The notes beneath the pieces were generated by a model. The model was not told where the DNA came from. It worked only from the letters and a program-made list of their open reading frames with translations, and made no database searches. Made by a program: the position numbers and the translations under genes. DNA of 64,000 nt from an uncultured Flavobacteriaceae bacterium (GTDB taxonomy: Bacteria > Bacteroidota > Bacteroidia > Flavobacteriales > Flavobacteriaceae): positions 43,156 through 107,155 of the forward strand of contig CALOEQ010000016.1 of assembly GCA_942492425.1 (NCBI GenBank). The letters are read 5' to 3'. Positions 1 through 64,000 of the stretch are shown piece by piece. Each line of letters opens with the position of its first letter. Within the stretch, counting starts at the first letter, position 1.

Positions 1-1393
1 TGCCGCTGTAGGCCTCCAGGATATTTCGAACCATGGGTAATCCCAGACCCATGCCACTGGATTTGGTCGTGAACTTGGGTTCGAAAACCATGGCGGCATC
101 CTCTTTGCGAATTCCGTCCCCATTGTCTTCAACTTCGATCAAAACATGGTCTTCAAACTCCTTCAATCGCACTTCGATTGAGGGTTTATCGGTATTCTTG
201 AGGGCATGAATCGCGTTGGTGATCAAATTGGTAATGATTCGTGTGAGATGAATCTTGTCCAGCTTGATCATAATTGACTCCTTCTCCCTTGTGTAATTGA
301 TGAAAGGTTCGTGAAAGATATCGAGTGCCTTCTTAACCTCCTCCACAAGGTTGAGGTCCTCCCATACCGCCTGGGGCATCTGGGCAAAGTTGGAAAAAGC
401 GGAGGCGATCGAGCTCATCGTATCGATCTGTTGAATCATGGATTCACTGAACTCCGACAACTTTTCTTTGATCGCAGGGTCCTTGGGATCGAAGCTATGC
501 GCGAAGCTTTGTACGCTCAATCGCATTGGGGTGAGCGGATTCTTTATCTCATGGGCGACTTGTTTGGCCATCTCCCGCCAGGCCTGTTTCCTTTCACTTC
601 TTGCCAATTTTATGGCTGATTCCTCAATCTGGTCAATCATGCTGTTGTACGATTCGACCAGGTTGTTGATCTCCTGGCTCGCATCCTCCATGACGAGTTT
701 TTCATTGGTGCGCTCCACGGTCGTCTGACGTATTCTACGGCTCACATACTCGAGGGACTTTGTTATGTACTTGGAAAGAAAATAGGCCATCAGAATGGCA
801 ATAATGAGAATCAGCAGGTAAACCAGAGACAGTCTTGTGAGAAATTCTTTGAGTTCCTCGTCCTGAAAGGTGTTATCCTGCAAATAAGGAACTCCAAGAA
901 TTCCTATGGGCTGATCCCTTGATCCGATGAGAAAAGAATAGGAGGACTTGAATTTATTTCCATCCGGGCCACGTTTGGTGAGAACCACCCTGTGCTCCTC
1001 GCTCCCGACGATCTGCTCCATGATGTCAGGAGAGAGGCTCGCGTCAATGGTATCTGTTTCTGCTTCGTAAAAAGAGCTCCTCAACAAGGATCCCGTGAGG
1101 TTGTAAATATTGATGTCCAAATTGTGGATGTCTGAAATCTCGTTCAGCTTCTTATCGAGAAGGCTCGGAAGCATGAGCGTTTCGAGATAGTTTACGGTGT
1201 CCCGGTTCAGCGCATATGTTATGGCAGATTTGATGGCCTCCTCTTTTCGCTCCAAACGCTCGTTATGATAATCGTCTGCCTGCTCGTTGTATTGATAAAT
1301 GGTAATTGCCGCAATAAGGACCGAAGCCAGCACCACAAGAAATATCATCGCGATGAAGATGCGCGTACGCAACGAAAACTTGTTGATGCCCAT
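1..1393 (-). CDS. Sensor histidine kinase (NtrY/NtrB-like, HAMP + HisKA + HATPase), 3' end runs off the window
   Basis: Manual translation from ATG at 1393 (MGINKFSLRTRIFIAMIFLVV...). H-box AWREMAKQVAHEIKNPLTPMRL, N-box NLITNA, G-boxes DNGDG and SGMGLGL. Absent from the ORF track because the stop lies outside the window. Confidence 0.9.
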   Translation of the reverse strand, partial: MGINKFSLRTRIFIAMIFLVVLASVLIAAITIYQYNEQADDYHNERLERKEEAIKSAITYALNRDTVNYLETLMLPSLLDKKLNEISDIHNLDINIYNLTGSLLRSSFYEAETDTIDASLSPDIMEQIVGSEEHRVVLTKRGPDGNKFKSSYSFLIGSRDQPIGILGVPYLQDNTFQDEELKEFLTRLSLVYLLILIIAILMAYFLSKYITKSLEYVSRRIRQTTVERTNEKLVMEDASQEINNLVESYNSMIDQIEESAIKLARSERKQAWREMAKQVAHEIKNPLTPMRLSVQSFAHSFDPKDPAIKEKLSEFSESMIQQIDTMSSIASAFSNFAQMPQAVWEDLNLVEEVKKALDIFHEPFINYTREKESIMIKLDKIHLTRIITNLITNAIHALKNTDKPSIEVRLKEFEDHVLIEVEDNGDGIRKEDAAMVFEPKFTTKSSGMGLGLPMVRNILEAYSG

Positions 1394-1444
1394 GTCTTGT
1401 TTTTGGGTAAAGATAAGAAAAACGGTAACAGCCTGCTGGCCGAT

Positions 1445-3211
1445 TTAAAGGGATTTGGACAGGGTGAACAAGAACTCAACACCGCCATTTTGATGATTTC
1501 CGGCGGTTATTTCTCCCCCGTGCAACTGGATGGCATTCTTAACGATGGACAGACCCAAACCTGTTCCGCCTTTTTCCCGGGATCGATCATTGTCTACCCT
1601 ATAGAATCGCTCAAATATTCTCAGGAAATGCTTCTTTTCTATCGTTGCCCCGGTATTGGAGAAGGAAAAATAGTAGTAATTGGAATCTTCCAGGTAATTG
1701 TTCACCGAGATCTCAATGTTTTCTCCCCCGTACTTGATGGCATTGTCAAAGAGATTGTAAAAAACCGAGAAGAGCAGCGAGCGATTGGCATTCAGGATGA
1801 TGGGCTTGGGCAACCTGATTTTAACGTCACAATTCTTTGCCTGCAGACTCAATGCCAGGGAGTCTTTGACCTCATAGATCAAATCATTGAGATTGACCGT
1901 CTCAAAGGAGAATCTCTCCCTGGCCTCTGACATCTTCTGAAGAAGAGAGATATCCTCGATGAGATCCGAAAGTCTTTCCGACTGGGCATAGGCATTGCCA
2001 ATGTATTTCTTGGCGTCTTCCTTGCTGATATCATTGTTATTGAGCAATTCCAGGTAGCCAAGAATGATCGTTATCGGGGTTTTCAACTCATGGGCAATGT
2101 TGCTTGTGATCTGCTCTTTTATGATCTTCTGTTTTTCAATCTTTGTGATGTCTCGGATGACAACTTCGAAGGATCGATCTGAAAATACGATGGCATGCAG
2201 ATTGAAGGCCCTCTTGTCTCGGTATACGATATCCTCAAAATGGGGCAAATCCTTCTTATCAATCTCCTTGTCCCCATGCAAATAGGTGTCGACAAATGCA
2301 TTGAGTTTTCGAAACTCCTTGACCTCGAATATCTCCTCTTCGGAAATCTTTGATTCTTTGGAAATGATATTAATAAACTGGATGAAGTGATTGTTTCTAA
2401 GTATTTTCTTCTTTTGGGGTGTAAAAAAAGCAATGCCTTCGTTCAGAGCGATCAGATGCGAGAACATCTTGTTCTTTTCGATCTCGATGGTACTTTTTGC
2501 CGCAGTCAGCTTATCGTAGATTTCAACAATCTGGTTGCTAATCTCCCCAAACTCGCCATCCGGAAAAACAATCTTTTCTTCTATTTCTTCACCTTTACTC
2601 AAGCGAGACGCAAAATCCTTCAGTTTGAGCAGGACACCCGATAGATTCCGCAATACGAGACTCAATATCCCCCATGTCACAAGAAAAAGAACAAGCAGAT
2701 AAAGCAGAAAGATTTTTTCTATGTTCATGAAATTCTTGACCTGCACGTCATAGTGAGCCGCGACGCGCACAAACATGTTTTCATAATTCTTCGCGTAATA
2801 ATAGTACTCATACCCGGTCGTTGAGGATTCGCGTATGTGCGAGCCAGAGCCCGATTTTTGCGCCAGTTTGATCTCGGGTCTATGGAGGTGATTTTCCATT
2901 TTGGAGGGATCGGAGACCTCAGAGTCATAGAGCACCTTCCCAAACATATTTATGATGGTGATCCGAATGTTGTTGGTAGGAATGTAATAATACAGTGAAT
3001 CCAGCTGGGAGTAGGACGTCTTTGGGTCGAGATTCTTCTTTTCAATGTAATTGTAGGTCAACTCGGCAATGTTGTCCAGGTTCATTTCCATCTGCTCCCT
3101 CTTGAATGCCTTTTCGCGGTTGTACTGCAGAAACAGCACCAGCGTGGTAAAGAGGAGAAATATCCCTGAGAGATAAACAAAAAGCTTTTGCCTGTACTTG
3201 AGCTTCAACAT
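1445..3211 (-). CDS. Sensor histidine kinase, PhoR-like
   Basis: Two TM segments, H-box AHELKTPITIILGY, NLFDNAIKY, FERFYRVD..RSREKGGTGLGLSIVK. Start taken at MLKLKY (3211); the track ORF extends to 3250. Confidence 0.9.
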   Translation of the reverse strand: MLKLKYRQKLFVYLSGIFLLFTTLVLFLQYNREKAFKREQMEMNLDNIAELTYNYIEKKNLDPKTSYSQLDSLYYYIPTNNIRITIINMFGKVLYDSEVSDPSKMENHLHRPEIKLAQKSGSGSHIRESSTTGYEYYYYAKNYENMFVRVAAHYDVQVKNFMNIEKIFLLYLLVLFLVTWGILSLVLRNLSGVLLKLKDFASRLSKGEEIEEKIVFPDGEFGEISNQIVEIYDKLTAAKSTIEIEKNKMFSHLIALNEGIAFFTPQKKKILRNNHFIQFINIISKESKISEEEIFEVKEFRKLNAFVDTYLHGDKEIDKKDLPHFEDIVYRDKRAFNLHAIVFSDRSFEVVIRDITKIEKQKIIKEQITSNIAHELKTPITIILGYLELLNNNDISKEDAKKYIGNAYAQSERLSDLIEDISLLQKMSEARERFSFETVNLNDLIYEVKDSLALSLQAKNCDVKIRLPKPIILNANRSLLFSVFYNLFDNAIKYGGENIEISVNNYLEDSNYYYFSFSNTGATIEKKHFLRIFERFYRVDNDRSREKGGTGLGLSIVKNAIQLHGGEITAGNHQNGGVEFLFTLSKSL

Positions 3212-3337
3212 TTGAGTTCCTAATCGAATAATCCGCAAAATTACGCCCAAATTACGGTGGAGAAAAACCTGGTCAATTAAGCAACGATTATCAATACATT
3301 ACCCCAATGTTAAGTCCGACCGCAAAGAATTTTCTCA

Positions 3338-4120
3338 TTATCCTCGAATTCCTTCTATGAACTCGGGAATCGCATCAATCCCTTTCTTTTCGAGAAATTT
3401 TACAAAGGCAGACCCGATGATGGCTCCGGAGGTGCTGCGGGTTGCCTGGTCGAAGGTGTCGTGATTTGAGATTCCAAAGCCAACGATTTGTGGAGCGCTT
3501 AAATTCATCTCTGAAATCCTTTTAAAATAATCCTCCTGCTCCGAACCGAAACTGCTTTTCGCTCCCGTGGTACTGGCCGAACTCACCATATAGATAAAAC
3601 CGTTGGATATCCTGTCGATGAATCGGATCCGTTCTTCGCTTGTCTGTGGGGTAATCAGAAAAACGTTGATCAAACCATATTTCTCAAAGATTTCCCGGTA
3701 TTGAGCGTTGTAGACATCTACCGGAAGGTCAGGAATGATCAGGCCGTCGATTCCAGTTTCCCGGCATTTTCGACAAAAGTTCTCGATTCCGTATTGCATC
3801 ATCGGATTGAAATATCCCATGATCAGCAGCGGTATTTCAACATGATCCCGGATGTTCTTCAACTGTTCAAAAAGGACATCCGTGGTCATCCCGTTGTCCA
3901 GGGCCTTGGTGCTGGATTCCTGTATGGTCGGACCATCCGCCAGGGGATCCGAAAAAGGAAGGCCGATCTCCACCATGTCAACTCCTGACTTCTGCAGCTT
4001 TTCCAGGATGGGCACTGTATCTTCCAGTTTTGGAAAGCCCGCCGAAAAATAGATGGAGAGCAATTTGTTTTCTCCTTCGGCACTGCCCGCTTTCGATAGC
4101 GCTTTATTTATTCTGTTCAT
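3338..4120 (-). CDS. trpA: Tryptophan synthase alpha chain
   Basis: EIGLPFSDPLADGPTIQ motif, GFGIS, position in trp operon. Confidence 0.98.
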   Translation of the reverse strand: MNRINKALSKAGSAEGENKLLSIYFSAGFPKLEDTVPILEKLQKSGVDMVEIGLPFSDPLADGPTIQESSTKALDNGMTTDVLFEQLKNIRDHVEIPLLIMGYFNPMMQYGIENFCRKCRETGIDGLIIPDLPVDVYNAQYREIFEKYGLINVFLITPQTSEERIRFIDRISNGFIYMVSSASTTGAKSSFGSEQEDYFKRISEMNLSAPQIVGFGISNHDTFDQATRSTSGAIIGSAFVKFLEKKGIDAIPEFIEGIRG

Positions 4121-4195
4121 TCTTTTGAAATTATCCTCAAATTCATCTTAAGATTTGGCTTCTGTCTACTTTCCTGAATCGTTCAGAAGAGTCGG

Positions 4196-5383
4196 CTACA
4201 ATCCAAAATAGGAAATATAGGTGTCCAAATCCTTGTCTCCCCTTCCTGAGAGATTGATAACCACCACATCATTCTCTTTGAAATCGATTTTCCCCAGAAC
4301 AGCAAGCGCATGAGAGGTCTCAATAGCTGGAATGATTCCCTCAAGCTCAGAGAGCTCCAGGCCGGCTTTCATTGCTTCATCATCGGTCGCGCTCAAAAAT
4401 TGGGCCCTTCCCGACTTGAAAAGATATGCGTGTTGGGGACCCACTCCCGGATAGTCGAGTCCCGCTGAAATGGAATAGGGCTCCACGATCTGTCCGTCTT
4501 CTGTCTGCATGAGAAGGGTTCGGCTTCCGTGGATGATCCCTTCGCGGCCCAGAACACTGGTAGCTGCCGATTGTCCCGAATCAATTCCTTTGCCCGAAGC
4601 TTCAACTGCAATGAGTTTCACCTCTTCTTTATCCAGGTAGTGATAAAAGGCTCCCGCGGCATTACTTCCGCCACCGACGCAGGCAATGATGTAATCCGGG
4701 TTCTCCCGCCCTTCCTTTTCTTTCAGTTGTCCGATCATCTCCTCCGAAATGACCGACTGGAATCTCGCCACCATATCCGGATAAGGATGAAATCCAACTA
4801 CGGAACCTATGATATAGTGAATCTCAACAGGATCGTTGATCCAGGCCCGAATCGCTTCATTGGTGGCATCTTTCAGGGTCTTGCTGCCCGAGGTGGCGGG
4901 CACGACCTCAGCACCCAGCATCTTCATGCGGGCCACGTTCGGGGCCTGTCTGGCGATGTCGATCTCACCCATGTACACTTTGCACTCCATTCCGGCAAGC
5001 GCACAAACGGTCGCAGTGGCGACTCCGTGCTGGCCCGCTCCGGTCTCGGCGATGATTCTTTTTTTTCCCAGTCTTTTGGCCAAAAGGATCTGACCGATGG
5101 TGTTGTTGATCTTATGGGCCCCTGTATGATTGAGATCCTCTCGTTTCAAATAGATGCGTGCCCCGTATCGCCTGGAAAGTCGCTCAGCCAGATACAGGGG
5201 AGTCGGACGCCCTACATAATCCTTGAGAAGCTGGTTGAATTCCTTCACAAACACGGGATCATTCATGATCTCCAGATAACGCTCCTGCAACTCCACCATA
5301 TTCGGGTAGAGCATCTCGGGTACAAAGGATCCTCCAAATTCACCGTAGTACCCTCTTTCGTCAGCATGATATGTTTTACTCAT
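4196..5383 (-). CDS. trpB: Tryptophan synthase beta chain
   Basis: [15 protein letters not shown] (PLP lysine), [34 protein letters not shown]. Confidence 0.99.
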
Positions 5384-6021
5384 GATTGTATGTCTTTAAA
5401 ATCCTTTATAAATACCTTTAGTTTCTCTATGTCTTTCATTCCGGGAAACAGCTCAAACCGACTGTTCACATCAATGGCGTGACACATTCCTGATTTTTCA
5501 GATTTACTGAAGTCCTTGAGAGCTTCAATATCATCGGGCCCTATGCCTCCACTCAGAAAAAACTTGGTTTTCAATGGGTATCCCGATAAAAGCTCCCAGT
5601 TGAACTGTATTCCATTACCTCCTCGTTCTTTACCCTTCGTGTCGAGCAAAAAGTAGTCGCAAACCGCTTCGTAAGGCTTCAGTTGCTCCCAGCTCATCGA
5701 ATCCCCAACGGGAAACGCTTTGATGATTTTCACTTCCGGATCCTCTAGCCGAGCCCTTAGTTTCTCAACATAGTCGGGGCTTTCCTCACCGTGAAGCTGT
5801 ATGCCCGCGAGTTGATTGGAACGCACCATTTCTACAACCTCGTCTTCTTCCTGGTTCACAAAAACACCTATTTTTTCAATTCCTTCACGGATTTCAGGAA
5901 GCTCTGCCTCGACAAATCTTTTGGAACCGGAAAAAAACAGGAAACCCATATAATCTGGGTGCAGCGCCTCCAGCTCATGAATATTCTCGTTGTATTTCAT
6001 GCCACAGACCTTGATTTTCAT
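5380..6021 (-). CDS. trpF: Phosphoribosylanthranilate isomerase
   Basis: [35 protein letters not shown]; 4-bp overlaps with neighbours. Confidence 0.96.
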
Positions 6022-6806
6022 GCTCCGGTCGATTTTATAAATTCTTCAGCCGCGGCTCCGGGATTCTCCGTTTTCATGAAATTCTCACCGATCAGGAAGC
6101 CTTTGAACCCGTAGTCACGAAGTTCCTTGATCGCTCGAGGATCGCTGATCCCACTCTCCGAAACGGCCAGTTTATCCCCGGGAATGATCCCGGATAATTT
6201 CTTGCTCGTCTCAAGGCTTACCTCAAAGGTCTTGAGATTCCTGTTGTTCACGCCGACGAGGTCAATGTGGGTCAAATCGTTCCTTTTCAATTCTTCTTCC
6301 CCATGAACTTCCATGAGAACCTCCAGGCCCAGATCATGGGCGACCTGTGAGAGCATTTTCAACTGTTCCGGTTTCAATACTGCGGCGATGAGCAGGATCA
6401 CATCAGCTCCAAAGGCTTTCGCTTCGAAAAGCTGATACGGGTCAATCATGAAATCCTTCCTAAGCACCGGAATCTCGACCGCCGCACGTGCCTGCAGAAG
6501 ATCATCCAGGGACCCGCCAAAATACTTGGTATCGGTCAATACCGAGATTCCTGAGGCTCCGGCCGCTTGATATCCCGTCACGACTTCCGCAACACCACTC
6601 TTCTGGTTTATGACTTGTTTCGAGGGGGATCGACGCTTGAATTCCGCAATGATTCCGCTACCTTTCTGCAAGGATTCCCTCAAGGAAAAGGCCTCTCTCT
6701 CGATCATAGGCGAATTCCTGAGATAGTCCAGGGGAAGTACCGACTTTTTCAAATCAACCTCCACCCGCTTATCCGCAACTATTCTTTCTAAAATATTCAT
6801 CTTCAA
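6018..6806 (-). CDS. trpC: Indole-3-glycerol phosphate synthase
   Basis: IIAEFKRRSPSK, ISVLTD, LRKDFMID, GVNNRNLKTF, VSESGI. Confidence 0.98.
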   Translation of the reverse strand: MKMNILERIVADKRVEVDLKKSVLPLDYLRNSPMIEREAFSLRESLQKGSGIIAEFKRRSPSKQVINQKSGVAEVVTGYQAAGASGISVLTDTKYFGGSLDDLLQARAAVEIPVLRKDFMIDPYQLFEAKAFGADVILLIAAVLKPEQLKMLSQVAHDLGLEVLMEVHGEEELKRNDLTHIDLVGVNNRNLKTFEVSLETSKKLSGIIPGDKLAVSESGISDPRAIKELRDYGFKGFLIGENFMKTENPGAAAEEFIKSTGA

Positions 6807-6860
6807 ATGCCTCTTTTGTGGCTCTTCATTTTCAATCCTAATGGTTTCGTTCTTATCGTT

Positions 6861-7853
6861 CTAGTTATTCAGTTCCAGTAGCTTTTTGAAACTATCGAAG
6901 CCCCGTCCACTGAACATTGATTCCCGAGCTCGTTCAAAGCCCTCTTCATGCGTGATGCTCTCTGCGACGGCTATGGCCATTCCCGCATTGGCACAAACCA
7001 CATTGCTTTGCGCTTCCGTACCCTCTCCCTGCAATACCTTCAAAAACACATCGGCACTTTCCTTTACGGATGCCCCTCCGTGAATTTGTTCAGGTTTCAA
7101 GGCTTCCAGTCCGAGGTCTGCAGAGGAAATAATCCTCTCTTCACGGTTTGTTATTACCTTGGCCCGGTCGGTAAGTGAGATTTCATCATATCCCGCCAGG
7201 TCATGCAGAATGGCAAAATTCTTGTCTGTTGTCTGGTAGAGATAGCCGTACATTCGGGCCAGTTCCAGGCTGAATACCCCCACCATCTGGTTCTTCGGAA
7301 ATGACGGGTTCACCATCGGACCCAGCATGTTGAAAAAGGTTTTCACACCCAGCTCCCTTCGTATGGGAGCTACGGTCTTCATGGCCGGATGGAAAAGCGG
7401 TGCGTGCAAGATGCAGATACCCGCCCGGTCAATCGATCTTCTCAGGGTCTCCTCGTCGTTTGTGAAACGCACCCCCAGATGCTCCAGCACATTTGATGAT
7501 CCGCAGGTGGAAGAAACGCCATAATTGCCGTGCTTGGCCACTTTCACACCCGCACCGGCGGTTACAAATGAAGCGAGGGTGGATATGTTAAACGTGTCCT
7601 TTCCGTCACCCCCGGTGCCACAGAGGTCAATGGCATTGAAGTTCGACAGATCTATCGGCAAGCACATTTCAAGAAGAGCCTCGCGAAATCCGTCCAATTC
7701 CTCGACAGAAATGCTGCGCATCATGTACACCGTCAGGAAGGATGCGATCTGACTGGGATTGTAATTGTCTTTGGAGATATTCTTCAAAACCTCATTGGCC
7801 TCCTTTTTCGAAATGGTCTCCTGATTGATCAATCTGTTAAGAATCTCTTTCAT
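6861..7853 (-). CDS. trpD: Anthranilate phosphoribosyltransferase
   Basis: DLCGTGGDGKDTFNIST, AKHGNYGVSSTCGSS, FNMLGPMVNP. Confidence 0.98.
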   Translation of the reverse strand: MKEILNRLINQETISKKEANEVLKNISKDNYNPSQIASFLTVYMMRSISVEELDGFREALLEMCLPIDLSNFNAIDLCGTGGDGKDTFNISTLASFVTAGAGVKVAKHGNYGVSSTCGSSNVLEHLGVRFTNDEETLRRSIDRAGICILHAPLFHPAMKTVAPIRRELGVKTFFNMLGPMVNPSFPKNQMVGVFSLELARMYGYLYQTTDKNFAILHDLAGYDEISLTDRAKVITNREERIISSADLGLEALKPEQIHGGASVKESADVFLKVLQGEGTEAQSNVVCANAGMAIAVAESITHEEGFERARESMFSGRGFDSFKKLLELNN

Positions 7854-7918
7854 TCTTTACTAATTATCGATTGCTGTTAAATATGCCAATCGTTGTTTTG
7901 TTGTATTCAAGTTCATTT

Positions 7919-8494
7919 TCATTCTGTCTGTCCGATCCAGTTTTTGAGCATCGCCGTTCCATCCGGGGTCAGGATCGACTCGGGGTGATACTGAACCGCC
8001 CTCACATCAAACTCGCGATGTCTCAGGGACATGATCTCCCCGTTTTGATCCAGGGAAGTCACCTCCAGGCTTTCGGGCAAATCCCTTGAAACGACCCACG
8101 AATGATAGCGCCCTACTTCCATTTCTTTTGAAAGATTCTCATAGAGAACTTCGTCGTCAACCACTCGTTTGATGGTGGTGGCCACCCCGTGATAAACCTG
8201 GTCAAGGTTTACAAGTGAGCCTCCAAAGACCTCAGCAATCGCCTGTTGTCCGAGGCAAATCCCGAGGATGCTCTTGGTTGAGGCAAATTTTGCAATGATC
8301 TCTTTCAACATCCCTGCCTCATCGGGAATTCCCGGACCGGGTGACAGCAAAATTTTATCAAATTCCTCCACTTCCGACAATTCGAGCTTGTCATTTCTTT
8401 TCACCGCGACTTCACATCCGATTTCTTTCAGGCAGTGAACCAGGTTGTAGGTGAACGAATCGTAATTATCTATGACCAGAATCTTGTTCATCAT
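7919..8494 (-). CDS. trpG: Anthranilate synthase component II (glutamine amidotransferase)
   Basis: IDNYDSFTYNL, SPGPGIP, GICLGQQ, RYHSW, QYHPES. Confidence 0.98.
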   Translation of the reverse strand: MMNKILVIDNYDSFTYNLVHCLKEIGCEVAVKRNDKLELSEVEEFDKILLSPGPGIPDEAGMLKEIIAKFASTKSILGICLGQQAIAEVFGGSLVNLDQVYHGVATTIKRVVDDEVLYENLSKEMEVGRYHSWVVSRDLPESLEVTSLDQNGEIMSLRHREFDVRAVQYHPESILTPDGTAMLKNWIGQTE

Positions 8495-9891
8495 CAGATA
8501 TTTTCTGCGAGCTCCAATGCCTTTTTCAGGGCCCCCAACTTGTTATAAACTTCCTGCAGCTCATTCTGAGGCTCTGATTTCGCAACAATACCGGCTCCTG
8601 CCTGATAATAGAGCCTGTGGTTCTTGCTCAAAAATGAACGTATGATGATCGCGTGATTGAAATTGCCTTCAAAATCCATGAACCCAATCGCTCCACCGTA
8701 AAAGGTCCTGTTGCTCTTCTCATATTGATCGATGAGCTGCATCGCCTTGTGTTTGGGAGCTCCCGACAGCGTACCCGCCGGAAAGGTGTCTGCCACGACC
8801 TGGTAGGTCGGCACCTCCGGGTACTTCTCCCCGACAACCTTGGAAACCAGGTGAATCACATGCGAGAAAAACTGGATCTCCTTGTATCTCTCAACATTCA
8901 CATGCTCCCCGTTTCGGCTCAGGTCATTGCGTGCCAGATCGACCAGCATGACGTGCTCTGCATTCTCCTTTTCATCTTCCGCCAGGGACTTGGCCGCTTC
9001 AAGGTCCTTTTCATCATCTCCCGTTCTTTTGAAGGTTCCTGCAATCGGATGAATTTCTGCTTTCCCCTGATCGATAACCAGCTGGGCCTCAGGAGAAGAA
9101 CCGAAGATCTTAAAGTTCCCGTAGTCAAAGTAAAACAGGTAGGGTGACGGATTCACAGAGCGCAAGGCCCTGTAAACATTGAACTCATCCCCTTTGAAAC
9201 CCTGGGAAAACCGCCTGGACAGGACCAATTGAAACACATCCCCCCTGTAGCAATGCTTTTTTGCGAGTTCGACATGCTCGAGAAATTCTTCATCCGTCAG
9301 GTTGGACCACTCATCTTGTTCATTGCTGTAGGAATAGGAGGCGAAATTACGGGTCGAGATCAGCTGATGAATCTCTTCTGTATTGTCAGAACCATCGTAA
9401 ACATGAGAGAAAATATAGGCCTCGTTCTTGAAGTGATTGATCGCGATTATATTTTGATACACCGCATAATAGATATCGGGGATGTCGAGGTCCTCCTTCT
9501 TGGTGATCTCAATATCCTCGAAATACCTGACCGCATCGTAGGAAACGTAACCAAACAAGCCATTGTTTATGAACTTGAATGGCAGTTTCTCGGTTTCAAA
9601 TTGCTCCCCGAACGCCTGGATGATATCTGAAACTTTATTCTTTTTATTGAAATGCTCGTTTCTCGAGCTGCCATCCGGGAACAACTCGCGCACGCTCCCG
9701 TCTTTGATCTCGATGCTTGCTATCGGATTGCAGCAGATATAGGAAAAACTATTTTCATTTCCATGGTAGTCTGAACTCTCCAACAGAATGCTGTTCGGAT
9801 ACTTGTCCCTTATTTTCAGGTAAACACTCACAGGGGTCAGGGTATCCGCCAGGATCTTTTTAAAATCGGTTTTGAGTTTGAATTTTCTCAT
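8494..9891 (-). CDS. trpE: Anthranilate synthase component I
   Basis: LLESS, GDVFQLVLSRR, NPSPY, GSSPE, PIAGT, EHVMLVDLARND, FPAGTLSGAPK. Start at MRKFKLK (9891); the longer track ORF runs through the attenuator. Confidence 0.97.
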   Translation of the reverse strand: MRKFKLKTDFKKILADTLTPVSVYLKIRDKYPNSILLESSDYHGNENSFSYICCNPIASIEIKDGSVRELFPDGSSRNEHFNKKNKVSDIIQAFGEQFETEKLPFKFINNGLFGYVSYDAVRYFEDIEITKKEDLDIPDIYYAVYQNIIAINHFKNEAYIFSHVYDGSDNTEEIHQLISTRNFASYSYSNEQDEWSNLTDEEFLEHVELAKKHCYRGDVFQLVLSRRFSQGFKGDEFNVYRALRSVNPSPYLFYFDYGNFKIFGSSPEAQLVIDQGKAEIHPIAGTFKRTGDDEKDLEAAKSLAEDEKENAEHVMLVDLARNDLSRNGEHVNVERYKEIQFFSHVIHLVSKVVGEKYPEVPTYQVVADTFPAGTLSGAPKHKAMQLIDQYEKSNRTFYGGAIGFMDFEGNFNHAIIIRSFLSKNHRLYYQAGAGIVAKSEPQNELQEVYNKLGALKKALELAENI

Positions 9892-9897
9892 TTGAAT

Positions 9898-9928
9898 CAA
9901 AAAAAAAGGCTTGTCGTGAAGACAAGCC
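9898..9928 (-). terminator. trp attenuator terminator hairpin
   Basis: Minus strand GGCTTGTC-TTCAC-GACAAGCC followed by a T run, just before the trpE start. Confidence 0.9.
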
Positions 9929-9958
9929 AGGATCATTTTATAATATACCGGTAACGCC

Positions 9959-10015
9959 TCACAAAATCTTGCTTTGCAAAGACCACCACCAGTTATGTAC
10001 GTTATTCATATTCAT
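9959..10015 (-). CDS. trpL: trp operon leader peptide (MNMNNVHNWWWSLQSKIL)
   Basis: 18-codon ORF with three consecutive TGG codons about 30 nt upstream of the terminator hairpin preceding trpE; alternative start at 10009. Confidence 0.85.
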   Translation of the reverse strand: MNMNNVHNWWWSLQSKIL

Positions 10016-10116
10016 GACGAAATTGTTGTTAATCGACATATTAACTTTTCGCGAAAGCAAATATAAAACAATTTTTATCGGCACGGAAAAAAAATTGAGC
10101 AACTTGCCAGGCTGAC

Positions 10117-11208
10117 CTAGGGTACCAGCTGCACTTGCTGCCAACCCGTCCCGTCGTGAAAGAAAAGGTCTCCACCAGTGCTCACATAGAGATCTCCGAG
10201 TGCCCCTGTCGGAGGCGCTGCCTGTGGTTCAAGTCTCATGACCCCGTTAATATGCACTTTTTGCTGTGGGCTCGAGGTTCCGACGCCCAAATTGCCCTCC
10301 ATATAGGAGTCTCCTGTATTGTCAGAATACAGCGCATAGCTGTTCCCGGCCACATTGGAAAATGGAGTTGAAATGTAGAGCGCATAGCTGTCGCCACCAA
10401 CCGATCCCGAGCCTGCTCCACCGATAAAGAGGCCGTAACCGTCACCTGTTATGGTTCCGTTGTTTGTAAAGAACATGGATCCGAGAGAAGGCTGTGACAT
10501 AGTTCCCCCAGATTGATTAAAGACACCTATATCGATTCCTCTGACCAAGTTGTAATAGTTCCCGCCCTCCTCATTCGTTGCCAAAGCGACAAAACCCGCT
10601 CCATAACCGATGTTGCTTCCGTTACTAATTTGAGGATCCAACATCCAGCCGCTGTGTTTATCGTTCCACTTCCGGCTCGGATTCTGAACAATTCCCTGGG
10701 TTCCTATCGCATAGTCAACCGTTGCAGGGCCCGTGATTCCTTGCAACGCTCCAAGGGCCTAAGGTGCGGCACTTGTTCCTGATCCACTCGTAAAAAGCAT
10801 CAATACGTGCAGCCGTATACCGTGTCGTCATTATCCTTTTCCGCGAACAAATAGTTTGTGAGCCTGACTGAACTGATTGAGTCCGATTCCAACCCGTCCA
10901 TCATAAAAAGCGATATCGTCCGGGTTGCCATCAACAAACTTCCCGACGCCGGGTTTTGACTCTGCCCAGGCTCCGTCAATGTACGACCAGAAACTTTGTG
11001 TATCTGTGTCGTATACCTTAAGGGCTTCAGCCGGATTTGCTATGGCTTCTCTTTGAGCAGTGGTCATTCTTGGCATCAAAAACCCCTTGTCTGCTGATGA
11101 AACTTCAAGTGCCGCCGAGGCATCGGGTGTTGTCGTACCAATACCCACCTGGGCATAAGCTGCTGAAATAACAAAGGTGAAAAGAACAAAAGTGATGATT
11201 TGTTTCAT
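10117..11208 (-). pseudogene. Frame-disrupted secreted VGIGT-repeat surface protein (two track ORFs, 10831..11208 and 10117..10746, from one gene); pseudogene or local sequencing errors
   Basis: Signal peptide plus AQVGIGTTTPDASAALEVSS...GFLMPRMTTAQR N-terminus and C-terminal GNLGVGTSSPQQKVHING. Both pieces are in the same frame, separated by stops at 10833, 10830 and 10761, with protein-like sequence in the other frames between them. Confidence 0.7.
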
Positions 11209-11268
11209 AATTGAGTTGTATTAGTCTTTCTGTATTGGATTCGTTTGTTTTCTAGGATTGTTTTCTCA

Positions 11269-12222
11269 CTACTCGACGAGCATTTTTTTAACCCCGGTTT
11301 TTCCGTCTTCTTCGAATTTCACGAAGTACAAACCGCTTTCCAGGTTACCCTTGGATACCTGACCCGTTCCATTGTACGTTCCGACGTTGTTGTAAGAACG
11401 AACAAGTCTTCCGCTCAGGTCAAAAACATTTATTTCCAAATTATTGAATTCCTGCTTTGAGCTGAATCGAATTTCGGACTCTCCAAGTCGCACAGGATTG
11501 GAGAGCAAACTGAACCCCGAGGAGAATAATTCGTCCTCAACGGAAAGCACCGTTTCAGTGTCTATTCCGAAAGTGAATTGCCCGAATCCATTGAGGTCAA
11601 CAGACTGATTCGGATCGCTGGTGACATCTCCTTCATTCACATCTCCCTGGAGAACGTAGGTTTGACTGGCGCTTACCAGGTCCCAGGTCCCGTTGTTTAA
11701 GCCCACTATGCTTATCGAATTAAAAACACCTCCGTTGTCATTCACCAGTTGCTCCATGCCACTGTCGCTATTCCAGGGCAAAGTAATTACGGCATTCCCG
11801 GAAAGCTCCCAATACTCAACTTCACCAACCGCATCAACTCCCTGTCCGTTGCTTCCTGCAGCTGGAGTAGCCTTGAAGTACTCGGCTGTCACATCCCCGG
11901 AATGATCAGCAAACACCGGAGCATAAACCCCATTGTTTCCCACCGGGAGCTTTGTCGTACCCGAACCCGAAGCCGTCAGCCTGCCATTCACATACTCCTG
12001 CGAGTCACCCCAGGTATTTCCAGACTCCACAAAAAAATCACCATTGTCAGCTACCTCTACCACATTGTCACTCGTTGTGAACCCTGTGCTATTACCGAGG
12101 TAGAAAACCGAATCATCACCAATGTAAAGAGACTGCGCCTCTAAGGATGAGCCTCCAAATAGCATTGCAAAAGAGAATGAGATAACTTGAAAGAATAATG
12201 AAGTGTGTAAAAATCTTCGCAT
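11269..12222 (-). CDS. T9SS type A (Por secretion) C-terminal domain protein
   Basis: Signal peptide; C-terminal SNPVR...INVFDLSGRLV...NLESGLYFVKFEEDGKTGVKKMLVE matches the T9SS CTD pattern. Confidence 0.88.
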   Translation of the reverse strand: MRRFLHTSLFFQVISFSFAMLFGGSSLEAQSLYIGDDSVFYLGNSTGFTTSDNVVEVADNGDFFVESGNTWGDSQEYVNGRLTASGSGTTKLPVGNNGVYAPVFADHSGDVTAEYFKATPAAGSNGQGVDAVGEVEYWELSGNAVITLPWNSDSGMEQLVNDNGGVFNSISIVGLNNGTWDLVSASQTYVLQGDVNEGDVTSDPNQSVDLNGFGQFTFGIDTETVLSVEDELFSSGFSLLSNPVRLGESEIRFSSKQEFNNLEINVFDLSGRLVRSYNNVGTYNGTGQVSKGNLESGLYFVKFEEDGKTGVKKMLVE

Positions 12223-12316
12223 AGGCTCTATATTTCACTCGAAAATAACAACTTTTTATGACTTATTCCCGGTTTTAAGGGCTCTAATTCGCCCAGGGAC
12301 AAACCTTATTTTACTT

Positions 12317-13408
12317 CTAATCCTGAAACTCGAAAGAACTTGAGATTCCTTCGTAAACAATTTTTCCGTGAACGATGTTAAGACCTTTCTCAAGGACATG
12401 ATCTTCCTCGCAGGCCTTCTTCCAACCCTTGTTCGCAATGTTCAAAACGTAAGGCAGTGTCACATTGGTAAGAGCTTTCGTTGAAGTGTACGGAACGGCA
12501 CCGGGCATATTGGCGACGCAATAATGCACAACATCATCAATAATATAGATCGGATCTTCGTGTGTTGTGGGATGCGTCGTTTCAAAACATCCCCCCTGAT
12601 CAACGGCGACATCGACCAGCACGGTTCCCGGATGCATTTCTTTGAGCATTTCCCGGGTGATCAGCTTTGGTGCCTTTCCTCCGGGGATCAACACCCCTCC
12701 GATGATGAGATCATTCGTTTTGATATGCTTGAGGATATTATAGCTGTTGCTGAACTCGGTCACTACGTGATTGGGCATGACGTCATTGACATAGCGCAGC
12801 CTGTCCATGTTGATATCCATAATGGTGACCATAGCTCCCAGGCCCGCGGCCATTTTTGCCGCCTGAACCCCAACCACTCCGGCTCCAAGAACCAGGACTC
12901 TTCCCGGAGGAACCCCCGGAACGCCACCGAGCAGCACACCCTTGCCCTTGACGGGTCTTTCCAAATACTTCGCACCCTGTTGGATCGCCATTCGGCCTGC
13001 GACTTCCGACATAGGTGTGAGCAGAGGAAGTTTGCCATCATCCGTCTGCACGGTCTCGTAGGCTATGCAAATGGCCCCACTGTCTATCATGGCCCGAGTC
13101 AATTTTTCGGAAGACGCAAAATGGAAATAGGTGAAGACGATTTGATCCTCTTTGATAAGGTCGTATTCCGCTTCGATCGGTTCCTTGACTTTGACAATCA
13201 TTTCAGCACGATCGTAGACTTCATTCATGGATCCGAGAATAATTCCCCCGACTCCTTTGTATTCTAAATCCTCATAGCCGCTGCTGATTCCCGCCCCGGT
13301 TTGAATAATCACCTGGTGACCATTATTTGTGAGTTCATATACACCTGCCGGGGTCAATGCCACCCGGCTTTCGTTGTTCTTGATTTCTTTGGGAAGGCCT
13401 ATGATCAT
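12317..13408 (-). CDS. ald: Alanine dehydrogenase
   Basis: IIGLPKEIKNNESRVALTP, KVKEP, FTYFHFA, PMSEVAGR, GAGVVG, DVAVDQGGC, VANMPGAVP. Confidence 0.97.
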   Translation of the reverse strand: MIIGLPKEIKNNESRVALTPAGVYELTNNGHQVIIQTGAGISSGYEDLEYKGVGGIILGSMNEVYDRAEMIVKVKEPIEAEYDLIKEDQIVFTYFHFASSEKLTRAMIDSGAICIAYETVQTDDGKLPLLTPMSEVAGRMAIQQGAKYLERPVKGKGVLLGGVPGVPPGRVLVLGAGVVGVQAAKMAAGLGAMVTIMDINMDRLRYVNDVMPNHVVTEFSNSYNILKHIKTNDLIIGGVLIPGGKAPKLITREMLKEMHPGTVLVDVAVDQGGCFETTHPTTHEDPIYIIDDVVHYCVANMPGAVPYTSTKALTNVTLPYVLNIANKGWKKACEEDHVLEKGLNIVHGKIVYEGISSSFEFQD

Positions 13409-13535
13409 GACGCTATTTTTTTTGCTAAAAATAGCTCAAATGAAGAAGTTCAAAGAGAGAATTCTGTCAATAGTATTTTAAATTTATCAACAATTCAAGC
13501 GATTCTTTCAACATTCCATATCGTTTTGCTGAAAT

Positions 13536-16358
13536 CTATCCGACAACGTTAATGATTTTACCCGGAACAAAAATCACTTTCTTAGCCGTTCGTCCCCCAA
13601 GCTGTTGAAGTGTCCGTTCATCTGACAGCACAATTTTCTCAACCTCCTCCTTCGAGAGGTCAAGGGCGAGTTCAAGCGTAAAGCGCATTTTTCCATTGAA
13701 GGAAATCGGATATTCTTTCGTGCTTTCTATCAAATGGGTCTGGTCAAAAATCGGGAAATCGACCGAAGCAATGGATTGTGAATGACCGAGTTTCTCCCAA
13801 ATTTCCTCTGCGATATGAGGAGCGTACGGGGAGATCAAGACAATCAGGGGCTCAAGAATGGCCCTCTTGTCACATTTCATGGCGGTAAGCTCATTCACCG
13901 CAATCATAAAGGAACTCACCGAGGTGTTGAAAGAAAAGTTGGCAATATCCTCATCGACCTTCTTGATGGTCTTGTGCAGGGTTTTGAGCTCTTCCGCAAC
14001 AGGCTCGTCATCCGATACCGAGAAAATGCCGTCCGCCCCGTTGTGGTATAGCTTCCAGAGTTTCTTCAAAAAACTGTGCACTCCCGAAATTCCCGCTGTG
14101 TTCCAGGGCTTGGCCTGCTCCAAAGGTCCCAGGAACATTTCGTACAGTCGAAGGGTATCGGCACCGTAATCATGACAGATATCGTCGGGGTTGACCACGT
14201 TGTATTTCGACTTGGACATTTTTTCAACTTCGCGACCCACGATGTATTTTCCATCATCCAGGATAAATTTGGCCTCCTGAGCCTCCTTGTTTCGGGTGCT
14301 TTTCCTGAAGGCCTCCACATCCAATTCGTTTGAGGCATTGACCAGGCTCACATCCACGTGAATAGGTTGAACTTTTTGATCTCCGATAAGGGTTTGAGAC
14401 ACATAGGTATTTTCCCCTTCCAGGCGATACACAAAGGCACTGGTGCCCAATATCATTCCCTGGTTGATCAGTTTTTTGGCGTACTCCTCGACCGGGACCA
14501 ACCCGCGGTCAAACAAAAACTTCTGCCAAAAGCGCGAATACAGCAAATGCCCTGTCGCGTGTTCGCTCCCTCCAATATACAAATCCACGTCGCGCCAGTA
14601 CTCCAACGCTTTTTTGCCCGTAAAGGAAGTTGGGTTGCGGGCATCCATGTAGCGATTGAAGTACCAACTGCTGCCGGCCCATCCCGGCATCGTGTTGAGC
14701 TCGATCGGAAACACGCTCTCCTGGTCGATCAGGTCGTTGCTGACAACTTGTTCGGTCTTGGTGCACCAGGCCCAGTTCTTTGCATTTCCGAGAGGGGGCT
14801 TTCCGTCTGAGGTCGGAAGGTATTTTTCGACCTCCGGCAGTCTCAAAGGCAAGTGCTTCTCATCAATGATGCGAGGCACTCCATTGTCATAATAAACCGG
14901 GAATGGCTCTCCCCAATAGCGCTGTCTCGAAAAGACAGCATCCCTGAGTCGGTAGTTGATTTTTCCCTGCCCAATGCCTCTTTTCTCCATCTCATCGATG
15001 ATCCTGCGAATGGCTGTGGTCGCATCCATGCCCGAAATAAAATCAGAATTGGCGATGATCGCGCTTTTGTCGTCGCAGGCGGATTCTGAAATGTCCTGGT
15101 TCTCAAAAATGTTAGGGATTTCAAGGCCAAAGTGCTTCGCAAAATCGTAATCGCGCTGGTCACCGCAAGGGACGGCCATTACCGCACCGGTACCATAACT
15201 GGCCAGAACGTAGTCGCCGATCCAAATCGGAACGTCTTCCCCGGTGAACGGATGAACCGCATAGGCCCCGGTAAAAACCCCACTGATGGTTTTCACGTCC
15301 GACATACGATCACGCTCACTTCTTTTGGAAGTGGCCATCACGTACTCCTCAACTTCATCCCGCTGATCGGAGGTCGTGATCTTTTCGACCAACTCGTGCT
15401 CGGGTGCAAGGGTCATAAAAGAGACCCCGTAAATCGTATCGGGCCGGGTGGTAAAAACCTGAAATTCTTCCTCCGAGTCCTTGATTTTAAAACGGACCAT
15501 GGCTCCTTCTGATCTTCCGATCCAGTTTTTCTGAGAATCCTTGAGTGACTGGGGCCAGTCAATCTTTTCCAAACCGTCCAGCAGGCGCTGTGCATAAGCC
15601 GTGATTCGCATGGACCACTGTTTCATTTTCTTTCTGACCACCGGGAAACCTCCTCGTTCCGAAACCCCATTGACAATCTCGTCATTGGCCAGAACCGTAC
15701 CCAGCTCAGGGCACCAATTGACCTCCGTTTCCGACAGATACGTAAGCCGGTATTTGGCCAAAACCGCTTCTTGCTCAAAGGCCGTCCAACTGTTCCATTG
15801 TGAAGCGCTGAAATCTGGCACGTCTTCGTCGCATGCCGCATTTATTCTTTGATTCCCTTCCTTTGCGAACACATCCACCAACTCTGAAATGGGTCTTGCC
15901 TTGTCTGCATCTTTACAGTAGTAGGATTCAAAAAGCTGTATGAATATCCATTGGGTCCAGCGATAATACTCCGGATCAGAGGTTCGAACTTCTCGACTCC
16001 AATCATAGGAGAATCCGATCTGGTCGAGTTGCCGCCTGTACGTTTTGATATTTTTCTCGGTTGTCTTCGCCGGATGCTGACCCGTTTGAATCGCATACTG
16101 TTCCGCGGGAAGCCCAAACGAGTCATAACCCTGAGGATGAAGCACGTTGAATCCTTTGTGTCTCTTGTAGCGCGCATAGATATCTGATGCAATGTATCCC
16201 AGGGGGTGTCCCACGTGGAGTCCGGCACCACTTGGATAAGGAAACATGTCCAAAACATAGAACTTGGGTTTGGAACTCTCGTTTTGAGCCTTAAAGGTTT
16301 CGTTCTCCAGCCAGTATTTTTGCCATTTGGCCTCTATTTCATTGAAGTGATATTTCAT
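13536..16358 (-). CDS. leuS: Leucine--tRNA ligase
   Basis: MFPYPSGAGLHVGH (HIGH), SRQRYWGEP, MPGWAGSSWY, YIGGSEHA, KMSKS. Confidence 0.99.
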   Translation of the reverse strand: MKYHFNEIEAKWQKYWLENETFKAQNESSKPKFYVLDMFPYPSGAGLHVGHPLGYIASDIYARYKRHKGFNVLHPQGYDSFGLPAEQYAIQTGQHPAKTTEKNIKTYRRQLDQIGFSYDWSREVRTSDPEYYRWTQWIFIQLFESYYCKDADKARPISELVDVFAKEGNQRINAACDEDVPDFSASQWNSWTAFEQEAVLAKYRLTYLSETEVNWCPELGTVLANDEIVNGVSERGGFPVVRKKMKQWSMRITAYAQRLLDGLEKIDWPQSLKDSQKNWIGRSEGAMVRFKIKDSEEEFQVFTTRPDTIYGVSFMTLAPEHELVEKITTSDQRDEVEEYVMATSKRSERDRMSDVKTISGVFTGAYAVHPFTGEDVPIWIGDYVLASYGTGAVMAVPCGDQRDYDFAKHFGLEIPNIFENQDISESACDDKSAIIANSDFISGMDATTAIRRIIDEMEKRGIGQGKINYRLRDAVFSRQRYWGEPFPVYYDNGVPRIIDEKHLPLRLPEVEKYLPTSDGKPPLGNAKNWAWCTKTEQVVSNDLIDQESVFPIELNTMPGWAGSSWYFNRYMDARNPTSFTGKKALEYWRDVDLYIGGSEHATGHLLYSRFWQKFLFDRGLVPVEEYAKKLINQGMILGTSAFVYRLEGENTYVSQTLIGDQKVQPIHVDVSLVNASNELDVEAFRKSTRNKEAQEAKFILDDGKYIVGREVEKMSKSKYNVVNPDDICHDYGADTLRLYEMFLGPLEQAKPWNTAGISGVHSFLKKLWKLYHNGADGIFSVSDDEPVAEELKTLHKTIKKVDEDIANFSFNTSVSSFMIAVNELTAMKCDKRAILEPLIVLISPYAPHIAEEIWEKLGHSQSIASVDFPIFDQTHLIESTKEYPISFNGKMRFTLELALDLSKEEVEKIVLSDERTLQQLGGRTAKKVIFVPGKIINVVG

Positions 16359-16496
16359 CTTGTCCGTTGGTTTCTCCTTGATTCATAAAGGGTTTGAGGA
16401 GCGCAAAGTTACGCTTAAAGGCCGAATGTGCAAAGAATCCAATTGTATCTTAATTTTCCTATATTTACCTTCCTATTCTCACTAACACAAACACGC

Positions 16497-18116
16497 ATGT
16501 ATAAACCCCTCATATACGTCGCGGTGATTTTTCTTCTGGCCGGGTGCCAGGAAAAAACAGTAGCCGACCTCATTGTAACAAACGCCAAAATCATAACCGT
16601 CGATGACTCTTTTTCATCTGCGGATGCCTTCGCTGTGGCGGATGGAAAGTTCCTCGCTGTAGGTTCCAAAAAGGAAATCATGTCTCAGTTTCGATCTCAG
16701 AACAAGATAGATGCCGACGGAAAAACCATTGTTCCGGGCCTGATTGACGGTCATTGCCATTTTTACAATTTGGGCATTTTCATGCAGAAGGTCGACCTGG
16801 CTGGAACGGAGAGCTACCAGGAAGTCCTGGATCGCGTGGTTGCGTTCCAAAAAGAACAGAAGTCAGACTTTATTATTGGTCGGGGCTGGGATCAAAACGA
16901 TTGGGAGAACAAGGAGTATCCAACCCGCAAAGAACTGGATCGTCTCTATCCGAAGACTCCTGTGGCCCTCACCCGGATTGACGGACACGCCATGCTGGCC
17001 AACAAAGCCGCTCTTGACCTGGCAGGAATCGATTCGAATACCCAGGTTGAAGGAGGCGAAATCATCGTTGAAAATGGAAAAGCGACAGGGGTTCTGGTCG
17101 ACAATGCCATGAACCTGGTGGAGGCTGTTATTCCAGCTCCCGACCGGGACACCAAGATCAAGAGCCTGCTCGATGCACAAGAGAAATGTTTTTCACTGGG
17201 GCTGACTTCTGTAAGTGATGCGGGTCTTGACCGGGAGATCATTGAGCTCATTGACAGCCTTCAAAAGGCACAATCTCTCAAGATGAGAATCTATGCCATG
17301 ATCTCTGCCACGAAAGAAAACCTGGATCACTATCTATCGGCAGGAACATCCAGGACCGACAGACTGAATGTCTCGTCTTTCAAGGTTTACGCCGACGGAG
17401 CATTGGGTTCCAGAGGTGCGGTTTTGAAAGAATCCTACTCAGACCGGGAGAATCATTTTGGAGCGATGGTGACCCCGCTTGACACCCTGAGTGAAATCGC
17501 CCGCAGGCTCTCCAGGTCGGATTTTCAAATGAATACACATGCCATCGGCGACTCGGCAAATGCTTTTGTGCTGAAGACCTATGCCAAAAACCTTAAGAGT
17601 CAGACCAATCGTCGCTGGAGGATCGAGCACGCCCAGGTGGTATCCCCGGATGACTTCCTTTATTTTACAGAAATTCTTCCATCCATCCAACCTACGCATG
17701 CCACAAGTGACATGTATTGGGCCGAGGACAGACTGGGTTCCGATCGAATCAAAGGAGCTTACGCTTTCAAGGAATTGCTCGACATCAACGGAAGGGTTGT
17801 TCTCGGGACTGATTTCCCCGTTGAGAAAGTTGACCCCATGCTCACTTTTTACGCTGCTGTGGCCCGCCAGGACCTCAGTGGCTTCCCGGAGGGAGGATTT
17901 CAGATGCAAAACGGCTTGAGCCGGGAAGAGACCCTAAAGGGAATGACGATCTGGGCCGCTTATGGCAATTTCGAAGAAGGGGAGAAAGGATCCATTGAGC
18001 CGGGCAAATTCGCTGACTTTGTAATTCTTGACAAGAATATCATGGAGATCGATATCGATGAGGTGCCTGAAACCAAAGTCCTTGGAACCTATGTGAATGG
18101 GGAAAAAGTATACTAG
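16497..18116 (+). CDS. Amidohydrolase 3 family (YtcJ-like) lipoprotein
   Basis: Lipobox LLAGC, PGLIDGHCH, ADGALGSRGA, THAIGD, RIEHAQ, QPTHATSD, GTDFPVE, GSIEPGKFADFV. Start taken at MYKPL. Confidence 0.9.
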   Translation: MYKPLIYVAVIFLLAGCQEKTVADLIVTNAKIITVDDSFSSADAFAVADGKFLAVGSKKEIMSQFRSQNKIDADGKTIVPGLIDGHCHFYNLGIFMQKVDLAGTESYQEVLDRVVAFQKEQKSDFIIGRGWDQNDWENKEYPTRKELDRLYPKTPVALTRIDGHAMLANKAALDLAGIDSNTQVEGGEIIVENGKATGVLVDNAMNLVEAVIPAPDRDTKIKSLLDAQEKCFSLGLTSVSDAGLDREIIELIDSLQKAQSLKMRIYAMISATKENLDHYLSAGTSRTDRLNVSSFKVYADGALGSRGAVLKESYSDRENHFGAMVTPLDTLSEIARRLSRSDFQMNTHAIGDSANAFVLKTYAKNLKSQTNRRWRIEHAQVVSPDDFLYFTEILPSIQPTHATSDMYWAEDRLGSDRIKGAYAFKELLDINGRVVLGTDFPVEKVDPMLTFYAAVARQDLSGFPEGGFQMQNGLSREETLKGMTIWAAYGNFEEGEKGSIEPGKFADFVILDKNIMEIDIDEVPETKVLGTYVNGEKVY

Positions 18117-18670
18117 ATATCGAAACGAATCGGTGCGGTCACCCGGGCCGTGTCCCATCCCAGGACCATATTGATGTTTTTGCCCTTTTCTTTGAAGGCG
18201 ATTGAGAACGCCTCGATAAATTCGGCACGACTCACTTTGGCCTGAACCCTTGCCACATCGTATTTTTCATCGTATTCGTAGGTACCCCAAACATCCGTCT
18301 TTGAGCTGAGAATCAGGGTCCATTCTTTTTCGTTGGGAATCGCGTAGAGAACATAGGTTCCTGCCTTTACTTCGGTTCCTCCAAAGAGCACGTCCTTGTA
18401 AAACACAACTTCTGTAGCCTCATTGGCACCTACTCTCCAGATCTGACCGTAGGGAATCACTTCTTCAAAAAGGTCCCTGCCCTTTTTCATGGGTCTGCCA
18501 TAAAGCACTTTTATGCTTGGAGGAGCAATTTTATTGGTCCTGAAATAGACAATGTCGTGGGGACTTTCATCGAGATCCTTGAAGTCTTGAGCTTGAGCGC
18601 TCCCAATGGATAGTAGCGTCACAAAAGTGAACAAACAGGAAAATAAGAGGGTCTTTTTCATCGCAATCAT
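18113..18670 (-). CDS. DUF2911 domain protein
   Basis: Signal peptide; YGRP.KKGR, IPYGQIWRVGANEATE, GTYVLYAIP.EKEWT. Confidence 0.85.
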   Translation of the reverse strand: MIAMKKTLLFSCLFTFVTLLSIGSAQAQDFKDLDESPHDIVYFRTNKIAPPSIKVLYGRPMKKGRDLFEEVIPYGQIWRVGANEATEVVFYKDVLFGGTEVKAGTYVLYAIPNEKEWTLILSSKTDVWGTYEYDEKYDVARVQAKVSRAEFIEAFSIAFKEKGKNINMVLGWDTARVTAPIRFDI

Positions 18671-18705
18671 CTTTTCAAATTCTCGTTTCGCATTGGGTTT
18701 CAAGG

Positions 18706-19272
18706 TTAGATTTTGGCCAGCATCGGGCTCGTGTCATCCAATGGAATATCCACCCGGGTTTCCTCCCAGGCCAGAACCATAAAAGCATCTTTGAAATCTT
18801 TCTTGAAGGCAATGGAGAAAACGTCAAGTGGTTCATTCACGTCCTTCTTGACTTTTATCTTGAATCGGGCCACATCTTTCTCCGGGTTGTAGAAAAAGGC
18901 GCCCCAGGTATTCGTATTGGAATTCAGGATTATGGTCCATTCTTTCTTGCCCGGTATGGTGTGCATTACATAAGTTCCCTGCTTTACCAGCTTGTTTCCG
19001 AACATCATGTCCTTGTAGAAAGTGATTTCGGTCGCCTCGTTGGCACCGGTTCTCCATATCTCTCCGTAGGGAACGAGTTTGCCAAAAACCTTTCCTTCTT
19101 CAACGGAGGGCCTGCTGTAGACCACTTTGACCAATGGATCTGATTTCTGGTTCGGCCGTAAATAGGCAATATCCACTGGGGCCTTATCCAATTGATCAAA
19201 CCGTTGGGAAAATGCATTAGACTGGAAAAAGAGCGCACACAGGATGGCACAGGTAATAGCAATTTTTTTCAT
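18706..19272 (-). CDS. DUF2911 domain protein (tandem paralog)
   Basis: VVYSRP, LVPYGEIWRTGANEATE, GTYVMHTIPGKKEWT; clearly similar to the downstream gene. Confidence 0.85.
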   Translation of the reverse strand: MKKIAITCAILCALFFQSNAFSQRFDQLDKAPVDIAYLRPNQKSDPLVKVVYSRPSVEEGKVFGKLVPYGEIWRTGANEATEITFYKDMMFGNKLVKQGTYVMHTIPGKKEWTIILNSNTNTWGAFFYNPEKDVARFKIKVKKDVNEPLDVFSIAFKKDFKDAFMVLAWEETRVDIPLDDTSPMLAKI

Positions 19273-19445
19273 AGCAACAAATAATTATTCGATAATCATT
19301 CGAAGGTTTATAACGAAGAATACCCTGAAATATTTTATCATTTCTCTCCAAAAAATCAGAAAGACGGATGTTAAATAGGGTTAAAAGGCGGGTGCATGGC
19401 ATTAAAATACTATTTTTGTACTTGCGAATATTAGAATGTCTAGAA

Positions 19446-20120
19446 ATGAAGCTATTGATTGTCGAGGATGAGCTTGAATTGCTGAATTCCACTTGTGTAT
19501 ACCTGCAGAAAGAGGATTTTGTGTGCGAACCGGCTTCGAATTTCTTTGAAGCGGAGGACAAATTGCTTTCCTACAATTACGACGTCGTGATACTCGACAT
19601 CAACCTTCCGGATGGGAATGGACTGAATCTGCTCAAATATATCAAGGAGAAGAGCCCGGAAACAGGAGTTCTAATTGTTTCGGCCAAGGATTCACTCGAT
19701 GACAAGCTCAAGGGCCTCGACCTGGGAGCAGATGACTACATCACCAAGCCTTTTCACCTGGCCGAATTGAATTCCAGGGTCAATTCTCTTTTGAGAAGAA
19801 GAAAGTTCGAAGGGAACAACAATATAATTTTTGAGGAAATCGAGATCGATCCGGTGGCAAAGATCGCCCTGGTGAATGCCAAGCCCCTGGATCTAACCAA
19901 GAAGGAGTACTTTCTTCTATTGTACTTTATCACAAATAAAAACAGGGTACTTACCAAAGAGGCGATCGCTGAGCACCTATGGGGTGACAATATAGACATG
20001 GTCGACAATTTTGACTTTATCTACACCCACATGAGAAATTTGAGAAAGAAACTCAAAAAAAGCGGGGCCAACGACTATCTGCAGACAATTTACGGTCTCG
20101 GCTATAAATTTGGAGAATAA
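19446..20120 (+). CDS. OmpR/PhoB-family response regulator
   Basis: LLIVEDE, LDINLPDGNG, GADDYITKPF, winged helix with HMRNLRKKL and TIYGLGYK. Confidence 0.95.
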   Translation: MKLLIVEDELELLNSTCVYLQKEDFVCEPASNFFEAEDKLLSYNYDVVILDINLPDGNGLNLLKYIKEKSPETGVLIVSAKDSLDDKLKGLDLGADDYITKPFHLAELNSRVNSLLRRRKFEGNNNIIFEEIEIDPVAKIALVNAKPLDLTKKEYFLLLYFITNKNRVLTKEAIAEHLWGDNIDMVDNFDFIYTHMRNLRKKLKKSGANDYLQTIYGLGYKFGE

Positions 20121-20141
20121 TCCTCAAGTAATGAGTCCCAG

Positions 20142-21389
20142 GTGAAGCTAATTGAGAAAACAAGAAGGAAATACATTCCTTACGCCATTCTGATCTTTGT
20201 CATCTCAAGTGTGGTGATCTATTTTACCTTGATGCGGATCACCATCGCCAAGCAGGATGAAAAACTCAAATGGGACAAGGAGCTCATTGCCCAAAAGATC
20301 AAATACGATTACCCTTTGCCAATTTTTGAGGTGGATGACTACAAATCGAAAACACCGGTCAAGGACACCTTATATTTCAAGGACACCCTTATTTATCAGG
20401 TGGTCAGCGGAGTAGAGAAATATGAATTGTACAGGCAACTGACTTCCATTGAAAACTTGCAGAACAGAACCTATCGTATTGTTACGAGAACTTCACTTGT
20501 TCGAAACCAGGATTACATTCTTATTATAACCCTTTCGGTTGGAATCGTGGTTCTCCTGCTGATGATCACAGTCTATTTTGTCAACACACATGTCATGAGA
20601 AAAGCCTGGCTGCCCTTCTATGAAAATCTTCGGATCGTCAAGAACTTCAGCGTTGAGGACAACAAGCCAGTCACGCTCGAGAAATCAGGAATCGACGAGT
20701 TCGAGGAACTCAACGACTCCCTGACGCGTCTCACCGATAAGATCATTTCAGATTTCAACAACCTGAAGGAGTTTACCGAAAACGCATCACACGAGATGCA
20801 GACCCCCCTGGCCATCATGCAGTCAAAATCCGAGATGCTGCTGCAATCTGAGAATCTCAATCCTGAACATATTGATCACATCCGAGCCATCTACACTTCT
20901 GTGCAGCGCCTATCCAAATTGAACAAGACGTTGCTGCTTCTATCAAAAATTGAGAACAACCAGTTCACCGAAAGAGAAACTATCGACGTCAACAAGAGCA
21001 TTGAGAGACAATTGGATATCTTTGAAGACTTTATCGAGAACAAAAAACTTGAACTGGTCATGAATACAGCGATGGATGTCACAATTAAAGCAAATCCTTT
21101 GCTGTTTGACATGGTGATATCAAACCTGATCAGCAATGCGATCAAACACAATGTCAAAGGCGGGAACATTACGATATCCACCACCAAACTCTTTGTCAGT
21201 GTATCCAATTCGGGAGCCCCGACCAAACTGGATTCCTCATCCTTGTTCGAACGATTCAAAAAAGAGAGCCAATCGTCGAATTCCTTCGGACTCGGATTGG
21301 CAATCGTCAAGAAAGTTTGCGACAACTACAACTGGAAGATCACCCACTCTTTTGCTGAAGACCAGCACAATATTTCCGTTTACTTCTAG
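20142..21389 (+). CDS. Sensor histidine kinase (cognate of the upstream regulator)
   Basis: Two TM helices, FTENASHEMQTPLAI, NLISNAIKHN, FERF, GLGLAIVK. Confidence 0.94.
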   Translation: MKLIEKTRRKYIPYAILIFVISSVVIYFTLMRITIAKQDEKLKWDKELIAQKIKYDYPLPIFEVDDYKSKTPVKDTLYFKDTLIYQVVSGVEKYELYRQLTSIENLQNRTYRIVTRTSLVRNQDYILIITLSVGIVVLLLMITVYFVNTHVMRKAWLPFYENLRIVKNFSVEDNKPVTLEKSGIDEFEELNDSLTRLTDKIISDFNNLKEFTENASHEMQTPLAIMQSKSEMLLQSENLNPEHIDHIRAIYTSVQRLSKLNKTLLLLSKIENNQFTERETIDVNKSIERQLDIFEDFIENKKLELVMNTAMDVTIKANPLLFDMVISNLISNAIKHNVKGGNITISTTKLFVSVSNSGAPTKLDSSSLFERFKKESQSSNSFGLGLAIVKKVCDNYNWKITHSFAEDQHNISVYF

Positions 21390-21426
21390 AAGGTTCCCAG
21401 AATTTCAGCAAACATATCTCCCAGTC

Positions 21427-21460
21427 TTCAGAATTTCTTTAGAATGACACCTTATGTTTG
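21427..21460 (+). promoter_or_regulatory. Putative response-regulator box (11-bp direct repeat) plus Bacteroidota -7 element, unit 1
   Basis: TTCAGAATTTC-TTTAGAATGAC (21427-21448), then TATGTTTG (21453-21460) matching TAnnTTTG. Confidence 0.6.
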
Positions 21461-21466
21461 CCTTGT

Positions 21467-21685
21467 AATTGGATGTTGTTACTCATTCAGTAACTATTTC
21501 AGAACGTTCAAAATTCATGCTATGAATACTGAAATAAGCTAAACATCAATTGATTCTCAACGAGACCAGAATATTTTGAGGGGAATATGAAGTTTTCGAA
21601 CAGAATCAGGTATAAATTGAAACATTAAGCTGTTTTGATTTGCAATAATAAGCCTGTAATTGACTCAATTGCAGGCTTTTATTTT
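21467..21685 (+). ncRNA. Candidate sRNA 1 (TCS-regulated; boundaries approximate)
   Basis: Lies between a promoter and a terminator hairpin (AAGCCTGTAATTG-ACT-CAATTGCAGGCTT-TTATTTT). No long ORF. Shares two motifs with unit 2. Confidence 0.45.
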
Positions 21686-21709
21686 AAAAATTTCAATTCT
21701 GAGCAAAAC

Positions 21710-21743
21710 TTCAGATTTTCTTCAGAATTCATACCTACTTTTA
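21710..21743 (+). promoter_or_regulatory. Putative response-regulator box plus -7-like element, unit 2
   Basis: TTCAGATTTTC-TTCAGAATTCA (21710-21731), then TACTTTTA (21736-21743), with the same 7-nt spacing as unit 1. Confidence 0.55.
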
Positions 21744-21749
21744 CGTCAG

Positions 21750-21949
21750 TTTTGATAGCAGCGCTCTTTTTTGTTGCTTCATGACTTTCAATTAAAAGTA
21801 AAACTTTAGTAGTTTTTGCTGAAAGATTAAAATATTGGACTGAGGGGAATGATATTTTAGATCGATCGGCGTTGCAAATACAACAAATATTAAGCTATTT
21901 TAATTTGCAAAATAAAAAACCTGTTCAACGTGTTGAGCAGGTTTTTTTT
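21750..21949 (+). ncRNA. Candidate sRNA 2 (paralog of sRNA 1; boundaries approximate)
   Basis: Ends in the hairpin AAAAAACCTGTTCAAC-GT-GTTGAGCAGGTTTTTTTT. Contains TGAGGGGAAT and ATTAAGCTATTTTAATTTGCAA, as in unit 1. Confidence 0.45.
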
Positions 21950-21968
21950 GTGCTGTTCTACAACTTAT

Positions 21969-23531
21969 CTAATTGGATGGTGCCGTTGTCATTTGTTGTA
22001 GAACTTTGTCGACACTCAGGCTGCCACTTTTCGCGGGTGGGAAGTCTTTGAACGAAGACAGAAAGTTTGAGACAATCGCCTGTGCCGGAACCATCGTCCA
22101 CATCTTTTCACCTTGCCAACGCAGATACATCAAACTCTCGCCAGGGGCCCTTTCATAAGGATCCTGCCTGAGATTCACAATGATTGGCCAACTCGGAGAT
22201 TTTCTGTAAGCAGTCGTCAGGTTTCCTTCAATTATTGAAAAATGCACTTTCCAATCCTTATAACGAAGTGCATTCAAATTGCCTCCGGCGTCAAAATAGA
22301 ATATTTCCTTGCGGTATCCTTCTGGATTCTTTCCGGTCAGCATATCCATTTGATTGTACCCGTCGAGATGTACTTTAAACGTTTTGCCATCTGCCTTGTA
22401 TCCGCTCAACAACTTATTCTTCAAATCGGTTTCACCCAAAGCAGCTGCGAAGGTTGGCATCCAGTCCTCATGGCTGAAAATACCATTGATGACTGTTCCA
22501 GGCTCTATCTTACCAGGCCATCGCACCAATTGAGGCACTCTGAAGCCTCCTTCCCAGGTCGTTCCTTTTTCCCCTTTGAAAGGAGAGGTTCCACCATCGG
22601 GCCAGCTCATCATTTCTGCTCCATTGTCTGTACTGAAAACAACTATAGTATTGTCCGCAATTCCGAGCTCATCCAACTTATCCAGCAACTTTCCGACAAC
22701 ATAATCCAGCTCCATCATTCCATCTCCATAAAGACCCCCGCCTTCAGAGCTGTTCACCCATTTTTCAGCGAGATGGGTCCATACGTGCATCCTTGTGCTG
22801 TTGTGCCATAAAAAGAAAGGCTTCCCGCTTTTGGCCTGCTCTTCAATGAATTTGAGCGAACGGTCCAAAAGATCCATCTCAACCGTTTCCATTTTTTTCG
22901 TATCCAGCGGACCGTGGTCTTTGATGGTCTGTTTTCCTACCCTACCCCATCTCGGATCCTCAGTCGAGTCGTCTTTGCCCGTTGCATAGGTTTCCAGAAC
23001 ACCTCTGGGGCCAAATTTCTTGTGAAACTCCTCATCTTTGGGATACTCCGGATCTTCAGGCTCTTCCTCAGAATTCAAATGATAGAGATTTCCGTAGAAC
23101 TGGTCAAATCCATGGAGGGTGGGCAAAAATTCGTTCCTGTCACCCAGGTGATTCTTTCCGATCTGAGCCGTCGAGTAACCATAATTCTTGAGCATCTGCG
23201 CAATGGTCATATCAGAGTCTCTGATTCCTTCCTTGGCACCTGGCATGCCTATGGTGAGCATCCCGGTCCTGAAGGGGCTTTGCCCCATAATAAACGCCGC
23301 TCTGCCCGCGGTACAGCTCTGCTGTGCATAAGCATCGGTCATGATTGCACCTTCATTTGCAATTCGATCGATGTTGGGAGTCATGGGCTTTACCATGCCC
23401 CTGTGGTATGCACTGATGTTATCCACGCCCAAATCATCTCCCCAGATAACAATAATATTTGGCCTATCCTGGCCATACAACGAAGTGCTGACTATAAAAA
23501 GCAGCAATACTAATTGATCTATTTTTCTCAT
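21969..23531 (-). CDS. Arylsulfatase (S1 formylglycine-dependent sulfatase, Cys type)
   Basis: Signal peptide, PNIIVIWGDDLG, SCTAGRA (C-x-A-x-R), GKNHLG, HGFDQFYG, FSTDNG, KGTTWEGGFRVP. Confidence 0.95.
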   Translation of the reverse strand: MRKIDQLVLLLFIVSTSLYGQDRPNIIVIWGDDLGVDNISAYHRGMVKPMTPNIDRIANEGAIMTDAYAQQSCTAGRAAFIMGQSPFRTGMLTIGMPGAKEGIRDSDMTIAQMLKNYGYSTAQIGKNHLGDRNEFLPTLHGFDQFYGNLYHLNSEEEPEDPEYPKDEEFHKKFGPRGVLETYATGKDDSTEDPRWGRVGKQTIKDHGPLDTKKMETVEMDLLDRSLKFIEEQAKSGKPFFLWHNSTRMHVWTHLAEKWVNSSEGGGLYGDGMMELDYVVGKLLDKLDELGIADNTIVVFSTDNGAEMMSWPDGGTSPFKGEKGTTWEGGFRVPQLVRWPGKIEPGTVINGIFSHEDWMPTFAAALGETDLKNKLLSGYKADGKTFKVHLDGYNQMDMLTGKNPEGYRKEIFYFDAGGNLNALRYKDWKVHFSIIEGNLTTAYRKSPSWPIIVNLRQDPYERAPGESLMYLRWQGEKMWTMVPAQAIVSNFLSSFKDFPPAKSGSLSVDKVLQQMTTAPSN

Positions 23532-23608
23532 AAAATAAAGTTTAGTTGATGATAAGTTCTTTGTAAAAATACGGCCAAAATCAAGACGTATTCCACGACA
23601 GGAAATTC

Positions 23609-23661
23609 AAAAGGGGACAAAAAGGGGACAAAAAAAGATAAAAAGGGACAAAAAGGGAGCA
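23609..23661. repeat. Five helically phased AAAAGGG(G)ACA-type repeats upstream of the sulfatase
   Basis: AAAAGGGGACA x2, AAAAAAGATA, AAAAGGGACA, AAAAGGGAGCA; period 10-11 bp. Confidence 0.8.
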
Positions 23662-23683
23662 ATAAAATGTTGAATTGCCTTTT

Positions 23684-24550
23684 CTAAATTTGATCTACAA
23701 ATTCCTCAAGTTTGACATCTGTCCGGCTCAAACCGATTTTCATTCTGATTCTGTATCTTTTTTTCTTGATTGCCTCCTTGCCTATATTTAGCAATGACGC
23801 AATCTGAAATCCACTGAGCTTGATCTTGAGATAAGCGAGATATTTGACTTCCGAATTTGTCAGAGAAGGGTATTTCGTTGTGAGATTTCTGAAAAAATTC
23901 TCATGGACTTCATTGAACCTCAATTGAAAAACATCCCAGAGCTCTTTTTTTCTTGATTCAAGATTTAATCTATGCTCCAATTCGTTCAACTCGTTCCTAA
24001 CATCCTCTATGGAATCCAGCCCTTTGAGGACTTTCAATTTCCTGCTCAACTCCGATTTCAATCGGATCAATTCAGCATTTTGTTCGCTGAACGTGAAAAG
24101 CTCCCGGTTTTTCCGGTTTAACTTAAACCTCAAAGTCTCCAATTCTTTGCGGGTCATCACGTAGTCACTTACGTCTAAACCGACACCCAGAAAACAGGTT
24201 TTACCGCGTGATACGAACTTGTATCCTTCAAAGAGATAAGGCAATGTGTCTCCATTTTTCAACCTCAGGTTGGCGTTGACCTGTTTCACAGTACCTTTCA
24301 ACATTATTTCCGCCAAGCCATTTTGGATTACCCCAAAATCTTCGGGGTAAAAAAATTCAAATACCTTTTTCCCCAGGAGCTCTGCAGAAGAATATCCGGT
24401 TACTTTCTCGTGATTTACATTCCAATGAATCAAATGAAAATCATTTCCCCGCCCTTCGTATATGTAGAAAATGCCTGGCAGAAAATCAATTATCAAATCA
24501 TTCTTGAGCTTGTGCAGGTCAAAATCATTCTGTCCGATTTTCATAATCAA
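23684..24550 (-). CDS. PAS-domain transcriptional regulator with C-terminal LuxR-like HTH
   Basis: PAS features NVNHEKVTGYSSAELLGK and LRLKNG, a coiled coil, and C-terminal F..F.EVH..F...L...YPSLTNSEVKYLAYLKI.LS..QIA.LLNI...AIKKKRYRIR.K. Confidence 0.85.
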   Translation of the reverse strand: MIMKIGQNDFDLHKLKNDLIIDFLPGIFYIYEGRGNDFHLIHWNVNHEKVTGYSSAELLGKKVFEFFYPEDFGVIQNGLAEIMLKGTVKQVNANLRLKNGDTLPYLFEGYKFVSRGKTCFLGVGLDVSDYVMTRKELETLRFKLNRKNRELFTFSEQNAELIRLKSELSRKLKVLKGLDSIEDVRNELNELEHRLNLESRKKELWDVFQLRFNEVHENFFRNLTTKYPSLTNSEVKYLAYLKIKLSGFQIASLLNIGKEAIKKKRYRIRMKIGLSRTDVKLEEFVDQI

Positions 24551-24734
24551 TCCAATATTCCTAATACTTTGAATAAGACCTCAATATAATCAAATTCATC
24601 AGGGTGCAAGCGAGCGAAGTCAAATGGGCCGAATGTTGATAACTTAGAGCCCGATAAGGGCAAAATAAACCCTGATAAAACAAGGGGTTTTGTTATATTT
24701 GTACGGTTTAAATTGAAGGACAAAAACACAGTAG

Positions 24735-26678
<1,944 letters not shown>

Positions 26679-26695
26679 TTTTAAACCAGATAAAA

Positions 26696-27631
26696 ATGAA
26701 AGTAACTATCGTAGGTGCAGGAGCCGTAGGAGCCAGTTGTGCCGAGTACATCGCCATTAAAGATTTCGCATCTGAAGTCGTGATTGTGGATATCAAAGAG
26801 AACTTCGCTGAAGGAAAGGCCATGGATCTGATGCAGACCGCCACCTTGAATGGGTTCGATACCAAGATCACAGGATCTACGAATGATTATTCAAAAACAG
26901 CGAACAGTGACGTTGCCGTCATCACAAGCGGTATTCCGAGAAAGCCGGGAATGACCCGTGAAGAATTGATCGGAATCAACGCGGGAATCGTGCAGACGGT
27001 TGCGAAAAGCATACTGGAACACTCTCCAAATGTCATTTTTATCGTGGTGAGCAACCCGATGGACACCATGACCTATTTGACGCACAAAGCCTTAGGATTG
27101 CCTAAAAACCGCATCATAGGTATGGGTGGTGCCCTTGACAGTGCGCGATTCAAGTACAGATTGGCAGAAGCCCTGGATTGCCCGGCCTCAGATGTGGATG
27201 GCATGGTAATCGGTGGCCACAGTGACACTGGAATGATCCCGCTGACTAGACTCGCGGTGAGAAACAGCGTACCTGTCACCAAATTCTTATCGGATGAAAG
27301 ACTTCAGGAAGTAGCAGAAGCCACTAAAGTTGGAGGAGCCACCCTGACCAAAATGCTTGGAACGAGTGCCTGGTATGCTCCCGGTGCTGCCGTGTCTTCA
27401 CTGGTTCAATCCATCGTATGCAACCAAAAGAAAATGTTTCCATGCTCAGCCATGCTGGAAGGGGAATACAACCTCAATGACATCTGTATTGGAGTTCCTT
27501 GCATCATTGGCAAAAACGGAATCGAAGAAATTGTATCGATCGACCTCAGCGAAGCTGAAAGCGACAAATTGCAAAACAGTGCAGAGGCTGTGCGCAAGAC
27601 CAACGGATTGCTGGAAGAGGTTTTGAACTAA
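26696..27631 (+). CDS. mdh: Malate dehydrogenase (LDH-like)
   Basis: GAGAVG, ITSGIPRKPGMTREEL, VSNPMD, LDSARF, IGGHSD, GTSAWYAP. Confidence 0.97.
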   Translation: MKVTIVGAGAVGASCAEYIAIKDFASEVVIVDIKENFAEGKAMDLMQTATLNGFDTKITGSTNDYSKTANSDVAVITSGIPRKPGMTREELIGINAGIVQTVAKSILEHSPNVIFIVVSNPMDTMTYLTHKALGLPKNRIIGMGGALDSARFKYRLAEALDCPASDVDGMVIGGHSDTGMIPLTRLAVRNSVPVTKFLSDERLQEVAEATKVGGATLTKMLGTSAWYAPGAAVSSLVQSIVCNQKKMFPCSAMLEGEYNLNDICIGVPCIIGKNGIEEIVSIDLSEAESDKLQNSAEAVRKTNGLLEEVLN

Positions 27632-27687
27632 AACCGGCAATGGTAGGGTGCAAACGGGAGTCATCATGACCTTCCTTGTGCTTTGTT

Positions 27688-27730
27688 AAAACAAAAAACC
27701 ATCTTGAAAATCAAGATGGTTTTTTGTTTT
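27688..27730. terminator. Bidirectional intrinsic terminator between mdh and the M61 peptidase
   Basis: Perfect 20-bp stem AAAACAAAAAACCATCTTGA-AAA-TCAAGATGGTTTTTTGTTTT between convergent genes. Confidence 0.9.
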
Positions 27731-29613
27731 CATCCTTTAAGCCAGGCTTCCAGGAGCTCGAGCTCCTTCTCCGTTGCCTCTTCTTTCCTTCCAAGCTTCT
27801 TCCCTACCGTGTAGGATGGTGTGAGCTCTTTGGCAATGATGATCTCTTCCCCGTCCCGATCGAGTTTCACCACAACCTTCTGACCTGGTGTCCATCCGTA
27901 GGCTGCTCCAACCACGGCGTTTGCATTCTCCAGGGTGATAACTGTCCCATCAATCTCCTTGATAACGTCACCGGGCAACACGCCATTCTCATGCCAAAAG
28001 CTATTCTGAGCGACGGCTTCACTGAAGAAAATCGTTCCGTCTTCCTGACGCCCCTTCAATATAAGGGCCCCATTGTTCATGATATAATTCGTCTGGATTC
28101 GACCTTCGATCATCCCCAAACCGACTTTTGCGAAATAGACGTTGTAGTCAATTGGAGTACCCCCAATGACATGATTCTCAAAAAAGGCTCCTACCTCGGG
28201 ATAGGTCATCGCTGTGATCTCTTCAATGATCGATTCATCTTCAAAGGGCTTATCGACCCCGTATTTTTCAGAAAGCTCCTTCATCACCGAGAGTATGCCT
28301 CGCTCCCCTCCGCTTTGTTCGCGGATGATTATGTCCAGGCACATTCCGATCAGGGCTCCTTTCTGATACACGTTGTAATAATTTGACGCATAGGGCTGCT
28401 CGAGGATGTTCTCGCTCATCTCCGTAAAGCTCATGGTGTCGTTCAAGGACGCCGCCGTCTGTATTTTTTGCATCAGGTCCCCGTAGAATTCATCCTCATC
28501 GACAAGACCCTGGTTGACCTGGAAATGGGTGGCAAAATACTCGGTTAGGCCCTCGTACATCCAAAGGTGCTTGGAGAAGCTCGGGTCGTGATAGTCAAAA
28601 TAATGCACATCTTCGGAGTGGACCGACAGGGGCGTCAAAATATGGAAGAATTCATGACTCACCACATCGATCATGCTGGCATCGAGACTCGCCTCTGACA
28701 TGGATTCGGCCATCACCACCACTGTCGAGGTGTGATGCTCCAGGGCACCAAATCCTCCGGGAGCCTCATCGGTGTTGTCGGCGAGGTAGAGATAGATATC
28801 GTAGCGCTTTGTCGAATTGACCGATCCCAGGTACGCCTTTTGGGCCTCCATCATTTTATACATGGTCTCTTTAAGGTGCTTGGCACTGTGCTTCCCACTC
28901 GGGGAGAAAACACTGAGCACGATCTTAATGTCGCCCACCTGGAATTCCTCTACGTCCAGGTCACCGAACATCATCGGATTGTCGGTGATTTCAAAATATC
29001 GATCGGCTGCGTAACGCGTCGTGGTCACCGAGCCTTCCGCGTTTGTTTTTTCTTCGACAACCGGCAATGCAGCTGTCCTTTCAAAAGACGAGGGAGACAC
29101 AATCTCAAGCACATAGGAATTGTCCTTCAGAGAGTCAAAATACCCGACAAAACCGTGGAGGTTCAAAACGTAATTCGAGGATTCGATATTGGTTCCTGCC
29201 GGTGAGAACGGAGTGGGTTTTCCACTGCCCTCCTGGTCAAAAGTGTCATTGACCCAATAGGTGATTCGATCCAGCTCCCTGGAGCCGTACACCGCCCAGG
29301 AATTCGTGTCCAGGCGTTCGGTTTTTAATTCCTTCCCGTCGTAATCGAGAGCTCTCAGGGAATCCACAAAGCTCCCGTAATCTCCGACAGCATAGGTTCC
29401 CTGGATCACCCGGGGCAACCTGTAAACAACCGTATCGGAGAGGAACCTGCCGGGATCCATCTCTACCGGAACCTTATCCTGCTCAACCCGTGTCAGGTCT
29501 ATTTTTGATTGAATGACCGTTTGGGTTGCCAGGTCATTGGAAGAAGATTTCGAGCTTCCGCAGCTTATCAGCAGCGCGCTCGTCATAGCCAATGCGAGTA
29601 ATTGTTTTATCAT
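27730..29613 (-). CDS. Peptidase M61 family (glycyl aminopeptidase-like) lipoprotein with C-terminal PDZ-like domain
   Basis: Lipobox LLISC, GFGALEH, SHEFFH (HExxH), LWMYEGLTEYFA, VYQKGAL. Confidence 0.9.
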   Translation of the reverse strand: MIKQLLALAMTSALLISCGSSKSSSNDLATQTVIQSKIDLTRVEQDKVPVEMDPGRFLSDTVVYRLPRVIQGTYAVGDYGSFVDSLRALDYDGKELKTERLDTNSWAVYGSRELDRITYWVNDTFDQEGSGKPTPFSPAGTNIESSNYVLNLHGFVGYFDSLKDNSYVLEIVSPSSFERTAALPVVEEKTNAEGSVTTTRYAADRYFEITDNPMMFGDLDVEEFQVGDIKIVLSVFSPSGKHSAKHLKETMYKMMEAQKAYLGSVNSTKRYDIYLYLADNTDEAPGGFGALEHHTSTVVVMAESMSEASLDASMIDVVSHEFFHILTPLSVHSEDVHYFDYHDPSFSKHLWMYEGLTEYFATHFQVNQGLVDEDEFYGDLMQKIQTAASLNDTMSFTEMSENILEQPYASNYYNVYQKGALIGMCLDIIIREQSGGERGILSVMKELSEKYGVDKPFEDESIIEEITAMTYPEVGAFFENHVIGGTPIDYNVYFAKVGLGMIEGRIQTNYIMNNGALILKGRQEDGTIFFSEAVAQNSFWHENGVLPGDVIKEIDGTVITLENANAVVGAAYGWTPGQKVVVKLDRDGEEIIIAKELTPSYTVGKKLGRKEEATEKELELLEAWLKG

Positions 29614-29746
29614 GAATAAATTTGAATTGATTTCCCAAATGAGAGCTCAAAGATGAAAGATTGTTACTTTTCGCATACCTAAAGATTTGTTAAAAAATCA
29701 ATTCTCAATCCCGGTCGACTTCATCCACACCGGCAAAAAAGCCCTA

Positions 29747-31420
29747 TTACGAAAGGCCCGAAATGGTTCCCTCATTGTCGATCGACATGCCCTCAGAAGC
29801 AGGTCTGGAGGGTAATCCCGGCATTCGCATCATCTTCCCCACAATGGGAATCACAAAGCCGGCACCGGCCGCAATCTCTATTTCTCTGACGTGGATCTCA
29901 AAGTTCTCCGGTCTTCCGATCAATTTCTCGTCATCGGAAAAACTCTTCTGGGTCTTGGCTATGCAGATGGCAAAATTTTCAAATCCGAGACGCTTGATCC
30001 TTCTCAGGTTCAACTGGGCCTTTTTTGTGTAACTCACATGGGAAGCGCCGTAAATCTCTTTTGCGATCGTGTCGATTTTATCGACGACAGGTGAATCCCA
30101 GGAATAAAGGGGTTTGAAATGAGACGCCTTGCTCTCCACCACCTCCGCGACGGCCGCGGCCAGATCCATGGTTCCATCTCCTCCTTTTGCCCAGCCTTCG
30201 GATAAAACTGCTCTTACGCCCAGAGCCGCACAATGATCGATGATGAATTTCACCTCCTCTTCGGAATCATTCGTAAAACCGTTGATCGCCACAACGGGCT
30301 CAATATGGAATTTCCTTATGTTTTCTATGTGCTTGTCCAGGTTTGCAATTCCCTTTTGCACCTTTTCAAGACTTGGCGTATTGAGCTCATCCGGCAGCGC
30401 ACCTCCATGATGTCTCAGGGCCCGTATGGTAGCCACCAGAACCACGGCACTTGGGCTCAGGTTCGCAGCGACACATTTGATGTTCAGAAACTTCTCCGCC
30501 CCGAGGTCGGCTCCAAATCCGGCTTCCGTGACAACGTATTCCGAAAGGGAGAGCCCCATTTTGGTGGCCAGTATCGTATTGGTTCCCTGGGCGATATTGG
30601 CAAAGGGTCCTCCGTGTATAATCGCGGGGTTTTTCTCCAGGGTCTGCACAAGATTGGGTTTGATCGCATCCTTGAGAAGGATGGCCATGGCATTCTCGGC
30701 CTTCAGATCCCGGGCAAAAACAGGCTTCTTGTCAAAGGTAAAGCCGACGAAAATATTGCCCATTCGCTCTTTGAGATCCTCAAAACCCGTTGCCATGCAG
30801 AGGATGGCCATGATTTCAGAGGCGGGTGTGATGTTGAATCCGTCTTCACGGGGAATTCCGTTTGCCGTTCCTCCGAGACCTATGGTGATCTGACGCAGGG
30901 CGCGGTCGTTCATGTCAATGACCCGTTTCCAAAAAATAGCCCGTGGATCCAGGTTCAAATTCTCTACTTTCTGAAGATTGTTGTCAATCAGGGCGGCAAG
31001 CAAATTGTTGGCCTTCTCGACCGCATTGAAGTCGCCTGTGAAATGCAGATTGATGTCCTCCATCGGGACCACCTGGGAATACCCTCCTCCGGCAGCACCG
31101 CCCTTGATTCCGAAAACGGGGCCCAGCGAAGGTTCGCGCAAAACAACGGTCGCTTGCCTGCCTATTTTGTTCAAACCTTCGGTGAGTCCAATCGAAACCG
31201 TCGTTTTGCCTTCCCCGGCCGGAGTTGGCGTGAGCGCAGTCACCAGCACCAGGTTGTTCTTTTTTATTTTCTCCTCATCGATCAGGTCCAGCGGAAGCTT
31301 TGCTTTGTACTTTCCGTAAAGCTCCAGGTCATCTTCCTTGATACCCAGTTTTTGGGCAATTTCAACAACGGGCTGCAACTGTGTTTTTTGAGCAATTTCT
31401 ATGTCGGATAAAGGTTTCAT
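29747..31420 (-). CDS. fhs: Formate--tetrahydrofolate ligase
   Basis: TPTPAGEGKTT, LREPSLGPVFGIKGGAAGGG, LHFTGD, HGGPFANIAQG, TEAGFGADLGAEKF, MRMPGLP. Confidence 0.98.
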   Translation of the reverse strand: MKPLSDIEIAQKTQLQPVVEIAQKLGIKEDDLELYGKYKAKLPLDLIDEEKIKKNNLVLVTALTPTPAGEGKTTVSIGLTEGLNKIGRQATVVLREPSLGPVFGIKGGAAGGGYSQVVPMEDINLHFTGDFNAVEKANNLLAALIDNNLQKVENLNLDPRAIFWKRVIDMNDRALRQITIGLGGTANGIPREDGFNITPASEIMAILCMATGFEDLKERMGNIFVGFTFDKKPVFARDLKAENAMAILLKDAIKPNLVQTLEKNPAIIHGGPFANIAQGTNTILATKMGLSLSEYVVTEAGFGADLGAEKFLNIKCVAANLSPSAVVLVATIRALRHHGGALPDELNTPSLEKVQKGIANLDKHIENIRKFHIEPVVAINGFTNDSEEEVKFIIDHCAALGVRAVLSEGWAKGGDGTMDLAAAVAEVVESKASHFKPLYSWDSPVVDKIDTIAKEIYGASHVSYTKKAQLNLRRIKRLGFENFAICIAKTQKSFSDDEKLIGRPENFEIHVREIEIAAGAGFVIPIVGKMMRMPGLPSRPASEGMSIDNEGTISGLS

Positions 31421-31577
31421 AAAGTGCTTGATTTATTTGCTCAATTTAATAAAAATTAAACAGTTAGCCCTCAAATTAAGGCCGCCAAAATTATAGGTTT
31501 TATTTCTTTCAAACCTAAATCTTTTGAGTATATTTGCCCGATTAAATCAAAAATAGGATTACTAAATAGTAAAAAGC

Positions 31578-34547
31578 ATGCAGAACAAGGGACTTGTTAG
31601 ATTATTTGCGATCATTTTGAGTGTAGTTTGTCTCTATCAACTATCCTTTACGTGGTTCGCAAAGAATGTGGAGAAAGAAGCAGCGATTTATGCAGAAACA
31701 ACTGCTACATCCTCTGATTCAGAAGATATTGGACGTCTCGAGAAAAAATACCTGGACTCTGTCGCAAACACACCGGTGGTGAATCTGGGTTTCACTGAGT
31801 TCACCTATGACGAAGTTAAAGAAAAGGAGATCAACCTGGGGCTGGACCTTAAAGGAGGTATCAATGCCATTTTGGAAGTATCCGTACGTGACATTCTCGT
31901 CGGCCTGTCGGACCAATCGAAAAACCCGGTGTTCAACCAGGCCCTCGACGATGCAACCCAGGCACAGAAAAACAGTGACAAGGACTATTTGACCCTGTTC
32001 TTCGAGTCCTTCGAGGCCGCTAGCCAGGGAAGTGTCAAGTTGGGTGATCCGAGCATCTTCGGAAACAAGTCGCTCAAGGACAAGATCAATTTCAAAATGA
32101 CCGATGAGGAGGTCAAGCCTATTTTGCAGGATGAGGTAAAAGGGTCCATAAACACGGCTTTCGAAGTTTTGAGAAGCCGTATTGACCGTTTCGGGGTGAC
32201 ACAACCCAATATCCAAAGGGTGGGAGAATCCGGAAGGATCCTTATTGAACTGCCCGGCGCCAAAGACATCGACCGGGTGAGAAAACTCCTCCAGAGCACT
32301 GCGGAACTCCAATTCTGGGAAGTATACACCAACCAGGAAATGGCACAGTTCTTTCTGTCTGCCAATACCACACTGGCTCAAATTCTCAAACCTGAAGAAG
32401 AGGTTGAAAAAGACAGCGCTACCACGACAGAAGAAGAAATTGACGATCTGTTGGGAGAAGTCAAGGACTCTATCGACTTCGAAACCCAAAACCCTTTGTT
32501 TGCCAAGCTTTTCGTGCGTTTTCCCCAAACCCAGGGAGACATCAGCTCGATGCTGGCATCGGCGAGCGTAAACGACACAGCGGCCATCAACAGCTACCTG
32601 GCGATGAAAGAGGTGAGAGCCTTGTTGCCGGCTGACATGAAATACACCAAATTCGCCTGGGATGTCAAGGCGAACAATGACTTTTTGAGCCTTTATGCAC
32701 TAAAGTCAAATCGCGATGACTTGGCGCCCATCCAGGGAGATGTCATTTCGGATGCGCAACAGGTTTTTGACCAGCTGGGTGCCAACCCTGAGGTCAGCAT
32801 GACCATGAACAGCAAAGGAACCAAGCAGTGGGCAAAAATGACAACGGCTAACGTTGGAAAATTTGTGGCGGTTGTTCTCGATGACTACGTCTACTCTGCT
32901 CCACGCGTCAACGACGCAATCACCACGGGCAGGACTTCGATATCGGGTCAGTTTACTATTGATGAGGCCCAGGATTTGGCCAATGCCCTGAAGTCCGGTA
33001 AGCTACCGGCTGCAGCACGTATCATCCAGTCTGACGTGGTTGGGCCCTCTTTGGGTCAGGAAGCCATCGACAGCGGTACCTATTCCTTTATCATTGCCCT
33101 GATCATCGTTTTGCTGTGGATGATATTCTACTATGGAAAGGCAGGAATATTCTCTGACATTGCACTGGCACTCAACATACTATTCATCTTTGGTGTTCTC
33201 GCCTCGTTTGGAGCCGTGTTGACGCTGCCCGGAATCGCAGGTATCGTATTGACCATCGGTATGTCTGTGGATGCGAATGTTCTCATCTATGAGAGGATCA
33301 AGGAAGAGCTCAATAAAGGCAAAGGCATGAAAGAATCCATCAATGATGGTTTCAGCGGTGCCCTGTCATCCATTTTGGATGCCAACGTCACCACCCTTCT
33401 TACAGGTATCATCCTGTATGTCTTCGGAACCGGACCGGTAAAAGGTTTCGCGACTACGCTCATGATCGGTATCGTGACTTCTCTTTTCTCAGCCATCTTC
33501 ATCACCCGATTGTTGATCGAGTGGTACGTGAGAGGAAACAAGACACTGACCTTCAACACCAATATCACCAAGAATTGGTTCAAGGACGTTGATGTGGATT
33601 TCCTGAGAAAAAGAAAAATGGCCTATATCATTTCAGGAACTATACTCATCGTCGGTATCGGTTCGCTCCTGACCAACGGTTTGAATTACGGTGTCGACTT
33701 CAAAGGAGGTAGAACGTATACGGTTCGATTTGCAGAGAACGTGAGTGCGCCTGAAGTAGCCAATAGCTTGAAGGATGCCTTTGGAAGCTCTCCTGAGGTT
33801 AAAACCTTCGGTTCGGCCAACCAGCTCAAGATCACAACCAAATTCAAAATCGATGACAACAGCGTCGGTGTTGATGAGGAGATTCAGAACCTTCTTTACA
33901 CGGGAGTTCAGGCTTTCCTTCCCGAGGGAATCAGCTACGACCAGTTCAAAGGAGCCGACAACGAAATGAACGTCGGAATCATGCAGTCGATCAAAGTCGG
34001 CCCAACGATTGCCGACGATATCAAGCAGGCTGCTTTTTGGGCTATTTTGGGGTCTCTCATTGTCGTATTCCTTTACATATTGCTTCGCTTTAGAAAATGG
34101 CAATTCAGCCTTGGGGCAGTTGCGGCGGTTTTCCACGACGTGCTGATCGTGCTTTCGATCTTCTCCTTGTTTTACAAGATATTGCCGTTTGACATGGAAA
34201 TAGGACAGTCCTTCATTGCAGCTATCCTGACGGTTGTGGGTTACTCCCTGAACGATACGGTGGTTATCTTTGACCGTATCCGCGAGTTTCACTTGAAGCA
34301 CCCGAACTGGGTCTACAGCAGAACTGTGAACACGGCTCTGAGCAGCACCCTGGGAAGAACGGTGAATACCTCGCTTACCACCTTGATCGTATTGCTCGCG
34401 ATATTCATCTTTGGAGGTGATTCCATCAAAGGATTCATGTTTGCCCTCATCATTGGTGTGATCGTGGGTACTTATTCCTCGCTTTTCATCGCCTCGCCAA
34501 TCATGTACGATACGACAGAAAAGCTCGGAAAGAAATCCAAGAAATAA
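31578..34547 (+). CDS. secDF: Protein translocase subunit SecDF (fused)
   Basis: LGLDLKGG, RILIELPG, VGPSLG, GMSVDANVLIYERIKEE, GVDFKGG, GYSLNDTVVIFDRIRE. Confidence 0.98.
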   Translation: MQNKGLVRLFAIILSVVCLYQLSFTWFAKNVEKEAAIYAETTATSSDSEDIGRLEKKYLDSVANTPVVNLGFTEFTYDEVKEKEINLGLDLKGGINAILEVSVRDILVGLSDQSKNPVFNQALDDATQAQKNSDKDYLTLFFESFEAASQGSVKLGDPSIFGNKSLKDKINFKMTDEEVKPILQDEVKGSINTAFEVLRSRIDRFGVTQPNIQRVGESGRILIELPGAKDIDRVRKLLQSTAELQFWEVYTNQEMAQFFLSANTTLAQILKPEEEVEKDSATTTEEEIDDLLGEVKDSIDFETQNPLFAKLFVRFPQTQGDISSMLASASVNDTAAINSYLAMKEVRALLPADMKYTKFAWDVKANNDFLSLYALKSNRDDLAPIQGDVISDAQQVFDQLGANPEVSMTMNSKGTKQWAKMTTANVGKFVAVVLDDYVYSAPRVNDAITTGRTSISGQFTIDEAQDLANALKSGKLPAAARIIQSDVVGPSLGQEAIDSGTYSFIIALIIVLLWMIFYYGKAGIFSDIALALNILFIFGVLASFGAVLTLPGIAGIVLTIGMSVDANVLIYERIKEELNKGKGMKESINDGFSGALSSILDANVTTLLTGIILYVFGTGPVKGFATTLMIGIVTSLFSAIFITRLLIEWYVRGNKTLTFNTNITKNWFKDVDVDFLRKRKMAYIISGTILIVGIGSLLTNGLNYGVDFKGGRTYTVRFAENVSAPEVANSLKDAFGSSPEVKTFGSANQLKITTKFKIDDNSVGVDEEIQNLLYTGVQAFLPEGISYDQFKGADNEMNVGIMQSIKVGPTIADDIKQAAFWAILGSLIVVFLYILLRFRKWQFSLGAVAAVFHDVLIVLSIFSLFYKILPFDMEIGQSFIAAILTVVGYSLNDTVVIFDRIREFHLKHPNWVYSRTVNTALSSTLGRTVNTSLTTLIVLLAIFIFGGDSIKGFMFALIIGVIVGTYSSLFIASPIMYDTTEKLGKKSKK

Positions 34548-34673
34548 GATTCCATGACCGGTTGTTTCCGGTCTTGAATTCAAACGATTCAAGTAAAAAC
34601 CTTTTGGGCAATATTGCTCGAAAGGTTTTTACTTTTTACTAATTTTGCAGTCTCTCAGAAACATTTGCCGACC

Positions 34674-35222
34674 ATGAGCTCGACGAGTAGCATTAAAATC
34701 AAAGATCGAACCTTTGTCCCCTTTATAGACCGGGAGAGAATTGCGAAATACGTGAAGTTTCTTGCCAATCGGGTTGCAGAGGAAATGGAACCTGAAGAGG
34801 TTCCGATCTTTGTTGGCATTCTCAATGGCTCTTTCATGTTTGCTGCAGATTTTATCCGGGAATACCCTGGGGATTGTCATATCACTTTTGTGAAAATGGC
34901 CTCCTATGATGGATTGAATTCATCCGGCAAGGTCAAACACCTGGTGGGGGTCAATGAAGACCTGAACGGCAAGACAGTTGTGATTTTAGAAGACATCATA
35001 GATACCGGGAACACGCTGGCAGAGATCTATGAGATTTTCAGGGACAAGAACGTGAAGCAATTGAAAATTGCAACCCTGTTCTTTAAACCCGACGTCTTCA
35101 AAAAGGAATTGCCCATCGATTATATTGGCAAGTCCATTGAAGACAAATTCGTCATTGGCTATGGACTTGATTTCGACGGGCTGGGCAGGAATCTGCCGGA
35201 TTTGTACCAGCTCGAGGAATGA
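34674..35222 (+). CDS. hpt: Hypoxanthine phosphoribosyltransferase
   Basis: GILNGSFMFAAD, LEDIIDTGNT, FVIGYGLDF. Confidence 0.93.
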   Translation: MSSTSSIKIKDRTFVPFIDRERIAKYVKFLANRVAEEMEPEEVPIFVGILNGSFMFAADFIREYPGDCHITFVKMASYDGLNSSGKVKHLVGVNEDLNGKTVVILEDIIDTGNTLAEIYEIFRDKNVKQLKIATLFFKPDVFKKELPIDYIGKSIEDKFVIGYGLDFDGLGRNLPDLYQLEE

Positions 35223-35256
35223 CCAAAGAAATAAAAGTGAACCAAATACGCAAAAC

Positions 35257-35829
35257 ATGAAGAATATAGTTCTTTTCGGACCTCCGGGAGCAGGCAAAGG
35301 CACTCAGGCCGTTCTTTTGAAAGACAAATACAATCTGGTCCATATCTCAACAGGTGACGTTTTCAGATACAACATCAAAAATGAAACCGCATTGGGCAAA
35401 CTGGCCAAGTCCTACATAGACAATGGAGATCTCGTTCCAGATGAGGTTACCATAGATATGCTCAAGGCAGAGGTCAACAGCAACCCGGATGCCGAGGGAT
35501 TCATATTTGACGGATTTCCCAGGACCGAGTCCCAGGCGATCTCCCTTGACGCCTTTTTGAATGAAAAGAACGAATCCATCAATGGCATGGTCGCCCTTGA
35601 GGTACCCGAAGATTTGCTGGTTGAACGAATTTTGAACCGCGGAAAAACCAGTGGAAGAGCCGACGATCAGGACGTTGAAAAGATCAAGAACCGGTTCCAG
35701 GAATACGAGACCAAAACCTCGATCCTGAAGGAATATTACCAGAATCAAAACAAGTACTTCGGAATTGACGGCGTAGGGAGCATCGAGGAGATCACCTCGC
35801 GCCTGGAGAAGGTATTTGACAATCTTTAG
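35257..35829 (+). CDS. adk: Adenylate kinase
   Basis: FGPPGAGKGTQ, HISTGD, FDGFPRT, RADDQ (short LID). Confidence 0.97.
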   Translation: MKNIVLFGPPGAGKGTQAVLLKDKYNLVHISTGDVFRYNIKNETALGKLAKSYIDNGDLVPDEVTIDMLKAEVNSNPDAEGFIFDGFPRTESQAISLDAFLNEKNESINGMVALEVPEDLLVERILNRGKTSGRADDQDVEKIKNRFQEYETKTSILKEYYQNQNKYFGIDGVGSIEEITSRLEKVFDNL

Positions 35830-35838
35830 GGTCGTTAC

Positions 35839-36828
35839 ATGACAGAAGGAAACTTTGTTGACTATATAAAAATCTGGGCCGCATCCGGCCACGGCGGAAA
35901 AGGGTCTGTGCATCTGCATCGTGAAAAGTTTGTGACCAAGGGAGGTCCGGATGGAGGTGACGGTGGACGCGGTGGCCATGTCATCCTCAGGGGAAACAAG
36001 AACATGTGGACCCTGTATCATCTCAAATTCAAAAAACACTTCAAAGCCGAACACGGGGCTGCTGGAAGCAAGAACAGGAGCACCGGGAAAGACGGAGAGG
36101 ACGTGTATGTCGATGTCCCGCTGGGAACCGTTATAAGAGACGGGGAAACCCAGGAGATGCTCTTCGAGATCACGACCGACGGCGAGGAGTTGATCCTGTG
36201 TGAAGGAGGCAAGGGCGGCAAAGGGAACTGGCACTTCAAATCAGCCACGAATCAGACCCCGAGATATGCCCAACCGGGCCTGGAAGGACAGGAGGGCTGG
36301 TACCAGCTTGAATTGAAACTGCTTGCAGACGTCGGACTGGTCGGATTCCCGAATGCCGGAAAATCGACTCTGCTTTCGGTCCTGACATCAGCCAAACCCA
36401 AAATTGCCGATTACGAGTTTACCACGCTCAAGCCCAACCTGGGGATCGTGGAATACAGGGGCTTCAAGAGCTTTGTGATGGCCGACATTCCCGGGATCAT
36501 AGAAGGAGCGGCAGAAGGCAAAGGGCTGGGACACAGGTTTCTCAGGCATATTGAGCGAAATTCCACCCTGCTTTTTCTGATACCGGCTGACAGCAAGGAC
36601 ATCCGCGAGGAGTACAAAATCCTCCTCAATGAATTGAAAAAACACAATCCTGAGTTGCTCGATAAAGAAAGGCTTCTCGCTATCAGCAAATCGGATCTTC
36701 TGGACGAGGAGCTCGAAGCGGAATTGAAACAGGAGCTCCCTGAGGACATTCCTCACATTTTCATCTCCTCGCTTTCTCAAAAAGGCCTTGTAGAGCTTAA
36801 GGACATGCTCTGGGACATGCTCAACTGA
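35839..36828 (+). CDS. obgE: GTPase ObgE/CgtA
   Basis: [35 protein letters not shown]. Confidence 0.98.
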
Positions 36829-36831
36829 CCG

Positions 36832-36972
36832 CTATTCTCTCACTTCAAAAAGTCCCGACAACAAGCTGTCGACATTGAAAAACAAAAAGAGGACTATGAT
36901 CAGGAGGATCAACAGGATAATCGCCCTTTTGTAATTGGGCTTCTTTCTTTTTACAAATTTGGTTTCCGTCAT
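36832..36972 (-). CDS. Small single-pass membrane protein (46 aa), below the ORF-track cutoff
   Basis: MTETKFVKRKKPNYKRAIILLILLIIVLFLFFNVDSLLSGLFEVRE: basic N-terminus plus TM helix; fills the gap between obgE and mnmD. Confidence 0.7.
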   Translation of the reverse strand: MTETKFVKRKKPNYKRAIILLILLIIVLFLFFNVDSLLSGLFEVRE

Positions 36973-37020
36973 AGCGCCATAACTTAATCCAACTCCAAGT
37001 TACCCAAAAAGGGATCAAAT

Positions 37021-37698
37021 TCAAAGCATTTCCAGGTCTTTTGTACCCCTCAACATTTCTCGTTTCCCCGGAGGACCGGGAAGTCGTTCCACCTCAAAAC
37101 CAACAGCCTGCAGAGCCCTTCTGACACTTCCCTTGGCCGAGTAGGTCACCAAAACACCTTTTTGGCCAAGGGCCCGGTACATTTTTTCAAAAATGGCTTC
37201 TGTCCATAGCTCGGGCTGCACCCGCGGACCAAAAGCGTCAAAATAGATCAGATCATAAGTGGCCGACTCGTTGAAATCAGTCAAAAGACCTTTTACCTTC
37301 CTCAATTCGAAGCTTTCGTCGATCCGTGCAGTTCGGTCCCAGGGACTTTTGTGCAAGCTCTCAAAAAGGGATTGTGACTCCTCATGTCCGAGTGCAGCCG
37401 GGTAGTCGAGTTCTATAGCCATATCGATCGAAATCGGGTACGCCTCAAGGCCGCAATAATGTACCTTCAGATTTCGATTTTGGGCCTCCAGCCAGGTGAT
37501 GAAGCAGTTCAAACCCGTGCCAAAACCCATTTCTAAAATTCTGACCTCGGTGCCATCTCCAAACATATCCAGGCCGCTTCGAATAAAGACGTGGTAGGCT
37601 TCCTGCAGGGCCCCATGACGGGAGTGATAAGTCTCGTCATGTTCCGGAAGGTAAAGGCTTTTGGAACCATCGGAAGTTTGGATGATTTTTCGCTCCAT
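37021..37698 (-). CDS. mnmD: tRNA mnm5s2U34 methyltransferase MnmD (MnmC N-terminal domain)
   Basis: TSDGS.SL, ETYHSRHGALQE..HVF, LEMGFGTGLN, YFDAFGP, PELW, ERLPGPPGKREM. Confidence 0.92.
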   Translation of the reverse strand: MERKIIQTSDGSKSLYLPEHDETYHSRHGALQEAYHVFIRSGLDMFGDGTEVRILEMGFGTGLNCFITWLEAQNRNLKVHYCGLEAYPISIDMAIELDYPAALGHEESQSLFESLHKSPWDRTARIDESFELRKVKGLLTDFNESATYDLIYFDAFGPRVQPELWTEAIFEKMYRALGQKGVLVTYSAKGSVRRALQAVGFEVERLPGPPGKREMLRGTKDLEML

Positions 37699-37794
37699 CT
37701 CAAGGGATTTGAAGCAAAGGTAACCAAATAAATTCCTTGGGGCCAAAGCCGTAATTGAGCCATATTGTCTATTTTTGTATTAAAATACAATAGG

Positions 37795-38865
37795 ATGAGC
37801 TTCGAAGTCAGCAATACGATTCTAATTGAGAGAGCACAGCAATCAAAGATCAGTGAGGTCGATTTTGACAATCTGCCATTTGGCAAGATCCGAACCGATC
37901 ACATGCTCATATGTGAATATTCAGACGGAAAGTGGAATCAGCCCCGCGTTGTTCCTTACCAGGACATCAGCCTGGACCCTTCAGCCAAGATCTTCCATTA
38001 CGGTCAATCGATTTTTGAGGGGATGAAGGCCTACAAAGATGAGCAGGACAGAATTTGGCTTTTCAGGCCGTTAGAGAATCAGAAGAGGCTGAACATCTCT
38101 GCGAAAAGACTGGCAATGCCAGAGCTCCCCGAAGCCTATTTCATGGAAGGACTCAGCACACTGTTGAAGTTGGACAAGGAATGGATTCCAACAACTGCAG
38201 ACAGCTCACTTTACGTGCGGCCATTCATGTTCGCATCAGGAAAGGGTTTCCACGCTTCTCCTTCGGATGCCTACACCTTTGTCATCGCCTGCTCTCCTTC
38301 AGGACCTTACTTTGGCGGAAAGATCAAGGTCCTTATCGAGGAAAAATACGCCCGTGCCGCGAACGGAGGAGTTGGCTTTGCCAAGGCCGGAGGAAATTAT
38401 GCCGGACAGTTCTATCCAACCAACCTGGCCATTGAAAAGGGTTACCAGCAGGTGATCTGGACCGACGACATCAAACACGAGTTCATTGAGGAAGCCGGGG
38501 CCATGAATATTTTCGTCCGCATCGGAGACAAACTGCTCACTGCACCCACCAGCGACCGAATACTCGACGGGGTGACCCGAAAGAGCATCATCGACGTGGC
38601 AAAAGACATGGGAATCGACGTGGAGGTCAAAAAAATAAGAGTGGATGAACTGATCGAGGCCCATCAAAAAGGAGAGCTCAAAGAGATGTTTGGCGCAGGA
38701 ACCGCGGCAGTCGTCTCTCCCATCTCCGGATTCGGCTACCAAAACAAAGATTACGAGCTTCCTGAATTGGAGGACAATTACGCTGACACCCTGAAAAAGA
38801 GAATCACCGACATCCAGTACAATCGGGACGAGGACAAGTTCGGCTGGCGCTACGAGGTCAAATGA
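37795..38865 (+). CDS. ilvE: Branched-chain amino acid aminotransferase
   Basis: FHYGQSIFEGMKAY, LYVRPF, AKAGGNY (PLP lysine), EEAGAMN, ILDGVTRKS, GAGTAAVV. Confidence 0.96.
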   Translation: MSFEVSNTILIERAQQSKISEVDFDNLPFGKIRTDHMLICEYSDGKWNQPRVVPYQDISLDPSAKIFHYGQSIFEGMKAYKDEQDRIWLFRPLENQKRLNISAKRLAMPELPEAYFMEGLSTLLKLDKEWIPTTADSSLYVRPFMFASGKGFHASPSDAYTFVIACSPSGPYFGGKIKVLIEEKYARAANGGVGFAKAGGNYAGQFYPTNLAIEKGYQQVIWTDDIKHEFIEEAGAMNIFVRIGDKLLTAPTSDRILDGVTRKSIIDVAKDMGIDVEVKKIRVDELIEAHQKGELKEMFGAGTAAVVSPISGFGYQNKDYELPELEDNYADTLKKRITDIQYNRDEDKFGWRYEVK

Positions 38866-39250
38866 CTTTCCTTAGAATTGTCTCAATGTCAGGCTTGAAG
38901 TAATTCGGACCCTTCATGACTTTGCCGTCTTCCCGGTAGATCGGTTTGCCGTCCTGGCCCAATTTACTCATGTTGCTGCGCTGAATCTCTTCGAAAACTT
39001 CTTCGATCTTGTGCTGCATGCCGTGCTCGAGTATCGTTCCGCACAGGATGTAGAGCATGTCACCGAGGGCGTCCGCGACTTCGATCAGATCCCCGTTTCG
39101 CGCGGCTTCCAGGTATTCCTCATTTTCCTCGGCCATCAGGTTGAACCGCAGTTGAAGCTTTTCCTCGGGGAGCGAGGCTATCGGCTCGTGCCGAACACCC
39201 AGCCCAAAGGCCTCATGGAAATCCTGGACCGCTTTTATTTTCTTGTTCAT
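38858..39250 (-). CDS. MazG-like nucleoside triphosphate pyrophosphohydrolase
   Basis: EENEEYLEA...EVADALGDMLY, EIQRSNMSK, DGKVMKG. Confidence 0.9.
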   Translation of the reverse strand: MNKKIKAVQDFHEAFGLGVRHEPIASLPEEKLQLRFNLMAEENEEYLEAARNGDLIEVADALGDMLYILCGTILEHGMQHKIEEVFEEIQRSNMSKLGQDGKPIYREDGKVMKGPNYFKPDIETILRKVI

Positions 39251-39253
39251 TCT

Positions 39254-39976
39254 TTAAAAAAATTTAACTAGAATTCCGGGAGGCAATATCCGTATCATCA
39301 GGGCGACCAAGCCCCAACGACGGGTGACGTAGACCCTCCTCTTTTTTTTCTTAATTCCTGCGTAAATCTGTCGGGACGCTTTGTCAAGGGTAGCCATCCA
39401 AAAGGTGTCCCCGGTGATTATATCGGTATCGACATATCCCGGTAAGATATCGGTTACCTGGATTTTTGCCTTTTTCGTACGTTTGGCTTTCATCCACAAG
39501 GATTCGAGATAGTTCGACTGAAAGGACTTCGAGGCGTGATACGCCGGTACGTGCCTGTTTCCGACCAGGGAGGCTATGGAGGTGATCCCGACCAAATGTC
39601 CGTGCCCCTGAATTTTGAAGTAGTTGTAGGCCAGCTGATAAACGCGGGCTGCCCCGATCACATTGGTGTTCAAGGTAGGCAGGTCCTTGTCCCATTCAAG
39701 ATCAAAATTGTTCTCCCCGATCCCCGAATTGTGGATGATCAGATTCACCTGGCCCATTGTGGAAGGCAGTTCTTCAAAGAGCCTTCCCGTGTCATCGACA
39801 TCGGTTATGTCGTGCTGCCGGATCACGTAGGATTTCGGAGCGGTCGCTTGAAGTGACTCCAGTCGTTCAAGTCTTCTGCCCGTGATCAATACCTTGTAAC
39901 CGTCCTGGACCAACAGCTGTGAAAGTGCCCTTCCTATCCCTGAGGTTGCCCCGAAAACAATCGCATTTCTGGTCAT
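39254..39976 (-). CDS. SDR family oxidoreductase
   Basis: GATSGIG, NSGIG, YHASK (YxxxK), PGYVDT. Confidence 0.92.
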   Translation of the reverse strand: MTRNAIVFGATSGIGRALSQLLVQDGYKVLITGRRLERLESLQATAPKSYVIRQHDITDVDDTGRLFEELPSTMGQVNLIIHNSGIGENNFDLEWDKDLPTLNTNVIGAARVYQLAYNYFKIQGHGHLVGITSIASLVGNRHVPAYHASKSFQSNYLESLWMKAKRTKKAKIQVTDILPGYVDTDIITGDTFWMATLDKASRQIYAGIKKKKRRVYVTRRWGLVALMIRILPPGILVKFF

Positions 39977-40011
39977 AAACTCTTACCTTTGCAGTCGTAA
40001 ATATAACCAAA

Positions 40012-40197
40012 ATGTTCTCCAAGGGACAAACGATTTTTGCCGTGCTATTTGCCCTCGCTTTTGTGGGGATGATGATATGGAGCTACCGAAAGGACATCCC
40101 GCTCCACAGGACCTATTACAGCAAAGTTTGGTTGGTGGCCCTGGGAATATTCCTGGTCATTGCCCTGTTCGCGGCCATCACTTTCTGGCTGCATTAA
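40012..40197 (+). CDS. Small two-helix membrane protein
   Basis: 61 aa with two hydrophobic segments and its own TAnnTTTG-like promoter (TACCTTTG) upstream. Confidence 0.75.
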   Translation: MFSKGQTIFAVLFALAFVGMMIWSYRKDIPLHRTYYSKVWLVALGIFLVIALFAAITFWLH

Positions 40198-40230
40198 GTC
40201 GGACTTCATGAAGTCGCTTGAATTTTCTAA

Positions 40231-41499
40231 TTAAATGCTTTCGACCGGCTTTTCCTCAGGCACAATCTTGTAGAGCTTGTCGCTCGGCCTGATCCTGAAT
40301 TCGAGAGGAAGGGTAATGGAGTCCCCGCGAGATGCGACATCTCCTTTCTCATCGTTTACAAACATTTCTTTCACCTGAAGCTCCTGGGCTCCTGTTGTGG
40401 GGCCGGTAATGAGAATCGTATCCCCGACCTTGAGATCAAACGCTTCAAGCTTGAATTCCCCGATGGAGGCTTTCGGGAAGTAGTGCACCCCTTTTCCGAT
40501 GTACACCTTTTTCTGTGTGGCATGAGATCCTGATCCTTTGCTCCACTCTCCCAGCTTTTGGCCCAGGTAATACCCGTTCCAGAATCCGCGATTGTAAACC
40601 TTCTCAAGATCTTTCATCCATTCGATCACCTTGTCCTTGTCATAGGTTCCTGCCGTAATCGAGTCAATCGCATCGCGATAGCAACGAATCACCTTGGCCA
40701 CGTACTCCGGCGCCCTGCCGCGACCTTCTATCTTCAGGACCTTGATCCCGGCATCCGAAACCTGATCGAGAATGTCAATGGTGCACAGGTCTTTGGGGGA
40801 CATGATATATTCATTGTCGATCTCCATTTCGAAGCCCGACTCCTGGTCGATCACCGTGTATTTCTTTCTGCAATTCTGCTTGCAGGCTCCCCGGTTTGCA
40901 GAGGAATTATGCGAGTGCAGGCTCAAATAGCATTTGCCCGATACGGCCATGCAAAGCGCCCCGTGACCAAAGATCTCGATCTCGACAAGCCGTCCCGAAG
41001 GGCCTTTGATCTGCTCCTTCTCGATCTGCTCCGTGATCTTTTTCACCTGACGCAGGCTGAGCTCCCGGCTCAATACGACAGTATCCGCAAACATGGCATA
41101 GAACTTCAGGGTCTCGATGTTGGTCACATTGATCTGAGTTGAGATGTGAACCTCCATCCCTTCCTGTCGCGCTATGGCAATGACGGCCTGATCCATCGCA
41201 ATGACTGCTGTGATCTTCGCTTCCTTTGCCTGTCGGATAAGGGTCTTCACGATACTCAGATCGTGATCGTAAATGATGGTGTTCAGGGTCAGATAGGTGC
41301 GAACGTTTTTCGCACTGCAGCGGTCGGATATCTCCTGCAGGTCATCCAGTGTGAAATTGATCGAGGCACGTGCCCGCATATTCAATTGCTCCACTCCAAA
41401 GTAAACCGAATCTGCTCCATTGTCGAGTGCCGCCTGCAGGGACTCGAAATTACCCGCCGGAGCCATGAGCTCAATCTTGTTCTCGCTGTTCACTACCAT
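40231..41499 (-). CDS. Peptidase U32 family protein (tRNA/rRNA hydroxylation-type)
   Basis: ELMAPAG, GADSVYFG, E.F.HGALCMAVSGKC, NRGACKQNCR, KIEGR. Confidence 0.92.
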   Translation of the reverse strand: MVVNSENKIELMAPAGNFESLQAALDNGADSVYFGVEQLNMRARASINFTLDDLQEISDRCSAKNVRTYLTLNTIIYDHDLSIVKTLIRQAKEAKITAVIAMDQAVIAIARQEGMEVHISTQINVTNIETLKFYAMFADTVVLSRELSLRQVKKITEQIEKEQIKGPSGRLVEIEIFGHGALCMAVSGKCYLSLHSHNSSANRGACKQNCRKKYTVIDQESGFEMEIDNEYIMSPKDLCTIDILDQVSDAGIKVLKIEGRGRAPEYVAKVIRCYRDAIDSITAGTYDKDKVIEWMKDLEKVYNRGFWNGYYLGQKLGEWSKGSGSHATQKKVYIGKGVHYFPKASIGEFKLEAFDLKVGDTILITGPTTGAQELQVKEMFVNDEKGDVASRGDSITLPLEFRIRPSDKLYKIVPEEKPVESI

Positions 41500-41688
41500 A
41501 GTGCCATTTTTTCTGAGCTGCAAAAATACGATATATTCTTAAAATGTCGCTTTGTTAAAAAAACCCGACTCCCGGGCAAAGCTGAAATAAATTAAACAAT
41601 GTGCCAAGATTCGATGAAACCTTTGCCCGACATCTCACATAAATTGTGATATTTGCTCCTTCAAAAGCAAACAAATAAATATTTGAAA

Positions 41689-42684
41689 ATGAAAATTGCA
41701 GTTGTAGGAGCCACCGGAATGGTCGGTCACGTCATGTTAAAGGTGCTCGAGGAAAGAAATTTCCCGGTCACGGAGCTTTTGCTTGTCGCCTCTGAAAGAT
41801 CAGTAGGAAAGACAATGCAGTTCAAGGGAAAAGACCATGTTGTCATCGGGTTGGAGGACGCCGTGAAAGCACGTCCGGACATAGCCCTGTTCTCAGCGGG
41901 TGGTGGAACGTCACTCGAATGGGCACCAAAATTCGCAGAAGTCGGAACTACCGTGGTTGACAATTCCTCGGCCTGGCGGATGGATCCGGACAAAAAACTC
42001 GTCGTGCCCGAGATCAATGCTTCCGAGTTGACCGAAAACGACAAGATCATCGCCAATCCGAATTGCTCAACCATACAAATGGTGGTCGCACTGGCCCCTC
42101 TGCACAAAAAGTACAAAATCAAACGCCTGGTGATTTCTACCTACCAGTCCATCACGGGAACCGGGGTAAAAGCCGTTCAACAGTTGGAGAATGAATATGA
42201 AGGTGTTCAAGGGGAAATGGCCTATCCCTACCCGATTCACAGGAATGCATTGCCGCACTGTGATGTCTTCGAGGCGAACGGCTACACGAAGGAGGAAATG
42301 AAGCTGGTCAGGGAGACCCAAAAGATCCTCAATGACAGAACCATAGCCGTAACAGCCACTGCAGTTCGAATCCCCGTGGTTGGTGGTCATTCGGAGAGCA
42401 TCAATGTCGAATTTGAGAAGGAATTCGACCTGGAAGAAGTCAGACAGATCCTACGTGAGACCGAAGGAGTCGTCGTGCAGGACGACCTGGAGACCAACAC
42501 CTACCCGATGCCGCGATTCGCAGAAGGAAAGGATGAGGTTTTTGTAGGAAGGCTGCGACGCGATGAGTCCCAACCCCAAACCCTGAACATGTGGGTGGTG
42601 AGTGACAACCTGAGAAAAGGTGCGGCTACCAACACGATTCAAATTGCGGAATACCTGGCGAAACACCAGCTAGTATCGGCATAG
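41689..42684 (+). CDS. asd: Aspartate-semialdehyde dehydrogenase
   Basis: VGATGMVG, DNSSAWRM, ANPNCST, TYQSITGTG, RIPVVGGHSE, DNLRKGAATN. Confidence 0.98.
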   Translation: MKIAVVGATGMVGHVMLKVLEERNFPVTELLLVASERSVGKTMQFKGKDHVVIGLEDAVKARPDIALFSAGGGTSLEWAPKFAEVGTTVVDNSSAWRMDPDKKLVVPEINASELTENDKIIANPNCSTIQMVVALAPLHKKYKIKRLVISTYQSITGTGVKAVQQLENEYEGVQGEMAYPYPIHRNALPHCDVFEANGYTKEEMKLVRETQKILNDRTIAVTATAVRIPVVGGHSESINVEFEKEFDLEEVRQILRETEGVVVQDDLETNTYPMPRFAEGKDEVFVGRLRRDESQPQTLNMWVVSDNLRKGAATNTIQIAEYLAKHQLVSA

Positions 42685-42704
42685 AAGACTGCCGAATTTG
42701 GACC

Positions 42705-42734
42705 AAAAAAAAGGCTGCCGATTGGCAGCCTTTT
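42705..42734. terminator. Bidirectional terminator between asd and trxA
   Basis: A8-GGCTGCC-GATT-GGCAGCC-TTTT. Confidence 0.85.
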
Positions 42735-42746
42735 ATCATTTATCTC

Positions 42747-43115
42747 TTATTTCTCGACTTTAAGCACATCTTTGATCACCTGCTCCAGGTTGTGCTTTGG
42801 AAGGGCACCCTGGGCCATCTGGGGCTGCTCGTCTGAAGGACAGAACAACATCGATGGAATGCTCCGGATGCCGAAGGCAGCAGAGAGCTCCTGTTCCACT
42901 TCAGTGTCTACCTTATAGATGTCAACTTTTCCGGCATATTCCTCGGATAGTTCCTCGAGGATTGGGGCGACCATCTTGCATGGGCCACACCAGTCGGCAT
43001 AAAAGTCTATGATACAGGGTTTGTCACCCTCGAATTTCCACTCTTTATTTTGTTCGTAGTTGAAGACCTTCTGAAGGAAAGTCTCTTTTGTCAATAACTC
43101 GGTCATCGTATTCAA
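42747..43115 (-). CDS. trxA: Thioredoxin
   Basis: DFYADWCGPCKM, GIRSIPS. Confidence 0.95.
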   Translation of the reverse strand: MNTMTELLTKETFLQKVFNYEQNKEWKFEGDKPCIIDFYADWCGPCKMVAPILEELSEEYAGKVDIYKVDTEVEQELSAAFGIRSIPSMLFCPSDEQPQMAQGALPKHNLEQVIKDVLKVEK

Positions 43116-43254
43116 TTTTAATTTAACTCTTGTTTTTCAGAAATATAGCAAATGCCATACCGCTTTGAAATCAGGTACAAAGTGACGCATTAATTGACAT
43201 TCTGTCGGTCACCAAAGTTACAGTGTATTCTAAACTGAGGGTTCCTGAGGCGCT

Positions 43255-45519
43255 TTAAACCGGAATATGTGCCCTTTTCATGCTGATGTGAAATTCCTGG
43301 TAAAGCTCGAGCAGGCTCATAATGGCCGATATGAGATCTTTGGTTTCCAGCAGGTTTCCAAAATACAGGGTCGTATTCTTTGCACTGCTCTCTTCCGTTC
43401 TTATGCGATGAATTTGCTTTTGAATGGAATCAGAAACGTGATCCAGCAGTTCCTGTTTTTCTGCTACAATCTTCACAATGTTGTCAAAATCCCGATTCTC
43501 AAATGTAACTGCAATGTCTTTGAGCATATTGGACAATTGATCATCGATGATTCTCAAGTCGCCCGTCTGAGATTTTTTGAGGTTCTTGTGATTGTTGTTC
43601 ACGTGTTTAAAACTCGCCGTTGAAATATAGCTTATGGACTGCGAAATGTCCTGCAAGTAACCCAGCACCAGCAAATAGAAGCGGCTGGCTTCCACAGAGG
43701 ACTCATCCATGGATTTGATAAAATAAAAGGCTTCATCTTTCAGGGCATCAACCTCTTTGTTGAGTTTCTTGACGTGTTTGTCTGTTTTCTTAAGCTTGTT
43801 CAAATCGTGCGAAGACAAATCCGTGACAACATTGCTGTACAATTTCTGTACTCGGGACACTACCTCAGCAATGTGGTCGGATGTTTCATCAATGACCTCT
43901 TTAGCCGTTATGAGCTCTGCCCGCTTGATGACGCGCTCCTGAGCCTTTTCTTTCTCTTCTTTCCTGTGACCGATATAGTTCCTCGCCAACAGAACCAGTA
44001 CAAGCAACAATATCAGCCCAACGGCAATAATTCCACCCAAATGAATGATGTAGGCAAACAGTCCCGATGTGAAAAAGGCAACAATGGCTGTGAAGAACCA
44101 ACCTCCAATCACATTGAGAACCCCGGCTACCCGGTAGACCGCACTTTCCCTGTCCCAGGCGCGGTCAGCGAGGGAGGTTCCCATCGCCACCATAAAAGTC
44201 ACATAGGTCGTCGACAAAGGCAGTTTGAACGAGGTGGCAATTGAGATCAGGACCCCGGCCACCATGAGATTCGTTGAGGCGCGCACCGCATCAAATGCAG
44301 GCATCTCATACATTGCCTTACGGGACATCTTGATCACGGGCTTTTGAAACTTCCTTTCAACCCTCTCTTTTACGCTGTCAGGTATGATTAGGCCGGTCGT
44401 TCTTATCACCCCCAGCGACGTTCTCACAATCATTCGGGACAGTCCATTCGGTTCAAAGCGCTCCTGGCCTTCCGACTGGCGTGCCAGATTGACTTCCGTT
44501 TGAGTCACTTTTCTCGCTTTCGTAGAAAACCACAGGGTCGCCACCATAATCAATCCGGCCAGAATGAGAAAAAGCTCAGGAGTCGGAACCTCGCCTGCCA
44601 GCACTCCCATATTGAAGGATTCAGCCGACATTCCGGATTCATTCCAGGCCTGGTATGAATTAAAGGCAGCCATTGGGACACCGATGAAATTGACCAGGTC
44701 ATTTCCTGCGAAAGCCAGGGCAAGCGCAAATGTTCCGACGGAGATAATCAGTTTGTATATATTGAATTTCAAAATCGAGGCGAGGAAATAGGACAATGCC
44801 GTCCATATGACAAAGGAACCCCCGATAATAGACAGCTGATTGGATTCAACCACATCCTGGATCTCTCCATAGATAGAAGTCCCCTGCAGACCTTTCATAA
44901 AAATGAAAAAGGTGATTGAGGTCAGGGCAAAACCGCTGAAAAGCGCAGAATAGATTACAGGCTTTTGGTCAAAGTCAAAGGACATGAAAAGGCGCGTCAG
45001 AAACTGCACCATGGAGCCTATTGAGAATGCGAAAATGACGGACAGAAAGATCCCGGAGATGATGAGGCTTGCCTGGGTCGTATTGATGTAATTTGATAAA
45101 TCCAACAGGGTTTGATCATCCGAGATCAGTATTTTGATCACACCCATGGCTACGGCAGCACCCAGCAACTCGAAAACGATGGAGACGGTGGTCGAAGTCG
45201 GCATGCCGAGCGTATTGAAAAAGTCGAGAAGGAGAATGTCGGTGACCATGACCGCCATGAAAATGATCATGATCTCGGAAAAAAAGAACTCTCCCGGGTT
45301 GAAGATTCCCTTCCTGGCCACTTCCATCATTCCACTGGAGAAGACAGCTCCTACAGCGATCCCAATACTCGCCACGATCAGGATGGTTCGCATGTTAATC
45401 ACCTTGGATCCTATGGCTGAATTCAGGAAGTTCACCGCGTCATTGCTGACCCCAACGACCAAATCTATTGCCGCCAGTCCAATCAGCGCCACGATCATTA
45501 AAATATATGCATCTCCCAT
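43255..45519 (-). CDS. Inorganic phosphate transporter (PiT family) with C-terminal PhoU-like helical domain
   Basis: GVSNDAVNFL, GMPTSTT, FAGNDLVNFIG, PLSTT signature repeats; soluble helical C-terminus. Confidence 0.93.
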   Translation of the reverse strand: MGDAYILMIVALIGLAAIDLVVGVSNDAVNFLNSAIGSKVINMRTILIVASIGIAVGAVFSSGMMEVARKGIFNPGEFFFSEIMIIFMAVMVTDILLLDFFNTLGMPTSTTVSIVFELLGAAVAMGVIKILISDDQTLLDLSNYINTTQASLIISGIFLSVIFAFSIGSMVQFLTRLFMSFDFDQKPVIYSALFSGFALTSITFFIFMKGLQGTSIYGEIQDVVESNQLSIIGGSFVIWTALSYFLASILKFNIYKLIISVGTFALALAFAGNDLVNFIGVPMAAFNSYQAWNESGMSAESFNMGVLAGEVPTPELFLILAGLIMVATLWFSTKARKVTQTEVNLARQSEGQERFEPNGLSRMIVRTSLGVIRTTGLIIPDSVKERVERKFQKPVIKMSRKAMYEMPAFDAVRASTNLMVAGVLISIATSFKLPLSTTYVTFMVAMGTSLADRAWDRESAVYRVAGVLNVIGGWFFTAIVAFFTSGLFAYIIHLGGIIAVGLILLLVLVLLARNYIGHRKEEKEKAQERVIKRAELITAKEVIDETSDHIAEVVSRVQKLYSNVVTDLSSHDLNKLKKTDKHVKKLNKEVDALKDEAFYFIKSMDESSVEASRFYLLVLGYLQDISQSISYISTASFKHVNNNHKNLKKSQTGDLRIIDDQLSNMLKDIAVTFENRDFDNIVKIVAEKQELLDHVSDSIQKQIHRIRTEESSAKNTTLYFGNLLETKDLISAIMSLLELYQEFHISMKRAHIPV

Positions 45520-45692
45520 ACACAGCCGTGATGATAATGGCAAAGCTATAATCAATATAATTCCTCAATGTTATCTTAATGTTATGTTTTAAAATATAAT
45601 TTTGATCCAGCATTAACACCTGTGAGGCGAAGCAGTACTTCTACCTTTACAACAATCGGTGAAATGGTGGTATATTTGCGAAAACTTCCTGC

Positions 45693-47816
45693 ATGCACAA
45701 AATACTCGTAGCGCTGATCACAGCTTTTGCCCTGTTTGTTTCCTGCGGAAATCCTAAAAAAGACGCCATGGACCAAGAACACAAGTACACCAACAACCTG
45801 ATCCACGAAACCAGCCCCTATCTGTTGCAACACGCGCACAACCCAGTAGATTGGCATCCCTGGAACGAAGAGACCCTCGAACTGGCGAAAAAAGAGGACA
45901 AGCTCCTGCTGATCTCAATTGGGTATGCCGCCTGTCACTGGTGCCATGTCATGGAACATGAGAGTTTTGAAGATTCCGCGGTCGCTGCAGTCATGAACGA
46001 GCATTTCATCAACGTGAAAGTGGATCGCGAAGAACGACCCGATGTGGATCAAATCTATATGAACGCTGTTCAGCTGCTCACAGGCCGCGGTGGATGGCCC
46101 CTGAATTGTGTGGCCCTCCCTGACGGACGTCCCATCTGGGGAGGCACCTACTTCCCCAAAGAGAATTGGATGAATGCCCTGAATCAGCTATCCGATCTGT
46201 ACGCGAACGACCGGGAAAAAGCACTGGACTATGCCGAAAAGCTAACCCAGGGTGTGCAACAATCGGGTCTGATTGCCCTCAATGAAAAACCAGCAGATTT
46301 CTCCATGGAAGAACTTGAATTGTCGATCGAGAACTGGAAATCAAACATGGATGTCAAAAATGGAGGACGCCCGGGAGCCCCTAAGTTCCCGATGCCGGTC
46401 AACATCGAGTTCCTGCTCCGCTACGGGGCTCAGAGCCAGGACCAGGATATTCTGGACTATGTGAATACGACCCTTACCCAGATGGCTTACGGAGGCATCT
46501 TCGACCAGGTTGGAGGCGGGTTTGCCCGTTATTCGGTAGACGATCACTGGCATATACCCCATTTTGAGAAAATGCTTTACGACAATGCCCAATTGGTCTC
46601 GTTGTATTCCCTGGCATTTCAGGCCACAGGAAATCCGCTTTACAAAGAAATTGTTGAGGAAACCACAGGCTTTGTCGAGCGCGAGCTCTATGATGATAAG
46701 GGCGGCTTCTACTCTTCGCTTGACGCTGATAGTGAGGATGAAGCAGGAGAACTCGAGGAAGGCGCATTTTATGTCTGGACCAAAGAGGAGCTCCAGTCGC
46801 ATCTTGGAGAGGATTATGAGCTCTTCGCCAAATATTACAATGTAAACGGCTATGGCAAATGGGAAAAAGACCTCTATCATCTCATTCGCTCGGTTTCAGA
46901 TGAGACGTTCTGCAGGGAGAATGGCCTTGAACTCCAGGAGCTGAAGCAAAAAGCAGGGTCCTGGAAAGAGAAATTGCTCACTGAAAGGGAGAAAAGAAGC
47001 AGACCGCGTCTCGACGACAAGATCCTGACCTCCTGGAACGCGCTCATGCTGAGAGGCTATGCACAGGCTTACGCCGTATTCGGCGAGGAGCATTACCTGA
47101 AAATGGCCCTTAAGAATGCCCATTTCATCCAACGCAATATGATGCAGGAGGACGGAGGGCTCTTCAGAAATCACAAAGGTGGTAAGAGCAACCTGGATGC
47201 CTACCTCGAAGACTATGCCGCTGTTATTGAGGCATACATCGCTCTCTACGAAGTAACGCTTGACATGGGGTGGTTGCAATCGGCCAAACAATTGGCTGAC
47301 TACTGCTACGATCACTACTATGACGACGAAAGCAAAATGTTCTTTTTCACCTCTGATCGTGAAAAGAACCTGATCTCCCGCAAAGTCGAGACAGATGACA
47401 ATGTCATACCTTCTTCGAATGCCACGCTCGCTCAGAGCCTTTTCAAACTCGGGCATTACTTTGGAAACAAACATTATCTGCAAAGTGCCTCGACCATGCT
47501 GAACAACATGAAAATGAATGTGGTCGAATACGGAGCCGGTGCAGCCAAATGGCTGGGGCTCTATGCGAATTACCTGGGTGACTACTATGAAATTGCGGTC
47601 GTTGGCCCGGAAGCAAAACAACGCATCTCAGAGATCAATCGTCAGTACATTCCAAACAAGCTGATTGTCGGTAGCGAGAAAGAAAGCTCCCTGCCCTTGC
47701 TGGAATACAAATACAGTGAAAACGAGACCACGATCTATGTTTGTATCGACGGGGCGTGCAAATTACCCGTGACGGCTTCAGAAAAGGCCCTCGAACAAAT
47801 TGAAACTGCCTTTTAA
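45693..47816 (+). CDS. Thioredoxin-domain YyaL/SPATA20-like lipoprotein
   Basis: Lipobox [66 protein letters not shown]. Confidence 0.93.
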
Positions 47817-47856
47817 GCAATTTTCGAGATCTGCAAAAGAGGTCTGAAAAGTTAAG

Positions 47857-48537
47857 TTAAAAATAGCGTTTCGGCTTGCCGGCCACAAAATCTTTCAGGT
47901 AAAAGGGCTCGAAGTAAGCAAGGTCTTCGTATTGCTCTGCAGCGGCCTTTTTTTCGGCAATCCGGGCCATCTCACGAGCGGAAGGGAACCTGCCTGTAAC
48001 AAAGACGGCATTCGGATGATTGATCACCTCATGGGTCTTGGATGCTCCATCACCCAAAAAGAAGACTTTGTTGTCATTGAGATAATCTGAGAAGGATCCG
48101 GCTTCAATAATTTCTGCCCGGGTCTCCCGAATTTCTTCAAAATGATCATTATACACGGCTGAGTAGACTTCCATTCTTCTTGCGTCCAAAAGGGGTACGA
48201 TAAGGCCTTTCTCAGTCATTTCGATCTGCATGGCCAGACTCTCCAGGGTCGGCACCGAGATCAGCGGCTTTCCTAGGGCATAACAGAGACCTTTGGCTGC
48301 TGAGACCCCAATTCGCAGACCCGTATAAGACCCCGGGCCCTTGCTAACGGCCACCGCATCCAATTCGGCTAGTTTTCTGTCTGAGGAAGCCATCACTTCC
48401 AGGATAAAAGAGTGTAGCTTCTCTGCATGCGAGAATTTCTCCTCGTGCAGCTCTTTCAAAGAAATCACTTCTCCATCCGCTGCAAGCGCGACCGAGCAAT
48501 TCTTTGTAGCCGATTCGATACTCAGGATAAGGGCCAT
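47857..48537 (-). CDS. tsaB: tRNA threonylcarbamoyladenosine biosynthesis protein TsaB
   Basis: IESATKNCSVA, AVSKGPGSYTGLRIG, LDARRMEVY. Confidence 0.97.
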   Translation of the reverse strand: MALILSIESATKNCSVALAADGEVISLKELHEEKFSHAEKLHSFILEVMASSDRKLAELDAVAVSKGPGSYTGLRIGVSAAKGLCYALGKPLISVPTLESLAMQIEMTEKGLIVPLLDARRMEVYSAVYNDHFEEIRETRAEIIEAGSFSDYLNDNKVFFLGDGASKTHEVINHPNAVFVTGRFPSAREMARIAEKKAAAEQYEDLAYFEPFYLKDFVAGKPKRYF

Positions 48538-48570
48538 GGAAAGGTCTTCAAATCATCTTAGGTTCTCGAC

Positions 48571-50022
48571 TCATTTGAGATTCTCAACCGGAACACCGTA
48601 GTAGAACTCCAATAGTTTAACTCTGAAAATGAAGTCGTATTTGGCCGTCAAAAAGTCGGAGTTGGCCCGGACCAGCTGGTTCTTGATCTGGCTGAAATCA
48701 AAGGAATTCAAGACCCCAACATCAAAACGCTCCTGGGCGTAGTCGAATGACACCTCCCGAGCTTCAAGTGACCTCTTGGTGGCATCGTATAATTTCAAGG
48801 CTCCAATCGCATCGGCATATACCTGGTGTATGGTACGTTCCAGGGTGAGCTCTTCCTGCTCCAACTGGAATTTCTGCTGATCGTAGTTGATCTTGGCTCT
48901 TCTCACATCGTTTGAGGCCGAGAATCCGTTGAGTATGGGAATATTCAAACTGAGACCGAAAGCACTACCCTTGTTCTGATCAATCTGATCGAAGAACGGG
49001 TTTGCCGGCCCGGTAACCGGTATGAAATTGTCTGAAATCACATTATCTCCTGTGGTTTCGACCCGACCGATAATCTGTGTCGGGTTATTGGGGTCGAGTT
49101 CCGCTCCTGTGATAATGTCTCTGTCTGAATACCTCGAGTTCCATTGGTAGAAACCAGACAAGGTAGGTTGCAAGGCTCCTTTGGCCAATTTTATGTCTGA
49201 TTCTGCGATCTCTATGTTTGCCCTGGCCACTTTAATCTCGTTTCGATTCTCCAGAGCCGTCTCATAGATCTTGTCCACGGAGTAATCCGCCAAATTCAAA
49301 AGGGGAAGCGTCTCTATTTCTTCATTGGCGACTTCAAAACTGTCATAATCCTCCAGTTGAAGCAGCTGGGCCAGGTTGATCAGCGCCAGGTTCACATTGT
49401 TCTCGGTAATGATCAGGTTCTGCTCATCATTGGCCAGGGTCGCCTCAACATCCAACAGGTCGCCCTGGGGCATTGTTCCGGCGTCAACCAGCCGCGTCGT
49501 GCGCTCAAGCTGCTCCTTGGTGATCTCCACCTGTGGGATCGCCACATTCACCGCTTCTTTGGCGAACAAAACCTGCAAATATGCGTTGATAACCTGCAAA
49601 GTCACGTCATCTTTGATCCTGTCCAGCTGGTACTGACTCGCCAGTATGCTGAGTTCGGCCCTTTTCAGCTGGTTCTGATTCCTGAAACCCCTGTAGATGG
49701 CTACGCCCGATTGAATACCTCCCGTTGTCGTCTGGGAGGTTTGGTTGATCAAGACTCCGGTAGCCGGATCCTGCGTCAGACCCGAGTTCCATGCACCCGT
49801 GCTGCTAAAGTTCAGGTTCGGAATAAAATTTCCAATAGCCTGTCTTTTGTCCACTTCGGCGAGGGCAATGTTGTTCTCGCTCTGTTTCACCTGGATATTG
49901 TTTTCCAAGGCATAGTTCACGCAATCTTCGAGCGTCCATTTTTTATTGGCAAGGTCTTCGGTCTGAGCCTGAACGGATAGAAAAAAACTTAAGATCAAGA
50001 TCAGGGTTAGCGGTGCTTTCAT
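48571..50022 (-). CDS. TolC family outer membrane protein
   Basis: Signal peptide, WTLEDCVNYALENN, two OEP repeats, LNIPILNGF, KLLEFYYG. Confidence 0.93.
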   Translation of the reverse strand: MKAPLTLILILSFFLSVQAQTEDLANKKWTLEDCVNYALENNIQVKQSENNIALAEVDKRQAIGNFIPNLNFSSTGAWNSGLTQDPATGVLINQTSQTTTGGIQSGVAIYRGFRNQNQLKRAELSILASQYQLDRIKDDVTLQVINAYLQVLFAKEAVNVAIPQVEITKEQLERTTRLVDAGTMPQGDLLDVEATLANDEQNLIITENNVNLALINLAQLLQLEDYDSFEVANEEIETLPLLNLADYSVDKIYETALENRNEIKVARANIEIAESDIKLAKGALQPTLSGFYQWNSRYSDRDIITGAELDPNNPTQIIGRVETTGDNVISDNFIPVTGPANPFFDQIDQNKGSAFGLSLNIPILNGFSASNDVRRAKINYDQQKFQLEQEELTLERTIHQVYADAIGALKLYDATKRSLEAREVSFDYAQERFDVGVLNSFDFSQIKNQLVRANSDFLTAKYDFIFRVKLLEFYYGVPVENLK

Positions 50023-50123
50023 AAAAAGTAATTTCAATATTGGAATTCGTTGTATATGACGAGGGGTTAAAAAAAATGTTACAGTAATTCTCAATTATCT
50101 GAGACGATTATTCAGGAAATGCA

Positions 50124-50378
50124 TCAGGCAGCGGATGAAGTTCGCCTCCAGTTTCGATAAAGTAGATAGGAAGCCACGGCCACAACGATATAAGGAAAGG
50201 CCATCAGGTAAACAATGCCCGAGTTGATGCCCTCAGCGATTTCTTCCCCGCCCTGCTCCACCACGGCCCGGCACATGGCACATTGAGCCCTCAAGGATTC
50301 GGACTGAAGAAACAACATCCCGGCAAGGAGCGTCCAGCCTCTTTTCTTTAGCCTGAGAATTTGGAATTTAGAGCGCAT
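50124..50378 (-). CDS. Small membrane protein with AQCAMC motif, last gene of the cox assembly operon
   Basis: Signal-like N-terminus, QCAMCRAVVE, GINSGIVYLMAFPY TM segment. Confidence 0.75.
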   Translation of the reverse strand: MRSKFQILRLKKRGWTLLAGMLFLQSESLRAQCAMCRAVVEQGGEEIAEGINSGIVYLMAFPYIVVAVASYLLYRNWRRTSSAA

Positions 50379-50454
50379 TCTGACCCGATTGAAAATACAT
50401 TTGCAAAAATAACCCATGTTTTGGGCATGACCAAAGATTCATTCGAATTGAAAT

Positions 50455-50967
50455 CTAGTAGTAGGGCGAGATCATTAAATAAACAATCACACCGGTAATG
50501 GTGACATACAACCAAATCGGAAAAGTGATCCTGGCTATTTTCTTGTGACGCTCGACATCACGCGTTATTCCGCGTACAAAGGTGATCAGAACGAAGGGAA
50601 TGACTACGATCGAGAGCAGGATATGAGAAATAAGCACAAAAAAGTAAACCCAGCGAATTATCCCTTCACCCCCGAATGAAGTGGAGTCCGACGTCATATG
50701 ATACAAGACATAAAGGATCAGGAAAACCGCGGAGAGCACCATACAGGCCTTGACCAGGTTCTCGTGAAGGTCAATCTTCTTTTTCTTGATCGCCCAAAAG
50801 GCAAGCAGAAGCAAAACCGAGGTCACGGCATTGATACCCGCATAGATCGGCGGTAGAAAAACAGGTAGATCCAGGTCAATTTTCACTCCAAAAAGCGCTG
50901 CCACCACCAGGGGTATGGCAATAGACAGAATCGTGATCAGCTTGTTGTATTTCTTGGCGTCTTCCAT
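50455..50967 (-). CDS. DUF420 family membrane protein
   Basis: Four TM helices, FLILYVLYH, LISHILLS, HKKIARITFPIWLYVTITGV. Confidence 0.9.
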   Translation of the reverse strand: MEDAKKYNKLITILSIAIPLVVAALFGVKIDLDLPVFLPPIYAGINAVTSVLLLLAFWAIKKKKIDLHENLVKACMVLSAVFLILYVLYHMTSDSTSFGGEGIIRWVYFFVLISHILLSIVVIPFVLITFVRGITRDVERHKKIARITFPIWLYVTITGVIVYLMISPYY

Positions 50968-50974
50968 AATTTCT

Positions 50975-51610
50975 TTATTCTTTCAGTAAGACAGCAATAT
51001 CCTCCTTGAGCCATTCCACCTCCTTGGGATCCAACCCATTGTAAAACTTGATGGGATTCACCATATCGCCATTCTTAACCGTTCTGGAGCGAATGTATCC
51101 TTGCTTGTCAATGAGTGCAAAAAGACCGGAGTGCTCGAAGCCCCCCTCGACGTCCTTGTTCTCTCCCGCATAGAGTTTGAAGCCGTTGTTCGAAAAGTTG
51201 TAAATGGAATCCTTCTCTCCCGTCAAAAAGTACCAGTTCTTTAGCGTTGCCCCTTTCTTGCTCGCGTATTGCTTCAAAACGGCAGGCGTGTCTCTTTTGG
51301 GATCGATGCTGATCGAAGCAATCCCGAACTCGGGGTTGCCGTAAAACTCCTTCTGCAGCTTCAACATGCTCTCGTGCATCTTCGGACAGATCGTCGGACA
51401 GGAAGTGAAGAAAAACTCAACCACGTAAACCTTGCCCTCAAAATTCTTCTGGCTGACTGTCACGGAATCCTGGCTGATAAACTCAAACGAGGGAACCTTT
51501 TCAAAGGTCATCAATTCTGTGCCTTGCAACCGGTCAATAATTTTCGGTATGGCCCAGATCCCAAAGATCAGGATGACAAAGGCTACCGCGATGTAGGAAT
51601 TCTTTTTCAA
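50975..51610 (-). CDS. SCO1/SenC family copper chaperone
   Basis: FFFTSCPTICP (CxxxC), SIDPKRDT, FEHSG; TTG start. Confidence 0.95.
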   Translation of the reverse strand: MKKNSYIAVAFVILIFGIWAIPKIIDRLQGTELMTFEKVPSFEFISQDSVTVSQKNFEGKVYVVEFFFTSCPTICPKMHESMLKLQKEFYGNPEFGIASISIDPKRDTPAVLKQYASKKGATLKNWYFLTGEKDSIYNFSNNGFKLYAGENKDVEGGFEHSGLFALIDKQGYIRSRTVKNGDMVNPIKFYNGLDPKEVEWLKEDIAVLLKE

Positions 51611-51615
51611 CTTTT

Positions 51616-52275
51616 TTAAATCTGTCTTTTGTTCTTCTTCAGGGCAAGCCGGTCTTCCGCGACGACAACTTTCACATCATCGACCATTTCCTGGTGGACG
51701 GTGGAAATCGACTCGGCATTGTACCCGTAGCGCATCCCGTCCGGCATCTCATCATCTTCTGACCTGCCTCGCAGATTCATGTCGCGATCAATGATGAATG
51801 CATTTTGGGTGTACAGCTTTTCATCCAGGGAAATATTGGTTTGAAGACTTTCGAACAGGTTTCTCACCTGGCTTTCCGAACCGAATAGAAAGTGCCATTC
51901 GCTCACGTCGTAGGTTGCTCCCAACTCCTTTTTCAGCTGCTCGGCATCGGCCTCAGAACCTTCCGGCAGGACCACAACAAACTGAAACCCTTTGAAGCCA
52001 TAGAAATGTTTGTAAATCTTTTCGTTCAGGTTGAGCGCATTGGTTTTGTGCTTCAAGGGTTCCCGCCCCAGGAAACACATAATATTGATGTTGCCATCAA
52101 GACTGACCGAATCTGAACCCGTATCTGAGCGAAACTCCTTGACGTCGTCAACTCCGGTAGTGAGTACCGGCAACTTCGCAAAGTTATTGGTTCCTGTCAG
52201 CAGGAAAATATAGAACAACAGGGGTCCGAAGAAAAGGATGGACAAGATTACCGTATTTCGTCCCGGTTTTGCCAT
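51616..52275 (-). CDS. SCO-like/thioredoxin-fold membrane-anchored protein lacking CxxxC
   Basis: N-terminal TM; WHFLFG, FIIDRD.NLRG and Y.. pattern parallel to SCO proteins; only one Cys. Confidence 0.65.
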   Translation of the reverse strand: MAKPGRNTVILSILFFGPLLFYIFLLTGTNNFAKLPVLTTGVDDVKEFRSDTGSDSVSLDGNINIMCFLGREPLKHKTNALNLNEKIYKHFYGFKGFQFVVVLPEGSEADAEQLKKELGATYDVSEWHFLFGSESQVRNLFESLQTNISLDEKLYTQNAFIIDRDMNLRGRSEDDEMPDGMRYGYNAESISTVHQEMVDDVKVVVAEDRLALKKNKRQI

Positions 52276-52336
52276 TATTGAAGATAAAAAAAGTGTTTTG
52301 AACACTCAAAACACTTGTTATACTTTATTCGATGCA

Positions 52337-52690
52337 TCAATTGTATGACCAACGCAACCACTGCTGATCGATCGCTCCCAGGGAGCCTCCTTCATAAAGC
52401 AAGAAGAAGGAGAGATATCCAATAAGGAATACTACCGTCCAAACGATTGCCCTTCTCAACCAGGTCACCTCATCTTTCAGGTGCATGAAATACCAGGCAA
52501 TGCCATAAGCCTTAACCAGGGTCAGGATCAGGAAGATCCAGTTCAGCAAGCTCGTACCAAGCACGTTTGACAGGTGCAGCGCAGCGGGCTTATAGATCCC
52601 CAGAACAACTTCAACGATAGTTACAACCGAAAGAAATCCGAAGACTTTCCAAATCAATACAGCGTGTGAATGTGAATGTTCGTTCGACAT
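52337..52690 (-). CDS. Cytochrome c oxidase subunit IV family (caa3-type)
   Basis: Three TM helices, LTLVKAYGIAWYFMHLKDE. Confidence 0.88.
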   Translation of the reverse strand: MSNEHSHSHAVLIWKVFGFLSVVTIVEVVLGIYKPAALHLSNVLGTSLLNWIFLILTLVKAYGIAWYFMHLKDEVTWLRRAIVWTVVFLIGYLSFFLLYEGGSLGAIDQQWLRWSYN

Positions 52691-52707
52691 ATGCTACTCT
52701 TAAAGGT

Positions 52708-53685
52708 TTAAATCAGATAGAAGAATGTGAATACAAATACCCAGACCAGGTCGACAAAGTGCCAGTACAGACCTACTTTCTCAACCATTTCATAATGTCC
52801 TCGTCGCTCGTAGGTTCCGATGATCACGTTGAAAAAGATGATCACATTGATCACGATTCCGGAGAATACGTGAAACCCGTGAAACCCTGTTATAAAGAAG
52901 AAGAAATCGGCAAAAAGCGTCTTTCCGTATTCATTTTCGGTGAGATTGGCTCCCTCCACAACGCGAACGGCCTTATCCAGGAATTTATTGGCTTCTTCCC
53001 TGGAAACGATTGTCTTTTCTTTGGTTTCGAGATTGATCAGCTCGGTTCGCAATGCGATGTCAGGATTGTTTGCGAACCCTTCCTTGACCTGCTGCAAAGT
53101 GACAGATGGCAGAGTCGCTTCTTCCACGAACCAAAGCCCGTTGTGCTTCTCGTGCTGCACCCGCTCGGAAGCAGCATTCGATGCAAAGCTTTGAAGCGTC
53201 ACCTGGTGACCCGAGGCATCCACAAACTGAACGATCTTGCCGTCTTCCAGCTGCAGGGCACCGTAACTTCCGTTGATGAAGGTTTTCCACTCCCAGGCCT
53301 GCGAGCCCACGAAGATCAAACCTCCTATGATGGTCAATCCCATGTAAACAATGACCTTGTTCTTCTGCATCAATTTACCGGCATCAACCGCCAATACCAT
53401 GGTCACAGAGGAAAAAATCAGGATGAATGTCATGAAGGCCACATAGTACATCGGGTAGTCACCATGAATAAAAGGAATGTGGGTAAATACCTCATCCGCA
53501 ATCGGCCAGGAGTCCAGGTACTTGAATCGAATCAATCCATAGGCACCCAAAAAACCCGAAAAAGTGAGGGCATCTGACATGATGAAGAACCACATCATCA
53601 TTTTTCCATAACTGGCGTCAAAAGGTCGGTTTCCGCCTCCGCTCCAAACTCCACCTTTCGGTGTATCAGCAACTACTGCCTCCAT
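52708..53685 (-). CDS. Heme-copper oxidase subunit III-like protein (larger part)
   Basis: GKMMMWFFIMSD, TFILIFSSVTM, FFITGFHGFHV, GLYWHFVDLVWVFVF. Confidence 0.93.
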   Translation of the reverse strand: MEAVVADTPKGGVWSGGGNRPFDASYGKMMMWFFIMSDALTFSGFLGAYGLIRFKYLDSWPIADEVFTHIPFIHGDYPMYYVAFMTFILIFSSVTMVLAVDAGKLMQKNKVIVYMGLTIIGGLIFVGSQAWEWKTFINGSYGALQLEDGKIVQFVDASGHQVTLQSFASNAASERVQHEKHNGLWFVEEATLPSVTLQQVKEGFANNPDIALRTELINLETKEKTIVSREEANKFLDKAVRVVEGANLTENEYGKTLFADFFFFITGFHGFHVFSGIVINVIIFFNVIIGTYERRGHYEMVEKVGLYWHFVDLVWVFVFTFFYLI

Positions 53686-53815
53686 TTACTGTAAAAAGTT
53701 TAGTTTAAATGATCTTCTTGACTACAAAAAAACTGATATAAGTCATGTTTTTTCTTAAGCAGCAAAAATATAAAAATTATTCATATGTCTTGTCAAACCT
53801 GAAAAAATGTTCCCC

Positions 53816-54382
53816 TTAACGGATAAAAAAGAAAAAGAGAAAAAGATAGATCCAGAGCGCGTCGACAAAGTGCCAAAATATGGCACCGAGAGTAAAACCC
53901 AAATGATCCTCAACCGTGTAGCGATGCTGCAAATTTTTGTAAATGACACGGATCAAGACGATTATCCCTGCAAAGATGTGCAACAAGTGCGCCCCTGTGA
54001 TCACGTACAAAAACGAAGAAGCCACATTGCTCTCCGGACCCGTCGTGTACAATCCTGCCTCGATGAGCTGGTTGAATCCGTTGAATTGATAGAAGACAAA
54101 GGCCAGGCCCAAAACCAGGGTCAGGCCCAGAAACAAGTTGGATCTGGAGTGATCTCCAGAAAGCAGGGATCGCCTGGCCAGGACAAAAGACACGCTGCTC
54201 AAAAGAATCAGGATCGTGCTGAGGTAAAAAGCGGAGGGCAGCTCAAAGCTCACCCAGTCTTCTCTTGCCCGGCTGACAACATAGGCGCTGGTCAGTCCGG
54301 CAAACATCATGGTCATGCTGATCATGGAGATCCAGAGCATCTGTTTGAAAGTCCTTTCCTTAACTTTTTGTTCCATTTGCAT
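53816..54382 (-). CDS. Heme-copper oxidase subunit III-like protein (second part)
   Basis: MMFAGLTSAY, TILILLSS, TGAHLLH, FWHFVDALWIYLF. Confidence 0.92.
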   Translation of the reverse strand: MQMEQKVKERTFKQMLWISMISMTMMFAGLTSAYVVSRAREDWVSFELPSAFYLSTILILLSSVSFVLARRSLLSGDHSRSNLFLGLTLVLGLAFVFYQFNGFNQLIEAGLYTTGPESNVASSFLYVITGAHLLHIFAGIIVLIRVIYKNLQHRYTVEDHLGFTLGAIFWHFVDALWIYLFLFFFFIR

Positions 54383-55266
54383 CAGTGAAAGAATTTGTCG
54401 ATCACAAAAATAATTTGGATCGCGGTTATATATAAAACACTGGCCAGCATCAGTTTTCGCGCCATCACGTTGGTCTGTTCGCGGTGGAGTTTAACCCCGT
54501 ACCAAAGCATCACAAGACCCAGTCCAAAAATGAGTACCGCCGAAAGTGGCAGCAGGTAGAGGCTTCCTGTGATCCTGAAAACCGGGATCACGGAGACCAC
54601 CAGCATGAAAATCGTATACAAGATGATCAGACGCGTCGCTTTTTTATTCTTTTCGCCGGTAGGCATCAAATTGAAGCCCGCCTTTTTGTATTCGTCGAAT
54701 TGCAGCCAGCCAATGGCCCAAAAATGGGGAAACTGCCAGAAGAACTGGATCATGAAGAGCATGCCCGGCTCAATGCCAAACTGACCCGTGGCCGCGACCC
54801 AGCCCAGCATAAAAGGAATGGCTCCGGGAATGGCACCCACAAAAACCGAAAGCGGCGTGATCGGCTTCAAAGGCGTGTAAGCCGAGGTATACAGAAATAT
54901 CGAAACCGATCCGAACAGCGCGGTGCGTTCGTTGATCCCGTAGAGGATGATCACCCCGAGCAAAGTCAGGGCAACTGCGATGACCATCGCGACATTGACT
55001 GAAATCCGGCCGGCCGGAATGGGCCGGTTCATCGTTCTTTTCATCAAAGCGTCCGGGCCGCGTTCAATGATCTGGTTGAAGGCATTCGAGGCCCCAACCA
55101 TGCAGTACCCACCGACAGCCAGCAAAACAAGTATTTTCCAATCGATCTGATCGGCTGCCAGCAAATATCCCGCTATGGAGGAAAAAACCACGCTGACAGA
55201 CAGACCGAACTTGGTCAGCTGTTTGAGATCATCCAGAATGTTGTACTGTAAAACTGCGGTTTTCAA
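54382..55266 (-). CDS. cyoE: Heme o synthase (protoheme IX farnesyltransferase)
   Basis: NQIIER..DALMKRT.NRPIPAGR, YTPLKP, GAIPGA, FWQFPHFWAI. TTG start at 55266 inferred because a TATATTTG -7 element (55297-55304) overlaps the track start. Confidence 0.96.
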   Translation of the reverse strand: MKTAVLQYNILDDLKQLTKFGLSVSVVFSSIAGYLLAADQIDWKILVLLAVGGYCMVGASNAFNQIIERGPDALMKRTMNRPIPAGRISVNVAMVIAVALTLLGVIILYGINERTALFGSVSIFLYTSAYTPLKPITPLSVFVGAIPGAIPFMLGWVAATGQFGIEPGMLFMIQFFWQFPHFWAIGWLQFDEYKKAGFNLMPTGEKNKKATRLIILYTIFMLVVSVIPVFRITGSLYLLPLSAVLIFGLGLVMLWYGVKLHREQTNVMARKLMLASVLYITAIQIIFVIDKFFH

Positions 55267-55381
55267 GATACTATCGCCCTCTTTCTTAAATCGCTGCAAA
55301 TATATCCATTAATTGAGATTCGCACCCACTTAAAAGCCAAAAAAATCTACCTAAAATACTTTGCGATTTCTTAAAATGTAT

Positions 55382-55389
55382 TAAATTTG
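55382..55389 (+). promoter_or_regulatory. Bacteroidota sigma-A -7 element for the tRNA locus
   Basis: TAAATTTG matches TAnnTTTG, about 55 nt upstream of tRNA-Gly. Confidence 0.6.
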
Positions 55390-55443
55390 CGCCTGCCTAA
55401 CGGACAATGTTTGAACGGAAGGCGTGTTCATTGACTAAAACTT

Positions 55444-55515
55444 GCGAAAGTAGCTCAGGGGTAGAGCATCACCTTGCCAAGGTGAGGGTCGCGGGTTCAA
55501 ATCCCGTCTTTCGCT
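55444..55515 (+). tRNA. tRNA-Gly (GCC)
   Basis: Acceptor GCGAAAG/CTTTCGC, anticodon arm TCACC-TTGCCAA-GGTGA, T-loop GGTTCAAATCC; CCA not encoded. Confidence 0.97.
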
Positions 55516-55574
55516 CATAGAGATCAGATGATTATATGATTGATTTTCATCTTTTTGAAAGAAGATAGCGACCC

Positions 55575-55639
55575 GGTCGCCTGCCATGCCTTTCGGCAGG
55601 TAAACCGGCAGGCAGGGGTTCAAATCCCGTCTTTCGCTC
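55575..55639 (+). repeat. Direct copy of the tRNA-Gly 3' half interrupted by a 35-nt CTGCC...GGCAG palindromic insert
   Basis: GGTCGC (=55487-55492) + insert 55581-55615 + GGGTTCAAATCCCGTCTTTCGCTC (=55493-55516). Confidence 0.9.
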
Positions 55640-55662
55640 TAGTAGCACACCATTTAGGAGTG

Positions 55663-55748
55663 GCTCGGATGGTGGAATTGGTAGACACGTTGGACTTAAA
55701 ATCCAATGGACAGCAATGTCCGTGCGGGTTCAAGTCCCGCTCCGAGTA
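55663..55748 (+). tRNA. tRNA-Leu (TAA)
   Basis: Acceptor GCTCGGA/TCCGAGT, anticodon arm TTGGA-CTTAAAA-TCCAA, long variable arm, GGTTCAAGTCC. Confidence 0.97.
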
Positions 55749-55754
55749 CAAATG

Positions 55755-55791
55755 AAAAAAGACCAGGTCGAAAGACCTGGTTTTTTGTTTT
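55755..55791 (+). terminator. tRNA operon terminator
   Basis: GACCAGGTC-GAAA-GACCTGGT followed by TTTTTGTTTT. Confidence 0.9.
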
Positions 55792-55830
55792 AGAGCGGTC
55801 GCGTAGAGCTCGCTCTTAAGCGATCGCGAG

Positions 55831-55915
55831 AAAACAAAAAACCCGGGCCGCGTAGCGCCCAGGTCTTTTTTCTCAGCTTGTTCGGACGGGACTCAGCGAA
55901 GCTAATTCCCGCATT
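55831..55915. repeat. Left copy of the island-flanking repeat (degenerate inverted copy of tRNA-Leu 3' end plus terminator)
   Basis: 55854-55915 is identical to 61525-61586 (62 bp); block-wise reverse complement of 55723-55791. Confidence 0.92.
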
Positions 55916-55962
55916 TCGGACGGGACTCAGCGAAGCTAATTCCCGCCTTTCAGACGGGACTC
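55881..55962. repeat. 34-bp tandem repeat, about 2.4 copies
   Basis: TTCGGACGGGACTCAGCGAAGCTAATTCCCGC(A/C)T at 55881 and 55915, partial TTCAGACGGGACTC at 55949. Confidence 0.9.
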
Positions 55963-56188
55963 GCCGCAGGCAAAACCGCTCCCAACTTCACAAAACAATT
56001 AAGCATAGCTCGCTCAAAAGTGATTTAGAGAAAAACAAAAAATCGGAGGCGCAGCGAATGATTTTTTCTCTGACTTTGTTCGGAGGAGAAAGAAAGCCTG
56101 GCGTATGGAGCTTTGGGTTTAATGGGTTGCATTTGCTTCATTTATTTGTACGTCATTTCTACTCTACTGAATTGATTTCAATTCTGAT

Positions 56189-57139
56189 TTATACTTGTCG
56201 TTCAAATGACTCATCAATAATACCTCTCAAATGCTCGAGTAATTCCGGTGAAGGTGTTTGGTAATCCTGCAATTCGTACACCTTGCCCAAAAACTCATAT
56301 TTACCAAGACCAAATCGGTGATAAGGAAGCAACTCATAATCAATCACGTTTTTATAAGGTTTGATAAACTCCAGAACAGCGCGGACATGTCCTTCGTCCG
56401 CATTAATACCGGGTATTAGGGGTGTGCGAGTGATAAATTCCGTATTGGGAAATTTCTCATATGCTTTTTTGAAATTTTCAAGTAGCCGTTCATTACCTAC
56501 GCCCGTCCACTTTTTGTGGCGATTCGAATCCATCAATTTATTATCGTGTAGCATTAAATCAACATAAAGTAAAACTTTCTCCATGTATTCCCAGGGCACA
56601 TTTCCGGCTGTTTCAATGGCTGTATGAATGCCGCTTTCTTGAGCTCCGCGCAAAATGGCTGCAGTAAAATCGGGTTGCAACAGACACTCTCCGCCACTAA
56701 TGGTCACTCCACCACCGGTATTGCGGTACATGCTTTCGTCTTTTAATGCTTCGTCAAGCACTTCGCGTGCAGTCATTAATTTACCGAACATACCTATTGC
56801 TCCGGTAGGGCACAATTCTGCCAATTCTTCCGTACATGAGTTGGCTAAATCCCAGTTCGCTTTTACTTTATCATCATCATCTCCTTCTGATACATAAAAT
56901 GCTCCTTTGGGAAATGGTTCTTTAAGACAAACACCGCATTCTGCTGCTCCTTTGCAGAGTTTTCGACTAAAATCCAGTTCTGGTTTTGGTTTGATACTTT
57001 CGGGGTTGCTGCACCATTTGCAACGCAGGGAGCATCCTTTCACGAATACAGTGGTTCGGGTTCCGGGTCCGTCTTCTCCGCAGTATCGCTGAATATTCAG
57101 CACGCGTCCTGTTATATCTAAATAGTTTTGATCTTCCAT
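56189..57139 (-). CDS. Glycyl-radical enzyme activating protein (radical SAM, with ferredoxin-like insert)
   Basis: DGPGTRTTVFVKGCSLRCKWCSNPES (CxxxCxxC), insert CKGAAECGVC...CPTGA, GGVTISGGEC, HTAIETAG, ELLPYHRFG..KY. Confidence 0.96.
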   Translation of the reverse strand: MEDQNYLDITGRVLNIQRYCGEDGPGTRTTVFVKGCSLRCKWCSNPESIKPKPELDFSRKLCKGAAECGVCLKEPFPKGAFYVSEGDDDDKVKANWDLANSCTEELAELCPTGAIGMFGKLMTAREVLDEALKDESMYRNTGGGVTISGGECLLQPDFTAAILRGAQESGIHTAIETAGNVPWEYMEKVLLYVDLMLHDNKLMDSNRHKKWTGVGNERLLENFKKAYEKFPNTEFITRTPLIPGINADEGHVRAVLEFIKPYKNVIDYELLPYHRFGLGKYEFLGKVYELQDYQTPSPELLEHLRGIIDESFERQV

Positions 57140-57149
57140 GATTCTCGTA

Positions 57150-58301
57150 TTAAGCTCCTGTGTAAATTCCCAATGCCCGTGCTACTCTCATAAATTCATT
57201 ATCTGTGCTCACGGTGCGTTTTTTATTCAGCGCATCAATTAGCGGTACAAAGTCAATATGAGGCGGTACAAATGCCGCCAAGGTGCCAAACTTGTTATCC
57301 TCAAGCGCTTTTACAGAAGCAGCACCATAGGCCAGTCCCAGTTGACGGTCAACCGCTGTGGCCTCACCGCCACGAGTCCACGGACCGAGCACCAGTGGAA
57401 AAACCTCATCTGACATTAACTGTTGCAAAGCATTCGCCAGTGTTTTGGCTGCTTTCCCGCTCTTGTTGATGACAAATTCATTACTTTCTTCTGTAGCCAG
57501 CGGGGACAGCGCCTTTTTCAAATCGTCAAGGGTATCACTTGTAACTCCGGGAAGATTTGTGAACGAACTCCCTTCTGCAACCACCACGAGGGCATAAGAG
57601 TGATCAGACGTAATCCTGGATTGAAGTTGTTTCGCAAGTTTATTTACATCACATGGGAATTCGGGCAATACGACTGCATCAGACAAGACAGCAATGCCGC
57701 TTTGCAATGCCAACCAGCCAGCCTGTGATCCAAGGACTTCAACGATCCCGATTTTTTTTGATGAAATGGCTCCTTGTTTCGCCCTGTCGAGCATTTCGAT
57801 ACTAAAGCTAAGGGCAGTATTGAAACCAAAAGCCACAGCAGTGGACGCCATATCATTTTCAACCGTTCTTGGAATGCATATTGATTGCAAACCCTTGAGG
57901 TTCAATTTGTGCAGGATACTTAATCCCCTACCCATCATGATGGCGATTACCGCATCGATTTTTTCTTTTTTCAGATTTTCCAGAAGGGTATCAGACATGT
58001 CCACTTCTTCCACCATTTCCAGCTCGTTTATGGTCCGTACATTGAAGGGGTCGACAGTTGCTGCTGTACCCATGACATCGCTCCCCGTTGGGTTTAGTTT
58101 TTCTATGATATCAGGCCCCAGGTCAATTAATCCATCGTTCGGATATTTTTCAGGAAAGAGCAACCCTTCGAAACCGTCAAGTATACCTACTACTTCCCAA
58201 CCTGCTTTGTGTGCTGAAATAGCAGCTCCCATAATCATGGAATTGATGCCGGGAGTATACCCTTCCCCAATGGCGATAGCTATTTTCTTTATGGTTTTCA
58301 T
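57150..58301 (-). CDS. 6-phosphofructokinase-fold protein with degenerate catalytic motifs
   Basis: Collinear with PfkA group III (PG.N, G..DGFEGL, P.T.END, GF.TA, EV.G..AGWLAL, VVAEG, RGG..TA.DR.L), but GGD, GGDG, TIDND and MGR are altered. Confidence 0.85.
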   Translation of the reverse strand: MKTIKKIAIAIGEGYTPGINSMIMGAAISAHKAGWEVVGILDGFEGLLFPEKYPNDGLIDLGPDIIEKLNPTGSDVMGTAATVDPFNVRTINELEMVEEVDMSDTLLENLKKEKIDAVIAIMMGRGLSILHKLNLKGLQSICIPRTVENDMASTAVAFGFNTALSFSIEMLDRAKQGAISSKKIGIVEVLGSQAGWLALQSGIAVLSDAVVLPEFPCDVNKLAKQLQSRITSDHSYALVVVAEGSSFTNLPGVTSDTLDDLKKALSPLATEESNEFVINKSGKAAKTLANALQQLMSDEVFPLVLGPWTRGGEATAVDRQLGLAYGAASVKALEDNKFGTLAAFVPPHIDFVPLIDALNKKRTVSTDNEFMRVARALGIYTGA

Positions 58302-58324
58302 AATTACTTTCTTTAAGTATTATT

Positions 58325-58362
58325 AAAGATACAGTCGAGGGAAAACCCTCGACTGTATCTTT
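58325..58362. other. Perfect 17-bp intergenic hairpin directly after the GRE stop
   Basis: AAAGATACAGTCGAGGG-AAAA-CCCTCGACTGTATCTTT. Confidence 0.9.
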
Positions 58363-58367
58363 TGATT

Positions 58368-60842
58368 CTATTTAAATGTTTGCAACGTACGCTCAATGAC
58401 TTCGTTCTGAACGCCCACATCAAGTTTGGTAAAGAAGGCACTGAAACCGGCTACACGAACCACAAGGTCTCTGTAATTCTCAGGATGCTTCTGTGCATCT
58501 CTAAGCATATCGGTATCCAGACAGTTGAACTGAATGTGATAGCCGCCATTGTCGAACAAGGTTTTTACCAGACCCAAAATTTGATCTCTACCTTTTCGTG
58601 ATTTCAATTGGTCGGGTTGAACTTTCATGTTCATATGTGTGGCCGTCCATCTTACAGGATCGCCACCCATGGCAGCCGACATCACCAAAGCAGTTGGTCC
58701 ATTCACATCTGTACCTGGCATGGCCGACAGGCTGCCATCGGTAAGTGCCTGTCCGGCTTTTTTACCGGTAGGCAATGCACCGGTCACTTTACCCATCAGG
58801 TTGTGGATACTCTTGGTGTATTGGTCGAGTGATGTTTTGTACAGCTCGTCCTTACCGAGATAATTACCTCCGCCATCTACACTGTTGAAGGTATCCAGGA
58901 TACTATCATTGACTCTTCTCACCATCATATCCGCTTCATGGATATTATTTCCATACTTAGGCGCATCCACATACACCATCTTATGAACACGCTCATGCTC
59001 TCCTTCAAAGTTGGCGGCCAGTGCTGCCATTAATTCTTTCCAGCTCAGTTTCTTTTTATCGTATATCAAGTCCTTGACAGCCATTAAGCCATTCGCAGCA
59101 TCCACCTGTCCTACGGAGATTTGGGCTATGGTATAGTAGTTGGCCCCACCATGCCACACATCCAAACCGGATTCAAGGCAACCAATAGTCAGGCAAGAAC
59201 GCCACGTTGCAGGCAGGTATTCTGCCGCCAGCATACTGGCAATCCATGCTCCTCTACGAAGTACATCTTCACAGTATTGCAGTTGTTTTTCAAAGGCGGC
59301 ATACACATCCTCAAACGTTTTAAATGTTTCAGGATTGCCTGTTTTGGGACCTACCTGCTTTTGGGTACGCGGATCAAATCCATCGTTCAATGTTAATTCC
59401 AGTACTTTACCCAAATTTGGCTGACCTTCCACGGGGTGTCCGGTCTCGTAAGGAATATAGCTGCCCACACAGGCGCCTATACAGGTACGTCTGGCTTTTT
59501 CAAGCGACAACTTACCTGCTTTTGATTCAGGCCAGTTGTATAAGGCCCGTTTCACCATGGCCTCACCACTCACAAACTGCGGCATACCGATACCGGTGCC
59601 TATGACATCCAATACTTTCTCCAGCAACTTGCCGGGAGTTTTTGGCGTATGGCACAGCGTCAATGGCGGCTGCGGCAAGTGCAGATAATTGCTGGCATCG
59701 AGAATTACAAAGTCCATTTCGGCATGGGCATGCTCGCCATTTATATCATAACCTCCCAAGGTAATACTTTGTCCAAGGTCGGCCGAATTTTGCAATGCAA
59801 CCTTCTCTCCAAAGTAATAGCCGATCTCATTGAGTTTAAGAATCAGGTTTCTGAACATGAAGGTGGCATCCTCATAGGTAATCAGCCCGGCTTCTTTATC
59901 GCGCTGATAAAAGGGCTCCAGGTTTTGACCCAGGTACGCTTCAGAATATCCACAACCCACCTGTTCCATTTCGGCTATGATGTGGCAGAAGAAGTGTGCC
60001 TGCATGGCTTCACGTAGGTTTCGGGCCGGGTGCTCAGGAACACGCTCACAGGTTTCGGCCAGCGAAATCAATTCAGCTTTACGTGTTGGATTTGTTTCCT
60101 TTTCTGCCATTTCGCGCGCTTTTGCCGCATAGCGGTTAGCATAGCGCACAATGGCCTTCATGGTAATTAATGAGGCTTCATAGAAATAAAATTTCTCCTT
60201 GTTTGGCAAACGCATATCCAACTCATACATGCGTTCTTCCACATATTTAATCATACTGCCGAGGCCTTCATTATAAACCTTGGGGTAATTGAGGTTACCG
60301 CCACCTGCCGGCCAGTCAAAGAAGCTAATTACATAGCCTGAATCATAAATCGGTTTCGGATCAACGCCATAACGTTTTTCGTAAATTTCCAGAACCCGTG
60401 GTACCTGCGAACGTTCTGTCCAGTAGTCGAGCACCCATTGGTTGGCTTCCCGTTCTTCGGGTGTTTTTGAGTTTTCGATGGTGTTCTCTTCAATCATCCA
60501 GCCTACCTGCCATTCGGGGTAGGTGTAGATGGCATTGAGTGAGCCCGCCATAGCGCCAACCAGCAAGTTGTCGTCAATGTAAATCTTTTTGGTGTCGAGC
60601 AATTCTGCATTGAATTTGGCCCTGCGGATAATGTTGGGATAACCCTCAGTTTCCTGATACACCTTTTTCATGACGATCACTCGCTCAAAATCAATGGGAG
60701 GAGGTGTACTTCTCATCAATTCTTTGAGTACATCAATACGTTCATCGCTCGCATTCACTTTGGCTGTGCCTGCGTAAGGCTTGCCTTCTAATTTGCGTCC
60801 CGGCAATGTATAATATGGAATACCTGTTTCTGTAGTTTTCAT
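58368..60842 (-). CDS. Glycyl radical enzyme (PFL2/decarboxylase-type superfamily member, uncharacterised subclass)
   Basis: C-terminal GGYHIQFN...LRDAQKHPENYRDLVVRVAGFSAFF (Gly799), QSITLGG, LPQP, Cys loop CIGACVGS (Cys458), TDGSLSAMPGTDVNGPTA. Confidence 0.96.
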   Translation of the reverse strand: MKTTETGIPYYTLPGRKLEGKPYAGTAKVNASDERIDVLKELMRSTPPPIDFERVIVMKKVYQETEGYPNIIRRAKFNAELLDTKKIYIDDNLLVGAMAGSLNAIYTYPEWQVGWMIEENTIENSKTPEEREANQWVLDYWTERSQVPRVLEIYEKRYGVDPKPIYDSGYVISFFDWPAGGGNLNYPKVYNEGLGSMIKYVEERMYELDMRLPNKEKFYFYEASLITMKAIVRYANRYAAKAREMAEKETNPTRKAELISLAETCERVPEHPARNLREAMQAHFFCHIIAEMEQVGCGYSEAYLGQNLEPFYQRDKEAGLITYEDATFMFRNLILKLNEIGYYFGEKVALQNSADLGQSITLGGYDINGEHAHAEMDFVILDASNYLHLPQPPLTLCHTPKTPGKLLEKVLDVIGTGIGMPQFVSGEAMVKRALYNWPESKAGKLSLEKARRTCIGACVGSYIPYETGHPVEGQPNLGKVLELTLNDGFDPRTQKQVGPKTGNPETFKTFEDVYAAFEKQLQYCEDVLRRGAWIASMLAAEYLPATWRSCLTIGCLESGLDVWHGGANYYTIAQISVGQVDAANGLMAVKDLIYDKKKLSWKELMAALAANFEGEHERVHKMVYVDAPKYGNNIHEADMMVRRVNDSILDTFNSVDGGGNYLGKDELYKTSLDQYTKSIHNLMGKVTGALPTGKKAGQALTDGSLSAMPGTDVNGPTALVMSAAMGGDPVRWTATHMNMKVQPDQLKSRKGRDQILGLVKTLFDNGGYHIQFNCLDTDMLRDAQKHPENYRDLVVRVAGFSAFFTKLDVGVQNEVIERTLQTFK

Positions 60843-60887
60843 TTGAATAAATTATTAAGTTAAAAAATGAGTTTATTAATACTTATC

Positions 60888-61079
60888 CTAAGCGCGAACT
60901 GTCAGCCAAGGCACCAGCGACTTTCGGCAGTTTGGCCATGGTGTGCTTTCAGCCGGTGTAGTTCTCATAATTTCTTTTAAGGTGTCAATGCAAGCAGTAT
61001 CTGCGTTTACTTTTGCTTTAGAAATCTTTTTCGGACGAGCAACTAAACCTGCTTCTAAATTTTGATCTTTTTATGTCAT
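60888..61079 (-). pseudogene. Remnant of a second, diverged glycyl radical enzyme gene
   Basis: ATG-ACA-TAA, then an open frame containing AKVNADTACIDTLKEIMRTTP, 14/21 identical to GRE residues 27-47 (AKVNASDERIDVLKELMRSTP). Confidence 0.7.
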
Positions 61080-61506
61080 GATATTATTGTTTATTGCGAA
61101 TATTTCTATTAAAGTGAGTTATTTATCCTTCATCTTGTGATTACATTTTTTACCTGCGGTTCGACTGTCGAATAAGAGTAAATTTCGTAGGGCAGTGTTA
61201 AAGAATATGCATATTAAATTTATGAGTTAAAATCTTCCGAATCAATACTTATTATTTGGTATTTTTTGGATACATGACCTATTCTAAATACCAGGGAAAT
61301 TTGTCATATAAGTTTGACTCTATGGTGTTTTTTATAGTTCCTCGAAACGAAAAATTTTGTTGAATTTTTTTTCGGTAATATGATGGGCGATTTGGGCTTA
61401 TTATTAATTATTAAACCTTCGTTTATGAGCATATCTTTGAGGTTGTATATATCATGTAGGTTCTTATAGAAAGAGTTCGAGAACTGGAGCGTATGGGGTA
61501 AAAATG

Positions 61507-61586
61507 AAAAACCCCGGGACGCGGAGCGCCCAGGTCTTTTTTCTCAGCTTGTTCGGACGGGACTCAGCGAAGCTAATTCCCGCATT
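61507..61586. repeat. Right copy of the island-flanking repeat
   Basis: AAAAACCCCGGGACGCGG + 62-bp exact match to 55854-55915. Confidence 0.92.
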
Positions 61587-61606
61587 GACATGTCAAGTTG
61601 ATCAAC

Positions 61607-62044
61607 CTAAACCCCGAAAAGTTTTTCCGCCTTTCCTTTTACCAACCAGGAGGAGAAAATTTTCTTGCTTTTTCCATCTTTCTGCATTGCAAACCGAAAA
61701 CTGACTAACCCAGCAGATTTCCTGAACTGAATTTCGACTTTTTCTTCGGTAAAATCGAGAGGCTGAGCCTCTTCCGGCACACTGTCAAAACCCTTCAAAA
61801 CCAGGTTCTTGAGCTGCTGATAGTTGTTGTATTCATCCGGAAAATAAAAGCTTTTGTATTTTGGAAAACGCCTTTTCTTCGCATCGCGAAAGCGGATTTC
61901 ATACATCCCGTCTTGAAGGGTGCACTCGGCTTCCACCACATTCATCAGCCGAACTTCTCCAATGAATTTTTCCTCTTCCTGAGCCTGGATCAAGAGGGGA
62001 ACGAGCAGTATGAAAAGGGTGAGCCAGCTCCGGGTTGGATTCAT
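61607..62044 (-). CDS. Hypothetical secreted protein
   Basis: Signal peptide (WLTLFILLVPLLIQAQ); start taken at MNPTRSW. Confidence 0.75.
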   Translation of the reverse strand: MNPTRSWLTLFILLVPLLIQAQEEEKFIGEVRLMNVVEAECTLQDGMYEIRFRDAKKRRFPKYKSFYFPDEYNNYQQLKNLVLKGFDSVPEEAQPLDFTEEKVEIQFRKSAGLVSFRFAMQKDGKSKKIFSSWLVKGKAEKLFGV

Positions 62045-62163
62045 TTTCTGTTTCATTTTTGATCTCATGACCGAAAGGTATAAAATTGATCCGTAAACCT
62101 GGCTGTAATCTCCTTCTCAACAAAATGACTAGAAATTAGCGTATTATCCTCATTTTTTGTAAA

Positions 62164-63222
62164 TTGAAGGATATGTTTACTCGACTTACAAACCCAATTC
62201 TCCTGGTCCTATTTTTGCTGACCGGAATATCTTTTGCACAGGGCACTTCAGACATCCTGTTTTCTGAACCTGCTGCCAACTCCTCTGACCCAGCGGATCT
62301 CTTGACCCTTAGACTTGAAATCCCCATTAAGACCCTGAGAAAAGAAACCAACGACAGCACCTTTACGTCGAGCACGATTTATTTTAAAGAACAGAGCACC
62401 TGGGACTCTCTGCCTGTTGAATTGAGAACCCGCGGAGAATTCAGAAGGAAGAAGTGCATATTTCCTCCGGTTAAAATCAAGTTTTCCAAGAAAGACATTG
62501 AAAACACATTGTTTGACAGCAACAGGAAGCTGAAACTGGTGGTTCCCTGTCGACATGAGGAGGCTAAAAACGACAATGTTGTCAAGGAGTATTTGGCCTA
62601 TAAATTGTATGAACCCGTTACTCCATACCATTTTAAGACGCGGCTTGTCAACCTCGAATGGTCCCAAAAAGCTTCCAAGAAGAAATCCGGTCACGAATTG
62701 AAGGCCATTTTGCTGGAGGACCTGGATCACCTGGCTGATAGAGTGGGTGGCGATGCCTACGATCGAAACGTCCATCCTATGCGGCTGGATACTTTGAACG
62801 GGATTCGAAATGCCTTTTTTCAGTACATGATCGGCAATGCAGATTATTCGGTAACGCAGGGTCACAACTACAAGATCATCTACCACAATGAAAAATTTCT
62901 GGTCATCCCCTATGACTTTGACCTGGCGGGTTTGGTCAATGCCGATTACGGGAAGTCATCGGACGTTCAAAACCTGCGTTTCATGGGAGACCAACCCGCC
63001 GACAGAATCTATCGGGACTTTCCTCGTAATCCGGCTCTGGTAGAGCAAGTTCGGCAGGAATACCTGAGCAACAGAGAAGCCATTTTTCTTGCACTTCAAA
63101 ATACCAAAGGCTTCTTTGACAATGAAGATGAATACGCAGAAGCGGAACTTTACCTCACAAAATTCTACCAGGTTCTGGAAGATGACAAGAAATTCAACAG
63201 GGTAATAATCAATAGCAAATGA
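62164..63222 (+). CDS. Secreted hypothetical protein with CotH-like atypical kinase motifs
   Basis: Signal peptide, RGEFRRKKC.FPP.KIKF, KLVVPC, EYLAYKLY, FQYMIGNADY, HNYK, IPYDFDLAG. Confidence 0.65.
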   Translation: MKDMFTRLTNPILLVLFLLTGISFAQGTSDILFSEPAANSSDPADLLTLRLEIPIKTLRKETNDSTFTSSTIYFKEQSTWDSLPVELRTRGEFRRKKCIFPPVKIKFSKKDIENTLFDSNRKLKLVVPCRHEEAKNDNVVKEYLAYKLYEPVTPYHFKTRLVNLEWSQKASKKKSGHELKAILLEDLDHLADRVGGDAYDRNVHPMRLDTLNGIRNAFFQYMIGNADYSVTQGHNYKIIYHNEKFLVIPYDFDLAGLVNADYGKSSDVQNLRFMGDQPADRIYRDFPRNPALVEQVRQEYLSNREAIFLALQNTKGFFDNEDEYAEAELYLTKFYQVLEDDKKFNRVIINSK

Positions 63223-63226
63223 ACCG

Positions 63227-63742
63227 TCAATCGGCAGGTCTGCCACTGTCGATGGAAAACATCTTTTTTTTGGAAATGATTTTTGTAGTTTGACGAATGT
63301 TTCTTTTCAGTTTACTGAGACGATAGTCGACCAGGAAAGCAGCAAATATATATCCGACAAGAAAAAAAATAGCTGAAATGACCACAATAAAAATCATCTC
63401 GGCCCAGGCCTCCTCATAGGGAAACAAGATCCGATCAATACTATCCAATCGCTCCAGGGATTCAAAACGATCCAGGTTTTTCATTACATTGAACGGAAAG
63501 CTGAAATACTCCACTATCCCATATTCGATGCTTTCGAAACTCTGGATCAGATATGCAACACTGGATGTTAGATAGGCAATGATCGAAAACCCGAAACCTA
63601 CCATGCGGGAATATGTAGATCTGTAGCGGAGCCATTCAATATCGGTCACATCTCGCGGGCCAAGCTGACTCCGGCCGGCAAACCACTTCTTGACGCTGAA
63701 TTTCGATCGGTATTTTTTGACATAATCAATCGAATAACTCAC
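63227..63742 (-). CDS. Hypothetical membrane protein (2 TM)
   Basis: GTG start; two hydrophobic segments; 171 aa open frame. Confidence 0.65.
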   Translation of the reverse strand: MSYSIDYVKKYRSKFSVKKWFAGRSQLGPRDVTDIEWLRYRSTYSRMVGFGFSIIAYLTSSVAYLIQSFESIEYGIVEYFSFPFNVMKNLDRFESLERLDSIDRILFPYEEAWAEMIFIVVISAIFFLVGYIFAAFLVDYRLSKLKRNIRQTTKIISKKKMFSIDSGRPAD

Positions 63743-63903
63743 CCAGCAAAAAGAAGAAATAAGGGTGTGACCATAATCACCAAAAGGCCTATGACAAGAA
63801 GAAAAATTATCACAAAATCAACCAGGGAATCAAACTCCAGGTTGAGACCTCTCAAGAAGTCGAGTTTTGCGAAGCCTAATATCAAAAGAGCATCTGTCCC
63901 CAC
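63739..63903 (-). CDS. Possible small membrane protein (54 aa)
   Basis: GTG-started frame ending ...FVIIFLLVIGLLVIMVTPLFLLFAG whose TGA overlaps the GTG of the next gene (GTGA), suggesting translational coupling; start uncertain. Confidence 0.35.
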   Translation of the reverse strand: MGTDALLILGFAKLDFLRGLNLEFDSLVDFVIIFLLVIGLLVIMVTPLFLLFAG

Positions 63904-64000
63904 GGAATCTTCGATTATAACTCCACTTAAACTAGCAGATCAAATAATTGGAAACAAATGATTTAGGACGAACTGTCCTTAATTCTTATCGGAGACACCC

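What the first reader, a model, noticed from the sequence alone, without database searches (positions are those of the whole stretch)
21427..21949. Two tandem paralogous candidate sRNAs under a two-component system
Seen: directly after the kinase gene, a ~280-bp module occurs twice. Each copy has (i) an 11-bp-period direct repeat TTCAGA(A/T)TTTC-TT(T/C)AGAAT (21427, 21710); (ii) exactly 7 nt later a TAnnTTTG-like -7 element (21453, 21736); (iii) an identical TGAGGGGAAT (21577, 21841); (iv) 47-48 nt further on, ATTAAGCT(G/A)TTTT(G/A)ATTTGCAA, 20/22 identical (21624, 21889); (v) an intrinsic terminator immediately after. The rest of the two units has diverged and they share no ORF. Established: OmpR/PhoB regulators bind 10-11-bp tandem direct repeats, and TCS-driven redundant sRNA families exist elsewhere (for example CiaR-dependent csRNAs in streptococci). 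Inference: these are the regulator's local outputs, sibling sRNAs whose conserved motifs are seeds or protein-binding sites.
Basis: partly seen in the sequence, partly recalled or inferred. Interest (0 to 1): 0.7.

Follow-up and report, generated by a model that had tools for sequence, protein, structure and literature searches.

The report
Tandem small RNAs behind a two-component system
Directly after a sensor kinase/regulator gene pair, this marine Flavobacteriaceae genome carries two related, abundantly transcribed, structured non-coding RNA genes; each has a promoter built on the regulator-type DNA box, making this a well-supported new small-RNA family in a phylum where RNA regulation is little known.

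Summary
The 579-bp gap after the OmpR-type regulator and kinase holds two units. Each has a box CTTCAGAWTTTCTTYAGAAT, a TAnnTTTR -7 element 7 nt later, about 200-220 nt with no ORF, then a terminator.

- **Conservation:** I found 65 distinct units in about 34 related Flavobacteriaceae loci, including cultured Lutimonas. They sit in arrays of 2-4, always after the same regulator-kinase pair.
- **Structure:** UGAGGGGAAU and UUAAGC lie in hairpin loops whose stems covary.
- **Coding:** there is no conserved ORF.
- **Known families:** there is no Rfam match.
- **Expression:** metatranscriptome contigs cover only the array. Its depth equals or exceeds the thioredoxin mRNA in three of four runs. The left edge fits the predicted start site.
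- **The box:** box plus -7 element occurs in at least 119 genome stretches, nearly all Bacteroidota. In 73 of them it lies just after a homologous kinase or just before the homologous regulator.

The sibling-sRNA reading is supported. Not shown: strand by reads, exact RNA ends, regulator binding and targets. Read-through from unit 1 into unit 2 occurs. This is a new member of a known kind.

The parts
19446..20120 (+). OmpR/PhoB-type response regulator (receiver domain plus winged-helix domain); the presumed activator of the boxes
   Evidence: Pfam Response_reg 1.6e-26 and Trans_reg_C 9e-20. Best NCBIfam hit is PmrA, 167 bits, below its cutoff of 330. Homologues (44-100% identity) lie next to the box in 73 of 119 loci.
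20142..21389 (+). Sensor histidine kinase (HisKA + HATPase_c)
   Evidence: Pfam. NCBIfam NF052314 'PorY family sensor histidine kinase', 431.8 bits against a cutoff of 350. More than 5000 homologues; synteny is conserved.
21396..21409 (+). Degenerate extra half-site upstream of box 1 (CCCAGAATTTCAGC); weak
   Evidence: Read from the sequence. The equivalent place in L001 holds a full extra CTTCAGAATTTC about 22 nt upstream of the box.
21426..21445 (+). Box 1: tandem direct repeat CTTCAGAATTT / CTTTAGAAT with 11-bp period, covering about -39 to -20
   Evidence: Consensus CTTCARAWTYTCTTYAGAWT in 129 distinct sites.
21453..21460 (+). -7 element TATGTTTG of the sigma-A promoter of unit 1
   Evidence: The Bacteroidota -7 consensus TAnnTTTG lies at -12 to -5 (PMC9723704; PMC7366714). 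The unconstrained last base is G 67% / A 28% over 129 sites.
21465..21686 (+). sRNA unit 1 (type 1), about 220 nt, from the predicted start site to the end of the terminator tail
   Evidence: Left edges of metatranscriptome contigs at 21475-21486 in six runs. Fold z-score -4.6. CM R1 63.3 bits, E 2e-8.
21496..21535 (+). Conserved 5'-domain hairpin of type-1 units (AUUUCAG...CUGAAAU); the internal loop carries an almost invariant GUUCAAAA (21506-21513)
   Evidence: Alignment A3 of 27 units: 93.8% of cells paired against 33-47% when slid; outer helix 100% paired.
21577..21586 (+). G-rich motif UGAGGGGAAU of unit 1
   Evidence: UGAGGGGA is identical in all 65 units, which were selected on GAGGGG. 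In this unit the minimum-free-energy fold partly pairs the motif.
21613..21642 (+). Hairpin B of unit 1, a 12-bp stem with loop UUAAGC (21625-21630)
   Evidence: Minimum-free-energy fold. Inner helix 96.3% paired in 64 units, with UA to CG in 19 units.
21650..21686 (+). Intrinsic terminator 1 (13-bp stem, then UUAUUUU); leaky
   Evidence: Terminator scan. Contigs run through it in X5-X8 and X10.
21694..21705 (+). Degenerate extra half-site upstream of box 2 (CAATTCTGAGC); weak
   Evidence: I10. Recurs as TCAATTCTGAGCAAAAC or TTCAGAATCTGGGC before internal boxes in other loci.
21709..21728 (+). Box 2: CTTCAGATTTT / CTTCAGAAT
21736..21743 (+). -7 element TACTTTTA of unit 2
   Evidence: Same 7-nt distance from the box in all units.
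21748..21950 (+). sRNA unit 2 (type 2), about 203 nt
   Evidence: CM R1 77.6 bits, E 4e-11. Fold z-score -3.9. Contig depth rises from 11-37 upstream of 21748 to 62 downstream in X9.
21829..21858 (+). Hairpin A of unit 2: 8-bp stem (AAAAUAUU / GAUAUUUU) with a 14-nt loop GGACUGAGGGGAAU
   Evidence: Alignment A2: pair 8/33 is AU 22, GC 15, CG 5; pair 9/32 is AU 36, GC 6, UA 6. Fold.
21873..21909 (+). Hairpin B of unit 2: outer stem UGCAAAU/AUUUGCA, inner stem AAAUA/UAUUU, loop UUAAGC (21890-21895)
   Evidence: The 24-nt stretch AAAUAUUAAGCUAUUUUAAUUUGCA is nearly invariant in type-2 units down to 57% kinase identity.
21914..21950 (+). Intrinsic terminator 2 (A-run, GC stem 21920-21941, U8); two-way in form and shared with the convergent sulfatase gene
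   Evidence: Inverted repeat I5, 94% complementary; sequence.

Best explanation
The gap after the kinase gene holds two paralogous genes for structured, non-coding small RNAs of about 220 and 203 nt.

Each unit has its own sigma-A promoter. In that promoter the usual -33 element is replaced by a tandem direct repeat (CTTCAGA-N4-CTTYAGA, 11-bp period) ending 7 nt before the -7 element. That is the layout of a promoter that needs an OmpR/PhoB-type activator.

The most likely activator is the phosphorylated regulator encoded just upstream (19446-20120), so the RNAs would be made when the kinase senses its still unknown signal. Transcription starts near 21465 and 21748 and ends at intrinsic terminators. 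Terminator 1 is leaky, so a longer two-unit transcript also exists.

The mature RNAs display two conserved sequences in hairpin loops (UGAGGGGAAU and UUAAGC). Unit 1 also has an unpaired GUUCAAAA. I take these loops to be the working surfaces: most likely seeds that pair with mRNAs elsewhere in the genome, less likely sites for a protein.

Shown: the anatomy, the conservation, the covariation, the lack of coding potential, abundant RNA confined to the array, and the phylum-wide association of the box with this regulator-kinase family. Inferred: binding by this regulator, activation rather than repression, the strand from reads, the exact RNA ends, and action in trans by base pairing.
For: - Anatomy at the stated coordinates, above chance.
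- Same units after the orthologous kinase in relatives down to 57% kinase identity: 65 distinct units in arrays of 2-4, including cultured Lutimonas halocynthiae and L. saemankumensis.
- Covariance model R1 hits only these arrays, among about 1 Mb of Bacteroidota loci plus the whole window.
- Structure, 3' domain: on a plain MAFFT alignment 79% of cells pair, against 32-51% when partners are slid. Covariation score 0.198 against 0.133 +/- 0.009 (0 of 500 shuffles). The inner stem of hairpin B is 96% paired, with UA to CG in 19 units.
- Many G-U pairs would be A-C mismatches on the other strand, which favours the + strand.
- Structure, 5' hairpin: 93.8% paired against 33-47% slid. Fold z-scores are -4.6 and -3.9.
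- No coding: the longest ATG ORF has a median of 11 codons, and no frame stays open across the conserved motifs.
- RNA: in X5-X10 contigs lie only on 21475-21911, with none on the kinase or sulfatase.
- RNA depth: over the first 60 kb of the window the array has depth 11.6 / 45 / 110 / 42-97. Nearly all genes are at 5 or below, and thioredoxin is at 21-25. A second species (L043) shows the same.
- Box: box plus -7 element occurs in at least 119 genome stretches against about 0.1 expected (my estimate, assuming equal base frequencies). Nearly all are Bacteroidota or Ignavibacteria.
- Box position: 64 loci have it within 700 nt downstream of a homologous kinase, and 9 within 200 nt upstream of the homologous regulator gene.
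- Promoter character: unconstrained positions behave like a real promoter, with G/A after TTT in 95% and a purine at +1 in 76%.
Against: - No strand-specific reads were on hand. Logan contigs carry no direction, and the adapter remnants in X9 point both ways.
- Contigs run unbroken through terminator 1 and box 2. The second promoter is therefore supported only by conservation and by a rise in contig depth.
- 3' ends are not resolved; contigs stop at 21856-21911.
- RNAalifold found no consensus structure on the mixed alignment, so the structure was drawn by hand.
- In unit 1 of the window the G-rich motif is partly paired in the minimum-free-energy fold.
- No target was found. The complement of the G-rich loop is absent from the window beyond chance and is not conserved near neighbouring genes in 34 loci.
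- No box lies in front of the regulator gene in this clade.
- Regulator binding is untested.
Confidence: 0.6

Rival explanations
1. The RNAs are real and driven by the two-component system, but they work by binding or titrating a protein (for example an RRM-type RNA-binding protein), or as a structural RNA, rather than by pairing with mRNAs.
For: The conserved motifs sit in hairpin loops of an elaborate multi-hairpin RNA of about 200 nt. This is longer and more structured than the known Bacteroides seed-plus-terminator sRNAs (PMC11697453). No complementary target site was found locally. Bacteroides lacks obvious Hfq and ProQ homologues (PMC7366714), while RbpB binds sRNAs there.
Against: There is one G-rich motif per RNA, not the repeated sites typical of sponges. 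Only about 0.3 Mb around the arrays could be searched for targets, so the lack of a site says little. Loop-exposed seeds are common in base-pairing RNAs (own knowledge).
Confidence: 0.18
2. There is a single transcription unit. Only the first box is a promoter, and a long primary transcript spanning the whole array is cut into the individual RNAs. The internal 'boxes' would be RNA sequence or relics.
For: Contigs are continuous from about 21478 to 21871-21911 across terminator 1 and box 2 in X5-X8 and X10. Contigs of a related species also span terminator 1, box 2 and the -7 element.
Against: Internal boxes keep the full consensus, the exact 7-nt distance to a -7 element and a purine at +1 in every unit of every array. 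Box 1 lies outside the RNA, so the box works as DNA. Each unit ends in a strong stem plus U-run. Contig depth is higher downstream than upstream of the second start site: X9 11-37 then 62, and X25 18-22 then 82. X9 has a gap over 21640-21703.
Confidence: 0.1
3. The array is a long cis-acting leader of gyrB. Promoters driven by the two-component system, together with leaky terminators, would tune gyrase expression.
For: In 30 of 33 sRNA-bearing loci the array lies directly upstream of gyrB on the same strand. The last terminator ends about 130-260 nt before the start codon. Terminator read-through exists within the array.
Against: In the window and in L003 a sulfatase gene and a PAS gene on the opposite strand separate the array from gyrB, yet the array is intact and expressed. 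gyrB keeps its own TAnnTTTG element close to its start. Contigs do not extend past the last terminator, and gyrB depth is 0-1.3 against 11.6-110 on the array. The whole neighbourhood is syntenic, so adjacency needs no functional link.
Confidence: 0.05
4. The units are decayed leaders or pseudogene remnants of a protein gene that once followed the box, as in other Bacteroidota. They would be transcribed but without function.
For: In other orders the same slot after the kinase holds protein genes: PepSY-like secreted proteins, TonB-type receptors, PAP2 phosphatase and others.
Against: There is no protein-level similarity between the units and 71 box-driven proteins; best E-values are 0.008-0.02 and scattered. 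Motifs of 8-24 nt are invariant over lineages whose kinases are only 57-70% identical. Stems are kept by compensatory changes. Copy number has grown to 2-4. Each unit keeps its own terminator.
Confidence: 0.04
5. The units encode very small proteins (about 15 aa or fewer).
For: Short ATG ORFs exist, for example MKFSNRIRYKLKH after GAGGGGAAU in unit 1 and MNTEI inside the 5' hairpin. Related peptides appear in the closest relatives.
Against: These ORFs are lost or shifted in more distant units (MEP*, MYR*, MIF*). No frame is open across either conserved motif in all units; the minimum is 2-10 codons. The variation pattern preserves base pairs, not codons.
Confidence: 0.03

Closest known systems
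OmrA/OmrB of enterobacteria (tandem sRNAs activated by EnvZ-OmpR)
   Same: Two adjacent paralogous sRNA genes. Each has its own promoter depending on an OmpR-family regulator and its own terminator, with conserved end regions and a diverged middle. They are part of an envelope-related regulon (own knowledge; paralogy and multi-target role in the abstract of bioRxiv 10.64898/2026.06.26.734639).
   Different: No sequence or structure match: the Rfam scan to E=10 gave nothing real. The RNAs here are about 200-220 nt against about 85 nt. Conserved motifs lie in hairpin loops rather than at a single-stranded 5' end. The array sits directly beside the regulator-kinase genes and holds 2-4 copies. The host phylum has no obvious Hfq. 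Targets are unknown.
CiaR-dependent csRNAs of streptococci
   Same: A multicopy sRNA family whose promoters carry a hexamer-N5-hexamer direct repeat for an OmpR-type regulator in place of the -35 element (own knowledge; CiaRH control in PMC9603419).
   Different: csRNAs are shorter and mostly dispersed, and their pyrimidine-rich seeds mimic the anti-Shine-Dalgarno sequence. Here the exposed motif is G-rich, the genes are tandem and next to the two-component system, and there is no Rfam match.
PrrF1/PrrF2 and PrrH of Pseudomonas aeruginosa
   Same: Tandem sibling sRNAs in which read-through of the first terminator yields a longer RNA spanning both (own knowledge). This matches the continuous contigs across terminator 1.
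   Different: PrrF is repressed by Fur, not activated by a two-component system. The sequences are unrelated.
FopS/GibS multicopy sRNA family of Bacteroides thetaiotaomicron
   Same: A paralogous sRNA family in the same phylum, linked to cell-surface functions and associated with the RRM protein RbpB (PMC11697453).
   Different: FopS RNAs have a single-stranded 5' seed plus a terminator, are dispersed over 14 loci, and use ordinary sigma-A promoters with no known regulator box. FopS is in Rfam, yet nothing matched here.
Pho-box / PmrA-box class of activator-dependent promoters
   Same: Two direct repeats with 11-bp spacing that overlap the upstream promoter element and end a fixed short distance before the downstream element (own knowledge). 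The regulator's best NCBIfam hit is PmrA. Regulon members elsewhere include PAP2 phosphatase, a membrane sulfatase-family enzyme, a TolC-like protein and a porin.
   Different: The half-site is CTTCAGA, not the Pho or PmrA consensus. The promoter is the Bacteroidota -7 type. The regulator scores below every NCBIfam equivalog cutoff, so it is not an orthologue of PmrA or PhoB.

Membership tests
Independent non-coding sRNA gene | Own promoter and own intrinsic terminator | tested here: met
   Box plus TAnnTTTR plus purine at +1 before each unit, and a stem plus U-run after each unit. Kept in all 65 units.
Independent non-coding sRNA gene | Discrete, stable transcript of the predicted size and strand | tested here: inconclusive
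   RNA is abundant and confined to the array, with left edges 10-21 nt after the predicted start. Contigs give no strand and no 3' ends, and they show read-through.
Independent non-coding sRNA gene | No conserved reading frame | tested here: met
   the longest ATG ORF has a median of 11 codons, and no frame is open across the motifs.
Independent non-coding sRNA gene | Conserved secondary structure supported by compensatory changes | tested here: met
   (observed values well above the slid and shuffled controls). Caveats: the structure was hand-drawn, RNAalifold gave none, and the sequences are related to each other.
Trans-acting base-pairing sRNA | Identified mRNA targets with complementarity to an accessible seed | tested here: inconclusive
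   Accessible conserved loops exist. No complementary site appeared in the 64-kb window or in 34 loci. Whole genomes could not be searched.
OmpR/PhoB-type activator-dependent promoter | Tandem direct repeats with 10-11 bp period | tested here: met
   CTTCAGAWTYT / CTTYAGAWT, 11-bp period.
OmpR/PhoB-type activator-dependent promoter | Site overlaps or replaces the upstream promoter element at a fixed distance from the downstream element | tested here: met
   The box spans about -39 to -20. The distance to the -7 element is constant at 7 nt in every unit.
OmpR/PhoB-type activator-dependent promoter | Genomic association of the site with the regulator, including autoregulatory sites | tested here: met
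   64 loci have the box within 700 nt after the homologous kinase, and 9 have it within 200 nt before the homologous regulator.
OmpR/PhoB-type activator-dependent promoter | Binding of the phosphorylated regulator and regulator-dependent transcription | not testable with these tools
   Needs EMSA or footprinting and a regulator mutant.
Rfam families OmrA-B, csRNA, FopS and all 4227 others | Match to the family covariance model | tested here: not met
   No hit at gathering score. The best sub-threshold hits (28 bits against a gathering score of 49) only align the terminator.
PorXY system (type IX secretion control) | PorY-family kinase | tested here: met
   NF052314, 431.8 bits against a cutoff of 350. 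This model is a subfamily model, not an equivalog.
PorXY system (type IX secretion control) | Partner regulator is PorX (receiver domain plus PglZ / alkaline-phosphatase-like domain, no DNA-binding domain) | tested here: not met
   The adjacent regulator has receiver plus winged-helix Trans_reg_C domains. PorX architecture is described in PMC9757075 (abstract).

The most novel reading that the evidence does not exclude
The box defines a Bacteroidota-wide regulon of one ancient OmpR-type two-component system, whose canonical local output is the gene immediately after the kinase.

- In one Flavobacteriaceae clade (Lutimonas and relatives) that slot was taken over by an expanding array of 2-4 structured sRNAs. 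The system would then act mainly, or only, through RNA.
- In Bacteroidales an unrelated terminated RNA of about 80 nt occupies the same slot.
- The two RNA types share an exposed AGCUA core (UUAAGCUAUUU against CAUAGCUAAAU). This would point to a conserved link between this two-component system and sRNAs across the phylum, with a common target site.
Probability: 0.25. Interest if true: 0.78.

Novelty: new member of a known kind. Interest (0 to 1): 0.62.

Why it matters
- **Little-known RNA biology.** RNA-based regulation in Bacteroidota is barely charted. The phylum has no obvious Hfq or ProQ (PMC7366714). I found no described case there of an sRNA controlled by a classical two-component system in five full-text literature searches or in Rfam.
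- **A testable package.** The find comes with its likely regulator, a precise binding box, predicted start sites, a structure with exposed motifs, evidence of high expression in natural sediments, and two cultured hosts (Lutimonas) for experiments.
- **A regulon handle.** The box gives a sequence handle on a widely conserved, uncharacterised Bacteroidota regulon. Its members include PepSY-like proteins, outer-membrane receptors and envelope-modifying enzymes.
- **An evolutionary question.** It makes testable whether a two-component system's output can be rewired from a protein gene to an RNA array.

Tried and rejected
- **Rfam.** A scan of 19000-24000 to E=10, and of the whole window plus five other box loci at gathering score, gave only terminator look-alikes and two tRNAs.
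- **RNAalifold.** On the 65-unit MAFFT alignment it gave no structure. I drew the structure by hand and tested it with slid and shuffled controls.
- **Local targets.** I searched for the complement of the G-rich loop in the window and in 34 sRNA loci. Hits were only antisense copies of the units or scattered coding sites.
- **Third box-like site.** The site at 48125 lies inside an ORF with no -7 element, so it is chance.
- **Autoregulatory box.** None lies before the regulator gene in the window or in the closest loci.
- **Pseudogene test.** 71 box-driven proteins compared with the units gave nothing credible. One apparent hit was a spurious ORF inside a unit.
- **Recognition helix.** Its conservation among distant regulator homologues matches residues common to the whole OmpR family, so it is not informative.
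- **Strand from adapters.** Adapter remnants in X9 occur in both orientations.
- **Uninformative runs.** X1 and X2, laid from the 'oligo-dT transcriptomic' sediment study (X1-X4), cover genes and gaps evenly, like DNA.
- **Unconfirmed guess.** I guessed that one Prevotella box target was ArnT-like. Pfam did not confirm it and I dropped it.
- **Literature.** Five full-text searches found no paper on this system.
Full report
**1.

- The boxes are TTCAGAATTTCTTTAGAAT (21427) and TTCAGATTTTCTTCAGAAT (21710).
- Seven nt after each box come TATGTTTG (21453) and TACTTTTA (21736).
- TGAGGGGAAT is at 21577 and 21841.
- The 22-mers are at 21624 and 21889 (20/22 identical), 47 and 48 nt after the G-rich motif.
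- The terminators are at 21650-21678 plus a U-rich tail and 21914-21947 with U8.

These features exceed chance.
- The degenerate box with up to 3 mismatches is expected 0.29 times in the window and was found three times. Two matches are exact. The third lies inside an ORF without a -7 element.
- The 22-mer is expected 0.00 times.
- The 10-mer is expected 0.34 times.

The flanking genes are an OmpR-type regulator (19446-20120) and a HisKA/HATPase kinase (20142-21389).

**2. Relatives carry the same units**

Kinase homologues are numerous. Contigs encoding kinases of 96, 86, 72 and 68% identity show the same gene order: amidohydrolase, two DUF2911 genes, regulator, kinase, a gene-free gap of 570-1020 bp, then gyrB and mdh. 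The gap holds the same units, two in three of the four species and three in the fourth (L005; L006 carries the same kinase).

Altogether I collected 65 distinct units from the window and 33 other loci.
- All loci are Flavobacteriaceae.
- They include cultured Lutimonas halocynthiae and L. saemankumensis.
- The closest relative of the window is MAG Ww435.

A covariance model of the 3' domain finds 2-4 tandem copies, on one strand, in these loci. It finds nothing in about 85 loci of other Bacteroidota, and nothing else in the 64-kb window.

The first unit of an array is always of the type seen at 21465, with a 5' hairpin carrying GUUCAAAA. The last unit is of the type seen at 21748. The duplication is therefore old and the copies keep their positions.

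**3. The units are structured and non-coding**

I tested a hand-drawn structure of the 3' domain on a plain MAFFT alignment of the 65 units.
- 79% of cells form pairs, against 32-51% when partners are slid.
- 82 cells have changes on both sides, against 34.5 +/- 4.8 in shuffles.
- The covariation score is 0.198 against 0.133 +/- 0.009 (0 of 500 shuffles).

Hairpin A presents UGAGGGGAAU in its loop. One stem pair reads AU in 22 units, GC in 15 and CG in 5.

Hairpin B presents UUAAGC. Its inner stem is 96% paired, with UA to CG in 19 units.

Frequent G-U pairs would be A-C mismatches on the other strand. This is the best evidence available here that the + strand is the functional one.

The 5' hairpin of type-1 units is 93.8% paired against 33-47% slid. 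Both window units fold better than all 200 shuffles, with z-scores of -4.6 and -3.9.

RNAalifold alone gave no structure on the mixed alignment, and the sequences are related to each other. The support is therefore good but not formal proof.

There is no sign of coding.
- No reading frame is kept. The longest ATG ORF has a median of 11 codons.
- Across either conserved motif, the shortest open stretch in any frame is 2-10 codons.

**4. The units are transcribed, and strongly**

Six metatranscriptome runs from three studies hold contigs that lie only on 21475-21911.
- The left edges are at 21475, 21478, 21478, 21479, 21482 and 21486.
- Nothing lies on the kinase or the sulfatase gene.

The sigma-A -7 box of flavobacteria sits at -12 to -5 (PMC9723704). 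That puts the start sites at 21465 and 21748, and the left edges fit the first.

Over the first 60 kb of the window, the array has contig depth 11.6, 45, 110 and 42-97 in four runs.
- Nearly all genes are at 5 or below.
- The only comparable place is a thioredoxin gene (42747-43115) at 21-25.
- In run X5 thioredoxin (22.2) is in fact deeper than the array (11.6).

A Lutimonas MAG shows the same picture: contigs lie on the two units and none on its kinase.

There are limits.
- These are assembler contigs without strand or local depth.
- They run through terminator 1 and box 2, so a two-unit read-through RNA exists.
- The 3' ends are not resolved.
- Two runs from a further study (X1, X2) cover everything evenly and look like DNA.

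**5. The box is a phylum-wide promoter type tied to this two-component system**

About 0.1 would be expected by chance. That figure is my own estimate and assumes equal base frequencies.

All but two hits are Bacteroidota or Ignavibacteria.

Positions the pattern left free behave like a real promoter.
- The base after TTT is G in 67% and A in 28%.
- The base after the box is T in 80%.
- The predicted +1 is a purine in 76%.

The box is tightly linked to homologues of this regulator-kinase pair.
- In 64 loci it lies within 700 nt downstream of a homologue of this kinase, on the same strand.
- In 9 loci it lies within 200 nt upstream of the homologous regulator gene, the classic sign of autoregulation.
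- In 11 more loci the pair is elsewhere in the 8-kb piece.
- Of the remaining 36 loci, about 14 have under 1 kb of upstream sequence, too little to tell.

Outside the sRNA clade, the gene behind the box is usually a small secreted PepSY-like protein. Other cases are a TonB-type receptor, a PAP2 phosphatase, a membrane sulfatase-family enzyme, a TolC-like protein or a porin. This suggests an envelope- or metal-related regulon, but the signal is unknown.

The kinase passes NCBIfam's 'PorY family' subfamily model. Its partner is a winged-helix regulator, not PorX. The regulator reaches no equivalog cutoff; its best hit is PmrA.

**6. Rivals**

- **Decayed leaders.** Protein genes do follow the box in distant lineages. 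The units show no protein-level trace of them and are themselves conserved and structured.
- **Micropeptides.** No ORF is conserved.
- **gyrB leader.** The array abuts gyrB in 30 of 33 loci. In the window and in L003 two opposite-strand genes lie between them, with no effect on the array. gyrB also has its own promoter and little RNA.
- **Single precursor.** Read-through is real. The internal boxes nevertheless keep the full promoter grammar, and depth rises after the second start site.
- **Protein-binding RNA.** This cannot be excluded, and I give it about 0.18.

**7. Comparison and novelty**

In design the closest relatives are OmrA/OmrB, the CiaR-dependent csRNAs and PrrF1/2-PrrH. In phylum the closest is the FopS/GibS family.

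None matches by sequence or structure. Five full-text literature searches found no description of this system.

This is a new RNA family of a known kind, sibling sRNAs controlled by a two-component system. As far as I could find, it is the first such case proposed for Bacteroidota.

**8. Verdict**

I put 0.6 on the full reading (regulator-driven, trans-acting sibling sRNAs), and about 0.78 that they are regulator-driven functional RNAs whatever their mode of action. The main open points are regulator binding, strand and ends from reads, and targets. Cultured Lutimonas strains make all of them testable.

Noticed in passing
L007-L125 (genome-contig loci): The box plus -7 element is a Bacteroidota-wide promoter type sitting next to homologous regulator-kinase pairs. 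Downstream genes differ by lineage: PepSY-like proteins, TonB-type receptor, PAP2, membrane sulfatase-family enzyme, TolC-like protein, porin, or the regulator itself. This looks like an undescribed conserved regulon.
   Followed up: partly
L038 4815-4894 (minus strand); also L048, L067, L071, L083, L091, L093: In Bacteroidales the same box drives an RNA of about 80 nt: hairpin GUUAUC..GAUAAC, unpaired CAUAGCUAAAUGG, then a strong terminator. A conserved 146-aa membrane-protein ORF follows. The RNA has no Rfam match. It shares an AGCUA core with the UUAAGCUA loop of the Flavobacteriaceae RNAs. L115 and L123 have a different terminated RNA with UAUAGCUA.
   Followed up: partly
L024 6594-6680; L114 944-1030; L095; L045: Other lineages (Aureibaculum and relatives, Spirosoma) also have a short hairpin or terminated transcript directly behind the box, ahead of a distant ORF. 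Short RNAs as the local output of this system may have arisen several times.
   Followed up: no
window 21969-24550: A sulfatase gene and a PAS-domain gene, both on the minus strand, are inserted between the sRNA array and gyrB. The closest relative (L119) and most other loci lack this insertion; L003 has it.
   Followed up: partly
L005 1969-3174; L006 1357-2562: A gene with a weak PagL (lipid A deacylase) Pfam hit sits between the DUF2911 pair and the regulator gene in one lineage. This fits an envelope theme for the neighbourhood.
   Followed up: no
window 18113-19272: Two tandem DUF2911 genes are divergently transcribed from the regulator gene. They are syntenic with the two-component system in all Flavobacteriaceae loci examined, and no box lies in the shared promoter region.
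   Followed up: partly
window 21396-21409 and 21694-21705; L001 5296-5307: Degenerate extra half-sites lie one to two helical turns upstream of each box. L001 has a full extra CTTCAGAATTTC. This suggests that more than one regulator dimer may bind.
   Followed up: no
window 42747-43115 (minus strand): A thioredoxin gene (WCGPCK motif) is the only other part of the first 60 kb with strong metatranscriptome coverage. It served as an expression yardstick.
   Followed up: partly
window 55444-55515 and 55663-55748: Two tRNA genes are the only Rfam matches at gathering score in the window.
   Followed up: no
window 20142-21389: The kinase passes NCBIfam's 'PorY family' model (type IX secretion control) although its neighbour is a DNA-binding OmpR-type regulator. 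The family name may cover a much broader group than true PorY.
   Followed up: partly
runs X1-X4 on window 20800-22500: X1 and X2, the two runs laid from a sediment study labelled 'transcriptomic, oligo-dT' (X1-X4), cover genes and gaps at flat depth with contigs of 1-3 kb. They behave like DNA and should not be used as expression evidence.
   Followed up: partly

What the first reader, a model, noticed from the sequence alone, without database searches (positions are those of the whole stretch)
55854..61586. Integrase-free anaerobic-metabolism cassette bounded by a perfect 62-bp direct repeat at tRNA-Leu
Seen: 55854-55915 equals 61525-61586 exactly (about 80 bp with a few mismatches). Between them lie only the activase, pseudo-PFK, GRE, a GRE remnant and an AT-rich leader. 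The DNA is visibly more AT-rich than the flanks and there is no recombinase gene. The repeat is not the usual direct copy of the tRNA 3' end but an inverted derivative (see next finding). The A/T-rich, SD-less starts of the GRE and PFK-like genes resemble Bacteroidota translation signals. Inference: a cassette acquired, possibly from an anaerobic Bacteroidota donor, by recombination at this repeat using a trans-acting enzyme or host recombination, and potentially excisable.
Basis: partly seen in the sequence, partly recalled or inferred. Interest (0 to 1): 0.65.

Follow-up and report, generated by a model that had tools for sequence, protein, structure and literature searches.

The report
Acquired GRE operon in tRNA-Leu repeat array
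A three-gene anaerobic enzyme operon was picked up from other bacteria and sits inside a small array of repeated terminator-like units next to a tRNA-Leu gene, a spot where related species carry other genes or none. The flanking "perfect repeat" is two copies of that host array, not the scar of a mobile element.

Summary
55854-55915 equals 61525-61586 exactly (62 nt; 85 nt at 94%), and the repeat occurs nowhere else in the 3.5-Mb genome. Only the activase, PFK-like gene, GRE and a 660-bp leader lie between the copies. No tyrosine recombinase is on the contig.

**Acquisition:** the operon is laterally acquired.
- It is present in 3 of 39 congeners and in 1 of 401 genomes sampled from the order.
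- Other Bacteroidota genera carry GREs 94-95% identical in protein, in other genomic contexts.
- The three gene trees disagree, and GC3 is low.

**The repeat:** it is not made by the insertion. It is a roughly 115-bp host unit, a bidirectional terminator plus a small hairpin, derived from an inverted copy of the tRNA-Leu 3' end and terminator. It forms arrays of 1-5 tandem copies after tRNA-Leu in about 14 congeners. Some arrays are empty, and others hold unrelated cargo.

**Mechanism:** a distant congener has the same cassette between units, but a different gene lies beyond the distal unit. So recombination happened in the units, probably by host homologous recombination.

**Host:** it is itself a Flavobacteriaceae-type Bacteroidota that rarely uses Shine-Dalgarno sites, so SD-less starts say nothing about the donor.

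The parts
55444..55516 (+). tRNA-Gly(GCC), conserved left anchor of the locus
   Evidence: ARAGORN; Rfam tRNA 71.5 bits. Syntenic with UbiA/COX genes in all congeners examined.
55663..55749 (+). tRNA-Leu(UAA). The repeat array begins just downstream of it.
   Evidence: The only tRNA-Leu(UAA) in the genome.
55762..55781 (.). Intrinsic terminator hairpin of tRNA-Leu. It is one arm of the roughly 190-nt imperfect palindrome formed with unit A.
   Evidence: terminator scan; 55723-55915 folds as one long hairpin, -93 kcal/mol.
55831..55915 (.). Left repeat copy (unit A). It has an A-run, a hairpin, a T-run (a terminator on both strands), a linker ending in TTCGGA, and the small hairpin CGGGA-CTC-AGC-GAA-GCT-AAT-TCCCG.
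   Evidence: Minus-strand terminator at 55869-55836. Inverted derivative of the tRNA-Leu 3' end plus terminator: z=14 inverted, 0.7 direct. 95.7% identical to the single unit of congener G009.
55915..55983 (.). Two 34-bp short units (small hairpin only); the second is degenerate
   Evidence: family D1. The same short units occur in G005, G001 and metagenome contig L058.
56007..56089 (.). Terminator-only partial unit (unit B), cut off after TTCGGA. It sits directly downstream of the operon and marks the left junction of the acquired DNA.
   Evidence: families D3 and D4. Homology with the G010 cassette starts at 56074. Both genomes read ...TCGGA|GGAGA... at this junction.
56189..57139 (-). Glycyl-radical-enzyme activase (radical SAM)
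   Evidence: Pfam Radical_SAM and Fer4_12. TIGR02494 at 309 bits against a cut-off of 174. GC3 0.37, 3rd percentile of the genome.
57150..58301 (-). PFK-family protein, always found between the GRE and the activase in this operon type
   Evidence: Pfam PFK 185 bits. Below every NCBIfam equivalog cut-off. Its nearest relative is in a Cytophagales-labelled MAG, not in G010.
58325..58362 (.). Perfect 17-bp hairpin between the GRE and the PFK-like gene
58368..60842 (-). Glycyl radical enzyme of an uncharacterised subclass
   Evidence: Pfam PFL-like 459 bits and Gly_radical 90 bits. The best NCBIfam hit is HypD at 461 bits against a cut-off of 1100. 94-95% aa identity to MAGs of other genera.
60843..61501 (-). 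AT-rich leader.
- 60843-61089 is shared with cassettes of other genera and holds the GRE-like remnant at 60954-61016.
- 61384-61462 is shared only with G010.
- The LuxR/PAS regulator and the 184-aa gene of the full five-gene block are missing here.
61502..61586 (.). Right repeat copy. This unit is the 3' UTR and terminator of the 153-aa gene.
   Evidence: Minus-strand terminator at 61531-61511. In G007 and G009 a unit sits in the same place, 5 nt after the stop codon of the orthologous gene.
61607..62068 (-). 153-aa secreted protein of unknown function, the first host gene to the right
   Evidence: Orthologues of 59% (G007) and 67% (G009) identity. No Pfam or NCBIfam hit.
62164..63222 (+). CotH-like protein, a host gene
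   Evidence: Pfam CotH. Orthologues of 74% (G005) and 84% (G009) identity at the same place.

Best explanation
**What it is.** The 5.7-kb interval is a laterally acquired, cut-down glycyl-radical-enzyme operon (GRE, PFK-like protein, activase). It is lodged inside a host-specific array of roughly 115-bp repeat units between tRNA-Leu(UAA) and the first downstream gene.

**The unit.** Each unit is a bidirectional intrinsic terminator plus a small hairpin. It derives from an inverted copy of the tRNA-Leu 3' end and its terminator.

**The two copies of the '62-bp direct repeat'.** Both are units of this array. The left copy is the tRNA-proximal unit. The right copy ends the transcript of the neighbouring 153-aa gene.

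**Shown.**
- The units predate the cassette and belong to the recipient genus.
- The region to their right is a plasticity zone. Congeners carry nothing there, or unrelated cargo that is transcribed towards the tRNA.

**Inferred.**
- A five-gene block (LuxR/PAS regulator, 184-aa protein, GRE, PFK-like, activase) entered the array once.
- It then moved between distant congeners by recombination within the units, which serve as portable homology.
- In this genome it lost its regulator end through recombination with a second cassette type.
- The enzyme is most likely the host's own homologous recombination, or homology-facilitated illegitimate recombination, acting on incoming DNA.
- The long tRNA/unit palindrome may make the site fragile.
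- The perfect 62 nt reflects concerted evolution between units.
- Two 62-85-bp direct repeats should allow rare RecA-type deletion.
For: **The repeat is real and confined to this locus**
-.

**The units belong to the host**
- The GGGACTC-N8-11-AATTCCC core occurs in about 14 of 39 congeners. It is always at one locus after tRNA-Leu, in 1-5 tandem copies with a period of 110-120 bp.
- It is absent beside the cassette in other genera.
- A narrower pattern, which also misses this genome's own units, found it in no other genus among about 300 genera of the family.

**Arrays exist without cargo**
- In G007, two units are followed directly by the 153-aa orthologue.
- G049 and G050 also have arrays without cargo between the units.

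**Other cargo lies between units**
- G009/G005 carry a 328-aa protein, G054/G010 a phosphotriesterase, and G016 a DUF6090 protein.
- Synteny breaks right after the units in nearly every congener.

**The cassette is laterally acquired**
- It is in 3 of 39 congeners and 1 of 401 genomes of the order.
- Other genera have 94-95% aa and 81-90% nt identity in other contexts.
- The gene trees are incongruent and the identity profile is mosaic: 99% in the GRE 5' part but 71-74% in PFK against G010.
- GC3 lies at the 3rd to 12th percentile of the genome.

**The cassette is younger than the G000/G010 split**
- Synonymous difference is 0.59 for the activase, against 0.77-0.90 (saturated) for three flanking genes.

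**Recombination took place in the units**
- G000 and G010 share junction DNA that no other cassette has: 56074-56188 and 61384-61462.
- Beyond the distal unit their flanks are unrelated: the 153-aa gene in G000, the phosphotriesterase in G010.

**No fixed crossover point**
- The phosphotriesterase cargo joins the units at different positions in G010 and G054.

**No recombinase nearby**
- None is on the contig or beside any tRNA-Leu.

**Adjacent units are near-identical elsewhere too**
- G054, G010 and G049 show this, so units homogenise.
Against: - No reads could be mapped, so neither deletion nor circular forms were looked for.
- The left junction falls after the same TCGGA in both G000 and G010. 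The unit derives from a tRNA 3' end, the classic integrase target. Both facts would also fit a site-specific enzyme acting in trans.
- All cargo is co-oriented and each block is followed by a unit. This is more order than random illegitimate insertion predicts.
- One metagenome contig carries the same unit set away from any tRNA-Leu, so the units may themselves move.
- Most congeners are fragmented MAGs, so 'absent' is less certain than in finished genomes.
- How the first foreign block entered the array is not shown.
Confidence: 0.62

Rival explanations
1. Site-specific mobilisation in trans, like a cis-mobilisable element (CIME) or an integron-like platform. The units would be pseudo-att sites derived from the tRNA-Leu 3' end. 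A recombinase encoded elsewhere, or on a visiting conjugative element, would insert and excise unit-bounded cargo.
For: - The unit is a significant inverted derivative of the tRNA-Leu 3' end and terminator (z=14).
- The left junction follows TCGGA in both G000 and G010.
- Cargo blocks are co-oriented and each is followed by a unit.
- The small hairpin keeps its pairing through coordinated changes: AGC/GCT against GCC/GGC, with 14 cells changed on both sides and 0 of 500 shuffles as high.
- Classic att-like scars exist at this locus. One is the 24-bp direct copy of the tRNA-Gly 3' end at 55616-55639. Another is a direct partial tRNA-Leu 3' copy after the units in G001.
Against: - The units are inverted, not direct, relative to the tRNA.
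- There is no recombinase on the contig or near any tRNA-Leu.
- The crossover positions of other cargo differ between genomes.
- Cassette copies in other genera carry no unit.
- The unit lacks the integron attC core pair RYYYAAC...GTTRRRY; it reads GTTCGGA instead (by eye on the sequence).
- The covariation rests on two unit types, so it reflects few independent events.
Confidence: 0.2
2. The units travel with genes as a mobile 3' module (terminator plus hairpin). They would be a MITE-like or 3'-UTR element that spreads locally and brings cargo along, so the array is built by the element and not by the host site.
For: - Each cargo block has a unit or a terminator-only unit at its 3' end.
- A metagenome contig has the same unit set, 95% identical, between two unrelated convergent genes with no tRNA-Leu.
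Against: - Each genome has only one locus with units.
- The same cargo in other genera has no units.
- There are no terminal inverted repeats and no target-site duplication of fixed length.
Confidence: 0.08
3. The cassette is ancestral at this site in the genus and was lost many times by recombination between the flanking units. There would have been no lateral transfer within the genus.
For: - G000 and G010 share both junctions.
- Direct repeats would make deletion easy.
Against: - The cassette is at this site in only 2 of 39 congeners, in two separate subclades whose nearer relatives lack it.
- Synonymous divergence is lower than in the flanks.
- The GRE 5' part is 99% identical between genomes whose flanks are 71% identical.
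- The gene trees are incongruent.
Confidence: 0.07
4. Assembly artefact: the cassette was joined to this locus wrongly through the repeat.
For: - The genome is a draft of 21 contigs.
- Reads could not be checked.
Against: - The repeat is 62-85 bp, shorter than a read.
- An independent assembly (G010) has the cassette between units beside the same tRNAs, with shared junction DNA.
Confidence: 0.03

Closest known systems
tRNA-linked genomic islands and their integrase-less derivatives (cis-mobilisable elements, CIMEs, as described for the ICESt1/ICESt3 family in Streptococcus thermophilus; from my own knowledge)
   Same: - Foreign cargo lies next to a tRNA gene.
- It is bounded by direct repeats related to the tRNA 3' end.
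- It has no integrase of its own.
- Its distribution among relatives is patchy.
- Several blocks sit side by side, as in tandem accretion.
   Different: - The repeats are inverted relative to the tRNA, not direct copies of its 3' end.
- They exist as tandem arrays without any cargo.
- No cognate integrase or conjugative element was found.
- The junction positions are not constant.
Integron cassette arrays and CALINs (clusters of attC sites lacking an integrase)
   Same: - Co-oriented cargo blocks are each followed by a structured repeat with conserved ends and a variable, pairing-preserving centre.
- There is no integrase nearby.
- Cargo functions are unrelated to one another.
   Different: - The unit has no attC core sequences.
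- It is a terminator.
- Cargo includes a multi-gene operon with its own regulator and promoter region.
- The genes point towards the fixed end of the array rather than away from it.
- Arrays hold at most two or three cargo blocks.
Chromosomal integration hotspots, or plasticity zones between conserved core genes, often beside tRNA genes, filled through homologous recombination at flanking homology (general comparative-genomics concept; from my own knowledge)
   Same: - One flank is conserved (COX/UbiA/tRNA-Gly/tRNA-Leu).
- Content is hypervariable in congeners.
- Cargo is acquired by lateral transfer.
- There are no mobility genes.
   Different: A locally amplified, tRNA-derived repeat supplies short portable homology inside the hotspot. 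As a result, the same cassette sits next to different distal genes in two species.
Glycyl radical enzyme operons of the dehydratase/lyase group (HypD, CutC, HpsG and relatives)
   Same: - The GRE has PFL-like and Gly_radical domains.
- It has a cognate TIGR02494-type activase.
   Different: - It falls below all curated equivalog cut-offs.
- A PFK-family protein is always encoded between the GRE and the activase.
- The full block also has a LuxR/PAS regulator and a 184-aa protein with no known family.

Membership tests
Integrase-mediated tRNA-integrated genomic island | A tyrosine (or serine) recombinase gene at one end of the island | tested here: not met
   The PF00589 search of the whole genome gave four hits, none on this contig. 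None is near a tRNA-Leu. Serine recombinases were not searched.
Integrase-mediated tRNA-integrated genomic island | Flanking direct repeats that are direct copies of the tRNA 3' end (attL/attR) | tested here: not met
   No second direct copy of the last 14-24 nt of tRNA-Leu exists in the window or the genome. The repeat aligns to the tRNA 3' end only when inverted (z=14, against 0.7 direct).
Integrase-mediated tRNA-integrated genomic island | Patchy distribution and atypical composition | tested here: met
   Present in 3 of 39 congeners and 1 of 401 genomes of the order. GC3 lies at the 3rd to 12th percentile.
Cis-mobilisable element (CIME) | Bounded by att sites and devoid of integration or transfer genes | tested here: inconclusive
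   It has no mobility genes. Whether the units are att sites for any enzyme is unknown.
Cis-mobilisable element (CIME) | A cognate integrative element using the same site in the same or related genomes | tested here: not met
   None was seen in G000 or in the 16 congener loci read. The genus was not searched exhaustively.
Integron / CALIN | attC sites with an RYYYAAC ... GTTRRRY core pair and extrahelical bases | tested here: not met
   The unit sequence reads GTTCGGA and has no inverse core. This was compared by eye; no attC model was run.
Integron / CALIN | IntI integrase and attI at the head of the array (integron), or at least two attC sites close together (CALIN) | tested here: not met
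   There is no integrase, and the repeats are not attC.
Composite transposon or IS-bounded element | Transposase genes or IS copies at the ends, and a short fixed target duplication | tested here: not met
   There is no ORF in the repeats. The repeat is 62-85 bp and unique to this locus.
Dispersed intergenic repeats (REP/BIME type) | Many copies in intergenic regions across the genome | tested here: not met
   Each genome has a single locus with units.
Glycyl radical enzyme system | A GRE with PFL-like and Gly_radical domains plus a radical-SAM activase | tested here: met
Characterised GRE subfamilies (HypD, CutC, HpsG/HpfG, PFL, HPAD, IAD) | A score above the curated equivalog cut-off | tested here: not met
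   The best hit is HypD at 461 bits against a cut-off of 1100. All the others are also below their cut-offs.

The most novel reading that the evidence does not exclude
The tRNA-Leu-derived units would be true recombination sites of a cassette platform in this Flavobacteriaceae genus. Folded hairpin sites, comparable in role to integron attC, would be used by an unlinked recombinase to capture, shuffle and release gene blocks next to tRNA-Leu. This would be an integron-like system built from a tRNA 3' end and its terminator.
Probability: 0.1. Interest if true: 0.8.

Novelty: new variant of a known kind. Interest (0 to 1): 0.45.

Why it matters
- **Ecology:** an oxygen-respiring Flavobacteriaceae lineage gained an oxygen-sensitive radical enzyme operon. 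This shows one route by which anaerobic metabolism spreads among environmental Bacteroidota.
- **Caution for annotation:** a perfect direct repeat around foreign genes beside a tRNA need not be an att pair.
- **The repeat array:** it is an inverted copy of a tRNA 3' end plus terminator, amplified in tandem and separating unrelated cargo in different species. It is a compact natural case of short portable homology organising a plasticity zone.
- **Testability:** recA dependence, loss frequency and terminator function could all be measured directly.
- **The operon:** this GRE, with its PFK-like partner, is uncharacterised and is exchanged widely and mosaically. That marks it as a candidate for biochemical study.

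Tried and rejected
- **Metagenome scan.** I scanned for the 58-nt unit core hoping for conspecific empty sites. It gave one contig with the units in a different context and no empty site.
- **Rfam.** Nothing matched in the repeat region apart from the two tRNAs. The Leu_leader hit scored 23 bits against a cut-off of 50 and is chance.
- **First unit pattern.** It had a 10-nt centre and so missed the common 9-nt type. I redid it with a variable gap.
- **Family-wide pattern.** It required one extra base after TCGGAC, so it misses G000-type units. Its negative result for other genera is therefore weak.
- **Literature.** Two searches for the GRE/PFK operon and for tRNA-Leu hotspots in flavobacteria found nothing relevant.
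- **Direct att copies.** I searched the genome for direct copies of the tRNA-Leu 3' end and found none.
- **G000 as a simple deletion derivative of the G010 insertion.** I rejected this because the 250 bp upstream of the GRE in G000 matches a different cassette type, as in L032.
- **SD-less starts as a donor signal.** I rejected this.
Full report
**1. The observation**

The repeat is real. 55831-55915 and 61502-61586 are 85 nt at 94% identity. All five mismatches lie in the first 23 nt, so 55854-55915 equals 61525-61586 exactly (62 nt).

A BLAST of the 85-mer and a mismatch-tolerant search of the 35-nt core found no further place in the 3,503,691-bp, 21-contig genome. The only additions are the adjacent short copies at 55915-55949 and 55949-55983.

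Between the copies lie three minus-strand genes:
- a radical-SAM GRE activase (56189-57139);
- a PFK-family protein (57150-58301);
- a GRE with PFL-like and Gly_radical domains (58368-60842).

There is also a 660-bp leader of 30-35% GC. It contains a 21-residue stretch resembling GRE residues 27-47 (60954-61016).

None of the genome's four tyrosine recombinases is on this contig, and none is near a tRNA-Leu.

**2. What the repeat is**

Each copy has an A-run, a GC-rich hairpin and a T-run. The scan calls a terminator on the minus strand in both copies (55869-55836 and 61531-61511). These are followed by a linker ending in TTCGGA and a small hairpin, CGGGA-CTC-AGC-GAA-GCT-AAT-TCCCG.

The unit aligns with the reverse complement of the tRNA-Leu T-arm, acceptor 3' strand and terminator. 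The z-score is 14 inverted against 0.7 direct. Together, 55723-55915 folds as one long hairpin of -93 kcal/mol. This confirms an earlier first-reader note (e1-5163820).

Variants of the small hairpin differ by coordinated changes that keep the pairing: AGC-GAA-GCT against GCC-GNNA-GGC. Fourteen cells are changed on both sides, and 0 of 500 shuffles reach that. These are essentially two types, so the number of independent events is small.

**3. The repeat belongs to the host locus, not to the cassette**

The core GGGACTC-N8-11-AATTCCC occurs in about 14 of 39 genomes of the genus. It is always at one locus directly after tRNA-Leu, in 1-5 tandem copies with a period of 110-120 bp.

- G007 has two units, then five bases, then the stop codon of the orthologue of the 153-aa gene that follows the right copy here. 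That is an empty site with two units.
- G049 and G050 also have two units with no cargo between them.
- G054 has five tandem units and then cargo (see section 5).
- In G009, a unit 96% identical to the left copy follows tRNA-Leu. A diverged unit follows the 153-aa orthologue.

So the left copy here is the tRNA-proximal unit, and the right copy is the 3' UTR and terminator of the 153-aa gene.

Cassette copies in other genera have no unit nearby. A narrower pattern found none in about 300 other genera of the family. That result is weak, because the pattern also misses this genome's own variant.

**4. The cassette is acquired**

- The GRE is present in 3 of 39 congeners. G000 and G010 have it at tRNA-Leu. 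G007 has a 68% copy elsewhere.
- It is present in 1 of 401 genomes sampled from the order, namely this one.
- GREs of 94-95% protein identity, with whole-cassette DNA identity of 81-90%, occur in MAGs labelled Flavobacteriaceae and Cytophagales. Eudoraea adriatica has 83%. These lie in at least two other genomic contexts.
- DNA trees of the three genes disagree. G000 groups with G010 for the activase, with a Cytophagales-labelled MAG for the PFK-like gene, and at the base of a tight seven-member clade for the GRE. The G007 copy is far away in all three.
- Along the cassette, G000 and G010 are 99% identical in the GRE 5' part but 71-74% in the PFK-like gene.
- Between G000 and G010, the synonymous difference is 0.59 for the activase. 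It is 0.77-0.90, that is saturated, for three flanking respiratory genes.
- GC3 is 0.37, 0.44 and 0.49 for the three genes against a genome mean of 0.56 (sd 0.07). Codon-usage distance lies at the 98th, 90th and 84th percentiles.

**5. The site is a plasticity zone and recombination happened in the units**

The left flank (COX3, UbiA, tRNA-Gly, tRNA-Leu, units) is syntenic in every congener read. To the right of the units, synteny breaks almost everywhere.

Cargo found between units:
- a 328-aa secreted protein in G009 and G005;
- a phosphotriesterase-family gene in G054 and G010;
- a DUF6090 protein in G016.

All of these are transcribed towards tRNA-Leu, and each is followed by a unit or by a terminator-only unit.

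G010 belongs to the other subclade of the genus (flanks 71% identical to G000). It carries the same cassette beside the same tRNAs. It shares with G000 two stretches of junction DNA that no other cassette has: 56074-56188 and 61384-61462. Beyond the distal unit, however, G010 has the phosphotriesterase gene where G000 has the 153-aa gene. The only homology on that side is the unit itself, so a crossover took place in it.

The junction of the phosphotriesterase cargo with the units differs between G010 and G054. This argues against one fixed cleavage point.

**6. History of this copy**

G010 has two more genes between the GRE and the distal unit: a 184-aa protein and a divergent LuxR/PAS regulator. 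The same five-gene block occurs in other genera (L035, L045, L047), so it is the functional unit.

G000 lacks both genes. Its 250 bp upstream of the GRE, including the GRE-like remnant, instead matches the cassette type seen in L032, L033 and L034. The copy here is therefore a mosaic, remodelled by recombination with a second cassette type. It is not a simple deletion product.

Paralogues of the two missing genes lie elsewhere in the genome, at C1:144.6-146.0 kb.

**7. The donor argument**

The host has at least 12 proteins with the type IX secretion sorting domain. Its family holds several hundred genera, and its congener G010 is labelled Flavobacteriaceae.

Only 7% of its long ORFs have an SD-like motif upstream, below the 13% background. 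Upstream regions are 66% A+T.

SD-less, A/T-rich starts are therefore native and say nothing about the donor. Even so, the closest cassettes are in Bacteroidota.

**8. Mechanism and rivals**

Most likely, with confidence about 0.6, host homologous or homology-facilitated illegitimate recombination acts on incoming DNA in a repeat-rich and possibly fragile palindromic site. The units provide portable homology, and they are homogenised by gene conversion. Neighbouring units are also near-identical in G054, G010 and G049.

A site-specific enzyme acting in trans, CIME-like or integron-like, is not excluded (about 0.2). Three facts speak for it: the unit's origin in a tRNA 3' end, the shared TCGGA junction, and the ordered, co-oriented cargo. 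Four facts speak against it:
- the inverted orientation of the units;
- the variable junctions;
- the lack of any recombinase;
- the lack of units on donor cassettes.

Vertical inheritance with many losses is disfavoured, and so is mis-assembly.

**9. Verdict**

This is a new variant of a known kind: an integrase-free acquired operon in a tRNA-adjacent hotspot. The boundaries of the hotspot are copies of a locally amplified, tRNA-derived terminator unit.

Noticed in passing
window 55493-55639: The last 24 nt of tRNA-Gly (55493-55516) recur exactly at 55616-55639, with 99 nt between the two copies. This 123-bp addition is present in G000, G007, G006 and G022. It is absent from most congeners, where tRNA-Gly and tRNA-Leu are about 22 nt apart. 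It looks like an att-type scar or a decayed tRNA copy.
   Followed up: partly
L026 (G001) 9500-9545: In the closest relative, the last short unit runs straight into a direct partial copy of the tRNA-Leu 3' end (TCCCGCTCCGAGTACAGAAT), about 200 bp after the real tRNA. Unrelated genes follow. It is an att-like direct repeat enclosing only the terminator and units.
   Followed up: partly
L058 (metagenome contig Ga0316197_10056456) 2019-2143: The same unit set (one full and two short units, 95% identical to 55831-55974) lies between a gene with a T9SS-type C-terminus and a convergent gene. No tRNA-Leu is on the 2.5-kb contig. The units may not be strictly tied to tRNA-Leu.
   Followed up: partly
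L024 (G010) 5983-7396; L035, L045, L047: The GRE operon is normally a five-gene block. A divergent LuxR/PAS regulator and a 184-aa protein of no known family lie upstream of GRE, PFK-like and activase. In Eudoraea adriatica, SAM synthetase and a ferredoxin/NAD-binding reductase follow the activase, and an aldose 1-epimerase lies upstream.
   Followed up: partly
window 58368-60842 compared with L024, L031-L038: Cassettes recombine with each other across genera. For example, the Eudoraea PFK-like gene is almost identical to that of MAG L034 while its GRE is distant. The GRE 5' 600 bp is 95-99% identical among genomes whose other genes are about 70% identical.
   Followed up: partly
L024 (G010) 7429-11129: The GRE and the PFK-like gene of G010 are broken by several frameshifts and stops, while the activase is intact. 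This is either decay or long-read assembly error. It was not resolved.
   Followed up: no
window 58325-58362: A perfect 17-bp hairpin lies between the GRE and the PFK-like gene. The scan flags it as terminator-like on the plus strand only.
   Followed up: no
window 62164-63222 and genome C14:159.5 kb, C10:5.6 kb, C9:482.5 kb: The CotH-like protein has three paralogues (32-34% identity) elsewhere in the genome.
   Followed up: no
genome C1:632755-634145: A tyrosine recombinase gene lies 0.5 kb upstream of a tRNA-Thr/Tyr/Gly/Thr cluster. A 35-nt stretch just after that cluster (C1:634166-634200) is 94% identical to window 55605-55639, part of the tRNA-Gly 3' copy.
   Followed up: no

Follow-up and report, generated by a model that had tools for sequence, protein, structure and literature searches.

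A degenerate phosphofructokinase-like protein is encoded between glycyl radical enzymes and their activases

The 64,000-nt stretch of DNA from an uncultured Flavobacteriaceae bacterium that we analysed (the window) encodes a phosphofructokinase (PFK)-like protein between a glycyl radical enzyme (GRE) and the radical SAM enzyme that activates it (AE, or activase). The locus contains the following features:

55836..55869, (-) strand: terminator-like hairpin (13-pair stem and a T6 run), some 320 nt past the AE stop, called by consensus scan only
56189..57139, (-) strand: AE, a radical SAM activase of 316 aa that carries CSLRCKWC and a ferredoxin-like insert
57150..58301, (-) strand: PFK-like gene, 383 aa, ATG start, no internal stops
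58325..58362, (-) strand: hairpin in the GRE/PFK-like spacer, perfect 17-bp stem, TTTT loop, dG -31.3, z -10.9
58368..60842, (-) strand: GRE, 824 aa, of an uncharacterised clade; Pfam PFL-like 459 bits, Gly_radical 90 bits
60888..61052, (-) strand: non-coding relic of a different GRE allele (5' end), reading KAKVNADTACIDTLKEIMRTTPAE where the GRE has TAKVNASDERIDVLKELMRSTPPP
60894..60908, (-) strand: sigma-54-like -24/-12 element, TGGCTGACAGTTCGC, 52 nt ahead of the ATG of the GRE

Alignment to HypD (6vxc) and GDH (1r8w) placed the Gly loop of the GRE at RVAGFS and its Cys loop at GACVGS, together with QVGCGYS and YTKSIH, and all four motifs were identical in 120/120 homologues of at least 70% identity. 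The Cys loop therefore carries Gly in place of the Glu that lies two residues past the catalytic Cys of eliminase-type GREs. The protein scored below all NCBIfam equivalog cut-offs, HypD being the best (461 against 1100). Its activase scored 309 bits on TIGR02494 (cut-off 174) and was closest among NCBIfam models to HpsH (NF048010; 329 bits, cut-off 430), although the window GRE is not HpsG-like. The pair thus shows the features of a GRE system, with an RVxG glycyl loop and a Cys loop in the one, and a CX3CX2C radical SAM motif and Fe-S insert in the other. The GACVGS clade is large and uncharacterised, and has cultured hosts (Eudoraea adriatica DSM 19308 and Flavihumibacter profundi) in which genetics is possible.

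The PFK-like protein retains the whole PFK fold. The complete Pfam PFK profile (PF00365, positions 1-277 of 277) aligns with residues 6-333 at 185 bits, and the AF2 model of the protein (pLDDT 77.8) superposed on E. coli PfkA (1pfk_A; Foldseek, TMt 0.81, E 1.7e-24). Model confidence was low precisely where the catalytic loops used to be (residues 147-162 and 306-311), which we counted against the explanation favoured below; past confirming the fold, little was gained from structure prediction. The protein fell under every NCBIfam PFK cut-off, reaching about half of each or less (TIGR02483, 220 against 430; PFKA_ATP, 136 against 371; PPi-PFK models, at most 75 against at least 550) except for PRK03202 (197 against 253).

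In PfkA, the Mg ligands are D103 and D129, the base is D127, R72 and R171 lend stability to the transition state, and R162, R252 and E222 hold fructose 6-phosphate (F6P) by its 6-phosphate and hydroxyls. Mapping of residues to E. coli PfkA showed that most of this apparatus is altered in the window protein: SGGD has become GEGY, RGGTFLG has become TGSDVMG, IGGDGS has become IMMGRGL, PGTIDND/PKTIDND has become PRTVEND (D127E), EVMGR has become EVLGS (R171S) and LGHIQRGG has become LGPWTRGG (H249P), with further substitutions R162K, R243F and R72T, and with D12 to Y, G10 to E, G108 to I and G121 to C at the nucleotide site. AEG (E222) and R252 are retained. The first-pass annotation had listed changes in GGD, GGTILG, GGDG, PKTIDND, EVMGR and GHxQRGG, with AEG and an uninterrupted frame kept, and every one of them was present.

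Across the clade, GGD has become G-aromatic and GGDG has become (V/M)(G/M)G(R/Q/K), at Asp103 and at the Gly-rich nucleotide-pocket positions G10, G11, D12, G101, G102, G104 and G108, which are 100% conserved in 30 canonical relatives. HMMER and MAFFT alignments differ over whether D103 pairs with R125 or with G124, but GGDG is destroyed in both. D127 is replaced by Glu in 160/167 orthologues (Asp is kept in 7/167), R171 by S, A, E or Q across the family, and R72, which is Thr in the window, is Arg in only 44% of the family; E13 of the window protein is unusual, Ala standing there in 95% of orthologues. The same derived states occurred in >300 homologues, while the canonical residues were invariant in the 30 relatives (sampled from matches of about 30-36% identity), and for this reason the motif changes are not a matter of chance. 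The changes of Gly to A/V/M/C/I would be expected to fill the nucleotide pocket.

Of the F6P clamp residues, K183 (for R162), R310 (for R252) and E243 (for E222) are kept, while R243 (now F/Y) and H249 (now P/Q) are lost. In all, 4/6 phosphate-contacting Arg/His residues are replaced in addition to the Mg/ATP motif and the general base. The degenerate proteins retain K/R124, K/R162, E222, R252, N128 and D129, and a polar residue set in the former F6P cleft is conserved across all three degenerate groups. New invariant residues have also arisen in that cleft, namely R362, Q293 and C142, the last found in 167/167, 21/21 and 111/116 sequences of the three groups and Gly in canonical PFKs. AEG is AQG in 26/167 orthologues, and ‘GRG’ and ‘AEG’, which we had considered as fixed new motifs, were dropped with a wider set of sequences (125 = R/Q/K/H/L/V/D, 243 = E/Q). 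Since several altered motifs vary among orthologues (also 148 = E/D and 150 = D/E), these appear to be relaxed positions, not a new fixed catalytic set.

As far as can be read from sequence, then, the protein would not be a working PFK, which agrees with the earlier annotation. Public sources label its homologues ‘6-phosphofructokinase’, and an ATP- or PPi-dependent enzyme of that kind might lie in the operon by coincidence; the full-length PF00365 match and the retention of D129, N128, E222, R252 and K/R124 would suit it. We consider this very improbable given the loss of D103, G104, G108, D12, R171, R243 and H249 and the change of D127 to Glu, all at positions invariant in the 30 canonical relatives, the low scores on every NCBIfam model except PRK03202, and a linkage to GRE and AE that is universal.

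The gene is under strong purifying selection. Its dN/dS was 0.06-0.10 (GRE, 0.084), which also answers the question of selection raised by the first-pass annotation; 107 positions were at least 98% conserved among 119 sequences, >100 being invariant; identity across phyla was 55-57%; and the frame was intact in all clean assemblies. The degenerate proteins were monophyletic in 30/30 neighbour-joining bootstraps, apart from canonical ‘PKTIDND’ PFKs. With this selection, the invariant positions and the preserved order of GRE, PFK-like gene and AE, the gene is not a relic. One locus (L077) has decayed and lost its PFK-like gene, as a functionless remnant might, but the selection analysis refutes the idea that the gene as a whole is decaying (dN/dS about 0.08, intact frames and cross-phylum identity all oppose it), and we regard it as hardly credible.

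The order GRE, PFK-like gene, AE was kept in all of the approximately 80 loci with enough flanking DNA, from at least ten phyla or classes, and was the same whether loci were found from the PFK-like protein or from the GRE. Linkage was seen in 60/60 GTDB species loci, in 11/11 GRE-seeded metagenome loci with downstream DNA (one of these decayed), and in loci L001-L003, L066, L067 and L081-L083. Among the loci examined there was no free-standing glycolytic copy of the degenerate gene, which always lay between GRE and AE, and no second PFK elsewhere in the window. In 25-30 loci, one or two extra PFK-like paralogues, all degenerate, follow the AE, an arrangement that a model of the protein as an ‘AE helper’ does not predict.

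These results bear out the earlier suggestion that the protein was retained for another job tied to the GRE and its activase, and homologues independent of GRE genes, which would have spoken against it, were absent from loci with enough flank. The expectation that the protein would co-occur with this GRE subclass held as to linkage but not as to restriction: a second branch of the degenerate clade lies between an HpsG-like (DHPS-sulfolyase-type) GRE and its AE (loci L084, L085 and L064), where the HpsG model gave the GRE 993 bits (cut-off 1000) and the HpsH model gave the AE 378 bits (cut-off 430). In L084, two transporter genes separate the GRE from the PFK-like gene and 81 nt separate the latter from the AE, a layout that counts against an activase-linked reading.

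Three apparent exceptions in gene structure were set aside. A GRE-PFK fusion (P0179; Pfam PFL, Gly_radical and PFK) was rejected as Rosetta-stone evidence, its locus (L086) being riddled with frameshifts and its GRE split into 522 and 507 aa. The GRE of L003, split into 299 and 98 aa, is an artefact of this kind too, since tblastn finds it in full. A 264-aa PFL-like open reading frame before P0125 (L065) is a mere fragment on a 2.9-kb contig, 29% identical to GRE residues 466-649, and is not interpretable.

Within the locus, the PFK-like gene is coupled to the AE. The AE starts 10 nt past the PFK-like stop in the window, and the gap between the two was -22 to 13 nt in 48/48 loci. Evolutionary distances of the PFK-like protein correlated more strongly with those of AE (Mantel r 0.80) than with those of GRE (0.47), and partial correlations were 0.73 with AE and 0.04 with GRE. 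Between the window and L085, AE was 51% identical, PFK-like protein 39% and GRE 29%; a shared AE and PFK-like pair accompanies two GRE clades that are only 29% identical.

The GRE gene has, moreover, been exchanged. The non-coding relic, directly upstream of the present GRE start and common to L067 and L050, is the footprint of a GRE gene replacement during which the PFK-like gene and AE stayed in place; consistent with this, dS from the window towards L004 and L067 was 0.46 for GRE and >1.4 for the PFK-like gene.

The spacer from GRE stop to PFK-like start (66 nt in the window; median 99 nt across loci) contains the 17-bp hairpin, and a strong hairpin directly followed the GRE stop in nearly all of 53 loci (clear stems of about 9-17 bp, median z -5.5), its sequence being lineage-specific. 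It is probably a partial terminator or a 3' mRNA-stabilising element that uncouples GRE output from that of the PFK-like gene and AE. The terminator-like hairpin beyond the AE is a possible end of the operon.

Upstream, the sigma-54-like element is conserved in the window, L067, L050 and L037, and the cassette in L066 and L083 is preceded by genes for sigma-54 activators with PAS/GAF domains; the loose pattern occurs in the window at chance frequency (7 found, 6.3 expected), and we regard the element as a weak promoter candidate. Promoter matches in a sigma-70 scan equalled chance expectation, with a consensus that does not cover Bacteroidota promoters, and in an Rfam search of 54-64 kb (E <= 1) the matches were confined to two tRNAs and a sub-threshold Leu leader, with no riboswitch ahead of the GRE.

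Together, the evidence favours a protein on the activase side over a stoichiometric subunit of the GRE or a kinase that feeds it. A structural subunit made one-to-one with the GRE, in the role of the small subunits of HPAD, BSS and MASS (to give the catalytic subunit stability or to govern how the Gly loop is reached), would account for obligate co-occurrence and for a gene position between GRE and AE that matches the order hpdB-hpdC-hpdA. For X-succinate synthases, accessory subunits with a regulatory effect on radical formation have been documented (PMC13450708; PMC12590467). Against such a subunit, which we think improbable, stand the conserved post-GRE hairpin and tight AE coupling, which oppose equimolar production, the failure of PFK-like distances to follow GRE once AE is accounted for (partial r 0.04), the exchange of the GRE gene without its PFK-like partner, and the protein itself, which at 383 aa and without an Fe-S motif resembles none of the known small subunits of GREs (PMC13450708).

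In Flavobacteriaceae the cassette consists of GRE, PFK-like gene and AE only, with no further pathway genes, and an aldolase or isomerase gene was absent both from the cassette and from recurrent neighbour clusters. Related loci have sulfonate or sulfur neighbours (SsuA-like, SulP, SBF, rhodanese, CoADR-rhodanese, PF03601 and HpsG-like GRE), and a connection of the GACVGS clade with the cycling of sulfur or sulfonates in the environment is probable.

In such a setting, the protein could be a pathway enzyme put to a new purpose, its remodelled cleft (C142, K/R145, S146, E148, N149, D150, K/R183, E243 and R310) catalysing a non-ATP reaction on the anionic substrate or product of the GRE, for example conversion of a sulfonated or phosphorylated polyol into an isomer or epimer, transfer from a non-ATP donor, or capture of released sulfite. 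The polar cleft residues common to all three degenerate groups, the new invariant C142, R362 and Q293, the sulfur functions abundant in the neighbourhoods and the precedent of a PfkA-family protein acting on a sulfosugar (SqiK, PF00365; PMC9594981) all speak for it. We nevertheless judge it unlikely: a single family accompanies both GRE clades, which are 29% identical and have different companion enzymes, the Flavobacteriaceae cassette brings no further pathway genes, putative catalytic positions vary (E/D, D/E, E/Q and R/Q/K/H/L/V), C142 may do no more than occupy the space that Gly vacated in the ATP pocket, and expression is grouped with the low-abundance AE and not with the GRE.

We are confident that the PFK-like protein is not a PFK and is an obligate component of its GRE system. 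Our best overall explanation, to which we give almost even chances, is that a non-kinase protein of PfkA fold forms the obligate third component of a subset of GRE systems and serves as an anion-binding accessory or regulator of GRE activation. The protein would be made in activase-like (low) amounts and would act with the activase where the glycyl radical is installed or withheld. Its leftover sugar-phosphate pocket may hold a small anion. Given the sulfur- and sulfonate-rich neighbourhoods of related loci, a polyol carrying a sulfonate or phosphate group, for instance the substrate of the GRE itself, is a plausible ligand, and activation could thereby be coupled to substrate or metabolic state.

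That the role is specifically activase-linked and ligand-gated is tentative, somewhat short of an even chance. Gene packing and correlated distances can come from tight physical linkage alone, with no AE partnership, and the variable former active-site positions, while fitting relaxed constraint, also weaken the case for a precise ligand pocket; we know of no GRE activase that needs a protein cofactor of this kind. More doubtful is the fullest version, a metabolite-gated ‘co-activase’ or gatekeeper for radical installation or removal that senses a sulfonate or phosphate metabolite through the F6P-pocket remnant, in a portable AE and PFK-like module that would have joined two or more different GRE catalytic subunits, among them that of a new clade without Glu two residues past the catalytic Cys and with probable organosulfur chemistry.

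GRE systems are treated as GRE plus activase, two components to which a few families add small Fe-S subunits. A degenerate PFK-like protein as the third gene of GRE systems in many bacterial phyla appears to be undescribed: we found no paper linking the two in the full-text literature (where subscription journals are thinly covered, so that absence is not proof), and the partner is absent from a June 2026 GRE review and from the HpsGH literature, in keeping with the novelty that the first-pass annotation had proposed. A third component in at least 60 species-level genomes, at least ten phyla or classes and two GRE clades would change how such enzymes are reconstituted in vitro, where activation by AE alone may fail, and would open a testable question on the control of radical installation; if true, the gatekeeper role would be a new regulatory layer for GREs. 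Hundreds of these proteins are annotated ‘6-phosphofructokinase’, and reconstructions from metagenome-assembled genomes will wrongly credit their hosts with a glycolytic PFK. The protein also offers a clean natural case of a pseudo-enzyme from central metabolism recruited to a radical-enzyme system.

Non-catalytic PFK-fold regulators are known, in the alpha subunit of plant PPi-PFK and the C-terminal half of eukaryotic PFK-1. They too have catalytic residues replaced within a PFK fold, and they keep ligand binding for regulation; their partner is a catalytic PFK, whereas the locus described here has a GRE and a radical SAM activase and no catalytic PFK. Among catalytic relatives, ‘mixed’-group PfkA enzymes (TIGR02483; GGGDxPGLN, IGGDGS, PKTIDND, EVMGR, LGHLQRGG) have the same fold over the full length (TMt 0.67-0.81), and the PPi-PFK of Ca. 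Prometheoarchaeum syntrophicum (9cir/9cis/44xa) is the nearest solved relative. The PFK-like protein shares with this group the NPF/DPF insertion, an insert of about 40 residues after AEG, Lys/Arg 124, N128, D129, E222 and R252, but differs in the replacement of its ATP/PPi-Mg site, general base and transition-state arginines, in forming a separate clade and in always lying between GRE and AE.

SqiK, an active ATP-dependent sulfofructose kinase of the PfkA family, belongs to the sulfo-EMP2 pathway and is encoded with an isomerase and the aldolase SqiA (PMC9594981). Compared by description, it indicates that the PfkA fold is adaptable to a sulfonate replacing the 6-phosphate, and a setting of sulfonate metabolism is common to both; in the PFK-like protein the ATP site is gone, and its locus lacks the isomerase and SqiA. 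For the DHPS sulfolyase HpsGH of Bilophila and Desulfovibrio, published loci are two-component (hpsGHKLM) with no PFK-like gene (PMC13335735). HpsH is the best model of the window AE and the sister PFK-like branch accompanies an HpsG-like GRE, but the window GRE is 29% identical to that HpsG-like GRE and is without the Glu two residues past the catalytic Cys. Finally, the gamma subunit of HPAD, the beta and gamma subunits of BSS and the beta, gamma and delta subunits of MASS are small HiPIP- or rubredoxin-like Fe-S/Fe proteins made with their GRE (PMC13450708). They are likewise extra genes inside GRE operons, some regulate radical formation, and the position of the PFK-like gene resembles hpdBCA; unlike them, the PFK-like protein has 383 aa, a Rossmann-type kinase fold and only two Cys residues, carries no cluster motif and is genetically coupled to the AE.

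Three co-directional genes on the minus strand of the window encode a glycyl radical enzyme (GRE), a PfkA-fold protein with altered catalytic motifs (PFK-like) and a GRE-activating radical SAM enzyme (AE), with a GRE/PFK-like spacer of 66 nt and a PFK-like/AE gap of 10 nt:

58368-60842, minus strand: GRE, 824 aa; Pfam PFL-like 459 bits and Gly_radical 90 bits
57150-58301, minus strand: PFK-like ORF, 383 aa; Pfam PFK 185 bits
56189-57139, minus strand: AE, 316 aa; TIGR02494 309 bits (cut-off 174)

Pfam and NCBIfam confirmed the identities of both outer genes. The window GRE reached no NCBIfam equivalog cut-off, scoring highest with HypD (461 versus 1100), and the top specific model for the AE was HpsH, the activase of DHPS sulfolyase (329 versus a cut-off of 430). 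The nearest relatives are uncultured Flavobacteriaceae MAGs and Eudoraea. Just past the AE lie tRNA-Gly(GCC) (55444-55516, plus strand) and tRNA-Leu(TAA) (55663-55749, plus strand), with terminator-like hairpins around them; relatives L001, L004 and L048 have metK in this place. Further downstream (50124-55299), aerobic-respiration genes for heme O synthase, cytochrome c oxidase subunits and SCO-like proteins adjoin this oxygen-sensitive GRE operon. Evidently this host is no obligate anaerobe.

The PFK-like protein matched the Pfam PFK profile from first to last position, and its AF2 model (pLDDT 77.8) resembled E. coli PfkA (TMt 0.81), yet it scored far under the cut-offs of all NCBIfam PFK models. 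In PfkA (E. coli numbering), D103 is a Mg ligand, D127 the general base, and R72 and R171 the transition-state arginines; G10, D12, G101, G102, G104 and G108 form the Gly-rich ATP pocket, and R243 and H249 are part of the 6-phosphate clamp. Alignments made with HMMER (to solved PFKs) and MAFFT (to E. coli PfkA) verified every motif substitution listed in the first-pass annotation (SGGD to GEGY, RGGTFLG to TGSDVMG, IGGDGS to IMMGRGL, P(G/K)TIDND to PRTVEND, EVMGR to EVLGS and LGHIQRGG to LGPWTRGG), with AEG retained. The Mg ligand, the ATP pocket and both transition-state arginines are gone, the general base is Glu and the clamp is half gone (R243 to F, H249 to P). N128, D129, E222 and R252 are kept, with Lys for R162 and, at position 124, where PPi-type PFKs have Lys, an Arg. 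Given the established roles of these residues, the listed changes would remove several PFK functions. Aligned in this way, the protein has lost its predicted kinase determinants and falls outside the phosphofructokinases by Mg/ATP motif, general base, transition-state arginines and curated scores alike. That it is a true PFK is effectively excluded, in agreement with the earlier reading that it is not a working enzyme of this kind.

A word-index search found more than 120 proteins at least 56% identical to the PFK-like protein, in Bacteroidota, Chloroflexota, Acidobacteriota, Proteobacteria and others. In a second search, of an exhaustive 50%-representative library, degenerate motifs were carried by full-length representatives from about 36% identity upwards, and by three of lower identity (P0154, P0167 and P0209); below this level nearly all others were canonical PFKs (GGGDxPGLN / IGGDGS / PKTIDND / EVMGR / LGHLQRGG). 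The comparison set comprised 167 orthologues, 21 paralogues from within the clusters, 116 second-branch members and, as canonical PFKs, 30 relatives. Common to all degenerate groups were D12 to aromatic, G101 to V, D103 to G/N, G104 to R/Q/S, G121 to C, T125 to S, D127 to E, R171 to E/Q, R243 to F/Y, H249 to P/Q and a new invariant R362 (window numbering). Degenerate proteins were monophyletic with respect to canonical PFKs in 30/30 NJ bootstraps, which shows a single origin for them. Some 'new motifs' were rejected as fixed features, as they vary among orthologues: PFK-like position 125 is R/Q/K/H/L/V/D, D127 is kept in seven, AQG replaces AEG in 26/167 and 95% of relatives have Ala in place of the window's E13.

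Arg362 (~57216-57218) is newly fixed across the three degenerate groups, and in all three Cys142 (~57876-57878) stands in place of the conserved PFK Gly121. Cys142 could be either a functional thiol or mere filler of the former ATP pocket. Together with a conserved polar cleft, this new invariant Cys is an argument for a rival reading in which the PFK-like protein would be a re-purposed pathway enzyme. In around 25-30 loci the AE is followed by one or two more degenerate paralogues; those in L012, L023, L028, L035, L069 and others are ~50% identical to the primary copy and fall into two types (VVGNQGL/PKSIEND/EVIGE and GSGFVPGTN/PRSIEND/EVPGE). They hint at hetero-oligomers or several ligand specificities.

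Against eight relatives, PFK-like dN/dS (Nei-Gojobori) was 0.06-0.10, with dN 0.050, dS 0.508 and omega 0.098 for the least saturated pair. The GRE was similar (0.084) and the AE somewhat lower (0.03-0.04). Across 119 sequences, 107 PFK-like positions were at least 98% conserved. By these measures the gene is clearly maintained under purifying selection, and the possibility that it is a relic is effectively excluded.

Linkage was examined from both the PFK-like protein and the GRE as seeds. The former gave L001-L003 and 60 loci in species-representative genomes, including Flavobacteriaceae (with Eudoraea adriatica DSM 19308), Bacteroidales, Chloroflexia, Acidobacteriota, Calditrichia, Ignavibacteriota, delta-proteobacteria, Pirellulales, Balneolaceae and Alcaligenaceae. 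By tblastn, the order GRE, PFK-like, AE and the strand were constant at every locus with enough flank. The GRE seed gave 13 metagenome loci, and the PFK-like gene came next in 11/11 having downstream DNA, one of which (L077) is a decayed cassette with a 41-aa PFK-like remnant at 787-909. In L077 the GRE 3' end is intact and unrelated genes follow the remnant. Long contigs with GRE matches at ~71-74% identity, and two further PFK-like-seeded loci, had the same gene order. Loci could be located only in fairly close relatives, and many MAG contigs have frameshifts; within this range, PFK-like linkage to GRE and AE is obligate. Both the co-occurrence across genomes and the purifying selection that the first-pass annotation had put forward as checks were thus borne out.

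A PFK-like partner is also present in a second GRE clade. A sister branch of P0130-like proteins (37-39% identical to the window PFK-like; GGGYVPGLA / IVGGHAL / PKSAEND / EVPGQ) is encoded before the AE in L064 (80-1255) and between GRE and AE in L085 (9001-10221, a Halioglobus MAG) and L084 (9001-10170, a long metagenomic contig). Other members are annotated from Burkholderiales MAGs. The sister-branch GRE keeps the Glu two residues past the catalytic Cys (GCMES) and scored 993 bits on the HpsG model (DHPS sulfolyase/dehydratase; cut-off 1000), and its AE scored 378 on HpsH (cut-off 430). Between the two systems, identity is 51% for the AE, 39% for the PFK-like protein and only 29% for the GRE.

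Several observations tie the PFK-like gene to the AE. The PFK-like/AE gap was -22 to 13 nt in 48/48 cases, often a 1- or 4-nt overlap; the GRE/PFK-like spacer had a median of 99 nt (53 loci), and a strong hairpin lay directly 3' of the GRE stop in nearly all of these loci (median z -5.5 versus shuffles). In the window this hairpin has a perfect 17-bp stem (58325-58362, minus strand). Its structure is kept among loci, its sequence is lineage-specific and some copies have a U-rich tail. In GRE operons a hairpin usually follows the highly expressed GRE gene and the AE is kept low (pflB/pflA). The hairpin seen here probably acts as a partial terminator or stabilises the mRNA 3' end, in either case setting the GRE:AE ratio. 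For 33 clean loci, Mantel correlation of pairwise distances gave r = 0.80 for PFK-like with AE and 0.47 with GRE; the partial r was 0.73 with AE given GRE and 0.04 with GRE given AE. A rival reading makes the PFK-like protein a stoichiometric GRE subunit; its distances follow the AE, not the GRE, and a GRE swap in the window shows why. The window GRE is 94% identical to those of L004 and L067 (dS 0.46), whereas the PFK-like protein is only 82% (L004) and 69% (L067) identical (dS above 1.4), and dS is much lower in the GRE than in the PFK-like and AE genes. Just upstream of the GRE start, 60888-61052 (minus strand) retains relic sequence (KAKVNADTACIDTLKEIMRTTPAE) from the 5' end of another GRE allele, as is also the case in L067 and L050. 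The low GRE dS and this relic indicate that recombination replaced the GRE gene and left the PFK-like and AE pair. Tight linkage alone could explain the gap and hairpin, the distance correlations and the swap. The PFK-like gene is genetically coupled to the AE and, with a partner common to two GRE clades, the most economical reading is that AE and PFK-like would form one module.

The window has a sigma-54-like TGGC-N7-TCGC element (60894-60908, minus strand) 52 nt ahead of the GRE ATG, conserved across four related loci; the loose sigma-54 pattern occurs at chance frequency in the window. In other phyla, the cassette is bordered by sigma-54 activators that contain PAS/GAF domains, and regulators of the LuxR or sigma-54 kind with PAS/GAF sensors recur near it. 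A ferredoxin-domain protein (32 loci), SBF-family transporters, a cytoplasmic SsuA-like protein, MetK, SulP and rhodanese are further recurrent neighbours there. A CoA-disulfide-reductase-rhodanese fusion lies immediately upstream of the GRE in L066 (5645-7390), L081 (7253-8947) and L083 (7269-8963), three distant lineages with rhodanese, SsuA-like, SBF and SulP genes alongside. The HpsG-like branch neighbours MFS transporters, a PF03601 protein (of a putative sulfate-exporter family) and SDR, CMD and BKACE genes. These sulfur-related neighbours suggest organosulfur chemistry for the cassette, and the setting of the reductase-rhodanese fusion points towards sulfur or reactive sulfur species; none of the recurrent neighbour genes of other loci is present in the window. 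GACVGS, RVAGFS, Q(V/I)GCGYS and YTKS(I/V)H were found in 120/120 GRE homologues (in the window GRE, QVGCGYS at ~284-290, GACVGS at 472-477 and YTKSIH at ~680-686). Compared with GDH and HypD, the window GRE has Gly for the Glu base two residues past the catalytic Cys, Gly for His164, Cys for His281 and a Lys in the active-site strand (YTKSIH).

The best-supported role for the PFK-like protein, judged from sequence, would be that of a non-kinase accessory of PFK fold working alongside the activase. What remains of the F6P pocket probably holds a small anionic ligand, whose binding would tie installation of the radical to the substrate or to metabolic state. We infer a low expression level, a physical partnership with the AE and ligand gating of GRE activation.

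By descent, its closest family is the 'mixed' PfkA group. The closest functional analogies are plant PFP alpha and the C-half of eukaryotic PFK-1, which are non-catalytic PFK-fold regulators, and GRE accessory subunits. Known GRE accessory subunits are small Fe-S proteins (PMC13450708). A full-text literature search and targeted reading, of incomplete coverage, turned up no account of any PFK-like protein partnering a GRE, consistent with the first-pass proposal of an undescribed GRE, pseudo-PFK and activase system. In the literature, HpsGH loci are presented as two-component (PMC13335735); the HpsG-like clusters of L085 and L084 carry a PFK-like gene. We read the locus as a three-component GRE system with a PFK-like third member.
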